Both the position numbers and the translations under genes were made by a program. A stretch of DNA of 64,000 nucleotides. It comes from Dimorphilus gyrociliatus. Its lineage: Eukaryota; Animalia; Annelida. The stretch lies in the NCBI GenBank assembly GCA_904063045.1, contig CAJFCJ010000002.1, positions 3,715,891 through 3,779,890 of the forward strand, written 5' to 3'. This document shows positions 1 through 64,000 of this stretch, piece after piece. The notes beneath the pieces are model-generated. The model ran no database searches. It had not been told where the DNA came from and was given only the letters and a program-made list of their open reading frames with translations. The number at the start of each line of letters is the position of its first letter. Positions within the stretch are counted from its first letter, which is position 1.

Positions 1-1
1 C

Positions 2-3000
2 TCTTTTTTATTATCAATTTCTCACGATTTAATCCTGTTAATAGGAGCAGCATCACCGGAAATATCAATATCTTCGTCACTCTTTACGAAGTACTTAAAA
101 ACTTCTTCAAAAGTTTTAAATTATAGAGTAAAGTTGGCTTTAACACCGATAAATGGAGGAACTGTTGGTGTGTCATATACAAATTTGATTATTAATGCTC
201 CACCAGCGAGAGGTTCTTGTTCAATCGAACCCAAAGTTGGCTATGTTGTGCAGGATACTTGGAATTTGACATGTAAACATTGGTACGATGCTGATGGTAT
301 ATCTTACTACCAAGTTGTAACAAAGATGAAAGGATATGATGCGGAAAATACTCTATACGTTGGATCTTCTGGAATAACGAAATTGAATGTACCACAAGGC
401 CCCGCAGACGATTCTTATAAAGTTTCCGTTTATGTAAGAATAACTGATGGGTTTGGTGCAACAGTTACCAAGTTAGTTGGTATTGTTCAATCAAAACCTT
501 TGGGATCTGCAGCTCTGAAGAAAGAGCTAAAAGCATCAGAAAAAATCATCAAAACGTTAGCTGCCGATGGCGACCTTCGAAAATCGTCAGTTGTTTATAT
601 GAAATATGCCAGTGCAATGAATACTGATAGGGAAGGAGATGAATCATATTATGCAAACTATGGAGTTGAAGTTTCACCAGTGAGTACCAGACTCAACATA
701 AAAACCAAACCAATTGTAAACGACAAAGTTAACGAAACTGTTAGAGAAGAAAAAGAAGCTGAAAAATCGAAAGAGAGAAATTTTAGATCTGAACAAAGGC
801 AAACAATGCTAGTTTCGTTGGCTTCTATGCCTGCAAACACAATGAAGGATTTACAGCTAAAGGCTTCTACATTAAGTGAAATCACAAAATCACCTGACGA
901 ATTAACCAGGGTATCCCAACAGAAGTTGATAGAAAGCGTTGAAGACTCGGTAAAAGTTTTAGACAAGCTTGTCAATGAATTTGCAAAAACTGAACTTTTA
1001 CTGTGTGTAACCCAATTGATCAGTACTTGCGCTGATGCTTTAGAATCTTTTGGGGTAACAGCTAATTATCCCCTCGAATCTGACATATTAGAATCAATAG
1101 ACTCAGTTTATTATGAATACGATACAACAATCTTTAAAAAGAGAAAGAGATTGGATGGAATCAATAAGGACAAGCAAAGAAGAGCTTTTAGAGTAGAAAC
1201 GAACTCTCTAAATCAAGAAGAACATGCTGGAGTTTTTGAGCAGAAAACGAGACCTGCCATTAACTCACTAATAGGAATTCTGAACAAAAGAGTGGTTCTC
1301 GGAGAAGATCCTTTGGTTATTAGAACGAATAATTTTGTCGCTAGTCTTATCAAAAATACAGCTGACAATACCTTGGCTGAACCATTCGTTTATGGTAGAA
1401 CTAGTTTGAAACTTCCTTCTTGGTGCTCTCTGACAAATAAGGTTTCATCGGCATGCAATCCAAAAGAGATCATTTCAGCAAGAGTTCTATCTTATGGTTT
1501 TAACCCTTTAACCCATGTATCGAATAAAGATTCTGTTCCACCTTCAATTTCAACAATTGATGTGTCAATTTTAGATTCTGATGGCAAAGAAATTCCAATT
1601 AGGAACTCGTCAGAAAAAATCAAATTAGAATTAGAGTTGGACCCAAAAACTGATGATGTAAAAGCGGCATATATCAATGCAAAATTGGGAAAACAATCAC
1701 TATTACTCCACAAGTTTAATGTCAATCTTTCTGACTCAAACATCAACATGGAAGTTATTCCCGACAACCCCAAGGTTCAATTTATTGGTTTCCTACGCTA
1801 CGAAAAAGCTCCAAACTTTACAGAGACTGACGTATCTTTTGATTACCATTTCCTATTTCCAAGTAAACTATCGGACGCAATAAAAAATTACAAATCAGTC
1901 CTAGATGGAAAAACAACTGGTAATAGAGTTGGAGTTTGGTACTTGGGCCTTAGACAATTAAACACTACAGATTATGATAAGTATATACCACAAAATATTC
2001 CATCGTATCCTTTAAATGGAGAAGGAGAGTTTACAACGAATTACACTATCAAAATATCAGCAGTTTCTTGTTCTTTTTTCGATGAATCGGCTAGAAGGTG
2101 GAAAAATAACGGTCTCAATGCTAAGTTGCAAAGTAGTACGAGACTTGCGTGCGATTCTGATCACTTGACACTCTTCGGTGGATCATTGGTTGTTCAGCCC
2201 AACACTATTGATTGGAGTTATGTATTAAAAAATCTCTCATTTGCCAGCAATCCAACCTTATACATAACAGAAATTACTATTTTCGTCATATTTATTTTAG
2301 CAGCAATCTGGGCAAGAAGAAAGGATAAGCAAGATGTTATGAAGTTGGGAGTATCTCCTTTGAAGGATAATGCACCAGACGACAAGTACTTGTATGAAAT
2401 TATCTTTTACACGGGAATGAGGAAAAATGCCGGAACCGATTCCAATGTTCAATTTATACTGTCTGGTGAATACGATGAAACCGATGTTCGTACGGTTGAA
2501 GAAAAAGAGAGGAAGATTTTCAGAAGAGGTGGAGTGGATGCATTCTTAATGGCAACGCCATCTCCATTAGGACAATTCTCTTACATGCGTATTTGGCACG
2601 ATAATACAGGGAAAGGTAAATATGCTTCCTGGTTTCTGAAACATGTTGTTGTTGTGGATCTTCAAACAAAGGAAAAGAGTTACTTCCTGGCTAATCGCTG
2701 GTTTGCTGTTGAAGAAGATGATGGTCAAGTTGATAGACTATTGCCTGTCGCTGGAAAAGAACAAATGACAGAATTTGGCCAACAATTTTCTGCAAATACA
2801 AAGAAAAATCTAAATGATGGACATCTTTGGTTTTCTGTTGTTAGCCGTCCACCACAGTCGAGATTCACAAGATTGCAAAGAGTATCATGTTGTCTTCTAC
2901 TCCTGTATTCGACCATGTTGGCAAATGCAATGTTTTATGGCAGAGGAGAATCTCAAGGCGGTGCTCAAAATGCACTCCAACTTGGCCCATTTGCTTTAAG

Positions 3001-5590
3001 TCCCTCGCAGATATACATTGGAGTTGTATCAAATCTTATTGTATTCCCAGTAAACCTTCTTGTAGTAACGCTATTCAGAAAATCAAGAAAGAAGAAGAAG
3101 AGAACGTCTCGTCTTCAGGAAGCTATTCAGAAAAATCAGCAATTAGCCAGTAAAAAGAGTAAACTATCTTTACAATCTTTATCGGTTTGGGAGACAAGCA
3201 CAGACGATAAACCGTTGGAAGAGGTTCGACCAAGCGAAACAACTCCACCTCCTCCTCACGACACTGAAAGAACCTGCTCGCCCAGCTCATCTTCTGCTCC
3301 CATAATAACTCAGAAAAAGCAGAAGAAACCATTTTCATTTCCTTGGTGGGTGTGTATTGTGTCTTGGATTATTCTTTGGTTATCTGTTTTAACTTGTGCT
3401 GCTGTTGTTACGGCATACGGGATTACGTTTGGAGATGACAAATCAAAGAAATGGATCACCTCTATGTTGATATCTTTTATAGCGTCTATCTTTTTTACAC
3501 AACCCATCAAGGTTATCCTTGTTGCAGTCCTGGTTTCTCTTATCTTCAAGAACACCAATATCGATGAGTCCGAGGATGAAGAAGATGAAGAAGACTACGT
3601 TCTGGCTTCTGATGAACAATGGTTACATAAACCAGATGAACATTATGCCAAACCAAGAAAGGTTCCATATAAACCTCCAAATCCTGAAGTCTTAGAAAAA
3701 GCTCGAGCGGAAAGATTAAAAGAATTAGAAATGTACAATGTCATCAGAGAAATAGCTTTTTACGCTTTATTCCTTTGGCTCCTAATAATCATTGGCTACA
3801 GTTATAGAGATACAAATTCAGGAACTATGAAAACCAGTCTCGTTAATCATTTTATCGACGTTTCAAAGAAGAACGTTAAAATGGTTGACTTTACCGAGGT
3901 TAAAAACAAATCTCATCTTTTACACTGGATGGAAAATTCTTTGGCTCCGTCTCTAAGAGCAGGTGATTGGTACAACGGGCAGAAAGCTTTTGGGCAAATC
4001 GGATTCGCCAGCGATCGGGTCTCTAGAATAATGGGCTACGCTACTCTAAGACAACTTAGAGTTAAACCTCGTCAATGCCATCCAGTCAGTCAGATGAGAC
4101 CACTTCTTAGAGAATGTAATACGAAATATAGTATATCTGATGAAGATAGAACGGCGCATGGCACAGGATGGAGTAAACTCAATGCAACAACTAAGGCGCC
4201 TCCTCATTATGTTTACAGATCTGCAGAAGAGTTAGAAGGATATCCATATTGGGCAATTCAAAGCGTCTATCCGGGTGGAGGATATGTTATTGGTTTAAAC
4301 ATGTCGTTACTTGATATGCAAGCTAAAATAAGAGAATTAAGGGATGAATTGTGGATAGATAGATATTCAAGAGCTCTGTTTATTGAATTTTCAGTGTACA
4401 ATACAGGAGTTAATCTCTTTGGTATATGTACTTTGGTTGCAGAGTTGATACCAGATGGAGGTATTGTTACATCTTATAGAATAGAAGCGGTGAATCTTTT
4501 ATCGTATTTTAGCGGAGCAATGTTATTCCAAGTGATTTGCGAAGTATTTTTCGTATTATTCATTGTTTTCTTTTTGGTTAAAGAAGGAAGAAACTTATAC
4601 AAACAAAGAAAATTATACTTTAAACAATTTTGGAATTATGTGGAAATTGGTATAATCGTCTTCTCTATTTCTGGAATCTGCATGTACTTTTATAAATTGG
4701 TTCAAACCAATAAGATATTAAAGAAATTCAAAGATACTCATGGAAACGGCTATATGAAATTACAATACGTTGGCTACTGGCACGAAATTTTGATGTATAT
4801 GGTTGGATGGACAGTCTTCTTGGCGACTTTGAAATTCATTAGGTTGCTAAGATTCAATAAGAGAATGTCTATGTTGGCTGCTACTCTTAAAGTGGGAGCT
4901 AAACCTTTATCACAATTTGCTATGCTATTTCTTGTAGTATTCTTCGCTTACGCCCAATTCTTCTTCCTTATTTATTCTCAATTGATGCAAACTTTTGCAA
5001 CTGTCATAAAGTCGGCCGAAACATGCTTACAAATGCTTTTGGGCAGATTCAACTTCAACGCCATGCAAGAGGCATCACCACTTTTGGGACCAGTTTTCTT
5101 CTTCTTTTATGTCATAACAGTAGCCTATATACTCATTAATATGTTCCTTGTTATTCTTAACGAGTCATTCTCGCAAGTAAGAAGAGATTTATCCAAGCAG
5201 TCGAATGACTACGAACTAGTTGAATTTATGATAAGACGACTAAAAACTTGGACAGGAATGGATAAGAAGAAGAAAGGATCAAAACCTGTGGAACCAGATT
5301 ATAAATCAGCCACCAAAGCTTTACAACCGGGAATGCCGCCAGCAAACTTGGATAATTTCCCAGAGAAGGTTGACAGACTACTAAACTGTATAAGTAAAGT
5401 TTACTTCGATTCGGATAGATTTGCGGCCATATTTGAAAATGGAACTGGAAGAGAGCAAGGAAAGGAAGGAATGAAAAGATTGATGCAACAGCATCGTATA
5501 CAAAAATCGTTGGATATGGCATCGAAAAATATTCAACGTTGCCATTTTCCAACTTTGGATGAAACAGATACGGAAAAAATGAACTTTTAA
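2..5590 (+). CDS. PKD1: Polycystin-1 (PKD1)-like protein, 5'-partial, single uninterrupted ORF
   Basis: The frame is open from base 2 (SFLLSISHD...YRVK) into the listed 134..5590 ORF. It has a REJ-like N-terminal region, a GPS motif CSFFDE...WKNNGL...CDSDHL|TLFG and a first TM followed by WARRKDKQD. A PLAT/LH2 domain (YLYEIIFYTGMRKNAGTDSNV...WHDNTG...WFL), several TMs, a TOP domain (GYATLRQLRV) and a C-terminal 6-TM channel-like block follow. Confidence 0.92.
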   Translation, partial: SFLLSISHDLILLIGAASPEISISSSLFTKYLKTSSKVLNYRVKLALTPINGGTVGVSYTNLIINAPPARGSCSIEPKVGYVVQDTWNLTCKHWYDADGISYYQVVTKMKGYDAENTLYVGSSGITKLNVPQGPADDSYKVSVYVRITDGFGATVTKLVGIVQSKPLGSAALKKELKASEKIIKTLAADGDLRKSSVVYMKYASAMNTDREGDESYYANYGVEVSPVSTRLNIKTKPIVNDKVNETVREEKEAEKSKERNFRSEQRQTMLVSLASMPANTMKDLQLKASTLSEITKSPDELTRVSQQKLIESVEDSVKVLDKLVNEFAKTELLLCVTQLISTCADALESFGVTANYPLESDILESIDSVYYEYDTTIFKKRKRLDGINKDKQRRAFRVETNSLNQEEHAGVFEQKTRPAINSLIGILNKRVVLGEDPLVIRTNNFVASLIKNTADNTLAEPFVYGRTSLKLPSWCSLTNKVSSACNPKEIISARVLSYGFNPLTHVSNKDSVPPSISTIDVSILDSDGKEIPIRNSSEKIKLELELDPKTDDVKAAYINAKLGKQSLLLHKFNVNLSDSNINMEVIPDNPKVQFIGFLRYEKAPNFTETDVSFDYHFLFPSKLSDAIKNYKSVLDGKTTGNRVGVWYLGLRQLNTTDYDKYIPQNIPSYPLNGEGEFTTNYTIKISAVSCSFFDESARRWKNNGLNAKLQSSTRLACDSDHLTLFGGSLVVQPNTIDWSYVLKNLSFASNPTLYITEITIFVIFILAAIWARRKDKQDVMKLGVSPLKDNAPDDKYLYEIIFYTGMRKNAGTDSNVQFILSGEYDETDVRTVEEKERKIFRRGGVDAFLMATPSPLGQFSYMRIWHDNTGKGKYASWFLKHVVVVDLQTKEKSYFLANRWFAVEEDDGQVDRLLPVAGKEQMTEFGQQFSANTKKNLNDGHLWFSVVSRPPQSRFTRLQRVSCCLLLLYSTMLANAMFYGRGESQGGAQNALQLGPFALSPSQIYIGVVSNLIVFPVNLLVVTLFRKSRKKKKRTSRLQEAIQKNQQLASKKSKLSLQSLSVWETSTDDKPLEEVRPSETTPPPPHDTERTCSPSSSSAPIITQKKQKKPFSFPWWVCIVSWIILWLSVLTCAAVVTAYGITFGDDKSKKWITSMLISFIASIFFTQPIKVILVAVLVSLIFKNTNIDESEDEEDEEDYVLASDEQWLHKPDEHYAKPRKVPYKPPNPEVLEKARAERLKELEMYNVIREIAFYALFLWLLIIIGYSYRDTNSGTMKTSLVNHFIDVSKKNVKMVDFTEVKNKSHLLHWMENSLAPSLRAGDWYNGQKAFGQIGFASDRVSRIMGYATLRQLRVKPRQCHPVSQMRPLLRECNTKYSISDEDRTAHGTGWSKLNATTKAPPHYVYRSAEELEGYPYWAIQSVYPGGGYVIGLNMSLLDMQAKIRELRDELWIDRYSRALFIEFSVYNTGVNLFGICTLVAELIPDGGIVTSYRIEAVNLLSYFSGAMLFQVICEVFFVLFIVFFLVKEGRNLYKQRKLYFKQFWNYVEIGIIVFSISGICMYFYKLVQTNKILKKFKDTHGNGYMKLQYVGYWHEILMYMVGWTVFLATLKFIRLLRFNKRMSMLAATLKVGAKPLSQFAMLFLVVFFAYAQFFFLIYSQLMQTFATVIKSAETCLQMLLGRFNFNAMQEASPLLGPVFFFFYVITVAYILINMFLVILNESFSQVRRDLSKQSNDYELVEFMIRRLKTWTGMDKKKKGSKPVEPDYKSATKALQPGMPPANLDNFPEKVDRLLNCISKVYFDSDRFAAIFENGTGREQGKEGMKRLMQQHRIQKSLDMASKNIQRCHFPTLDETDTEKMNF

Positions 5591-5936
5591 AAATATTTAG
5601 AAAGAAAAAAATTAGTATTTCTCTAATTATGATTATTTTGTTTTCACTATGACACGGGCGTCAATTATTCGTCCTATAAAACGTTTTATTTTCATTCAAT
5701 AGATGCACCAGCAAGCAAAATGAAATAAATTTCTTGCTGTTGTATGTTTCTTACTTGTTTTTTTTAAAGTAACGCTTTAGTATCTATAATTGAATCCCTC
5801 AACAAAAACAAAAAAGACACTCCAAGATAAACTAGACGAATATTCTTTTTTTATTTTTCGATGATAACTAAAATATCTTTATATTTATGTTTTTATTTAG
5901 ATCATAAAAGAGAAGGTATAATATTTAGTTTTCCAG

Positions 5937-7436
5937 TTAGCACTTGAATAAATCGGCAGTAACTGAATTTTTAAACTTTATTTTTCCAGTTGGTAAGTGG
6001 AGTCTAAGTTATTTTCGTTTGAAAAATGAAGAAATTTAACATTTATTCTTAAGACTTCTTTATAGATTAAACTTACCCATAATAATCCGCTTTAGATAGT
6101 AAAAGGATAAAATTTTGCAGTTGAAAGGCTGCATCAATATTTGAAACATTTTTCAGATTCCAGTCATTTATGTTTCCTTCCACTTGTGCATATAGCTTTG
6201 AAAATTTTTTGTAGCTGTCAGCTTTTGTAAACGTAATTGTTTCATCAATGTGATTATAAAATGCCGATTCTATTGGTAGTGGAGGATCTATTAATAGGTT
6301 ATTTATATTCTTTGGATAATCTTTAGAAATTGGCTGATTATTTAAATAGACCCAAAAAAGTTTATCTTTAAAGAAAAAGGTATGCCCAGTCTTTGGCCAG
6401 TAAAAAGCGGAGTCTAAATTATCTGGCAACCCATTCCAGTCATCTAATATTTTCCCTGGAGTGTCAGTTTTCATATCTAAATTGATATGTTCATCGAACC
6501 TCCAATAATACTTTCCCTGAGGAATATTTATTTGCTTCGATTAATGATTGAATTGAATAAAAATAATCATATTGTATACTTTAAAAATATATATAGACCC
6601 ATTTTGTGTATTGCAAGCGGCGTCGAACCCTTCGACATTGCAAGCGTCGAGAACAGAATCTCCAGGCAAACCATATAAGTGTTGGATTCCTTTAATATCG
6701 TCAGTTGATAACTGAAAGTTTGGAGTATAAGGTTTATAGTACGGTGCCATAACTGCTCCATGATTTTCGCTATGTCTTAAACCAAGTGTATGACCCAGTT
6801 CGTGGGTTAAAATTTGTAATAAATTTAGGCCTATTTTTGAGTTTCTGGTATAATTCTCTGCAGCGTCCATGTGGACTCTGCCCTGCGATTTCGTACCGGG
6901 AAAAAAAGCATGACCAACCACTCCCGATGGTCCATCAAAAGGATAATCGTCCCCGTGATCTTTTGTCTCGAATGAAACAACAATATCCGTGGAGCTTAAC
7001 AAATAAATAGAAATCTAAAAATTATATACAGCGTCAATGTTTTACTATCTAACCTAATAACATTATCTCTGTTACACTCCCTTTTGTCGAAGGTTAAGCC
7101 ACTCACATTTGACCACATTCCAATTGCTTCATCGACAATGTTTTCAACATCTGCCCTACTAATTTTCAACGGAATTACAGGATAAACGGCGCAATAAGTT
7201 AAACGCAATTTAGTCCATTTCTTTTTGAATAAAACATATCGCTTTTCCCTAATTCTGTTTATTCCATTTTCGTTTATGTCGGAGTATGATAGTCTACATT
7301 GCCGCAAGTTAAACTCAGCCACGTCATTAAATCTTTTCTGTTTATTTCCAGTATTAGGGATTGATCTTGTAGGTTCCAAATGATAAGACATCACAAGATT
7401 TGTGAACAAGTTTAGAAATATGAAATGAGAGAGCAT
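5937..7436 (-). CDS. Matrix metalloproteinase (M10A) with hemopexin domain, multi-exon
   Basis: Signal peptide MLSHFIFLNLFTNLVMS, furin-like RIREKR, catalytic KDHGDDYPFDGPSGVVGHAFFPG, zinc motif HELGHTLGLRHS and Met-turn VMAPYY. Hemopexin repeats (DAAC...IYIFK, DSAFYWPKTGHTFFFK) follow. The last exon LHLPTGKIKFKNSVTADLFKC* ends at 5937. Confidence 0.93.
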
Positions 7437-7757
7437 GGCGATGACAGTTTATCATATGTTAAGAGTAAGATAGACAGCATATGTTTAATAAAAATATAAT
7501 ATAGAAGTTTTTATTTTAATAATCATGCAAAAACTGTTAATAGGATTATTTCATTTTTTTCCAATCCAGAGCTTGCCATGTTTTTAGCACAAATTCATTT
7601 GTCTGCTCGGGAAAAAGATAATGTTCAAGTTTATTACTCTTTCTTTATACAGAAATAACACGCAAATCTAAACGATTTTTCAATTTACCACCGTCTCAAT
7701 TTCCTATCGATAATTAAAATATGATATTTCAGAGGCTAATAAATTTGTTTGGGGGTG

Positions 7758-10697
7758 TTATGGATCCTTCAAACCACTTGTATCTATCGACACCTTTATT
7801 AATAATTGATTGTCTTTCAAATAGCCATTTGACGGGTTTTCCAGTAAGTCTATTGGAATGAACTGAGGACATCCAGATGCAACGTTAAGGTCAGATGTAG
7901 GCTTTTTGAAACTCTTTGAATTAGGATCAGGTCTAAATGTGTCTGAAACATGAACACCATTTCCTGACATATCCAACAGAGATAGTGTTATCTTTTGTTG
8001 AAACGGCCATTTCAGTAGATGGTCGAAATCGCCCCTGGTGTTGTTTTTAAGTGTTTAACGCTAAATATTGTACACAAAATAACACTTACTTCATTATAAC
8101 AAAGTAAAGACTAAAGTGGGTATCCTTGCCAGCACCATCGCCATTCAAATAAGCTCTAGCACACATTTTATATCCAAATCTGGTAGAATAAAATGGGGGA
8201 GAATATATCGTTGAAGCTTTTTTCGTCTTTGCATCTCTTTTCTTTTGCATGTAGTCCACTATTTTCCACATTAGCACTCCATTATATGAAGATTTTTCCA
8301 AAGATTCTAGTCTTACTTCCATTTCGTCGAATTTCACTCTCAGTAATCCAAAATTAACCTCTAAACTATGAAAACTGCCAGCTAAAATGCAAAAATTCGA
8401 TTTTAGTTCGTGAGCGTATTCGTTATTCCACATATTAATTAATAATTAATTACAAGAGTTGCTTTTTTCTTGGGAATTAAAAGAGTCTGGATTATTATTA
8501 GAATTTCTGGCATCTTGTCTATTATTCGCAATTTCTTCCTTGGTATTAAGAGAATTTAATATAATTAGGTAATGCATTAATTAAAATCTTTCCACCTACT
8601 TGCAGTCGAAGTATAATTTCATCTTTCTTTTTTATTTCATCTTTTAACTTTTCAACAGTTTCGCTAACAGCCTGTTGGTCATATGATATACTGATTTATG
8701 GTTATATAATGCAATTCAAGAAGTAGCGTTTTAGGAATTTACCTACATTTCTCTAGTTCTTTTATTTTATTAGCTTAATCTACATATCTACAAATTTTTG
8801 TGTTTATTTCATTCTTAACAAATGATACTTTCGCTTTAAAAAGAAAATTTCTTTCTACTTTTGTGATTATTCATTCTCCATGCTTTATTGATAATAAAGA
8901 AATTCTCATGGTTTTTGAATCTTTTTAAAGAGTATTATATTTTCTTTGAAAGAGGAAGTATACTTTTTATATTTGAATGCAGTTAATGGTAAAACATAAG
9001 CCTAAGATATGAAAGTAGCTTAAGTTTTTCATTTCTACTTGGCCTGAATTTTTGAAAATACACTCTTTTACAAAAACGTTTTGCAGGTCGACAGTGAAAT
9101 TTTCGAACCCAGATCTGAATGTTCAAGCACATTTCTTGCTGTGACAAATGGATTTCTTTTTAACATATGACAAATTTTTCTCTCTTCCCTTTCTGTTACC
9201 ATCTTTAGGGTACATAATTTTGATAGTTCATTTATAGTTCCATGTTTCTCAAACTTTTTTATGATATAGAGCACAGATCCCCTTGAAATTTTTAATTGTT
9301 TTGCAATGTCATTCATAGACATCTCCTTCCTCTTTCCCACCACTAATTTTTTCACATCCAAGCTAATTTTTGGCATTTTAATGCTTTCTTTAAATTCTTA
9401 TCCTTCTTCGATTCTTGAACAAAATTTTCGTGTGGGAAAATGAAAAAGTTTGGTCATTTTCGTAAATTTTTAACATTTGTCAAAAATAGGATATCGGGCA
9501 TTTTTCATGATTTTTTCAGAATAAAATTTTTTTTGTTATTTAAAAAATGAAATACGAAGATTTAATTAATTGAATATGTTGATTACAAAGTTACAATTGC
9601 CATGTCTAATTTTTGGATAGTAAAATTAATGTTAAAGAAAAAATTTTTTAACTATTATAGAAAATAGCCAGGCGTTCAAAAATAGGCTATCTCTACTGTA
9701 TATAAAAAGTTAAATGTTAAAGATCCAGATAGCTTCTTCAAAATATCATGAAATAGTAAAAAAAAATATCTGGCAATACCATACCCATACATTTAGACAA
9801 CTTACAATCAAATCCTTAGTTAGAACTTCAACACAGTCATTTACTTCACCAAAAGAATCTGATACTAAGCCGAAATGAAAAGCGTTTTGTGATCTAATGT
9901 GTTCTTCAACCTTTTCCCTGCTTGCCTATATATGGTTAAATAAGAATAAACTTAACAATAGATATGAACAGAAATACAACATCTGATATTTTAGTGCATC
10001 CCAAATCCTCCAATGGGCAATTTATATGAACATTTTTACACTCTGTTTCATGACTCTCCAACTGAAGAATGAAATTTTATGAAATATGGATTGAAGTTAT
10101 GAAATATGATTACTTACATCCTTCACTTTTACTTCTAAGCCACAACCAAATCTGCATTCCACTTTTCTTTCAGGGTGAAATTTGCATTTATTTGCATGTT
10201 CAATTATTTTATTCCTTGGTATTTCCTTGAACTCACAACCATATTTTACGTAAGGACAAGGAAAAATTCCATATTCACAGTTCTCACTATGAATCTGAAA
10301 CAAAATTTACCTTCAATTTCTATACACAGTAAATTCTACTGAATACTTGTAAATGCCTCCATTGGCATTCCTGAGCACATCCTCTATGCCTAAAAGGACA
10401 AAAAACTGTTAGTCTCGACAGTTCTCTTTTTATGCCAGTATCAAAACGCTCAATAAAACTTTCCGATTCTTCCAGTAGTGAAGCAGATAATTTACAGTCA
10501 TTGTCGCCAACAGGACATTCTTTCAATTCGTCTTTGCATGTTTCACATACATGATGACCGCACACCGTTTGAAAGGCGTGCCTTAAAAGTTTTTTACAAC
10601 CAGAACAGTAGTATTTGGAAGGAATATGTTTAAAGCTAGGATCCTCGTCTGGGATAACGAAAGATGCGGTAAAGTTGGTAGTTGGCTCGTCACTCAT
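7758..10697 (-). CDS. TRAF3: TNF receptor-associated factor, TRAF3-like (RING, TRAF zinc fingers, coiled coil, MATH)
   Basis: RING CSGCKKLL...CGHHVCETC; TRAF Zn fingers (CPFRHRGC, CPYVKYGC, CRFGCG). The MATH domain YNGVLMWKIVDY...GYKMCARAYLNGDGAGKDTHFSLY...PDPNSKSFKKPT...VASGCP...DTSGLKDP closely resembles TRAF3. Confidence 0.88.
9000..9698 (-). mobile_element. Truncated Tc1/mariner-family DNA transposon remnant inside a TRAF3 intron
   Basis: ORF 9068..9376 encodes a paired-like HTH transposase N-terminus (SMNDIAKQLKISRGSVLYIIKKFEKHGT...TEREERKICHMLKRNPFVTARNV) and then stops. A putative left end TA|CAGTAGAGATAGCC lies at 9700/9698 on the minus strand. No DDE domain or right TIR was seen. 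It lies in the 8672-9805 intron. Confidence 0.75.
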
Positions 10698-11192
10698 AAT
10701 TGGTATTCTCTTTATGGTTATAACCAGTGGTTATAAGAGGATATATAGCTGAGACTATCAAATGTGATAAGTTTCTTGAGTTTCCAATCCTTCTTAGATA
10801 TATCTTATAAATCATAACAAAATATATTAAAGTTATACACAAAATCGTTTGATGAACAATCAATGCTTGCTGGCAAAATAAAACAATTTTGACTGAGCGA
10901 TAATATACGACTTGTTTACTCTCTTGGACATTTGCTGCTGTTGTAGGATAACCATACGAATGAATAAGGCTTTTATAGTGTCTTCTATTATACCGAAAAT
11001 AAAAAGTTCAAAATTTACATAGATTAGATCATAATATTTTAATTTATTATTTATACACCAACCATTTAACAATTAATAAATAGGACGAAAGTGAATATAT
11101 TTTTTAGATATTCATTAATAATTCAAATTAAACATTATTCCCTAACTTTTGTTAAAAGTCATAATTCCATAAGGCTATAAAGTAAACTTGAT

Positions 11193-14100
11193 TCAATGAG
11201 GGTAAACTCTTCTTTGACTTAATCTTGATGTTCCATCTCCACTGGATGGAAGTGATACTGGAGCACTAAATTTTGTAGGATCAAACATGGCAGGTGCACC
11301 TTGATTAGAGAACTTATTTTGCGTTTCAGGTTCCATTTGGGTTGATGCTAACTCAGGTTCTTGTCCCTGGAATGTGTTTTCTTCCCCTGCCTACAAAAAA
11401 GTTTTGATCATGTACTACTTAATTTCAATACGTTATAAGAAATATACCCATACATTTTGCATATTCATTGGATTAAATATTTGGGTGTTGGGAGCTTGAC
11501 CATGTGGATTCACTTGTAAAAGAGGTGTCAAACCAACAGCAGGAGTTGAGGTGCTTGAACTAGCAAAAACATCAACATACTGTCCTTTTTTCGATGCATT
11601 TCTGGAGTAAGGATTGGAACCACCGGGCCCTTCTACTGGAGGAGGAGCTTGAGCAGCAGGAGGAGGCGGAGCCTGTTCTTCAGAAGTTTCACCAACTGGC
11701 TTTCCATCACGTTTGACCCACGTATTCAATTCGTTGCTCCATCGAATATCTGGATCGTCGTCATTTGGTAAAATCATTTCGTTTTTACCTGTTGGGATCA
11801 CTTTTTTTATCATATTCTGTAGCCAGCCAGCACGATATCCACTGCTACCCCCTTGATTGGATGGTTTTTCCTGAACTGATGGCTGTTGTGAGGGAGCAGG
11901 TGATTCCTATTATTTTTACAGCTGTTAGATTTTCGAAGTCCATTTAAAACTTAATTTTTATTACCTGAGCAAGTGGCTGCTCTGGTGGCAATGAAGCATG
12001 CGAAGAATGAGAGTAGTTTCTCACTCTACCATAGCTTTGAAGTGGTGGTAGTGGAGCAACATCCTAAGGAAAAAAAAAAAATAATTTTCAACTTTTTCAA
12101 TTTTAATATGAAATGTAACCGTTGAAACTATGTAAAATGCGATAATAATAAAAATATAATACAAAGTTTGATTTAAAAATTCTTAGAACCTTGTTAGTAA
12201 TAATATTTACCACAGAGTTTCGATTAGTAGCCTTATAAGAGAATACGGAATGATTGCTAGAAGGCGGTGAAGCCTGAGAAGACGTCTGCGATCTCGGAGA
12301 AAGAGGAGGAGAAATGGTCTGTAAAATGTTTTGTTTTTTGGAAATAAGTGTGACAGATATTTGAGTGTTAACTCTTAAAGTTAAGCAAAACTTTAAGAAA
12401 ATAGGAAAAGTGACATTGTAAAATGTACCAAAAAAGAAACGATAATCACTGTGCACCTAATAACAGAATATAGAAGATAAACATGAAAAAATAAGGAAAT
12501 GAGAGAAAGGGAAAGATTTGATAGATAACAGGTTGGAAAGGAAAAAATTCGTGAATGCCACAAGCTACATGCCAACCTCTAAAGGATCCATGTTAACGAT
12601 AGAGCTCCTTCTGCCAGACATCGAGGAGGAGGAAATGCGCTGACGAAATTGCTGAAGTTACAAATACTACTGCAAAAATGCTCAAACATTTTGCATACAC
12701 TTGCACACAGAATTGTGTTAAATAACAAATCTTTTGAATTCAACAAAGTTATCATACATAAACGATAGCAGGCACAACTAAGAAGACTACAAACAATAAA
12801 TTTACATAAGTAGAAGCTATCCTACTTATAGAGATTATAGGAATGTTTAAGAAAAAAAGTATTAAATTACATATTATCTTTTACCTTTAGTTGTCTTATA
12901 CTTGAATTAGAAAAGCCCAAATTGAGCCGATCTTCTATATGCCTGTTTTCAGTATCAGTGACTCGATCACCGTCTCCCAAGTCAGTGCCTCCACCAGCTG
13001 AAGATAAACTTGCTGCCAAATCTAAATGATCATTTGATGTAGCTAATTTGAATAAAAAAAAAACAAAATTAAAACAAACTATGTTATATGCTATATATTT
13101 AAATTAAAAATAAAGCAAAATTAGCGATTTTGTTTTTTTTTTTTTGAAGAAAAAATTATTTTATGTGCAAAAAAATCAGGCTTAAAATCTATTTCAACTT
13201 TAAATTCTGTTTATTTTACATCAACCCAAAATGACAAACTCTTACTTTTTCTAACCACACTGACTGACGCTCCTTAACTAACAATGCAATGTTCATTTTT
13301 TAACAAGTTTAAAATTTATAACTTATAAATTCAATTGTCTTTTGTTTTTACATAGCTAAATTATTTTTGTTTTCTATTTTTTCCAGTTGTGTTTAGGTTA
13401 GTAAAATTAAGCAAATTTTTAGCTTGTCACAATAGGAAATGAGTTAATATCACATAATATTCAAATTATTACCGAAGTTTCCCCGAGCACTAACACAGTT
13501 ATTAGCATTCGGGTAATATCCTGCAAGATTATTGGTTTGAGTAGCCGGCTGATTTATTTGCTCAGGTTGGACATTTTCTGGTCCTTGTCCTCCGCCATAA
13601 CCAGAGTAGCCTGTAGAATCATATTGAGGTTGCTGATAGGTATGGTATCCACCGTCTGGTTCAACTGCTGAGTTGTCTGTCTGTTGATCAGGCTCTCCTT
13701 CTGCAGCCATCTGTGCCGTCTGTTCTACCCCAATTTCCTGCTGGGGGTTAGGATAGCTTTGCATACAAGGGTCGACAGCTCCAACTTGCGATACTGAATC
13801 AACATCGTAACACTGTGGTTGCGCAGAAACCATTCCCTGATACATATGAAAATTTGTATTTAAACGAAATTAAACAAGGAATAGATACATACGATTAATT
13901 GAGATAATTTAACAAGCCATTCTGGATCTCCATCATCTCTATTATAATACAAGCCCTTCTCACAAGTATGAAATTTCAATTGATTGGCCATTTGATGAAC
14001 ACCAACGATGATAGCGTGGCAAAAAAAGCCTTGGTATTGAACGATGGACTTTGCTAAAACTTCACAATAATGAAAAGCCTCTTCAATCATACCAGCAGTG

Positions 14101-17100
14101 TATAATCTAACTGCATAGAGGAATTTATAAGGAAGTAATCTAATTGTTAGGGCTGCCAACTCTTCATCAATTCCAGCCAAGCTTTTAGCATACTCGTAGA
14201 CTTCTGTACATTGAATAGCTAGATTGTTAGCAAATTCTTGAAATGGTCGACGATGTGAAGATCCAAGCAGAACATATTTGGAGCTGGAATTACCGTATTG
14301 ACCTGGGTGAACTCTTGCTGTGAGGTAGCAGATATGTGAAGCATGAAGGCATCCTTTGGCTGCAAGAGTATCTCCAAGCACACAAAGGCTCTTTGCATCT
14401 AATTCTGGTTTTTCACGACTCTCATTTGCTAATATCATGGCAAGATGAGGTCGCCAATCACCCCATTTTTCATCAGAAACTAATGTTACAGCAGCTGGCT
14501 GTCGCCCAGACATCAACTGATATAAAGTTTGGAGAGGATCATTCATTTTCATAGCAACGTTAGCGAATTTTGTCATAATTGCAGCATGAGTTTTCGAATC
14601 CATTTTTGACGCAAGAAATAAAGCATGACCCCATAAATTATTTTTACAAGCCCATTCCAAAGCATCTTTCTTGCGTCCAAAGAGCAAAAGATGTCGAAAC
14701 TTATCAGTACAATCTTTTTCAGAACTATTTATAGACGACGAATCTATGGCTGAAGAATTCATTGTGGTTTCGGCCTTTATTCCCATTCTTGAATACTCGG
14801 CTGATGTTGGCTCATGACCCTCTAACAACAAGTACGCAAGATCACTTCCAATTACAGTCTAAAAATGTCAGAATTAATTTAAGTGTTATTTATTTAATAT
14901 TTCTAAAACATTACCCCGTTTTGCTTAATGAGGAATTGGAGTAAATTCCAAAGTAATAATATAGACTCCCTATCTACGGCATATTCATCTTGCCTACAAA
15001 GTATGGCTTCTTCTTGACAGAACCTTAGCACATCATTTTTGTGAGTATCACCCCTGATTAGCAGATATAAAATTATTATTCAACTGAAATAATGAAAAAA
15101 TGAAGACATACCTCACTAAAGGTCCAGGAAATCGCTTTAATTCCTCTACATCGCTTTCAACGGAAAATCTTGAAATCTGAACTAGAGCTGGCTGTCCATC
15201 TGCTGGCCTATTAGGCAAAACTCTAACCAATTGACCACCAGCTGCAAACGTTGCTCGAACATGGGGCATACTATATTTTAAAGGTGTTTTCCTGGTTTCC
15301 GCTAACATAAAAAAAATTTCATACACAGAATATGCAAATTAGTTTAATTTACCTTGATGGCCCATTTGATAATAAAACGGATCATAGGGTTGGTACTCCA
15401 TTCCCATAAATTGAGGATACATAGCATGACCCAACCTGCTATTTGGACGAGATCTTTGAGACGTATTTGCAAAATTGTCCCTTTAAAGATAAGAAAATTT
15501 TGAAAAACTAATTGAGTTAGAAATATAAAATAACTTACGCTGCTGTGTACTGTCCAATAGCCGGAGTACTTCCACGAGAAGTTGGTATGCCAGCTTGTTG
15601 ATATTGTTGAGCCTGGTTGTACTGCCGAGCCATTAATAACCATTGCTGGTATTTGGTTTGATATTCTTGTAAGGCGCCTTGGTAGGATCGCATTTCGTCA
15701 TCATAGCCTATTCGAAATCGAGCCTCAAAATCTGCAAGAAAATGCATAGATCTTAGGAAACATACAATACACGAAAGAAGTTTTACCAGGTGCACCGTAT
15801 CCTCTATGACCTTGTCCACCATAGGAATCTCTATAAGAGTAACCTTGCCTTGATGGAGGTCGGTCATCATCATAGACTGACCCTCTTGAGAGAGGTCGTC
15901 CACAGTTACTACTCCTGTCAAAGCTTGCATCTCGACGTCTGGCTGACGCCCGATCATAACTTTGTTCTCTACTTGAAGGATAATCATAATCATCATGTCT
16001 TCGTACTCTTTCCCTACCTCGGGGCTCATTTCTATAGCTCTTATAGTACTCCGATTGATTGAAGCTATGATATCGACTATCGTCCGGACGTCTTCTTGAT
16101 GGATTTTGGAATGATTCTCCCATTTTTCGTCTATATTCTCCGTCCTCCTTCTCGTAATCCTGTCGATATTCTTCGTCTTTTCCTCTATCTCGACCTCTCC
16201 TTGACCTATCTCCTTCATTATAATACTTTCTATCTAAATTACTGTAAGATTTTTCTCGAGGTTCACTTCTACGATCTTCTCTTCTTTCATACGGATCTCG
16301 TCTGTCAAAATGATCACTTCTGTGAAACTGGTCACGCCTATCCATTGGATCATGTCTATCGATTGGATCTCGTCTGTCCATTGGAACACGCCTATCGATT
16401 GGATCACGCCTATCGATTGGATCATTCCTATCCATTGGATCTCGTCTATCCATTGGATCTCGTCTGTCCATTGGATCATTCCTATCCGTTGGATCTCGTC
16501 TGTCCATTGGATCATTCCTATCCATTGGATCTCGTCTGTCCAGTGGATCACGTCTATCGATTGGATCACGCCTATCGATTGGATCATTCCTATCCATTGG
16601 ATCTCGTCTGTCCAGTGGATCACGTCTGTCCATTGGATCATTCCTATCCATTGGATCTCGTCTGTCCATTGGATCACGCCTATCCATTGGATCACGCCTA
16701 TCCATTTGATCATTCCTATCTATTGGATCTCGTCTGTCCATTGTATCACGCCTATCCATTGGATCATGGCCATCCATCTGATCGCGGGCATCCATTGAGT
16801 TATATCTATCCATTTGATCATGCCTATCAGTTGGACCATGATTTTCAAACTGGTCTACATCTTTTCTCCCTCTCTCATAGTCATATGTTCTGTCGTTTCT
16901 AGAATCTCTTCTATTAGGACCATGGAAATTTGGATCCTCATAACCTCTATAATTACGTTCGTAACCGTGGTCACCCCTCTCATTTCTGGGATCTCTTCTT
17001 CTAGTTTCTTGCAAGTTTCGACTATAATTTTCCTCATAACCATCATTTGATTTTCTTACATTTTCATCTTTGACATTGGGTTCAATAGATCTATTGACTT

Positions 17101-19060
17101 CCGGTTCGTGTTTGGGTCGGGCAACTGGAGTTTCTGGTTCTTTTATTTGTGTTGTATTAGGCACAATTGGAGAAAAATCAGGAGTGTTTTTGGGTGTAAA
17201 CAAAGAAAAATTCTCTGTTTTAAGTGGTGGCTGTGTCTCTTGAACTTGAGAAGCTGGCTGTGATTCAGAACTTTTCACCTTTGGAGGTTTAAAAGGGCTA
17301 TCTGGATGGCTGGTGATACGATTGGTCAAACTTCGATCCGACACTTGACTATCTGAACGAGGTTTTTCCAATTGTCCAAGGGATACATCTACTGGGGGTT
17401 TTGAAGTATTTGAGCTGGGTCTATCAACAGCATCAACTTCATTGCATTTTTGAGGTTGATTGGCTGGAGACTCCGAATTTTGAATTGATTGATCAGCATA
17501 ATCACCCACAATAAATTTAGCTCCTCCGAAAGAACTCTGTCTGCTATGGAGTTGTGATGAATTTTCGGTATTCAGCATATGTTGACTGTTTTCTGGCTGC
17601 GATAGATTATCTAAGTTAACTTTTTCTGTTATATTTGTCCCTTCGGCTTGCTTCAAAGAAATTTCGTCGCTTGGGTCTTTAAGTTTCAAATTTTCCATAT
17701 TTTGAAGAATTCCACTCATACTATCTGCTCTTTCCTCTTCAGCTTCCCTTTGCATAATATTCGGTTCAGGTTCTTGTTTCAAATCTGGTTGATCTGGAAT
17801 ACATATTGTTTGTATTAAGAGAGTAGTTAGCGATATTGTTAGTATATTTTCGATATTGATTATCTAAATCACCCGATATCGATTTGTAGACTGAATTATC
17901 ATTCATACATTTTGAAATAAAATACAATATAGTATTGAAAATGAAAGTAGCTAAGTCATTTTGGCTATTTTTATATTGAATATTCAGTCTTGATATTATT
18001 TTATTATAGAATGCGAATCGTAATCAGTATTTACTTATATTAAATTGTATCCTTAATTGGTGAAACGGGTATGTAATAATTTTTGTCAAGTGTAGTATTG
18101 TAAAATTAACTCACCAATATTACCAGCTGAGTCAGCAGAAAAGAGCGTCGAACTTGGATGTTGTGTGTGTGTTGTTGGTTCATCATCTCTTGGAAGAGAC
18201 GATTCACGATGGGAACCATGATCTTCAATTAACTTGGATTGCTGGTTAGCTAAATAGTCCTGCTGATAATGACTAACAGATGTAGGCTGTTGTGAAGAAT
18301 CCGCAATTTGTTCTACAGGGTTTTCTGAAGTCATTGTATTTCTAATTTGTTGGTGATATTGTTGGTGATGTTGTTGTAGCTGTTGTTGTTGTAGCTGTTG
18401 TTGTTGTAGCTGTTGTTGTTGTAGCTGTTGTTGTTGGAGCTGTTGCTGTTCTTGTTTCTGCATTTGATATTGATGCATGTTATATTGATATTGTTGTTCT
18501 CTAAGAGAATCCGGGTGAGATGGGGGCTTTGAATGAATATTGGATGTTGTTTGTTGTTCTGGGACTTTGTTATCAGTTTGCAGGGGAAATTCATCTAATT
18601 GAGGATTGGTATGCAATCCAGTGGTACCAGGTATAGTTGGATTTTCACTCAAATGCTCCCTTGGGTTTGCTTGATCAGACTCTCTTATTTGTTCGTGAGA
18701 GGGCTCGAACAATTGATGGCCAGGCGTAGTTACAGGTTGATTTTGGAAATGGATTGGATGTCCTCCGGTAGGATTTTCAGTTCCAGGATTAGCATAAGAA
18801 TTCATTTGACCCTGGTGAGCATAGATATGGGAACCATAGTTTTGCTGAGCCATATATTGATAGTTGCCAGAGTGTTGGTGATGTGTGTGCTGGCTGGCTG
18901 TAGGATTAGAAGGTTGCCAACGTTGGTTCTCTGCCGGGTGATTCTGTTGAGACACTTGTCCTTGATGGAACCAACCTTCTTCATTATTGTCATTTCCCCA
19001 CGAGTCCCATTCATCTGCGTCTCTACTTCCAGTACCGTTTGCAGCATTAAGCACATTCAT
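11193..19060 (-). CDS. SEC16: Protein transport protein Sec16 (ER exit site scaffold), multi-exon
   Basis: Central conserved domain PHVRATFAAGGQLV...GPLV, then LLLFGRKKDALEWACKNNLWGHALFLASKM...DPLQTLYQLMSGRQP...WRPHLAMILAN. C-terminal MILPNDDDPDIRWSNELNTWV motif; ends ...SRLSQRRVYPH*. The N-terminus is long and low-complexity. Confidence 0.9.
16280..16840 (-). repeat. Coding 18-bp tandem repeat (~30 hexapeptide units [M/I/L]DR[R/N]DP) in SEC16
   Basis: Plus-strand units such as TATCCATTGGATCTCGTC and TGTCCATTGGATCATTCC; translation MDRRDP/MDRNDP/IDRRDP. Confidence 0.95.
18355..18450 (-). repeat. Coding polyQ (QQQQL)n 15-bp repeat in SEC16 exon
   Basis: The plus strand shows repeated TGTTGTTGTAGCTGT-like units; translation QQQLQQQQLQQQQLQQQQLQQQQLQQHHQQ. 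Confidence 0.9.
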
Positions 19061-19869
19061 GTTATGCCGCACTATCAAATTCTTCCTCTCTTTTTTAGTA
19101 AATGATAGTGAATCAACTGCTGGAACTGATTAAATACAGTCGAAAAATTATTTTTCTATCCAAAAAGTTTAATTAAATATTTTTACAGATTTGACTAATA
19201 TATTGTTTTACGTCAAATAGAACTTAACGTTCTAGCAGAAAAACTCCATCTTGTTTTTCACTGACGTGTTTACCAGGATCGCATCAAATATAGTAACGCA
19301 CTTAATTTTATTCCCACCAAACTATCAAATTCCTTAGAGAAAAAATTAGCAAATACTGCCTATACAAAATTCGAATATGTTTACGTTTCAAATAATTTTG
19401 TAATTTGAATACAAGCTCTAATTTTAGTTGAAAGTGAAACTATTTCCGCAAGTCCCAACATTAAACTTGACCAGTTAATGAAACACAACGCTATCTCTAA
19501 TAATAAACTCTATCTGATAGCCTTCTTGTATTGAATGAGTTGAAAATTAGTAGGCAGGTCAAAAGAGACTTTTTCAAAACCGAAGTTCATCTTTCCTTTG
19601 AAAGTTATTTAAAACGGAATAATACATTGAGTATTAATATTATCTATTTTACAAGTAAACGAAAACAAATTAATGCAACAAATACTCTACTGTGTTAAAA
19701 AAGATGACTTTGTTGGAAGAAAAATAAATGTTTCCTTCAAATATAAATCTGAGATACACAAGTACTATCGTATAAAACTTATTGGAGCGTTATTTTTACA
19801 ATGAATAGGCCTTGACTATCGATTGATAATACAGCGACCGTTCTGTATACATTGGCGACTTGCGCAAAA

Positions 19870-22800
19870 ATGGCAGGAGAAATGAGACAATTAGAAAACG
19901 TAAGTAAAGGAAGATTGTAAGCTAAGAGTCATTATTAATTTAAGCAATTTAATCTATTTTTTAATATTTTTCAAAGACTCCTATTGGTAATACTATATTA
20001 TCAGGAGATTATAAACTACTAAAAGATGTACTGTCATCTGGTGAGGATCCTCATTATAAAGATAGGGTAAATTTATTAAAGAGTTAACTTCGATTTGTCA
20101 TTCAGATACTAACAGTTTACGCTTTTAGAAGGGAAATACATACTTACATTTAGCCAGCACAAGAAACAGTACATATATTCTACAAATTTTGGCTGCCACT
20201 TTAAAGATAGATGTAAATGGCCGTAATAAAGTAAATAATATGATCATTAATCTTAATTCATTTAGTATATTATCAATCAACAATTATAGCATGGTTTTAC
20301 CGCCCTTCATGTATCGGCTCTATACTGTCAAACTTGTATTGTTCAAGACCTGATTTGCATTGGAGTAGATCCGACGATCAAAGATAATGTTTGAAAATTT
20401 TAAACATATGAACTAAGTTAATACTATGATCTTTATTTAATCTTTTAAAAGAGAGGACAAACTGCTGATATGTTAACCGATAATATTTATTGGTTGCAAA
20501 CGTATAATAAATACTACGTAAGCGAGAAATCAATTATATTTTATATTTACAAGAGAGCTGATACATTAACTTATATCTAACTTTGACAGCCCGGTTTAAG
20601 ACAAGCAATCCAAGATTACGACCTCGATAAAGTGTATTTCCTAATTGATAGTTGGTGTTCTATCGATGCAAAATTAGTAAGCTCATTGGATCCTTTAATA
20701 AAATAAGAGTAACAACAGAAAAGATACTTTCCAGAGTTTACATGGTTTACAAATGAGACAATACGCAGCTACACAAAAACACCATGACATAGGATTGTAT
20801 TTCGATAAAATGAAGCCAACATTGGTAAATACTGTTAATTAAGACTTGGTATAATTTAAATAATAACCAGATATTAAATTAATAAATAGATGGCAATAAA
20901 TGCTGTGTTTGAACTAAACTATGATAAATTAAAAGAGGCATTACATAATAAGACGTTATGTAAAATTAATTTCATTCGAAAGGTATGTAAAATATTTTGT
21001 CTATATTAATAAAGAAATAAAGAGATCTCACTGAAATAGGGAGTTTATAAACAAACTATTCTTCAACACGCTATTCGAATTGGTGATGAAAGAATTGTTA
21101 AGATGTTAATCGAGGCCGGAAGTCATACAAATATATTTGTTCATGTCAAAGATTACTTTAAAGTAGGGATATTAATTTGAAAGTGTTGTTAGAGAAAAAG
21201 TTAAATTCTTACAATTAAAAAAGGGTCCATTAATTTTCGAAGCCTTTCATTCATCCCCTAAAATTTTGGAGTTATTACTTAAAAATTGCAAGAGTTTTGA
21301 GGAAAGAGACGAGAGGGGTAGAAATTGTCTTCTCTACCTACTAGATTTGGAGTATAACGATAGTAATATTAAATATTGGATAAGAAATAGCGATATCTCT
21401 GTAAGAGATTATACTGGGTCTTCTTGTAAGGACGTTGCCAGATTAACAAGACGATTTAAAATAGAAGAGGAAATAAACAGACAGATTGTTTATTTATTAA
21501 GAACATCTAATACAAAAGAGTTAAAGAGATTAGCGATAAACTGTTTTGAAGACTTTAGATTTCATTACGAGGGTAGGGATACATGGTTAATAGCACATGG
21601 TAATAAAGATAGAGAATCTTTAAGATTTCTTATGTGGTTTGACCATTTTAAAGTAAGTTACTTCGTTCTATCCTTTTACTTAATTAAGTATCTAAACAAA
21701 TTTTCAGAAAACAAGGCAAAATTTTCATACTTCAATAAAAACAAATGATATCATAAAATTTCAAGAGATTATCAAATCAAAATGCGATTCTGATGAAAGT
21801 GATGATGAAATATATACTCAATATACAGATACAACAGATTTAATACAAGCAAAAGATCACGTATCTATATTTAGAATAGATTCTTTCTTTCCATTCATTA
21901 GTATTAATGCATTTGTTTAAATACTTTTTAAATTATAGGGAGGAAGGAATTGTTTACATCTTTCAATACTTTTCGAGAGAAAGGATATGGCTGAAACTAT
22001 TTTGGAATTATCTCCGACTATAATTAATTCAACTGATAATGTAAAACAATATTTTAACAAAAGAGACTAAAATAATGCTTACAATAACTTTAGCTAAATA
22101 GAACACCTTTACATTATGCGGCTTACTTAAAAAACAATGATTTAGTAACATTTCTGAGAGGGAAAAATGCCAATTCTCTATGCGAAGATGCGGTATAGAG
22201 ATTACTATTTATTTTTATTATATAAAACTTTATTAATTATTTCCATAGAATTGGAATTCATGCGAAAATTTAGAAAAGAATTGGACATTTAAACAAAGTG
22301 AAAATTTCTGTAATACTGAAAGAAAGGTAATATAATTTTTTATTGAAATAAAGCTATAAAAAACAAAAAACTACATTTATTTATATATTTTAAGGCTCAT
22401 TATGGATTTGAGAAAGAATTATACTATTTAAGTATTCACGAAGATCTACTGAGAATTATAAATGATCCTTTTAAAAGTATTCGGCATTTTAACAACTATT
22501 TAAAAAAATTGAAGATTAAAGTTTCCGATATTCCGAATGTTGTAAGAAATTTTGATATTTAATGTATTGTATTTGTTCGTTGTTACATCACTTTATTCTT
22601 AACAAAATAGTTAATGAAACAAAATCAACAAATATTAACTAAATTGGACAATTTGTTGATGTCAGCCATCAACAATGGGAAAGAAGATGTTGCTCTCCGA
22701 CTACTCAGTATAGGATATGATCCTCACGTGTCTGAAGAAGTGAGTAGAGAAAGTTAGTTGAAATTTTTTTAATATATCTTATCCAATAGTTTAAAACCGA

Positions 22801-22903
22801 AAATGGCGAAGTTGTTCTAAAGAATTCATATGAAAGAGCATTAGATCAGAATATGATAGAAGTTGGGAAAGTGTTAGAGAAAAAATTGAATATTTCAAAA
22901 TGA
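19870..22903 (+). CDS. Ankyrin-repeat protein, many short exons
   Basis: Spliced exons read MAGEMRQLEN|TPIGNTILSGDY...DPHYKDR|GNTYLHLAS...VNGRNK|HGFTALHVSAL...DPTIKDN|RGQTA...; later GRNCLLYL and GRNCLHLSIL. The last exon ends ...KKLNISK* at 22903. Mostly missed by the ORF track. Confidence 0.8.
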
Positions 22904-23312
22904 ACAAGAGTTTCTATTTGAATTGTTTTGTTGATTGCTTAATTTGCTTTTGTTAAAGTCTTAATTTTTTATTTGAATAAAAAAGTATTAATGACTGAAT
23001 AAGGGGAATATATATATATATATTCTTTATTATACAGTATAAGGAATTAGATTTAACTTGAAGAATGAGAATATGATATTTCTTACATTAATATGAGAAA
23101 ATTCTGATAACTTGTCTCGGTAGATAGTTAATATAATTTTGGAAATTACATTATTTGTTGAAATAAAATGACGTTCTTATTTGAAAATGTAAATATTGTT
23201 CAATGCACGTGACATATCGAAGTTTTTGGCGATCATGATGTCACAATCAATTGATTTTTTATTCTTGAAATGCCCCAGATCAAAATAGAAGGGCATTTTG
23301 TGAAGTCAAACG

Positions 23313-25455
23313 ATGCCGGGTCACCCTCCTCCACCCGGAGCTCACCGGTCTACAGCACAATTGTTGGATCATCATTACGATAATCCTTCTTTTGTACCTG
23401 AAGTTCAGCCAAGAATTCCCCAATCTCAACCCAGATCGAATCTAGTTTCTGAAGTTCCTCCTCCAAAACCCCACAATGGAGGTTTGTTTAGAGCGAGAGA
23501 AAAATACGGACCTCCTGGTCATCAAAAGTATGGATTAGGCAAAGATTACGTTCCAAGGTACAGAACGGATTACGGTCATAACCGTTATGGAATTAAAATG
23601 GATTCAAATGGAAATCCTATACCCAGAAGGGTAGACCCTTTTGGTGGTAAGTTTAAAAGATTTTATCTAAATTCTTCATCTTAAACTTTGAAAATTTTTT
23701 CATTTTTACTTACGTCACAATCCAAAGAGTAAGCATGTATAAAATATTTGACTATTTACTTAACCATTTGCCAAGAAAACAACCATGTATGGGATTATCT
23801 GCGACGCCGCTGAGAAAAAGAATTAGATCAACGAATTTCATTAATCATTATTTATGTAGTTAATAAAAAAAAGTCTAGCAAAGTTAGAATTTTATCTTAA
23901 GCAATATAATTCTTGTAGGTGGGAGACATCCAGGAAATTCAATTTTCAGAAGAAATCACTTTGCTAATTTCGGTAGAATTGGGCGATACGGTCCACGAAA
24001 CCTTTGTGGTTGCAGCAGAGGTATTATTGCCGCAATAGTTGGTTCTTTGTTATTACTTGCAGCAGCGGGTATTGCTTTGGGCACTTATTTTGGCATTAAA
24101 GGTAGCTATTACTCTCTCGGTGGCTTCAACTTTTCTATTGCAGAGATATTTTCTTTCAGAGGCTACTAAAAGTCCTTTACCCGCGAATCCAATGGGTCCT
24201 ATACGATATTATCAATTGAACGGAGCTTTAGTTCCATGTTGGATAAGAACAACTACACCAACCACTACAACTCCTGCTCCCACAACAACAGCTCCGACTA
24301 CAACAATAATAACAACAACCGAGCTTACGACCACAGAAGCTACTACAACTGGTTATTCCTTAATTTATTTCCAACATAATACAGTATTAAAGTAAATAAA
24401 AAATCCGATTTTCTTCAGAAGCTACAACGACTGAAGCAACAACAACTGAACCCACAACTACGATACCAACTACTACAGTTGAGCAGACGACTACTTTAGG
24501 GACGACCACTTGCTATCCTTTTACTACCGATCCTACAACAACACTTGAACCAACAACAACTGTAAAACCAACAACAACAGTCGAACCAACAACAACAGTT
24601 GCACCAACAACAACTGTAAAGCCTACAACTACAGTTGAACCAACTACTCCAAAAGCAACAACACCTAAGTTGACTACCGAACAAATAACTACCATGCTAG
24701 GTAAGTAACAACATCTCTTTATTTATTAGATGTCTCATTTATTATCTTTTTAGTTACTACGGATAATAGTACCATTGATCCAAATGCTACTGAGCCGACA
24801 AAACCCTGTAAGTAATTCAGTAAATCCAACTTTTTTGTAATTATATGTTTTAATTTCAGTTTCGAATACAACTGATGAGCTGACGACTATCGAGACAACT
24901 AGAAAACAGACTACTTTAGCTCCTACAACTACTAAGGAACCAACTACAACTGTTGAAGAAACTACAACCGTTAAAGAAACAACTACAACAGTTCGAACCA
25001 CAACTACACCAACGACAGTAGCACCAGAGACAACAACTCTAACAAGTCCCGAAACTACTTTGTGTATTTGGGTGACAACGACAGGTACAACGGCCACCAC
25101 TCCCGAACCAACGACAACAGAAGCAACTACAACAGAACCAACTACAACGGAAGCAACAACCACGGAAGAAACAACGTATATTATATAGGAAAATTTATAG
25201 TATATCATATATAATTTATAATTCTTTAACAGCACAACAGAGGAGCCAACGACGACAGTTGAACAAACTACCACAACAACGACTCCTGCTCCAACGACTC
25301 CCCCTACGACTCTAAAGTATTGTGATGAATTAACTACGTCTTATACACTCGTTACTCTTTACCCACTTTCTGCTGGAGCCATTATGAATAGGGCTTTGAA
25401 TACTTTCACTTTTGGAATATATATTGCAGTCATTTTTATTGGTTTAATATTATAA
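23313..25455 (+). CDS. Thr-rich mucin-like membrane protein (N-terminal cytoplasmic part, TM, TTxP stalk, hydrophobic C-tail)
   Basis: Exon 1 is MPGHPPPP...VDPFG. Exon 2 contains the TM IIAAIVGSLLLLAAAGIALGTYFGI. Later exons are TTTP/TTVEPTTT-rich. The last exon ends SAGAIMNRALNTFTFGIYIAVIFIGLIL* (stop 25453-25455). Confidence 0.75.
24525..24670 (+). repeat. Degenerate coding tandem repeat (TTxEPTT-type units) of the mucin stalk
   Basis: Repeated CCAACAACAAC(A/T)GT.. units. Confidence 0.8.
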
Positions 25456-25802
25456 CCGAATTTCTGATTTCTTATAAAATAAGCTTTTTTTTGGATTGAT
25501 CAGTAAACGCATTTATATATTCATTTTGCATTTTATGTTTGCCTAGATTTAGCATCAACAATCTTTAAGATGTAAAATTTGTCTAATTATGTTGGATTTA
25601 AAACTGACGGCTTCCTGAATTATCAATCAAATGGAAACAATCACTTTTATTTATATATAAAACAAGTAACCAGTTACCTCAATTATATACTAATATATTA
25701 ATATTCTAATATATAGAATAAAACAATTAATAAATCGATATATTTCCCTTTCATGAAAAATGGAATTAATAGCATATGATAATAGCATAGAAAATATTTT
25801 GA

Positions 25803-28800
25803 CTAGAAATCTTCGTCATCTTTATCATCTTCCGTAGCTGAAGTTCCCATCATATTTTTTAACGACACACCAGTTTTAGGTATTGCAATAATCGGGTGTA
25901 TAGCTGACGAAATGGAATTAAACAAACGAGGATGAATAACTTCCTGCGACGCTAATAGTTGTTTCATCCTATGTCTTTCCTGTACAAAATTACATGAATT
26001 TTAAACAGTTCAAACCATACGTTATTCTTCAATACAAACTTTCGGTAATTCAAAGCAAGCTGGACAATTTTCAGAAATAATAGGAAGATGATTCTGTTCT
26101 GCAAACTTTCTAAGCTCTTTTTCTCTGACATAAACTAGTGGTCGAATAACACGAAGATCACCCTCTCTATAACAAAACAAATATATAGATTGCAAATTAT
26201 AACATAAAGTTGTGTAACTTTTTAAAACGCTTATTACGTACTTAACAGTATAGCAGGCTTTCATCGTTCGCAAAAGACCATTATGAAATAACGACATCAT
26301 AAATGACTCGGCTAGATCATCACGATGTTGACCTAACGCCAAAACATTGTATCCCTCTCGTCTAGCAGCATGATAAATTCTTCCTCTTTTCATCCGACTA
26401 CAAAAGCTACAAATAGAAGTACAGCCTTCTCCTAATTCTTTTGCTGAACCTATTATATCTATTAGTTTTTCATTACAGAATGAAAAAAAATAATTAGGAA
26501 TTTGTGTAAGTATATAAATTTCAAGTGCTATTACCTTGTTCTTCATAAAAATACGGAACATTTAGAGAGGCAAGGTAAGCCTTTAATGGCCGCGGATTGT
26601 AGGATTCGGCTTGAGGATCAATAGTAACGGCTCCTAATTGAAACTCTATCCCCTTGAACGTCAAGAAAATTATAGAAATGACTTATATTATTTAAAAAGT
26701 TAGACATATTACATACCTTACTTTTTGCATAAAATTGATATTGATGCATAGCGTGTAATAGCGATAAAGAATCTTTACCTCCAGAAAGACATACAAGTAA
26801 CTTATCATTATTCTTTATCATAGAAAATTCTTCAATCGCCTTTAAGAGAATTAATATGGAACTATAGGCTATTTAAAAGTTAATTATAAATAAAAACCTC
26901 AGTCATCGGCTTAAAAATTGGTTTAGGAGGAGCATACCATTTGCCAACAACCATAGCGCCCCTGTCTTCCTCTTCAGTTGATTTTCTTTTTCTAATTTTC
27001 AACGGGCAAGACATTTTTTCCTTTTTTGCGGGTGGTTTATAATCATCCTCAGAAGATTTTTCCGCAACTTTTGGTATATTAACTTCAGATTTATTCTCAA
27101 AGCCACTTTCAAAGAAATCTATTAAACTCTTCTGACTATCGCTTGCTTGACTCTTAGCAAGACTTGAATCGCTTCTTCTATTGCTTGCAATAGAAGAAAA
27201 TATCTTTTTTTTGTCAGAGCTATCAACTGTATTGTTTGAATATTCTATAGGTTGAAAGGGTGAGACATGATTAATAATCATATTGGGTGTTGAAAGCAAA
27301 TCCGATATTTCCGATGGTAGAATAAACCATCTAAATTTCGAAGATTCCTCATCAAAGAGGTTTCGTTGATCTCCTAATGTAGTTTTAATCTACAGGAAAT
27401 TAAATATGTTATTCAACTTTTCAATAAAAAATATGAAGCTTTACATGTTTCCCCGCTTGGAATATCTCTTCAGCTTTACGAAGACAATCTGAAAAATTTT
27501 TTGGTAATGGTCCTCTATCTTCAATTGGAGAATCAGTATATTCCATTTTTCCATTTTTATACGTTATGTTACCCAACCACTTTCGACTTTTGAAAGTGTG
27601 TAAATTTTTATGCCGCCATTCTCCAGTTTCAGGATTAAATGTATACTAAGAAAAAAATTAATCATAACACTAAAAGTACAATATAAAAATAAGAATTTAA
27701 TTCACTTGAGGCAGTAATATCCATGCATTTTCAGCAGTCATAGCTACTGCTTCCAAAATAAAATCAATTTCCTCTTCAGGAGCAAAATAAGGTAAATTCA
27801 AACGAACAAATCCTGGACTATAATAAAATTGAAATATTAAATACTATTGCCAAGAATAATGAAATATATATCTACCGTAAAATTTCTCTATTTGAGTACT
27901 CGCCATATCTTCTCAAATGAACTCTGTCTAAACGATCATCCTCAGCTAACAATTCTTCAAACTTTTTAGCAAGTTTTTCGTCTATTCCTAACAGGTCCTA
28001 GTTCGCAATTTAACAGAGACGGTAAAAGAAGCTACTTTTAGCAAAATGAGTTTATACTTCTGCATATGGGCCGGCACAAGCGCAGCCTCCCCTTGCTTGA
28101 ATTCCAAACACATCATTTAAAACAGCACAAACAAAATTATGATGCAAAAATAATGATTTATGCTTTACAACAAAGCTGAAAATAGGTAATCGTGGAACAA
28201 CTCGACCTCCAAGAAGTTTTAAATTTTCTAAATTTTCCCATTTACTGAATGCTTTTCTAAAAGCATAAATAATTATATATAATTAATTATTTTGCGAAAA
28301 AATTCAATATATATGCTTTATACTTTGTTAAATTTTCCTCCAACTCCATAATAATGTCCGTTCCTACCGCTCGCTTTAATTGAAAAATTAAACCAACCCT
28401 TATTGATTCCACAATAGCTGGGGTACCTCCTTCTTCTCTCAACTCAACTTCTTGTTGATACCGATGACCATTTCGCCGAACCTGAAAAATATATGAATGT
28501 AAAATGTAATATGATTTTTATGATTAACATCACAACATACAAAGAAAACCGTTCCTCCTCCAGCCTCCGATGGTACTTTATTATTAAATAGCTTCTTTTT
28601 AGCTACCAGCAGACCTGTAGTTTGGATACCGCCAACAAACTTATGAGGAGAGAGAAATACTGCATCCTTGTAACACTGGGGTGTTTCTGGCCTGATAGGA
28701 CAAAGAGTATGAGTTTTCTTCTTGAATATTAAGAATGAAATTCACTTTTCTATCGGATTCATATCTATCGCCGTATATGGAGCTGCTGAAGCATAATCCC

Positions 28801-29808
28801 AAAAAGCTAAACATCCTAGAGTGTGGAGGAGAGAAGAAATTGTATCTACATCCACCAAAATTCCAGTAATGTTTGATGCCGCGCAAAAGCATCCAATTTT
28901 TAAACGGTCTGTAATAGTCTCGTATTTCTAGCAAGATAGAAGAATGTAAGTAAAGATATGAATATATACATATATATATATATATATATAACAAAATAAT
29001 CTACCCTCAGCTGTTCAAGTAAATCATTCAAGTCAATTGCTCCTTGACTATCTTCTTTTATTCGAATTATATCTGCACCTATTTCTCTCCATGGTAATAA
29101 ATTTGAATGGTGCTCATATGGGCCCACAAAAATTACCTGAAGCAATGTAATCATACACATTTGATAGAAAAGTCACATAACTCTTACAGGTGACCTATCT
29201 AAGTTTAAAGCATGAATTAGCTTATGAACAGCTCCAGTGCATCCACTTCCAGTAAATATCACAGCATCATGTTCACTTGCGTTGACAGCATTTCGCACAA
29301 TATCTCTGAAGAGTAAGCACAAAGATGTGGCTATCTTAGATAATCTCGTAAAATTACCTTGCTTCATGTCTGTACATAGTTGTTTGCAGTGATGTAACGG
29401 ATGTCGTAGTATGAGTGTTACCATATTCGGGAAGAATTTCATCGCGTATGTAATCCTCAATAAATTGAAGTGATCTGATGTAATGTAATCTAACATGAGA
29501 ACAACTTTGAATCACATAGAAATATTAGCTTACTTTCCAGATGCCGTATAATCCGTATAAACAACTAGAAATATTTTTATTAAGAAAGTTAGCTTCTTCG
29601 AATACGTATTAATAGGCCTACCGTTTCGAAATCCGAAAGGTCCTGAAAAGACCTTTTCTCTGCCGATTACGTTTTCATATATATATTTTAGGAGAACCTC
29701 TACACTCTCCAGAGTTTCCTCGTCTTGAGAAGCGGTTTTACGGAATTTTGGGAGATCGTGAAACTTTCTCGCAACAGGCCTTTGAGAAATACTCATATTA
29801 TCACTCAT
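25803..29808 (-). CDS. Fusion protein: class-V PLP aminotransferase (SufS/CsdA-like cysteine desulfurase) + TtcA-like tRNA 2-thiocytidine sulfurtransferase
   Basis: N-half: YTDYTASGK, GNTHT, GPYEHHSNLLPW, PLP-lysine FLSPHKFVGG (~28625-28668), EEGGTP, FGIQARGGCACAGPY (~28058-28118). C-half: AIEEFSMIKNNDKLLVCLSGGKDS, CSFCSRMKRG, LGQHRDDLAES, VIRPLVYVRE, NCPAC. A 492-nt phase-0 linker exon (26898-27389) joins the halves with no stop. Stop at 25803-25805. Confidence 0.88.
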
Positions 29809-30169
29809 GTTTTTATTTAAGAGCTTTATTCGAAGACTAATAATTTGCTTGGTGACTCTTTTATTAAAAAGTATTGCTTAATTCTAATTGACTATTTTAA
29901 AAAAATAATCCAATTCAAAAGAACAGATATTTTATTGGCTATTTCTTTTAAAAACTACCACGTATTTAAGAAAGTAGCCTATAGAGGGCACCCTTTTCAT
30001 ATAGGCCTACTAACTGAAGTTGCAAAAGTGAATTATGCTTAACACGCTGAAAAAGATAATTTTTTTTTAGTTAAAAATTTGGTCAGTGCTAGATTATAAT
30101 ATATTTTATTTTATTATATATTTAAAATCTATATTTTGAAATTCGAAAACGACCTTTGAAAACCTGTAT

Positions 30170-30190
30170 CCGGTCTTTTTCGTCGTCGTG
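30170..30190 (+). promoter_or_regulatory. Putative TCT/5'TOP pyrimidine-tract initiator of RpL19
   Basis: GTCTTTTTCGTC lies about 25 nt upstream of the RpL19 ATG; such tracts are typical of ribosomal protein genes. Confidence 0.5.
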
Positions 30191-30204
30191 CTGAAAACAT
30201 TGGC

Positions 30205-31158
30205 ATGAGGTTATTAATTATCTCATTTTTATACGTGTTATAAGCTATATATACCTTAATTTTAATACCAATTTAGTCGGTTGTGTTTTTGTAGTTCACA
30301 TTGTTCAAATAAACTGAAAAATACTTTTATAAAAAGACTATAAAGTGTAAATTTATTTTCAGTACCCTGCGATTGCAGAAGAGGTTGGCGGCCACCGTTT
30401 TGAAATGCGGTAAAAACAAAATTTGGCTTGATCCTAATGAAACGAACGAAATTTCCAACGCAAACTCTCGTAAGTGTCAAACTTTCTGGATAATATTCAT
30501 CATTACTTGACATCTGACGTGATGGCACAATACAGACGTCATGAAACTCAGATGTCATCGTCAAATTTTATACTATATATACATTGATAGTAAAAGCATA
30601 TCTTTCTTTGCAACAGGACAAAACGTTCGTAAATTAGTTAAGGATGGTCTGATTATTCGCAAGCCTGTCGCAGTTCATAGTCGGGCCCGAGTTCGTAGAA
30701 ACGCTGAAGCTCGCAGAAAAGGCCGACACTGTGGAACCGGAAAGAGAAAGGGTACGGCTAACGCTCGTATGCCTGAGAAGATTCTTTGGATGAGAAGAAT
30801 GCGAGTATTGAGACGTTTGTTGAAGAGATACAGAGATTCTAAAAAAATTGATAGACATCTCTACCATGTTCTCTATTTGAAGTGCAAGGGTAAGTAAACT
30901 ATCCATCTCTTTTGCTGATCTATAATAATCTTTCCATAACTAATAGGTAACGTCTTTAAAAATAAGCGTGTGTTGATGGAACACATCCATAAAAAGAAGG
31001 CGGAACGTGCCAGAAGCAAACTTTTGGCTGATCAAGCTGAAGCCAGAAGACACAAGGTTAAGGAAGCTAGAAAGAGACGAGAGCAGAGAATTGCTGATAA
31101 GAAGCAAGAACAGTTGAGGCTCTACAGCAAGGAAGATTCCGCAACCAGTAAAAAATAA
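30205..31158 (+). CDS. RPL19: 60S ribosomal protein L19 (eL19), 4 coding exons
   Basis: MS|[35 protein letters not shown]|[53 protein letters not shown]...|[19 protein letters not shown]... Confidence 0.98.
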
Positions 31159-31516
31159 GTGAATACCATTTAAGAAATACACTTTATTTTTGGCTTGAAT
31201 GTAAAAAAATGTATTTCTAAGAGTTCACGTGTATTCGGTTTATAATACGGGAAAGCGCACATACAATGAATTTTTGAAAATCATTTTTAAGATGCAATCA
31301 AATCTTTTCTAAAATTGTATTAATCCGGAATTAAAGTATTCACACGAACTAAGTTTTTTGTAGTTGTTCTATAATCAGAAAAATATAGGTTCATCATTTG
31401 CAGGTATGCCTCAGAATTAAAATGCCAAAATATTTTTTAAAAACATGCATGGCACATGGTAGTAAACTAACTAAAAATTATAGACATATTATGTTTGAGA
31501 CAGCGGATCTTAAGAA

Positions 31517-33661
31517 TTAAAAATGATTTTCATCATCTATTTCCTTTGCTCTTCCATCTATACTTTCAACTTCATAGATGCTCTCATGCTTTGCTAAAAT
31601 TCTGAGCAATGGTCTCAAATTCATCCACCACGCTTTTTCATTACACATTCTCCTGTTAAAATCAGAAATAGAGATAAGCTCCGTTACTGGTGTAAAACAG
31701 CTGATTCTCTTTCTGAGACCCAGCAAAGTTGCAGTCTCAGGTTTATCGGTGTAGACATCGTGACCACCTTCAGCGCCGGTCCTGCACTTTTTTACCATGT
31801 CAGTTAGCCAATCGACGCATTTTGCAGCCATTTTGGTTCCCATGTTACGGTCAAATGGCGAGGGAACTCCACCCTATTATTGTTATTATTATTAAAAGTT
31901 AATTTTGGTGAAACGAAAAATTCTCAAAGCTTAAGTACCTGTTGCATGTGACCAAGAACGTTCATACGACAACTGAAAATTTTTTTACCTTCTTCCATAT
32001 AGAGTCTATTGATGAATTCAGTCGTATAGTTTTTGTTCGCCTTTTCATTTCTGAAAATAAAGTGTTTTTTATGAATTTAATTTATTGAAATAACTAAATG
32101 TTTTCCCCTTCCCCACCAAACAAAAAGACAGTCTTATACTATCAACATTACGATCTTTGTCCTCCTTCACTAAATAACTTATATATGAAATGTGTGGTAT
32201 AGTTCTCGTTTGCTCTTTCGCTTCTTTAAAGTGGATTTAATTCACTTAAATACTCTGCAGATGATACATAAAATAACTCTCACCTCAATACTAAACCTCG
32301 CTTAACTCCATCTTTAATTTTGGCTGCCATATGCTTAACATCCTTTTGAAGATCCTCAATTTTGAAATCCTCTTCAAAGATATAGGCCGCATCGGCTCCA
32401 CCAGCTAAACCAGCGAGGGTCGCTAAATAGCCACAATAACCTCCCATTGTTTCTACAACAAACACACGATTTTTTGTGCCAGCGGCACTTTGCTTGATTC
32501 TATCGCAAATATCTGTTATTTCGTTAAGAGCAGTGTCAGCTCCTAACGAAAAGTCAGTTCCGGGTACGTTATTAGATATAGTTGCTGGAATAACGGTCAT
32601 TGGTATGCAAAATTCTTTAAAATCTTTTCTTGCAGCTTCCAACAAGACCACGGAATGGAAGGCTTCAAAGCCACCAACAATTAAAAGGCCATCAATCTTG
32701 TGCTCCTTTAGTTTGCTAGCGATTACGCTAAAACCAATCTCATTTGGTAGAGTTCTATTTGTTCCCAAACGAGCACCTCCGATTCCTGCCCAACCGTGTA
32801 CTTCGGTCCATCCAAGATGATGAACATCTCCTATTTTTAATCCTTCGAATCCATCATGAATTCCAATAACTCCATATCCGCTGGTTAAACTCAGTCGAAC
32901 GAACGCTCTCATAGCAGCATTCATACCACAGGCTGGTGCACCGACGCTCATAATACCCAAATTGTAAGGAAGCTGGAAAATATGAAATCTTGAAAATTTA
33001 ATTAATAAAAAATATACTAGAGTTCAATTTCAAGATTTCTTGTCTCTTTTTTTTTTTACATACAGTGTATAAAAATGATTTTTTCTATTTAGCATACTGT
33101 TTGTATCTTTAAATTGGATTGAGAACAGTAGAAGCAAAAGAATACGAAATGAACTCGCCAATGCGGCTGACGAACAAGCAAGAATGTTTTAAAAATGTGC
33201 TTTAATAAATAAACAACTTTAGAGAAGAGAATTTACAAAACTAAGCACAAAATATACATATAAAGGTTTGCATGGCTTACCAATTGGATTTGCTTTTCGG
33301 ATTTCTTAATAATTATAAATTATTTTTTATTAGACACTTTTTACGAAATAAATATACTATTTTCTTTAATTACTAATAACCTCCCTAACAAATTTACATA
33401 TGCAGCTAATATAATAAATGTAATATCAATATAGAAAGTATTCTAGATAGATAGATTGACATACCGCATGACGGGTTCCCTCAAGATCAGAAAGCTCAGA
33501 AGGCGGCTTAATTTTACTAAGCATTCGATAAGTATCCAGGTTATTCATGAAGCTCCTGCGAAGCGTATTGTTATGCAATTAAATTTATAGAAGTTTATCT
33601 AGTGATTAATCATTCTTTATAAGAATTAATAATTATTAGATAGAGCATGTAAAATGAATTA

Positions 33662-33703
<42 letters not shown>

Positions 33704-35919
33704 TCTACAATATAAATGAAAATTATATACAGTATAATTAAATAAACCAAGTTAATTATTGGAATTAATAAATCAGTCAGGTGTTTTCTAGATTTTTAAA
33801 CAATAAAGCTATTATAATCGGGATTAAAAGCTTTTTTTTATTTTTTACAGTTTCATACTTTTTCTTTAGTTTTCGGTTCAACTTTATGTAAAAGACGATA
33901 CCAAAAGATGTTATCTGTAAAAGTTCTATAGGTTGGAGGATAAGTTGCGAAGGGAGAAGCTCAATATTTTGTTATTTATCTTTTAACTCAGTGTTTAATT
34001 AATTTATGAAAAATAAAAAGAATAACGTTTCAGGTGTATAAAAATAAACTGTGCTTACCTTCCCCGCAGTTTTACTGCATCGGTAAAATCCTGTTTGTCC
34101 ATCGTCGCCTGAACGCGTTTCGTTCTCTCTACGCATTCCAGAAGGGGAACTCTTACAGTTTGATTACCGTCCAAAGATACAACGCACGCTGGTGTATCAG
34201 GTGTAGCATCCATTAACGCCAAAACGGCTTCGGCGCCCATTCTGCAACCTAAGACTCTATCAAAAGCTGATGGACTTCCCCCTCTTTGAACATGGCCTAA
34301 TATGGTTACTCTTGTATCATATTTTAACTCAGTGATGATTAAATCCTTAACCATGTCGCACGTAATCTTATTGCCCTCCATATCAACTGCTCCTTCGGCT
34401 ACAATTATAATGTTTAGTCTTTGACCCATAGATCTCTCTTTCTGTAATTTGTTGCAGAGAACGTCTCTCCAACCCGTTTCTGGAGGCCATTCAGGAATAA
34501 ACACCCAATCAGCTTCACTAGCCAGGGCAGCTACGAGGGCAAGGTATCCACAATGCCTACCCATAACTTCCATAACAAAGCAACGCTGATGAGAAGAAGC
34601 CGTTGTTGCAATGTTATCGATAGCCTCAATGATTCTATGAAGAGCAGAGTCTGCACCGATAGTCATATCAGTACCGCAAAAATCATTGTCGATAGATCCA
34701 ACCATGCCTACTATGTTCAAGTGGCTACATAGTTCTGCAGTTTCTTTTGTAATTTTCCCAACAGAAATAAGTTCATCAAGTAGAGATGTCCATTCTTGTC
34801 GAAATAAGTTAGCTCCAGTCAAACTACCATCGCCTCCAATAACAACCAAATTGGTGATTTTTCTCTCAATTAAGTTCAAAGCTGCTTTTAAACGACCCTC
34901 CCTTGTTCTAAAATCTTTGCATCTAGCGGATCCAATTACAGTTCCACCTTTCTGCATTATACCTGAAACGGTCTTCCATTCGGCCTCAATAAAGTTTTCT
35001 CCTCCATCAACCATACCTTGATAGCCCTAGTATTAAAAAATAAATAGTTAATTTCTTCCAAAAGAACAAGTAGTATAAATTTTCAATATAAACCTCTTTG
35101 ATTAAGTAAACTTTACATCCCACATAAATTCCCATTCTCGCTACGGCTCGAACAGCCGAATTCATTCCTGGAATAAAAGAATTCTTATTAAAATAATAGA
35201 GCATTTTGGCAATCAAATCTTCGTAACGTTGTTAATTGAAATTTGTTTTTCTTTTCTTATTTGAAAAGCCCAAGTAGTTCATTCGTTGATATTAATTTAA
35301 TATATCTTCACAATAATACTGAGATTATGACTATCTTAGTGATATTTAAAATTTGGTGAATAAAGTCCTTTTGACTTTAATGCCATTTACAAACATACCA
35401 CAAGAGTCGCCTCCAGAAGTAAAAACTGCAATTGATCTGTGTGCGTCTGAGAATTCGTTCTTCCATGCTCTCTCACTGATTTGCCGTCTCAATTTCCTCT
35501 TAGATTTAATGTCACTCATTTTTTTTAAATAACCTTCAACTTTCACCTACAAAGCAGGATGAACTAAGACTGGCACAATGATGGCCTTAGATAATACTGG
35601 CCATTCTGAGTGCTATCAGCTGCTGTCATTACTCAATTTTATTGATTGGCGGTAAATTTGAAATAAAGAACATTTTGCAAATTGTTTTATATAGTTAAAA
35701 AGTTAGTAAAAAACATTAATAACCTTGGGCATCTCCTCCAGAAGTGAATACTGCGATTGATTTTCCTATATGAGCCCCTTTTTCTACCGTTTTCCCCTCA
35801 TTTCCCATAGTTAGACAAACACTCATCTTCTTCTCTGCTCCGAAAGAAGATCTTTTTGAATTAGCTTGGATCTCCTTAGCGTTGGGTAGATTCCCGATTA
35901 CATCTGGCGTCTCAGACAT
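31517..35919 (-). CDS. PFK: ATP-dependent 6-phosphofructokinase (eukaryotic tandem type), with two alternative first coding exons
   Basis: [13 protein letters not shown]|[64 protein letters not shown]. The C-half has [20 protein letters not shown] and [10 protein letters not shown]. Confidence 0.97.
33662..33701. repeat. (TA)n microsatellite in PFK intron
   Basis: Uninterrupted TATATA run. Confidence 0.85.
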
Positions 35920-36510
35920 TTTTATTTTAGCCACCAACTAACGTCCTTGAAGATTGCAGCTCGAAGGTCAAGCTCTGAAGGGGGAAATATAGATGGCGCT
36001 ATCAGTAACAATTTTTCTCGATTTAGCATAAGTAGTGCAAAATTCTTTTTAAAAAATATAAAAGAAAGATAAAATTCCAAAATTATAAATATACGCTTAT
36101 TTGTTGAGCAAATAAACATTTTAAATATCATTCATTGGCCACGAGTGAAGTTATTTCTAGTGAATCACCTTTATGTTATACTATAACTCATACTGCAATG
36201 TTTTGCCATTTGACGGCGCGAAAAATTATTATTATGAAATGAGTATGACTGGCTCTAAACCTAATCTCCTTGTATTTTACAAAGAAATCAAAATACTATT
36301 CTTTCTACTATTAGCAATTTTTACCTGTTGTTTGCCTATGTATGTTATTATTATCATTGTTGTTTTTGCTGTGATGTTGTTGTTTTTTAATTTTTAATAC
36401 GTTTTTGTTTATTTTAAAAATCTAAATATAATAAATAATACTAAGCAGAAATATTTTTAAACTTTAAATATTAATTTGGCTTTCAAACTAATGTTCATTT
36501 ATTATTCTTT

Positions 36511-39500
36511 TTATAAGCCTATTTCTTGTGGATAGCTTCCCATTGTTCTTGTCTTTCTCGTTGTATTTCTCTTTCTCTAAACGCTTCGTCTCTCTTCTTC
36601 ATATCAACTAGATAATTAACTTCATCTCTTAAACTTTGTATTTGAGATTCTAAAGAATCTTCTTCAGTTTTTAAAGACATAGCCCTATTCATAGGGAAAA
36701 AATCGAACCATTCATTTTCTAGCTGTTTTAAATAATTACATTTTTAAGTTATTAACACTTTACAGGAAATTAATAGAAGATTAATAAGAATATTTACTTG
36801 TTCACTGACATACTTTTCCATTGATGTAAAATCGTTAGATCTAGTATCGTCTAGATGGATAAAATAAAATAAATACGTCCATTGATTATGTTCATCTTGA
36901 ATATGATGTTCGAAGCCCTAATTAGGTAAAGGATAGCATATATATACACATATATATTTTATAATGTAGTTTTTAATTTCGATATAAAGACCCCAATATG
37001 ATCTTCGAAATCGTAGCTTGATCTTGAGCATATAAAGCAGTTCTTTTTCATATCTTGATCGATTTTCCACTTTTTAATAAAATGTGTTTTAATTACCGTA
37101 GCTTAAGCATTTAAAGGGCAATAATACGAATGATAAATTTATTATACCTTACTATCTCGCAACTCAGAGAAAGTATCTACAATCACTCCAAAGATTATAT
37201 GTAATCCTATTGTAGTAATAAGTATAAAGAATGTCAAATCGAAGAAAGCTTTTCTCAATCGATACGTAAAAGTTATATCATTTGGGATAACTAACATCTG
37301 TAACAATAAACTGCTTTTAGACATTTTCTTTTCATTTAATAAGATAAAGGAAATTTTATATCCAAAACTTAATAAGTTTCAAAACGTACTTCCTCCTGAG
37401 AAAAAAAAAAACAGAATATTTTATTAGTTAAACAATTCTAGTTAATTAATTTTATAGGCGTACATTAAATATTCCATCAACAAGTCCTCTATGTAAAACG
37501 GAAATAGCACATTCGTATAAAGTATTACAAAAGTGACCATTTTCTCTAAATATCTCCCGAAAGTATGCAAATGAGATTAAAGCGTATATAGATAATATTA
37601 CCATTCCGAATAAGAAAACCCATAATAGAGAATACCCTTATTAAAAGAATATAAAAGAATGAGTATATTTAGGCAGCAAAGAGAAAGGAGAATGTATTAT
37701 TTTTTAATATTTAGCATACCGTTTTTCTGGACAGCCATTATTGTTCTTTTCAAAAGTTGGTTAAATTGTGCTAAATGGAGAAGATGAAAGATGAAAAAGT
37801 AACCATAGAAGTATGTCCCAAGCCAGGAGAAGACGCATATCAATAAATACCACATGGTCTTAAAGGAGAAGAATTTTACCTCTAAATGATTTTTAGCAGG
37901 ATTAAGTTGTTGTTCCAATTCTTCATCTTCTTCTTGTTGATTTGATAATCTACGTAATTGAGCTTGTAAATTTTTAGGACTAAGTTTCTTATTTAAATAT
38001 GATTGAATATTTGGAAAAGTTGGTCTATTTGTTATAAAATATGATATAAGGACACAAGAGGAGAAAAAATTATGCATTCCTCCTAAAACCCAGATAACTT
38101 GCTGTATGCTTGGATATTTTAAACGAGGCTTAATTCCATTATCCAGCGGTTTTTGCCAAGTAATTAACATTATGGAATAAATAATAAATGAGAGGAAAAT
38201 GACTATAGCGTTAAATTCGTACCAATATTTTATAAAGAATCTAGCGAATCTATTTTGATGAACTTTTCTTGTGTATTTTATATTATCTATAATATCTTTA
38301 GTCCATTTTAGGAAATCTCTGAGTTTATTGGTTGGAGTTGATCTATCAACTTCATAGTTAAATTTTTCTATAACGTCCTCCCTGAGAACACTCTGCAATT
38401 ATTTTTATATTAAATACATGTATAAATATAATTTTTGCCTTAAATCTATCACTAACCCGATCTTTAACCCTAAAATAGACTTTTTGAATATTGCCCTTTC
38501 TTACCAATTCTATTGTTGAAGTTCCATTATCATAAAAAGACCATACCTTAAAATCATTTGCTGACTTTAAAATGGATGCTTTCTTTACATAAGATTCTTC
38601 GCTGAGTTCTAAAATTCGACATATTACATGAAAATATTTAAATCCAACAACAATAGCTTCGTTTCTAAGTTCTTCATGCACTACATCATCATTCATTGTT
38701 CTTTTTGTTTTCTTATCGAAAACGTCGCTGTCACTCTCTTTTTGCTGATAGATTAAAATAATAATTTATATAAGGTATAAAATTAAAAATACTTGATAAG
38801 GGAGATTGTCATTTAAAAACCTTATATGCTGCAATCTTATAACATTCTGTACAGATCTTAAAAACTGTTTCCACTTCTAAACTTTCGGCTACATCTTGTT
38901 CAACACCAATACTCTTAGCCTTCTTTCCGTGACCTATCACGTGATTCTCTTCAATCAAAGCAAACAAAAAGAGGGCAATGGTTTTTTTAAGTTCAATAAT
39001 TTCTAATAATAAACAGTCTTGGAGATCGTCCCTTAGAATATAGTTAATATGATCTATAACTTTATTATCAAACACTACCACTTGATTAGCAATATTACCG
39101 GAAGTAAATTCTGTTAAAGTGTTGAACAATTCTGAGACTAGTCCAATGGTATTAGAATTAATAGAAGAATATATAAGCGATAAGAATTTTGTCGTTTCCA
39201 TAACTAAATTAACAGATTTAATATTTTCCGGCTGTTCTCGAAGGAAATCTTGTATCCCCTTATTTTGACCATCACATAGAAGACCTAACATTTTTAAAAC
39301 AAGTTCGATGTAACCGTCATCTTTATATTCGTAATCCTCTTCTCTAAAGTGAAACCATTCAGCAGCTGTTCTCCAAATTTCACCAGAATTCTGTTCAACT
39401 AAACTCTTCCTACTCGTATCTTTGCATCCAATAGGTTCGGCATAGTTCAATAAAGGTTTTTTCGATTCAGAAATTGTTAAACGTCTAACAACCATTGCAG

Positions 39501-42500
39501 CAGTTTTTGTCAACTTTGTAACTGGTTTCAAGAGTGGATAAATGAATTTATGTTCGGATTTTGTTGAAGAATTTTTCTTCTTCATTAATAATTTCCTACG
39601 TTCTTTTCCCCACGCGTCACTGGTCTTTGTCTTTTATATATGTATTAGCCGATTAGCTCCAAAAAGAAATCTATTATATTTTAAGTGACACTTACAGAAA
39701 TACCATTCGATATAAGTTTTTCGTTAGACGATTCAGCTAGTATAGTCTTTTGTATTTCCTGAGAGAAAAGTTAAAATCAGATATGAGCCTTCTATACATT
39801 GTAATTAATAAATAATACAATTTACATTTTCTGACACTTCTCCCTTTTTAATCGATTTTTGCAGTTGGGTTAGTAATTGTACTCTATCGGCAATTTGATC
39901 ACGAATTTGTGATTGTAAAAATCGTCTCTCTTTCGTACAATTAATAGAAATGTGCATCCTACTCTGAATAGCAACGAAAAAAGTTTCTTTTGTTTTATCA
40001 AAATATTGAATAAAAGTATTCTGAATCTCTTTATTAGCGCCAAATAGCATCGCAGCTTGAAATGCAATAACTTCTCTAACAGTTTCATCCCTTTGCTTTG
40101 ACAAGTGGCCTAAGGCTTGACTATGAGCGCCAAATTCCTTTAATGCGTGTTGAATATCTGCGACAGCTTTCAATTGTCTGTGTGTATTTTTGGTTCGTTT
40201 GTTAGTATTATTTTACGGTTTACAAGTGCTAATTGTGTTTATATTTACGATCTATGATCTTTTTGACTCAATTCCCAATTTTTGGGTAATTTAACAATCT
40301 CATTATGAATCAGAGCTCGAAGAATCTGCAAGCATTTTAAATCGAGAGTTTCTTGTTGAACTTTATGTCTCTCAAAAGGAGGACTATAAGACGCCGACAA
40401 CCTTTATAGTGTTTACGGCAATTAGATTAAATAAACCTCTCAGCAATATTAAAAGCATAAAAACAAACTTTAATTGTAATACCAGCTTTTCTGCCATTTG
40501 ATATTTAGCCACCACGTCACTTTCATACTTATTAATAAAAATATCAACAAGGGACTGAAACTCTTTACCAAGAGGAAGCTGCTCGTCACCATCTAATTCC
40601 GTGTATTCTTCAGTAGAATTGAAATTAATTTGGTCCTTTACAGTATTAGGTCCACCGTAAATAACGCTACAATTTATGGTAAAATTTTTCAATTTATCAT
40701 TTAAGTCTGATTCGTCGATTTCAAATAAGAATAAATTCTTTTTTTCGCCTTGATCTTCAATCATCTTAAGTTGTAAAATATAAAATTGAATAATTACTTA
40801 TGTTTTGACAAGTACTAAAGAAAAAGAAAGCAAAGCAAATACAAACAGCTGCTACATCTGTTTCGCGCCAAATTGATGTTCTGTTGTACGTTTTTGAAAA
40901 TTCGACTTGATGTACTGATTCACCACAAATCTCAGGCTTCAACAAAACATCTCCGCATTTTAATATTGCGGTATAATGCTTCTTCTTACGAAGATAAGAT
41001 TTAATCAATAGAGCAAACTCCTAATAAAGAATAATTTTGTAATATATTCTAAATTGAATTGAGTATTACAATAATACCAGAAAAACAACGGCTAAATCCG
41101 AACTTGCTTTCTTTAATTCGGTATCGTAAACGTGAGAAGATTCGTATAAACTCTGTGATTTTAATAGAAATGATAGAAGGATATTAGCTCTTATAAACAG
41201 ATAAGAACAACAGTAATAATTACATGTAAAAATGGTAAAACAGCTTCGAAAATATAATGTAAATTATTTATTTCTTTAGTATTCGGAATCTTTGATTCTG
41301 GTTTAGTTCGCCTATATCTAACATTTGACCTTCTATATAATGTTTTAAATGAAATCAAGAATCTTGATTAAATGTTAATAAATATACCCAGATTTTGTTG
41401 TACGATGAGTTGGCGAGGATCGATGATGTTGATAAAATCTTTATAAAAAGAAAAAAACAACAAATTCTATTTAATTAGAATTAAATAGATCTATTTAATA
41501 TCAAATACATATTTCTAATGTCTGTTAGTAGCGCTGCCTCAATTAATTGGCCATTGTCTTTAATATATATAGATAATTCTTCAAATTCTATTTTCAATGA
41601 TTGAATAAATTTTAAGAAGCCCCTGTAATTTTTGAGATAAATTACGCATGCATTATTTTCAAAGGTAGGCAAAGATATATTTAGGTAGCATCATTATATT
41701 CTTACGGATTACTCATCACTTCTATTTCTAGGTCTGTAGAACTAAATCCAGTGTGCATATAGGCCCAATGGAAAAATCTAAGAAACGGTCGTTTAACGAT
41801 ATTCGAAATGTGCTTATCATTTAAAATATCGAGTAAATGCGGAAAGCTATACAAAGTATGACACATTGACTCTACAGCCTTATTTTCACCTTCGCAACAT
41901 GTTGCTAATAAATCTATTATGGACATAAAATATCGAATTGATTTCTGATCTTTTGACTTTAATATTAGTCTTCTTTCATCAGTTGATTTATTTAAAACTT
42001 CTCCAATCTCTCCAAGATTTTGCATAAAATGTTTAATAACAAAGCTCTGATTCTTTTTTACAGGTAAATTCAACTCTTCTATCTATAAATAGAATAAAAT
42101 ATGACGACAAAAAATTATAACAGATCTTTTATACTTTAATAATAGAAGCTAGTAATTCCATGAATTGAGGAACGTTCGACTTGTGCTTAACAATAAGTTC
42201 AAATATTCTTTTAATGTGTGAATGATTTATCTTCAAACAAGTTTGCTTGTTATTTGTAAAAACTTCTATAAGAGATTCAGCCATTTGACGTTCGGCTCCT
42301 TCAATACTCATTAGCATATTTATCCTTTGGAAGAGTCTCTGTTGAACATTGTTATTTCGAATAGCCATTGCCTAGTTAAATGAATAATTGTCAATTAGTT
42401 CGGCTAATTTATGAGTTTCTGTGTCTAAATATACTTTAATCAACGTAAAAGCCCTTTCAAACACCCTTTTTAAACCACAGTATTGTTTTTTTAATAGACT

Positions 42501-45500
42501 CGTATCCATTTCTTTAGTTAGTATATCAAAAACATCAGAAAGAACACCTATAATAAACAAAATTTTCAGATATGGCCATAAGTAATTTGTAATAAGAACC
42601 ATTAGTATAGAGAATATTTTGATTCACAGTATTTGGTTCTTTCATGTCTTCGTCGCTAATACAATAAGATGCGAATGTTTGAAGTATCTCAATCATTTCA
42701 TTTACTTGTTCATCCACTAATTTTGTTAAAGTAAGCCTATGTATTTTTGGTAATGCTTTTCTTAAGTATTTAACTAATTCGCTGGATTTTTTATTGACAA
42801 TTATCTGAAAATGATTTTCAAGGAGTACTCCTCTTTCGATATGATAATTTTATTAATATGTTGCTTTTTACTTGAGCATGGACGGCTCTGTTAAACAAGT
42901 TTTCATGACTCGAAAAATATCTGTTTAGTATTAGCATACAAGATGCTACCATTTCGGCATATTCGTAATTACAAAGACCTTTCAGAATCTCAACAAGATC
43001 AACTCCTACACCTCTGAAAAAGGCTGACTCTTCAAAAATACTTTTGAGCATCCTTAAAGTAGAATTTATGATCCTATTATTGACATTTTCATCAAAAATA
43101 GTTGATTGTTATCAAAAATTATCAATTTCTTTTAAATTAATATACTCTGGTTTATCTAAGAGATCATCATCTTCATCCATCAATGGTGCATATTCTTCAA
43201 GTCTTTTATAGCGGTTATCATTTCGATATTTCCATAGATAAATTTTGCGAAATTCTTCGACAAACCTCTATAAAATAATGAGCAAAATGGAGTAATTTAT
43301 TATATAAAGTATTGTGTTTCTTTCTTTTTTATTTTATATAATCTAAATATTAACGTAAAGTCTCGTATTAAATCGCTTGTTTAGGAACAATTCAACAATT
43401 TTCATTGCCTCCATTTTGGCATTGACAATTAATTTAGCTTTTGGACTTTGCTTAAACATTTGTCTCCTTAGAAATTCTTCCATTTTCCTTGACATCGGAT
43501 AACCTTTTTAAAAAAAAATGGAAAGCCATGTAAATAAATATCTTCGAGAGAATTATCAACCGTATTTAACCTTCATCACTAGGTTTATCATTTTTTCCAT
43601 TGAGCAAAGCAAGAAGTGGCTTCATTAATAGTTTTACATCTTCAAAAGTTTGATAAAAATGGAACTTAACAAGCCAATAAAGGAGGTGTAGTACCTTGTA
43701 AGGAGAAAAAGATCAAACAAAAAATATCACATTACTTTTACCTTAAATAGATTGACTTTACCTGCTTTATTAGTACGTTTAGAGCCCCAGAATTTAGGTG
43801 CATTACTGCATTTTCTTCAAGAAATTTTGAAATCCATACTTTAAGCTTGAAAAGTAACAAAACTTATATCATACATTTCAATTGAAATGAATAAGCTACT
43901 TCATGCTCTCGTTCTCCTATCTCTACTGTACTATCTCTTGTTTTACCGTAATCATCGTCGAATTCGTTATATAGAAAAGATAATGTTATAAAGTCTAAAT
44001 ATGATTCCCTTGGACTCACATCAATAAACAATACTATAAAAAGTGAGAATAGAAAAATTTAACTTCTTTTATGTTAGCAAACAATCATATTAACCTAAGA
44101 TTAAATAACAATACTTTGCTCTCATGAGATTTGGTAAATCATTATCTTTAAGATAACCAAAGGCTTCATCCCATGTAAGAAACGACAAATCCTTGGTTAT
44201 TACTTTTATTGCGTATTCATTTCTTCCCTTTAAAATAAAAAAAGTGTGAAAAATCAAAGAGTGTTTCAATTGTAATTAAAGTATTCTCACATAGCACAGT
44301 TTCTCAAATAAATCTAATTGATTGATCAAGTACATAAAATCATCGTCGAATCTTGTCTAATGAGAATTAACCGAAAGGAATATAATATTAGGGATCTATT
44401 TAAATATTTACATTATCTATGTCAATAACTTGTCTCTCGATTATTTCCATCTCCTCTTCTGTTATCAGTGGTAATCTTTTCTTAGGAGCATTTTCGTCAA
44501 ACTTTGTTATAAAGTACTCAAATTTACTGTTATCGTGTGACGATTGTTCAGCTTTTAACCTACATAGAGAGCTCTAAAAGATAAAGGACAAAAAATATAT
44601 TATTATTATCATAAACTTTCAAAGAATAGAATCCAATTATTTATATATCATCTATTATAAAAAGTGATATTTAAAAGAAAATGACCTTTGACTCATCAGT
44701 CAACCAGTGACGAACAATATAGGTCTGATTTTCTGGCATAGCAATATCGGAGCATACGCACAGTGAACCCAATAATTGTAAATATTTATAATGCTATTAT
44801 AATAACTCCATTGAAAATTAAACGAAAAGAAACAAAAAACTATACTAAAATAAGATGCCAAACCCTTTTTGTCTTTAGTAAATGAATATATTTATCTATG
44901 TGAGTTTTTACAATACGATCAACGATTTTTCTGTTGTTTTTTAATAGTTGGATTAATACGCTGGTTGCAGACGATCCAATGGGATCCTTTTTTTATGTAA
45001 ATTGTAAGTCTTTATTATGAAAAGTTTTCTATATTTATTAAATACCGGTTTATCCAATTGGTTTTCAAAGAATTCTAAATGCATTGCTAAATAGACGGAA
45101 TTTTGTCTACTTCCTCCTACTAAATATGTCCAAAGTACATCGTAAATTAAAATGAAGGTATTCTGGACATCTCTGTTCGTTGTAGATGAAAATAAGCGAA
45201 TAAAAAATGTGTTATTAAATCATTAGACGACTATTACCCTCTATGATGTCTCTCTTCCGAAATACGAAGAATATCAACTAATAACTCTATTATCTATTTT
45301 GATGTTAAAATTTTCAATTACATTAATAGAAATACAGTGTCTATTATACAGTATGTATGTATAAAACTCTCTACCATAAGACTTCTTAGTAACTTTTGTC
45401 TTTTACCCTGAGGTATACCATTTATCATCATATAATCTCTCATTTCCTTTAAGGAGCTTTGGATATCAAGCATGTATTTAATACTAAGATTTGTTTGATC

Positions 45501-47158
45501 TTTTAACTGAAGAAAGATAAATAAAATGAAAACTAATTAAATAGAATTTTTATATTTATGCTATAATAGAAAATTTTATTGTTAATGACTTTATCTTTAA
45601 GAACTTTTAAGCTTGGAACCATCCCAGCCATAAAATTAAAATTTGCATGATCATCTGGTTTGACTATCTGAAGAGCAAATACATCATCGTATTGTCTTTC
45701 TAGTCTTGCAACAATTTTCTTTAGATTTGTTTTTGATAATACTAAAGACGCCATTAACGATTCAGTTTCGTCAGATCTCTTCCGAGTTTTACTTTCGTAT
45801 GGTGACTGGTCACCGTGAATCCAGGAACCGGATGCGGCGTGTTGAATTCTACAATAATCGTCAGTTTCCACAAAAATTTCTTTTTCATCCTGTTCAATGG
45901 CAGGAAATATTCGAAAAACGCATAGCGCATCTCTACATCCATCCACAGTTAACGAAATTTCTCCTTCATTGCTTAATCTAAGATAGCGTCGCGTACACAT
46001 ATGACGGATTCGACACTGTTGTCCCCATCTAATAAATGAACCGTCAGTAGGGTTTTGTTCCTTTTCAATTTGCCAATAAGTTATTGCATTGGCTGACGGA
46101 AAAATCGATCTTGGTTTCTTGTCAGAAACAGGTCTTACTCTTATATGCACTATCGGATAATAATAAATTATTTTGGACGACATTCCGCACAACGAGGTAT
46201 TTACCATTTTCAGCAACGTCACCTTCCTCATCAAATGTCCCTTCGGCACACAAATAACCTTCGAGCTCCTTATGATAAAATCGAACAACCTGACCAGCCT
46301 GAAAAATTTTATTTATATTTTTGCCTGTTTAGTAATTTAACTAAACCTTTAAATAATCGTCGTGTCTAGGTGGTTTTGAAAATAAGGAAATACAAAATCC
46401 AGACGGCTGAACTGACAAATTCATTTCATACGCCAAATTACGATAAGGTGATGGATTCGTGAAAAATTGTTTTCCATAATGCAAATATTGTCCTGCTGTT
46501 TTTAAAGACTCAAAAACGACTTGATCATTTACTTGAACAATATCTCCTTCTGATTTAATTTTATATTTAGGTAAAATACGAAAATGAGATTGTTTCGCAA
46601 CGTAAGAAACTAAAGATATTGCCATAGAGGATGGTTCAGTTATAGAAGTATTTTTTGTACTCATATGAATATATTTATTAGTAAATATATGACGTAATTG
46701 TACTATTTGACCGTAGAGTAATTTCTTTCCTTTAAGTCTTTTCTTTTCATTATTATTTCCCTCATTCTCCAATTCCATATTTTTCTTAAGAGGTAAAGAG
46801 AACAGATGAAAAACATTTAGGCATATATGTATATATGTATAATCAGAGTTACTCACTCTTTCCTCTTCCATTTTATAATCTCTTTTATCGGCAAGTTCCA
46901 AATTCTTTCTATATATTTTATTCATCTTGTATCTCAAAGAAGGACATATTTCAAAAGTTAGAGCTAACGGTTTTTGGGAAAGTAATAGAAAATTATTATA
47001 AAACACAAGTGCAGAAGTTTAAAAACCGTTAATATCCGGTATTTTCGTAATTCCAATTTTATCTCCGGCGGAGACTGCGACATTAGAGAATGTTGAGCTA
47101 AATAGCCAATTTAAAAGTTAGGTTTTTTATAGTACCTTACTAATTCTTTAAATATATA

Positions 47159-47193
<35 letters not shown>

Positions 47194-47298
47194 TAGATAA
47201 AAGATAGTTCTTCACCTGGATTCAATAGCGTACACGAAACCTTTCATATCCTCATCAAAGAGGCATACAGAATCTCCAATACAAATAGCATCAGTCAT
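36511..47298 (-). CDS. Divergent inositol 1,4,5-trisphosphate receptor-like (ITPR/RyR superfamily) channel, many exons
   Basis: Start MTDAICIGDSVCLFDEDMKGFV; suppressor/MIR motifs CPSLRYKM and LLYGQIVQLRHIFTNKY; RIH-associated LLATCCEGEN and MLGLLCDGQNKGIQDFLREQ. TM6 FFDLTFFILITTIGLHIIFGVIVDTFSELR; Zn motif CFICS...HIQDEHNQWTY. Ends ...EIGL* at 36511. Confidence 0.88.
47163..47191. repeat. (TA)n microsatellite in first intron of the ITPR-like gene
   Basis: Uninterrupted TATATA run. Confidence 0.85.
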
Positions 47299-47602
47299 TG
47301 TCTTACGTCTTAATATTTCCAAGATTCAGAAAAATACAAATAATAGAAGTAGGTAAACATAATTTTCGATATTAGATATGTTTTTTAAATTTAAAAAAAT
47401 AATTTGTTTAAAATATCATTAAAAACAAATTTGATCTATAAAGAGACATAGAGACAGAAAGAGGAAGACGGGAGGAAAGAAAAAAGGGTAAGGGAGAAAG
47501 AAAGAAAGAAAGAAGTCTATTTACTTGTTTAAAACCAAAAACATAAAAGAACTATTATATTTTGCTTATCGTAAATATAGTATATTAAATGTACTATTTA
47601 TC

Positions 47603-48755
47603 TTAAATAAATTTAAATAGAGATATACTTAAAACGGTAAATACAAAAGTGAATATGAAGCGGGATGAAGCTAAGAATTTATCATTCTCTAGCGAATCTT
47701 TATGCTCCTTCGGTGAACTACCAACATCAATTGTTATATTAGTGTATAACTTATTAAATTCTTTGCTGAGAACTTTATAACCGATATCTTTTATGTTGCT
47801 TTGACCATCGTTTAGCCATCTATCTTTCCAACTTGACAATTTATTATACCGTTCTGTGGATCTCTCTCTTTTAGCATGCTTTAACATAATATATCGGCCT
47901 ATAGAAGGGTGAGGCCTATCGATACTATAACCTGAAATCAAAGATAAAATAAAAAGGCTTAGTTACACATATTAAATTAATTTTACCTGCTTCAATCAGT
48001 CTTTCATACATATCATCATCTTCCGCTCCCCATCCCCAGTATTCGTTAGAATAGCCATTAGATTTTATAAGCTGATTATGAGTTAAAGCTAAAACTCCCC
48101 CTGTCAAAGTGTAATATGGTAGTAAAAATCTCATTTCGTCAAGAGCTGGAGAGAGATGTCGCGGATTTTCCCCACAAGAGTATATATTTCTGTTATCCAG
48201 TGGTAGCATATCAACATCATGAAATATAAAACAATCATATTTGTTGTTTTGGTTATCCAAAATCTCTCGTACCCCTGAATTTATCAATTTACCCTTGTTG
48301 AAAATGTCATCGTAGGCTTGATTTAAAACAAATATTGTATAATCTCTTTTTTGCTGCTGCAGCATTTCATGTAACCTCTGAAGTAAGTGTAGAAGCTGAT
48401 GATAACGATCCCTAAAAGGGACAACGATGGCTACACGCTGTGATGGCCTACAGTCAGCGGGTCGAAATGAGCCCCCGTCAGTCACTTGTGGATACATGAA
48501 TTCAATTTTACTCATTTTCAGTTGACGTCGAATGTTTACCTGAATTTCTTGATTCAATACTGGTTTTTGACATTTTAAATACGAATTATCTTGACCCGTA
48601 GCCGATCCTGACACAAAAGTATCTGATAATATTTGAGTAGCTGAGTATCCATATCCCCAATTTCCATACTGAGCTTTGACCAAAACATAGATAGCAATCA
48701 AAATGACGTATAATCCAATAATATGCTCGTTATTAGCATGAATTTTAAAGCACAT
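47603..48755 (-). CDS. GT7 beta-1,4-galactosyl/N-acetylgalactosaminyltransferase (probably GalNAcT), 2 exons
   Basis: RVAIVVPFRDR, FNKGKLIN, CFIFHDVD, PRHLS, GGVLAL, NGYSNEYWGWGAEDDDM, IGRYIMLKH. LPYYTLTGG has Leu at the position of bovine GalT1 Tyr289, which is typical of invertebrate GalNAc-transferases. Confidence 0.9.
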
Positions 48756-48803
48756 GTTTCTTATAAGTACTCATCACAGTGAAAGATTCAAAAATAATTT
48801 AGC

Positions 48804-48815
48804 AATGACGTCATT
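48804..48815. promoter_or_regulatory. Palindromic CRE-like site (AATGACGTCATT) upstream of the GT7 gene
   Basis: Perfect 12-bp palindrome containing TGACGTCA, about 50 nt upstream of the ATG at 48755. Confidence 0.35.
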
Positions 48816-49759
48816 AAGTCATCTATAAAAAAGATTCCGTAGCAGGTCGCTTCTGCTTCCTCAAATCATCAGGCCGGCCATGTAATAGTATTAGGCATAT
48901 TTAAAAAAAATGTACAAAAATAGAGTTTGCACCCTCTTGCCTATTGGCTTATAAGCAAAGGAAGCGGAAGTTTTGACAAAAGGGTGCAAATTCATATTCC
49001 TACTTTAAGAAGTATTTCCCCAAAATGAGAAATTTGTCTAGTGATTAATCTAGGAAGAAAATAGAGCGTATAAAAAAATAGTCTTTATCACAGATAATGA
49101 GTACTAATACATATAAACTTTAGTAAAATTATCTGGATCTTCAAGAAGATATTTTGAAAAGGAAAAAACAAAAAAAGAATTTAATATAATGCTAAAGTTA
49201 TAAGATTTATAGGCTGTGCACAAGTACATATAAGCTACTTAATTCAAAAATTATCCAAATATTTGTATATATTTCTTTAAGAACGTCACAAACAGGCATG
49301 TTTAAATAGAATCAATAGCATGTAGCTCATAGTTATCTGGCTGGCTTTTTGGACTTCCACAGGGTATCTCGTATATTTACATATATAGAAAAAACTGCTG
49401 CAAAAGGACTATTCAATGTCTTCACTTGTTGAATCTGAAATGTACTTGTTAACTACATCTTTTAATATAAAAGCTGTAGTTACTATATAATCTCTATCAT
49501 TACAATTCTAATTGTAACAAAATTCAAGTACATCACATAAATCTTTCTTAGAAGAAGTGTCAACTCTACAGGTCCCAAAAAAATTCACAATAGAAAACTG
49601 CCATATTATGGTAAATTGCAGGTTCAATCAATTTATTAGTGATCTTTAAAAACATTGAAACACATATACAAAGTCCTTCTTTTCTTCATCCTTTTTGCCT
49701 TCTTTAAAAACTATCTTCCTTTTAAAAAAATCATATCTACAAACACCCGGAAAAGGAAA

Positions 49760-49940
49760 CTAGCTTGCTGCGGAGCTAGTTCATGACATGCGCACTGAGC
49801 GCAAGCTTCGCATATTCGTCATTTTTGCGCATTTGGTAGGGGACGCTTCGCATTCTCCGCATACCATAAATAGCAAGTAAAATTTTCGAAATCGGTTCAA
49901 TCGCTATTTATTTTATTATAAGAAAAAGACAAGTGAGTAT
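49760..49940 (+). promoter_or_regulatory. Probable TEAD promoter and non-coding first exon
   Basis: Locally GC-rich island with CATGCGCA (NRF1-like), followed by a good donor CAA|GTGAGT near 49931. An acceptor lies just before the TEAD ATG at 51562. Confidence 0.4.
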
Positions 49941-51561
49941 TAAAATTTGTTTAAGTTAAAGAAATTGTCACCGAACAGTCGTAGAACCTTAAAATAAGGA
50001 AAGAATGACAGCAATGCAGGTGCGCAGGCAATGACTCACTGCGACCTGAGATATCTGGCGTTCTTTGTCCAACGTTGGCTATAGCATTTATTTAAGGCTG
50101 TGCAGACTGTATCTGGAGCGCGCGCTTTAAATAAATGCTACAGCAAACTTCTAGGCCTATATAAGCTTATGTATAAGTATATTTAATAACGTTAGATTAA
50201 TCCTCTTTTTAAAAATAAAGTAGAAGCATTGAATTAGTATAAATTCCAAGAAGTTTAACGTATACAATTTTTGTATTTAACTTATAAATAATCACTTGAT
50301 TAGTATGTTGTATTGTATATAGTTTTATTTATATCACCGCTTCTTCTATCCTTTTCTTGTATATTGTTTCTCTAGTGAAGAACGTCTAACGGTTTTTTTA
50401 AACATTGATAGCACCAGTCGTGATTTCTCACAGACGGTCACGGTTCATAATTTAGTTTCCTCTTTATTCGATAAGTGCGCTCAAACCGGAATACGAATAG
50501 AAAAGTCTAAGTTGATCAGTTTATTAAATATATACTCTTAATTTGAATATATCGTAATGTAGAGCTCTTACAGAAGTAGCCAGAAGGATGGTTTGAAATA
50601 GATGCTCTACATTACATGTTAAGGTGTTAAGTTTACATCTGAATCTAGTTAGAGCGTACATTTTACCAAACGCTCTAATCTTACTTACGGCTCAGTAGAC
50701 GAGAGAATTTGTAACACATGATGACAAAGACTTTACACGCGTCCAAAAAAAAAATCCAATATAATTTAAGTAACAATTATGTGTCTCGCGTTATGTAATT
50801 GTTACGTAAGGAAGTGTTAGGATATCTAGTTCGATACAAAATTCCATCTCCTACTTTTCTTCTTCGTTTTGTAATTACAAAATTCTTTCATTAGTTTCTA
50901 CTATTGGATAATTAATTAATTGATTTCATTAAAATGGAATTTGAGAATCTTCAATATACTAAGAATTAATTGCTGAAGCAGCAAAAAAGCATATGTGATA
51001 AATATAGGCTTGGTAGTTTATGACCGACAGACAATTTCTTTCTATGAAATTCTTATATAGAATAAATATTACCTTATCTCTTGGTAAAAAATGCCAAACA
51101 TATATAAACATAAAGAAATAGACGGCTTTTTTTTTGTAAAATATAATTTATATTTTATTTGGTGTTTTAAGAATTGAATTAACCCAATTAAACATAATTT
51201 ATAATGACAGTATTTATTATTATTAATAAATCAAAATAGCTATTAAAAATTTTGAACCTAAACCTTTTGTAATTATTATACAATTGTAAATATACTATCA
51301 TCGGTTTGAAGTACTTTATAGATAACGATTGAATTTTGATAAGGATAAGAATTGATGAGATATAGGTTATTCGTGGAGAGTTACAGTTTTTTAATTAATA
51401 AAGGTTACGGTACAAAAAAACAAAGGCGATATCGTCTTTCTACTACTTTTTACCATGCTCCAAAACTTATCTTTTTCCCTGTAATTATAACTATGCTTCA
51501 CTTTTAAGATTTTCTTAATAAAAACTTTTTACTTAAAAGTATTACTTTCTTTTAAAAAAGA

Positions 51562-53410
<1,849 letters not shown>

Positions 53411-54548
53411 AAAAAAAATGCCTATCGCTTTTGAAATGTGCTTCTTCAACAGTGCCATCCGATTTCGGATACTGAATGATCTCAATTTGCCTCTCTATAC
53501 TTATACGACTTATCCTTTTTCTTTTTTTTACTATATTTCCTTCGACTATGTGCTCTAATCCGTCTTTTTCTAAAATGTTCTGTAATATATCACAGAAAGA
53601 TAGCATATCATCAAAAATTTATGTATATGTAAATTATTGTATAAAAAGACAAAAAAAACAAAACAAAACAAAAAAAAACAGAGATGGTTTTATATTTTTT
53701 ATTTATTATTTTTGCTGTGCTCTTTTTTTCTTCCCTTTACAAAATCTGCTGTTTGTTTAACGTGTTTCTTTATGCAAATTGTAGTAAAATACTAATAAAT
53801 ATATTTTATTAATGTTAAAATTATAAAAATTTTAATTAATATTCTACTTTAAATGAAAATGCTGTAGTTCCCAAATGTAGGGTTAAGTGAATTTGCAGGT
53901 AACAACAGCTGCAGACATTAAAGCATCAATCACTTTTATTTCCGAAATAATTGCGATCAATTTGCCAAAGGGTTAAAAATAAAAGTACAACATTTTTTGA
54001 AAGTCGATTATTTCTAGGAAAGCAGAAGATAGGGGTGCAAAGCGCATAATTAAATATTTTAAAGAATAATGTATATACTTATATTACTGGTGGGTAAAGA
54101 GCATAAGGAGAATGTTTAAATATAGGACAAATATAAAAAGCATTTGCTGACCTGATTAAAAGAATGACCAATTTCGACTTTTTTCGATAAAAAAATTATC
54201 AGTTCTATTTTCATAGGCAGTGACCTAATTATTTATGTAAATGGAAATTCAGTAGTCCACTTTAGGTCTATCATGTTCTTTTGAAATTGCCACCATTTTA
54301 GTGCGATGTCCATAACAAATACGGTTTAGAATCATTGTTGGTTTCGTAAACGCTTTGGAAAAATCGGTTTTCAAAGCATTCTGATATTGCAATGTTAGTT
54401 TACATTTTAAAATAAATTTTAATAATTATTTTGTAATAAAAGCATTTCGGTCTATTAGTATTTGAATTTGCTGGAATTTCCATTGCAGTCAAGAAATCGG
54501 GGTTCTTGCCGCTTGTGTGATCGATAATACCAAATTGTTTTGTTTATA

Positions 54549-55709
54549 ATGGCCGATGTTGAGGATTATTCAAAACTAAAAGTGTGTTTTAACATATAAT
54601 AATACAATTTAATTACAATTAAAAAATGCTATGTGTTTTAAATATGTGATCCTTTTAGGTTGTCGATTTACGTAAATTATGCAAAGAAAAAGGTCTAGAT
54701 CACTCTGGAAATAAAGCAGACCTGGTGAACAGGTTACAAGAACGAGCAGCTGAAGAAGAAATAGGAGACCTTACAGGTATTTAAATATACCAATTAATTT
54801 ATTGCGATCTTATTCCGAATTTTCCAAAGCTGACATTGGAGGAGACGACGTCACAGACGATGTGTTAAATGTAAGTTTGTGTAAGATTACTTGTAAATGC
54901 ATTGCTTAAACCTTATTTCTATATAGGATGGGGAGCTTAGTGATCCAAATGATGATGACCATGTCAAAGACGGTGATAAATCCACCGTATCAAATTCCAA
55001 TCCAGAGTAAGTAGCTCCTAGCATTTTCAGTTATTCGAATCATTAATTATGCATCATTTAGACAAGGAAAACCTAATAAAAAACCAGAGGAAAAAGAACC
55101 AACCCAACCGAAATCAGAATCAGCTTCTTCAGCAGCAACAGTAAGTAATGAAGAAAATTTTTAACTAATTTTAAAGTAACATATGTTACCTATTTTATCT
55201 AGAAATTAGAAGAGAGAGCAAAAAGATTTGGAGGTTTTGTCTCAGATGAGGCTAAGAAAGCTCACAGAGCAGCTAGATTTGGCCAAGCTACAGTAAATAT
55301 GAAAATATTCAGATAATATTTCATATTTTATTAATAACGTTTCCATAATTTAATATTAGAGTCCCGACGTGCTAAAGCGTCGCGCGGAACGTTTTGGTCA
55401 AGTCAATTCTACTAAAGACTCAGCTAAATCAGCCAATACTGTAAGTTATAACTTTTCATTAAATTACTATTAATAATTCAATTGATTTTCAGGATACAAG
55501 TGCCAGCTCCGAAAAACTTCTGGAGAGAGCAAAACGTTTCGGAATTCAAACTAAAGTAAGTTCAATATAATGGTGTAAAATTATGTATATATTTTAATGC
55601 CTCTTAGGAGACTAAAGAGGAGCAATTAAGAAAGAGATCAGAAAGATTTGACGTAGAAGCTATCAATAAGAAAAAGGCTCGCGCTGAAAGATTTAAAATA
55701 AAAAGCTAA
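54549..55709 (+). CDS. SARNP: SAP domain-containing ribonucleoprotein (SARNP/CIP29/Tho1), many short exons
   Basis: MADVEDYSKLK|VVDLRKLCKEKGLDHSGNKADLVNRLQ (SAP domain), then repeated RAKRFG/RAARFG/RAERFG motifs; ends KKARAERFKIKS*. Not in the ORF track because the exons are short. Confidence 0.85.
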
Positions 55710-56116
55710 ATGAATAACTTTCTGTATATTGATCTTCTTTGTTATAGATAGTCTATGCGTAGTGGTTCATTTCTCTGCTGTTAATAAAATTGTTCTGTCT
55801 TCACTATTTTTTAAAACTATTGGAGGTTAAAATAAATAAATTAACATATATTCAGTACATATAAATGTAAATATATACGGTATATCTATATACATTATAT
55901 ATATTTTTATATTAGTATATACAGTGTATATGTGATATATAAAAATGTGTACTTATTAATATGACAAATGCATATGTAATTTTAAATTTACATGCTTTAT
56001 TTATTCAATTTTAATGGCAGATAGTAGCTTTTTTAAATACTTCGACCAATAACGAGATGCACATGCGAGTTAAGGCTCTCGATATATTGCAGAGAGAAAA
56101 TTTAATAATTTCCTAT

Positions 56117-57283
56117 TTAGTTGGACGGGTTCGTCCCAGGAGAACTGGTACATGTTGCAGTATTTCTATCAAAAGCACCATTTGAATCGGAACTGACAAG
56201 TTTACCGTTTTGGTAACAACCTCCCAAGCCATACAAATGATTTAGATATTTTTCTTCGTCAATTAAATTCTCAAAGAAAAGTTCACGCATTTTGAAGAAG
56301 ACCTGACCAGTTACAAGACTATCAGACCCAGCCTGGTGTTGTTGACCTATTCTAATAATTTCCAGTTGATCGGCAATTTCTTGCAATCCTCCTTTCAGCT
56401 GTTTGCAGCTTTTCATCAAATATTTTACATCATAAATTTTGGGGAAGTATGTATTCAAGTATTCGTGAAATCGCATCTCACTATCTGGTAAATTTCTTAC
56501 AATGAGTAAATGAAGAAGATACGAAAAATCATAAGAGCTACAGAAGGGAGAAATGAAAAATATTTTATTATTCAACAGCTATTTGATATGTTTAAAAAAA
56601 AATAACCTATGAAAACTTAACCAATAAACGTTATCCATTAGTATTAAACCGGATCCCAAAAGTATTTCCGCAAAATCGCAAGGATCAATTCCTTCCGTAC
56701 TATGTTTGGCAAATAAAATACCAGAGTTCTGAAGCAGATCAATCGAATCCGAAGCATACATGTCCTCGTTCAAGTTAAAATGAAAGTTGAACTGGAAAGT
56801 GCAAGTGGGAGAGGGAGTTCGACCATTTTTATCCATAAATGTTAGGCCAATCTGTAAAATGAATTTATTTTATATCTTAATTCTATTTGGAAACCACTGT
56901 ACTTGTATAACTTTCAAAACATCCACGTTACATTTCATACATTGGTATTGGAAGTCATTCGTGCTCTTAAACTCTCCCATTGGACGGCAACAGACACCGG
57001 GAAATTCTGTATCCTAGATTTTTGAAGATGATCAATTTTTTATCTATATTTCCAAGAACATGAATCTTACCATGGCTACATAGTTGTATTGCGTCACCAA
57101 CTTTCGAATTTTTTTAAAAGCTTCTTCTAAATCATTCTTCCAAACGTCAACGATTTTCTCATCATTTTGTTTGAGAATGATGCGCTGTTGAGAAGCCATT
57201 GTGTGGTTCGAGACAGAAGATGGCAAGTGGTGCATCAATTGCAATCCGTTATCATTAATACTTGAAATGGCAGTCATTTGCAT
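56117..57283 (-). CDS. CNOT7: CCR4-NOT deadenylase subunit CNOT7/8 (CAF1/POP2)
   Basis: IVDVWKNDLEEAF...YVAM|DTEFPG...CNVDVLKVIQ|IGLTFMD...FQFNFHFNLNEDMYASDSIDLL...FPKIYDVKYLMKSC...KGGLQEIA...HQAGSDSLVTG (DEDD nuclease). Confidence 0.96.
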
Positions 57284-57663
57284 TTTTTTAATTCTAGTGT
57301 AAAAAGTTAATAAAATTACACTAGCATCAAATTTCAATTTTGGTTGGACTCTATATATGACTATCTGTCAGTTAGATTATCGGTAATTTGTCTAAGAGCG
57401 TACCATCAGATGGCGATGTTGAAAACAATATAGTACAACCCTAGTACACTGACACTAATGTGTCAATATTATTAACTAGAAAGAAACTTACTGGTTAATA
57501 CTTTAATTTTCAGATAGAGTATTTTTTTCAAGTGTCTTGTGCGAAGTTTTGAGAAAATATTACTTTTTTAGATTCATCAGTTATCGCAAAGAATTATTGA
57601 ACCGCCATGTTACCGGAAGTCGATATTTCACAATTTCACACCGACTGAGAAAACTGGTAATAT

Positions 57664-59538
57664 ATGGCGGTTTCGTTCTCAGCGAAAACATTGCTGCAAA
57701 ACAGCCGTAAGTTGAAGAATTTTTACTATCAATAAAAATAGCTAATATTTAATCATTCAAGGTTGATATTGATCTCTTTAAAAGAAACGCCTTTTTTGAA
57801 ATAACTATGAAATTGCTTTTTAGCAGATGACCTTCAGTTTCTATGTTGAGATGTAAATACATGTTTCTTTTATAGTTAGCCGCTCGGCTCCATCGGCTGT
57901 GGGATTATTGCAAAAGAGAAATGAGAGCACAGAGTTCGTATCTGCCCAACCTTCGCAAAATTTGGCAAATGTGAGACGCGGAACTGGAGGCAGATCATCG
58001 TTTAGTGGTTTAGTCTGTACTGTCTTTGGTGCCAGTGGATTCCTCGGTCGTTATGTTGTGAACCAATTAGGTATTTTTTCTTTTCTAATATTTGGTATAA
58101 TTTAGCAGCTAATGTCATTTTTTTTTAGGTAAAATTGGATCACAAGTAGTTATTCCTTACAGAGGCGAGCCATACTTTGCAAGACAGCTTAAACTCGCTG
58201 GGGACCTGGGTCAAATCCTGTTTATGGTAAGATTTACAAGTAATGGGATATTTGTAATAAACGCTATAAAATTTTTAGCCTTTTGAGCTGCGTGATGAGG
58301 AAGCTATTAGAAAATGCATGAAGTATTCCAACGTTGTTGTTAACCTTATTGGATGTGATTGGGAGACAAAGTTGGTGAATTGTACAAAGAAATATTTGTA
58401 AACGCTTTATTTAAATTTATTTTAATAGGAATTTTAAATTTGATGAGGTCAACAATGAAGGAGCTCGAAGACTTGCTAAAATTGCTAAGGAACAAGGAGT
58501 AGAAAAATTCATTCAGTTTTCATCTATTAACTCTTCACCTAATCCGCCAAGCTTCTACAAACAGGGAGGATCCAAATACTTGAGTACAAAGGTTTGAAAG
58601 ACGCCTCTTTTGAAAGATTGATATTAATAGTAATTAATTTTATTTTCAGTACGCAGGAGAACTGGCAGTTAGAGAAGAGTTTCCCGAAGCTATTATTCTT
58701 AAGCTAGCTGACGTCTATGGACAAGAAGATCGTTTCCTGAGATACTATGCAAGTTTTTGTATGTTTAGATTTATTTGACTACTTGTTAAATTAATGATGG
58801 CTAATCTAATTTGTATTTTCCAGATCGTCGAAGTTTCAAGATGCTTCCCCTGTACAAACAGGGATTAGAGACAATAAAAATGCCAATTCACTGTACTGAT
58901 GTGTCTAAGGCTACAATAAAAGCCATTCTTGATCCAGAAAGCAACGGTAAAACTTTCGAAATTGTTGGGTGAGTTGTTCGGCTTCAAATGATTTAGGTGT
59001 ACTTTTATATTAAGTGAATTTTTTGTTTTTGGGTGTGTTATAGTCCGAAGGCATACGTTCTTAACGACTTGGTAGAATATTTCTACAAGGTGATGAGATA
59101 TCCCCACATCAGAAAAACCCCAGTGCACCCGTTATTTAGGTAAGCCCAGGAAGAAATGGACTGGAATAACATATGTACTTTTTATATGTTTATCTGCTAT
59201 GATTTATTATTTATAGGCTCAAAGTAAAGTGGATGTCGATGATGCCGTCGTACCCGATTCTATCCGATGATAAACTAGAAAGAGTTGCGTTATTGTTTGC
59301 GTTATCAATTTAATACCTAATTGAACCTTTTTAACCCCTATAGGAATTCGTATCGGATAAGATAACCGGAAATCCAGGGCTGGCTGACCTTGGGATAACA
59401 CCAATAAATTTAGAAGATCGTATACATTGGGAACTGATGCCGTACCGAAAATATAATTATTATGAACCGAAAGTAGGAGAATTTCCCAATCCAGATCCTC
59501 CACCCAATCTTGGAGCTCCACGTCCAGTTTTCATTTAA
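57664..59538 (+). CDS. NDUFA9: NADH dehydrogenase (ubiquinone) 1 alpha subcomplex subunit 9 (39 kDa)
   Basis: Mitochondrial presequence, then [33 protein letters not shown]|[12 protein letters not shown]...[10 protein letters not shown]...[10 protein letters not shown]...; ends [11 protein letters not shown]...RPVFI*. Confidence 0.95.
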
Positions 59539-60645
59539 GAACCTTAAAATTGACTATAAACAAAAATCTATAAAATTGAAAAGATAAAGATAATTTGTGA
59601 GTTTCACCTAAGTGACAACTTATTATATTAATAGCAAAAGAATCGAACCGGCTTTTGCTTAAATCCTTCAATTCGATTGTATCATATTTCGTATGAGGAA
59701 TTGCATTATGATTTATGAGAGGAATTAGTCTTCTGATTGCAAGCGATACTCTGTAAACAAAATCTTAGAAATAGGAATTTTATTTATTTTATATCTCTCA
59801 TAATCCTTCGGGGATTGTTCGAAAAATTCCTTCAGAACCACTTGCTAAACCACTTCCCTGTGTGCTCTTTTTGCGTGTTTTGTCGAAAAGAATTAGTCTA
59901 TACTTCCTAACGTCATTTGGGGAACTTTACTTTCTTTTTCCATCTATTTTCTATAGTTTGTATTAGCTTTTAATGTAATTTAAGAAGAGTTATATATCGT
60001 TTAATTATTCGCAAAATCATATTCTAAAGCACGATAATATTAATCATATGTAGAGCTATAAACCCTTTTATTATTTATGCATTTCACTGCCATCTTTTGG
60101 CAGATATTTAAGAATGCCTCAAGAGAACAGCTTTATGATCTGTTAATATAATATAGTTGTGTAAATTTTAGAACGATCAGAGATCGGATGATGAAAGAAC
60201 TTTGAATTATTATTTATGCAGACGCCTAAAATAACTGGATCAAGGCTTTCGCTTGTGTAAAAGGAGATAAATAGATACAGAAATAATTTTAGTATTTTAT
60301 TATGTTTAAATCCTTAATGATATTTTCTACCAGAGAAATTAACAAATGATAGTAATCCGCAAAATGAGGCTTAGCTGTAATGTATAAAAGTACCAAAAAT
60401 TTAATGACTAACTGATATGGAGCCGTATTACAAAAACCGTACTTCTAACGTAGACTCTTACAATTTTCTATGCCATTCAATTCCTTTATTTATAAGACAT
60501 ACAACTATATACAATCCTTTATATATAAATATTGTATATATGATTGTTTATATAATTTTAATGAAACTTTGATGTTTATTTTTATTTCTTCTTTACAAAC
60601 TATATAGATACCTTCTCTTTCCTTGTCTTTTCTTCTTTCGAAATT

Positions 60646-61527
60646 TCAAGAATCGGTTAAACTAACCGCATTAGAACTAAAACTACAGTTCATTAGAGAT
60701 TCGGAATCAGTCCTCTGGAGTTCCATATTCATTGACAGTTTAGATCTATATTTCATATTCTTAAGAGAGACGTAAGTAGATCCGGTAATAATCAAATTAA
60801 GAGCATGTATAGCAACTGAGAGCCCATAGCAGGGGCCCAATCTTGTACTTGTATCTTCTTTAATATTTAGTCTCTTTATTGCATATATAAACAAGGATGG
60901 AGAAAAAAATAAAGAAGTTGACCCACTAATAATAATAACAATTAACCAAAGATTCTCGTATTTGTAGAAATTTCTATAGAATATAGAATTCTGCATTCGT
61001 TTAACGTAAAAAATAAATCCACACGTTAAAGCAACACTTGTCGAGGTAACAAATGAGAAGAAACCATGCAATTGTGCTAATCCAGCTAAATAGAGTAATT
61101 CTTTTCTTTCTAATATATAAAAACTGTTGATGAATTGATGGCCAATTCTGTTTACTCTTTGCCTGTACTCACCATTTTTATGTACTAAATTCCAAAATAT
61201 ACAAGAACTTAAACTCCATTTTTTCCATTCACAAATCATAAACAAACCAGAAGTTAGAACGTTCTCTCGCTGATTAACATTATAACGAAAGAGCCAAAAT
61301 GGTAGGAATAATACTAAAGTTATAAAAAAGGCTTCCAAACAGAAACTGACCATTAATGTTTTTATTACAAAAGGAATTTCTTTTTTTTCAACTAATGTTG
61401 CTACTTTCTTACGACCAAAGCTAACTACTTTTGATTTTGTGCTAATAGATAGCTGGGGTCTAGGTGCTGTCCTAGGATAAGATAGTGTAGATTTTAGGGT
61501 ATATGTTGAAGTTTTTAATCGATTCAT
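60646..61527 (-). CDS. Claudin/PMP22-superfamily tetraspan membrane protein
   Basis: Four hydrophobic segments. The first loop has FW...SGLFMIC...SSC, matching the W-GLW-C-C signature. There is a possible in-frame 63-nt intron at 61110-61172. Confidence 0.65.
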   Translation of the reverse strand: MNRLKTSTYTLKSTLSYPRTAPRPQLSISTKSKVVSFGRKKVATLVEKKEIPFVIKTLMVSFCLEAFFITLVLFLPFWLFRYNVNQRENVLTSGLFMICEWKKWSLSSCIFWNLVHKNGEYRQRVNRIGHQFINSFYILERKELLYLAGLAQLHGFFSFVTSTSVALTCGFIFYVKRMQNSIFYRNFYKYENLWLIVIIISGSTSLFFSPSLFIYAIKRLNIKEDTSTRLGPCYGLSVAIHALNLIITGSTYVSLKNMKYRSKLSMNMELQRTDSESLMNCSFSSNAVSLTDS

Positions 61528-64000
61528 TACCCTCTCCTTTTAAATATTTCTGATGGAAAAGTTATTTTTAAATTAAGCATAAAATAGGCCTAATTATCTT
61601 CAACATATTTCACAATGTAATTACGTACAGCTGCCATAAGAAAAATTTCTTTTTTAGTAATAAAGTATACTATATATCAATACAATGTATTTTCTTTCTG
61701 TTTCTTTCTCTTTTCTTCTCACTCTCTCTCACACTCTCTCTCCCTGGCTCCCTCCTATTACCAGTGTTTTTCTAGTAGTATTGTTTTCAGCTACAGAAAT
61801 ATAAACTAATTGGAGATAATACGGGATATAGTGTAATTTGTATTCAATTAATTACAGCATATTCCCCAAATGTATAACGGAAAATTTGTTTGGAAGATAT
61901 CTTAGTTTTACGACATCTATATTCCTATAGGTGATAAACAAATAGATATACTTTTAATAACGAATAAAATGAGAATCTTCAACGGGTACTTTCTTAGGTT
62001 ATGTTTCTAGTTTCTTCTTTACAGGGTTTAAACGAGCTCAATCCATGCACTTAACATTTGATGCACATGTATATACTAGATATAGGTTAGTTGATACTAA
62101 TAGATAACTGTGTACGGATTGATAAGTATATAATAATTTATATATACAAAATATAAGGTATACAGCACACAAAATCGTGAAAGTATTAACGATATCTCAT
62201 GTTTTGGCCAGCGTTATATACATAATATTTTCTCTTCCCTCACCAATCTACAAATTCCCTTGTGCGACGTTAATGCTGTTTTAATCATCTAAGTGTTTTA
62301 TTGAGAGATTGGTGAAGGCGATATTGAGTGTCATCTATCGAAAACGATTGTAACAACCTAGATAAACTGAATAAAGAGAAAGAAAGGCAATACTCTAGGA
62401 GGGAAATACCTGTATTAAAAGGTCTCTTTTGAAACCTATAAAAAAAATAGTTCTAGTTAACTTCATAATTAGTTGCAAATTTTCTTAATTAATATCATTT
62501 CACAGATGTAACACAGTTGAGTTGTATTGTAGTGAATTTACTAGGGAAAATACTGTCTATAGTCACAACTTTGAGATTAGACAAAAAGAAAAAATCAATT
62601 GAAAATACATTTGTATCGAATTTCCATCTAAAATATGATTAAAAAGTATATATATTCGTATTCATTAAGCAATTTAACTATATAGATATTTGTTTTTAAT
62701 CAATTTTATATAGTTTTATTGTATAAATATATTTCATATGATTTATATATATTTCATATTGTGTAAATGTGTAAATTGATTACACCAAACTAAGTAGAAA
62801 AGCATCTATATGGGTATCGTCTGTAAAGTTTCACAAATAATTTACCAACGGTTCTTATCAAATTATTGAAACACCAATTCGTCATTTTATATATACAACT
62901 AGACGTACTTTTCTCTCTCTCCCTCTCTCTCTCCCTCCCTCCCTCCTTTTCTTCTTCCATCTCTTGTCTGCATTTTATACATCAGTGCATCTCTCTTTTA
63001 GCATCTTTTTATACTCTTCCTTTATTTTTCTTATTCGTCTGAAAATGTATATATAAAAATTAACGAATAGAATTCTTTAATATATAGTACATTTAAATTT
63101 TTACTTCTTTCATGTTTTTTCTCTTCTGCGTTCTCTGTAACTCTTCTCGTATTCTTTTTTATTTATGATCCATATTGGTCTTTTAATTAGCTCCTCTACA
63201 TCTAAAAAAAAAAGTAAATAATTGAATTTTATATATATATATATACATATATACAATATAAATATATAAATATATATAAATTATATGCATAGGATTTTTT
63301 TTTCGCCTATCGTCTTTACCCTTTCCTACTTCGCTAATATTTATTTAAACCGTAAATGATTTTGGTTTGCTTTATCAATTACCTGGGGTTCTTTTTGTAC
63401 TTGACTGGAATTCTGAGAAGCATATACAATGTTTGATAGATAAACTCTTTTGACAAGTCATGTATGGTATATTTCAACATAATATGTTTTTATGAATGTA
63501 TATCCCTATTGCTGTATTTACAGTCTTAAAATGAATTTGTATATATAGACATATATACTTTATAATGTATACACTGAAGTAGATACATTGGTTAATGAGG
63601 ATAAAATAGAATGATATAGCAGATTTATAACATTACAAGATCAGTTATTTATGCTTGGGGCCAATAGCTTTCAAATATATAAATATTGATTTTTGTCCCT
63701 TTGGCCCTGTGAAAAATCGCGCCGCTTAATTGCCAGTTTTGACGTAGTTCCAAGTTCGCATAGTTATTGCTTAGCTACGAGGAATGATGATCATAAAGAT
63801 TAATTGTCGATTACTAGAATTTGTTAATTATAATCCACAAAGAAGTACAAATAAGAAACTTTTTGTTGGTAAATGTTTGAACCTTGTTTTCAAAATTTTA
63901 TTATCGGATTACTATAATCCATGAAAAGTAGGGGGTAAATTTTGCAAAAGTGTATCGGATATGTGCCACTTGGACTAATCGAATGTATATATACACTTAA

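Follow-up and report, generated by a model that had tools for sequence, protein, structure and literature searches.

Does an animal make one protein from a cysteine desulfurase and a bacterial-type tRNA thiolase, and could such a protein supply the sulfur for its own 2-thiocytidine? This question is raised by a minus-strand locus of the annelid Dimorphilus gyrociliatus, found in a 64,000-nucleotide stretch of contig CAJFCJ010000002.1 (hereafter the window, to which all positions refer). Before 2026, 2-thiocytidine at tRNA position 32 (s2C32) and the enzyme TtcA were regarded as prokaryotic features (review PMC5372739). A preprint of September 2026 located s2C32 in Aplysia tRNA-Lys-UUU and put forward the orthologous fused gene as the candidate enzyme (bioRxiv 10.64898/2026.09.27.754811). 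The fusion is also annotated in many public genomes, sometimes under the automatic name TtcA, and the novelty that the preliminary description assigned to this gene was too high. The fusion family is already known, and the value of the present analysis lies mainly in confirming and refining the recent preprint, not in a discovery.

One spliced gene and its linker

The complete coding sequence occupies 25803..29808 on the minus strand, exactly the span first proposed, with its ATG at 29808 and its stop codon at 25805-25803. The gene model comprises 18 exons encoding 987 amino acids plus the stop. Exons 1 to 6 lie at 29808-29622, 29564-29534, 29474-29358, 29305-29188, 29136-29005 and 28927-28746; exons 7 to 12 at 28691-28541, 28481-28324, 28256-28058, 27997-27876, 27817-27706 and 27645-27445; and exons 13 to 18 at 27389-26898, 26839-26717, 26652-26535, 26458-26242, 26166-26040 and 25979-25803. 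Exons 13 and 14 begin at 27389 and 26839, the two junctions named beforehand. All 17 introns are GT-AG and 51-77 nt long, and the spliced model matches the public D. gyrociliatus protein DgyrCDS1743 (P0263) at 100% identity across all 987 aa.

In transcript contigs from four runs of two studies (X1, X3, X4 and X5), all 17 modelled introns are spliced out within one molecule; 16 of these removals are listed joints, and the 17th, at a (TA)n repeat, was deduced by contig arithmetic. The genomic run X2 yielded no spliced joints for the modelled introns. The longest single-gene contig (X3, 3258 nt) gives an mRNA extent of 25683..29982 on the minus strand, with a 5'UTR of ~174 nt and a 3'UTR of 120 nt, and both this contig and another of 3116 nt begin and finish at the borders of the fused gene. 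A single mRNA with a single open reading frame, as the preliminary description had read it, is present in all four runs, and the Pfam check that it proposed places Aminotran_5 (8.7e-42, residues 64-424) and ATP_bind_3 (2e-16, residues 747-917) on the same protein. The fusion gene is an expressed 18-exon annelid gene that encodes a SufS-type desulfurase and a TtcA-type domain in one protein.

Close bacterial relatives exist for both domains, and bacterial contamination, mis-assembly or a gene-prediction chimera of neighbouring genes might be suspected. We regard such an artefact as having practically no chance of being the explanation, given 17 spliceosomal introns that are all removed in RNA, a base composition like that of the adjoining sequence, animal genes on both flanks, both homologies within exon 13 and orthologues throughout Metazoa. 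The artefact reading is refuted by the gene model, the identity to DgyrCDS1743 and the spliced contigs, in agreement with the earlier judgement that so intron-rich a gene belongs to the animal.

The two domains meet in exon 13 (residues 571-734), in which the desulfurase-like homology ends, the linker is contained in full and the first residues homologous to TtcA appear. Its 164 codons are open in frame, with a chance of ~2e-6 from the exon's own base composition, and the remaining two frames contain 7 and 24 stops; the stop-free, Ser/Lys-rich linker exon of the first reading is thereby upheld. The AlphaFold2 model (mean pLDDT 85, pTM 0.76) is disordered only in residues 1-14, in the linker and in the C-terminal tail. 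The linker itself (residues 640-715; 26955..27182, minus strand; pLDDT <50) is rich in Ser, Lys and Glu and poorly conserved, and its length among orthologues ranges from 24 to 595 aa. The acidic tail (residues 976-987; 25806..25841, minus strand) ends in DEDF; 87 of 133 orthologues have such a tail, and a strict CIA-targeting tripeptide is found in only three of the 133.

A disordered, unconserved linker of this kind would suit its cleavage, a possibility mentioned in the preprint (bioRxiv 10.64898/2026.09.27.754811), and the transcript contigs, being assembled from short reads, are compatible with minor internal isoforms. By either route two separate proteins would do the work, and the fusion would merely co-regulate them. 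We judge this improbable: every transcript contig runs unbroken over exons 12-14, the stop-free exon 13 contains parts of both domains, more than 130 full-length orthologues preserve the fused domain order, and a type II desulfurase that lacks an acceptor would need just such a tether.

The desulfurase-like and TtcA-like halves

The core of the N-half is a SufS-like PLP fold (residues 40-495; 27730..29691, introns included, minus strand), which Foldseek matches to SufS chains in the PDB and Swiss-Prot with TM-scores by target of 0.83-0.90 and which hhalign aligns to E. coli SufS with a probability of 99.7. The best PDB matches to the N-half, by sequence and by fold, are all SufS, and SufS is also the best NCBIfam model (135 bits, residues 62-425). 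In type I (IscS/NifS) desulfurases, the loop that bears the catalytic cysteine (SSGSAC) is long and flexible. A type I identity of the N-half was rejected, since the IscS models score 25-26 bits, over residues 62-291 only, against 135 bits for SufS.

Residue by residue, the alignments point the same way. In the EHHSN motif (residues 159-163; 29101..29115, minus strand), His160 and His161 correspond to His123 and His124 of SufS, and H160 is invariant in 89 orthologues; D239 aligns with SufS D200 (hhalign). The SPHK motif (270-273; 28640..28651, minus strand) contains Lys273, which aligns with the PLP Schiff-base lysine Lys226 of SufS, and S270, H272 and K273 are invariant in the same 89-sequence alignment. 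The catalytic loop, RGGCACAGP (28067..28093, minus strand; RGGCACA at 414-420), contributes Arg414 and Cys419, aligned with SufS Arg359 and Cys364, and Cys417, aligned with His362; farther on, R471 aligns with R379. The loop is a variant one, GGCAC against SufS GHHC, because both His ahead of the Cys are replaced by Cys-Ala, and all 133 full-length orthologues retain C417 and C419. The alignments of Lys273 and Cys419 bear out the group-II (SufS/CsdA-like) assignment made at the outset.

The desulfurase-like domain continues into a C-terminal extension (residues 496-630; 27210..27729, minus strand), which is confidently folded in the model (pLDDT mostly >90) and includes a conserved RWFxLPSE motif (590-597; 27332-27309). 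Judged by alignment and predicted structure, the N-half (~40-630) is a SufS fold with every SufS catalytic residue that was checked. The donor half is accordingly best classed as SufS-type and not IscS-type, which adds to the picture in the preprint, where the N-domain is labelled IscS and its catalytic cysteine was not identifiable (bioRxiv 10.64898/2026.09.27.754811). Neither Pfam nor NCBIfam recognised a SufE/SufU/CsdE acceptor domain in the fused protein, and the only other partly conserved cysteine of the extension, Cys557, occurs in 65% of orthologues. Type II desulfurases normally require a dedicated acceptor, for example SufE, SufU or CsdE.

The C-half holds a TtcA-like PP-loop ATP-pyrophosphatase domain (residues 722-975; 25842..26936, introns included, minus strand). 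Residues 690-987 score 209.9 bits (E 4.7e-62) on the NCBIfam TtcA model NF007972, more than 140 bits ahead of the TilS N-domain (69), TtuA (52) and NcsA (29), and align with E. coli TtcA at 35% identity over 237 aa (E 3e-44); the PDB sequence matches are TtuA, NcsA and TilS. The SGGKDS PP-loop (753-758; 26768..26785, minus strand), the site of ATP binding and adenylation, aligns with its E. coli TtcA counterpart, and each of its residues is conserved in 90% or more of 89 orthologues. The CSFC motif (831-834; 26400..26411, minus strand) places Cys831 and Cys834 on E. coli Cys122 and Cys125, proposed [4Fe-4S] ligands, and the CPAC motif (921-924; 26055..26066, minus strand) places Cys921 and Cys924 on the second CxxC, Cys210 and Cys213. 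GQHRDD (857-862) and IRPL (894-897) follow suit, so that all motifs quoted from the raw letters recur in the spliced frame. The catalytic and CxxC cysteines are conserved in 99-100% of the 133 full-length orthologues (C831 and C834 in 100%, C921 and C924 in 99%). The domain has only seven cysteines (751, 827, 831, 834, 883, 921 and 924), and the N- and C-terminal zinc-finger CxxC pairs typical of the TtuA/Ncs6 group are absent from the C-half. E. coli TtcA depends on a [4Fe-4S] cluster and has just three essential cysteines, the third of which is the second cysteine of the distal CxxC, C213 in our alignment and numbered 222 in that paper (PMC4081106). The C-half (~722-975) is, on this evidence, TtcA-like rather than TilS-, TtuA- or NcsA-like, as originally described, with the PP-loop and the cysteines aligned to the essential ones of E. 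coli TtcA retained.

Both halves score below curated NCBIfam cut-offs (N-half 135 bits against 475 for the SufS subfamily, TIGR01979; C-half 209.9 against 272 for the TtcA equivalog, where E. coli TtcA reaches 514), and each therefore belongs to a diverged subfamily. That both belong to subfamilies still uncurated, as these scores suggest, is a further addition to the preprint. The TtcA-like domain might then thiolate a different position or nucleoside, RNA of another class or a small molecule: its closest bacterial relatives also fall below the TtcA cut-off (200-226 bits with the C-half included), and E. coli TtcA, besides its low identity, sits on a very long branch of the PP-loop tree. We consider such another target unlikely, although it is the alternative to which we give most weight, given the lead of TtcA over the other families and the missing zinc-finger cysteines. 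In addition, s2C32 is present in an animal, Aplysia, in which no TtcA homologue is reported besides the 1177-aa fused gene (bioRxiv 10.64898/2026.09.27.754811).

Distribution of the fusion and of its separate halves

Similar fusions had been suspected in other invertebrates, and they are found throughout: the fusion is common to thousands of database proteins, from sponges, placozoans and cnidarians to amphioxus and tunicates, and occurs in an alveolate. Identity to named animal orthologues over the full length is 50-57% (52-57% for mollusc members). With Aminotran_5 and ATP_bind_3, the CxC, the C-CSFC-CPAC cysteines and one mRNA, the D. gyrociliatus protein fits this metazoan desulfurase-TtcA fusion family. 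Vertebrates, nematodes and holometabolous insects are not represented among the best 120 matches in either of two lists, an absence that would account for the gene having escaped notice.

Stand-alone relatives of the N-half ('long SufS-like' proteins, ~550-670 aa) occur in bacteria, plants, oomycetes and cnidarians. A search with the RGGCACAGP-loop motif found bacterial members in at least 582 species, with 44-51% identity over ~560 aa; these align to about residue 599, possess the extension and an RGGCxCAGP loop, and score 111-127 bits on the SufS model. Atlas structure matches to the N-half reach TM 0.88-0.91 over residues 10-600. We found no NCBIfam model dedicated to these proteins and met no described function for them, though the literature search was not aimed at the family. 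For the C-half, the closest bacterial relatives are proteins of ~250 aa from Thiobacillaceae, Hydrogenophilaceae and Thermithiobacillus (50-56% identity), several of which NCBI names just 'ATP-binding protein'. In bacteria, the relatives of one half are not encoded beside those of the other, another point added to the preprint: a PP-loop gene lay within 8 kb of the N-half relatives in none of 80 loci, no conserved neighbour gene was found beside them, and the one bacterial TtcA-like locus inspected had no desulfurase neighbour. The partnership is therefore without operon precedent.

SufS/CsdB enzymes cleave selenocysteine as well as cysteine. The N-domain might likewise act on selenocysteine or cysteine sulfinate, catalyse an unrelated PLP reaction handed down from its stand-alone family, or build or repair the [4Fe-4S] cluster of the C-domain, and so not be the sulfur donor. 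Its loop differs from that of SufS, and its stand-alone family is widespread and has no link to a PP-loop gene, which implies a function of its own. We nevertheless think a non-donor role rather unlikely, and a little less probable than a different thiolation target. Every checked SufS residue required for cysteine desulfuration is retained, and substrate channelling is the simplest reading of a permanent fusion to a sulfur-inserting enzyme that is conserved in lineages as far apart as sponges and tunicates; in the Bouvier mechanism, moreover, feeding sulfur to the cluster and donating it to the substrate may be one chemical event (PMC4081106).

A proposed sulfur relay and known systems

Our preferred reading, held with moderate confidence and drawn largely from homology, is that the D. 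gyrociliatus protein is an orthologue in an old eukaryotic fusion family and would act as a self-contained sulfur relay that makes s2C32 in cytosolic tRNA. The PLP domain would take sulfur off free L-cysteine and hold it as a persulfide on Cys419, and Cys417, its invariant neighbour, may assist this step. The TtcA-like domain would carry a [4Fe-4S] cluster on Cys831, Cys834 and Cys924, with one iron free, and, through the disordered tether of ~75 residues, the TtcA-like domain of the same chain or of the dimer partner would pick up the sulfur on that iron. The PP-loop would then adenylate C2 of cytidine 32, and the cluster-bound sulfide would displace AMP to give 2-thiocytidine. In such a scheme the fusion would be a dedicated cytosolic sulfur source for s2C32 alone in non-vertebrate animals. 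The co-occurrence of s2C32 and the fusion in Aplysia provides outside, correlative support for s2C formation. Against the relay, that link is a co-occurrence, both halves score under their curated cut-offs (210 vs 272 and 135 vs 475 bits), no acceptor is evident and Cys557 is only partly conserved, and the bacterial N-half relatives lie beside a PP-loop gene in 0/80 loci.

A broader reading, which we offer tentatively and hold to be doubtful as a whole, joins these points. The N-half would represent an uncharacterised desulfurase class (long SufS-like, with the CxC loop and the 135-aa extension), maybe acceptor-free, that passes persulfide sulfur to the free iron of a [4Fe-4S] cluster in cis. 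Cytosolic tRNA thiolation in non-vertebrates would then proceed independently of NFS1 and URM1, and s2C32 would be widespread in animals, lost in vertebrates and lacking in the classical model organisms.

Should the fusion be the s2C32 synthase of animals, an anticodon-loop modification and a cytosolic desulfurase that are apparently missing from vertebrates would be present in most animal phyla. The fusion also offers a test case for how a type II desulfurase transfers sulfur to an Fe-S dependent thiolase when no carrier protein intervenes, and for the idea that the free iron of the cluster relays the sulfur. The gene is present in tractable species (Nematostella, Clytia, Daphnia, sea urchins, amphioxus and tardigrades), and the hypothesis is therefore directly testable.

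Among known systems, Aplysia californica 'IscS-TtcA' (LOC101861551) shares the domain order (CsdA/SufS-like class V PLP domain, variable linker, TtcA-like domain), the C-CSFC-CPAC cysteines, the invariant CxC of the desulfurase loop and the PLP lysine. The D. gyrociliatus protein is shorter (987 against 1177 aa), as is its linker, and is known here from sequence and transcripts. With E. coli TtcA (b1344), the C-half aligns in SGGKDS, CxxC 122/125, CxxC 210/213, HRDD and IRPL, and the mechanism, adenylation followed by sulfide from a [4Fe-4S] cluster, is probably shared (PMC4081106). However, E. coli TtcA, 311 aa long, is a free-standing protein supplied with sulfur by IscS, a separate desulfurase of type I, whereas the C-half is fused, and it is less similar to the C-half (35% identity) than is the ~250-aa bacterial subgroup (50-56%).

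The SufS/CsdA enzymes (E. coli; B. subtilis and S. aureus SufS, PDB 5zsk and 8d8s) share the fold of the N-half (TM 0.83-0.90) and its catalytic set of His-His, Asp, Ser-x-His-Lys, two Arg and Cys. The N-half differs in its identity of only ~22-25%, in its RGGCACAGP loop where theirs is RxGHHCAxP, in an insert of ~40 aa past the Cys loop and the folded extension of ~135 aa, and in having no evident SufE/SufU/CsdE partner. The long SufS-like stand-alone proteins have the same extension and loop as the N-half, but without a PP-loop domain. Finally, Ctu1/Ncs6 of the s2U34 pathway is, like the C-half, a PP-loop, Fe-S dependent thiolase of the TtcA/TtuA superfamily; NcsA, its archaeal counterpart and the sole representative of that group among the models of the library used, scores 29 bits on the fused protein. 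The s2U34 pathway (Nfs1, Tum1, Uba4, Urm1, Ctu1/Ctu2) likewise starts from a cysteine desulfurase but, unlike the fusion, employs a multi-protein relay with a thiocarboxylated ubiquitin-like carrier and targets U34.

Gene model and transcripts

The fused gene lies on the minus strand (29808-25803) and is modelled as 18 exons separated by 17 GT..AG introns of 51–77 nt, with an ORF of 2964 nt encoding 987 aa. Every motif quoted in the preliminary description is found in this spliced frame, namely EHHSN (residues 159–163), SPHK (270–273), RGGCACA (414–420), SGGKDS (753–758), CSFC (831–834), GQHRDD (857–862), IRPL (894–897) and CPAC (921–924), and its coordinates, among them the junctions 27389 and 26839, agree exactly with the model. 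The linker exon, which it called stop-free, is exon 13 (27389-26898, minus strand; 492 nt, residues 571–734). All 164 codons are open, for which the chance is ~2e-6 given the exon's own base composition, and the remaining two frames contain 7 and 24 stops. When exon 16 was searched against 1.8 billion representatives and a word-indexed search was then run, the public D. gyrociliatus protein DgyrCDS1743 (P0263, 987 aa) was retrieved; it is 100% identical to the 18-exon model from end to end, and that model is thus the public annotation. An ESM Atlas search with exon 9 as the sole query gave weak, uninformative matches, and a tRNA scan of the window returned 0 tRNA genes.

The proposal that both halves are carried on one spliced mRNA is borne out by the transcript runs X1 (2017) and X3, X4 and X5 (2020, another study), each of which has one contig that is continuous across the exons, all modelled introns being skipped. 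For 16 of the 17 introns a joint is listed, its plus-strand ends reading CT..AC. The joint of intron 5 is unlisted because a (TA)n microsatellite within it (28954-29000) was masked in read placement, and its removal follows from contig arithmetic, the 398 nt between the flanking pieces being exons 2–5 exactly. The run X2, which is genomic, aligns colinearly with the window. The X1 contig merges the fused gene with a neighbouring gene; however, the contigs of X3 (3258 nt, 25683-29982) and X4 (3116 nt) start and end at the borders of the fused gene, so the merging in X1 is not needed to explain continuity. Further, exon 13 contains the last desulfurase-like homology (bacterial relatives align to ~residue 599), the entire disordered linker and the first TtcA-aligning residues (726–734, against E. 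coli TtcA 20–28). The continuous spliced contigs and this exon with homology to both halves rule out that two genes were mis-joined, and the gene is almost certainly a true expressed fusion. These contigs are short-read, and minor isoforms or protein cleavage are compatible with them; processing of the fusion into two proteins is one of the main rivals to a sulfur supply in cis.

Both flanks of the gene are occupied. A multi-exon ribosomal protein L19-like gene (30340-31160, plus strand), recognised from ORF translations alone, has its start ~530 bp upstream of the ATG of the fused gene and runs in the opposite direction, and the two probably have a common bidirectional promoter region. On the other side, Thr/Pro-rich mucin-like repeats (TTTEATTTEPTTT...; 24387-25420, plus strand) belong to a gene that converges on the fused gene. 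With its 5041 nt, the X1 contig extends 1.7 kb beyond the fused gene's 3' end towards this repeat-bearing gene, and because it runs past the border at which X3 and X4 stop, the two 3' ends probably overlap or abut.

Affinities of the two halves

The N-half was initially read as a group-II (SufS/CsdA-like) desulfurase, and both profiles and structures agree. It matches Pfam Aminotran_5 (8.7e-42, residues 64–424), and the best NCBIfam model is the SufS subfamily (135 bits), ahead of CsdA (72) and IscS (25), the IscS match being confined to residues 62–291 of the fused protein. Among solved structures, the top matches in both sequence and fold are without exception SufS (8d8s, 5zsk, 4q75 and the E. 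coli enzyme), with TM by target of 0.83–0.90 over query residues 40–495. A profile of 33 N-halves matched E. coli SufS at a probability of 99.7, and the catalytic residues align (E. coli numbering verified on the MG1655 translation): His160/His161 with His123/His124, Asp239 with Asp200, Ser270-x-His272-Lys273 with Ser223-x-His225-Lys226, Arg414 with Arg359, Cys419 with Cys364 and Arg471 with Arg379. The loop is GGCAC in the N-half whereas it is GHHC in SufS, which places a second invariant cysteine, Cys417, two residues ahead of the catalytic Cys419. The N-half also differs from SufS in an insert of ~40 aa after the catalytic loop and in a confidently modelled extension (496–630) bearing a conserved RWFxLPSE motif. 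Another main rival is that the PLP domain serves a role other than sulfur donation.

Stand-alone relatives of the N-half, here called 'long SufS-like' proteins, are encoded by at least 582 species of bacteria, including Myxococcota, Actinomycetota, Chloroflexota, Gemmatimonadota and Acidobacteriota, with 44–51% identity to the animal N-half over ~560 aa. The bacterial members are ~550 aa long, with an RGGCxCAGP loop and an extension at the C-terminus; similar clusters of 550–670 aa are found in the ESM Atlas for oomycetes, land plants and cnidarians. There is no dedicated NCBIfam model for the bacterial proteins, which, judged by sequence, form a large family of PLP enzymes without a curated model. 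In 80 bacterial loci (L007–L086; match at ~8001–9670 in most), a PP-loop ORF was found within 8 kb of the relative in 0/80 and no neighbour family recurs in >10/80. At a separate locus, the Thermithiobacillus TtcA-like gene, there is no adjoining desulfurase. An operon precedent for the desulfurase–TtcA partnership was rejected because the loci inspected show no PP-loop/desulfurase adjacency.

The C-half groups with TtcA, as first described, and not with Ctu1 or TilS: residues 690–987 scored 209.9 bits (E 4.7e-62) on the NCBIfam TtcA model (NF007972) versus 69 bits for the TilS N-domain, 52 for TtuA and 29 for NcsA. The score of 209.9 falls short of the curated equivalog threshold, which is 272, and E. 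coli TtcA reaches 514. BLASTP against E. coli TtcA gave 35% identity over 237 aa (E 3e-44), with CSFC aligned to C122/C125 and CPAC to C210/C213. A further main rival is that the TtcA-like domain thiolates another target. E. coli TtcA requires a [4Fe-4S] cluster, three of its cysteines alone are essential, and its likely mechanism places sulfur on the cluster's free iron (Bouvier et al., PMC4081106). The third essential cysteine is numbered 222 in that work, and further cysteines 46, 200 and 219 (PMC4081106). The 311-aa MG1655 TtcA (L001:16014-16949, the E. coli ttcA locus) has cysteines at 45, 122, 125, 191, 210, 213, 255 and 290, and as 210/213 is its sole matching CxxC, the published 219/222 most likely correspond to it.

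There is no TtcA structure in the PDB, where TtuA, NcsA and TilS provide the chains nearest in sequence. The closest stand-alone relatives of the C-half are algal-type proteins (e.g. Rhodomonas) and a bacterial group of ~250 aa (P0304, P0374, P0385 and ~100 others; loci L003–L005) in Thiobacillaceae, Hydrogenophilaceae and Thermithiobacillus, whose NCBI name is often merely 'ATP-binding protein'. This group shows 50–56% identity to the C-half and 32–38% to E. coli TtcA, scores 201–226 bits on the NCBIfam TtcA model, also below the cut-off of 272, and is the eukaryotic domain's closest relative among prokaryotes. Its identity to the C-half and its scores place the animal domain in a TtcA-like subclade outside the curated model's coverage. 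A rooted PP-loop tree that includes E. coli TtcA and TilS has very long reference branches (5.7 and 10) and is thus uninformative on the root and on the origin of the eukaryotic domain.

Conservation and a proposed sulfur relay

Conservation of the catalytic Cys and CxxC residues, on which the preliminary description had staked its reading, is nearly complete: Cys417, Cys419, Cys831 and Cys834 (P0263 numbering) are kept in 100% of 133 full-length orthologues, and Cys921 and Cys924 in 99%. In an 89-sequence alignment Lys273 is invariant and each residue of the PP-loop (S753–S758) is ≥90% kept; the HxDD of GQHRDD (H859, D861, D862) is likewise invariant. The linker is unconserved and varies from 24 to 595 aa among orthologues. 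An AlphaFold2 model from the 89-sequence alignment (mean pLDDT 85, pTM 0.76) limits predicted disorder to residues 1–14, 640–715 and the acidic tail.

Two targeting-like elements were considered. The acidic C-terminal tail (residues 976–987, 25841-25806, minus strand) ends in DEDF and resembles [LIM][DES][WF], the CIA targeting-complex signal that has been reported on cytosolic Fe-S clients, Ctu1 included (10.1101/2023.05.19.541488). The strict tripeptide is present in 3/133 orthologues, [DES][WF] in 7/133 and an acidic tail in 87/133; the signal was rejected as a conserved feature, and so as evidence of cytosolic Fe-S loading, and the acidic tail alone is common among the orthologues. Similarly, the NLS-like basic cluster KIRKRK in the linker (701–706) was rejected as conserved, a basic cluster occurring in 38/133.

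What is established is a single mRNA, a single ORF, the intactness of both catalytic domains, a flexible tether and deep conservation. In the mechanism that we favour, a persulfide would form on Cys419 in a PLP-dependent step, and its sulfur would pass to the iron left free in a [4Fe-4S] cluster bound by Cys831, Cys834 and Cys924; C32 would be adenylated by the PP-loop, and sulfur substitution would then yield s2C32. We consider it somewhat more probable than not that the fusion protein makes s2C32 with this in-cis sulfur supply.

Distribution and relation to earlier work

The Aminotran_5 + ATP_bind_3 architecture is common, with 7823 database proteins matching a shrimp orthologue at E < 1e-20. 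The suspicion that similar fusions exist in other invertebrates proved correct from sponges to tunicates. Named hosts include sponges (Corticium, Oscarella), the placozoan Trichoplax, cnidarians (Nematostella, Clytia, Acropora), molluscs, annelids, a brachiopod, a nemertean, the rotifer Seison, tardigrades, chelicerates, crustaceans, a springtail, hemimetabolous insects, echinoderms, hemichordates, amphioxus and tunicates and, outside animals, the alveolate Amoebophrya. Neither list of 120 best matches contains a vertebrate, nematode, flatworm or holometabolous insect, and this absence from both suggests that the fusion was lost in these groups. In the N-half tree (three mis-extracted bacterial rows are to be disregarded), one clade (SH-aLRT 95) comprises the fused sequences of metazoans and a separate one (SH-aLRT 100) the bacterial stand-alone sequences; the protist fusions are unplaced, so the tree does not decide between a single and multiple origins of the fusion.

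A 2017 review listed s2C32 for bacteria and archaea alone (PMC5372739). A bioRxiv preprint dated 28 September 2026 describes an 'IscS-TtcA' fused gene (LOC101861551, 1177 aa), finds the fusion in 28 mollusc species, mentions BLAST matches in birds and also in insects (without showing the data), already describes the C-CSFC-CPAC pattern and proposes the same function as the preliminary description (10.64898/2026.09.27.754811). Several public annotations also auto-name orthologues 'tRNA 2-thiocytidine biosynthesis protein TtcA'. Given the preprint and this naming, the desulfurase–TtcA fusion described here is a rediscovery, and what is added are refinements. The donor domain is SufS-type by our analysis, whereas the preprint's naming has 'IscS'. 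The catalytic cysteine is identifiable, by alignment, as Cys419, the second cysteine of an invariant CxC (Cys417/Cys419) that is most likely the preprint's Cys448/Cys450 pair. Finally, the range of the fusion, as read from database sequences, is pan-metazoan and includes at least one protist, which extends the preprint's account.
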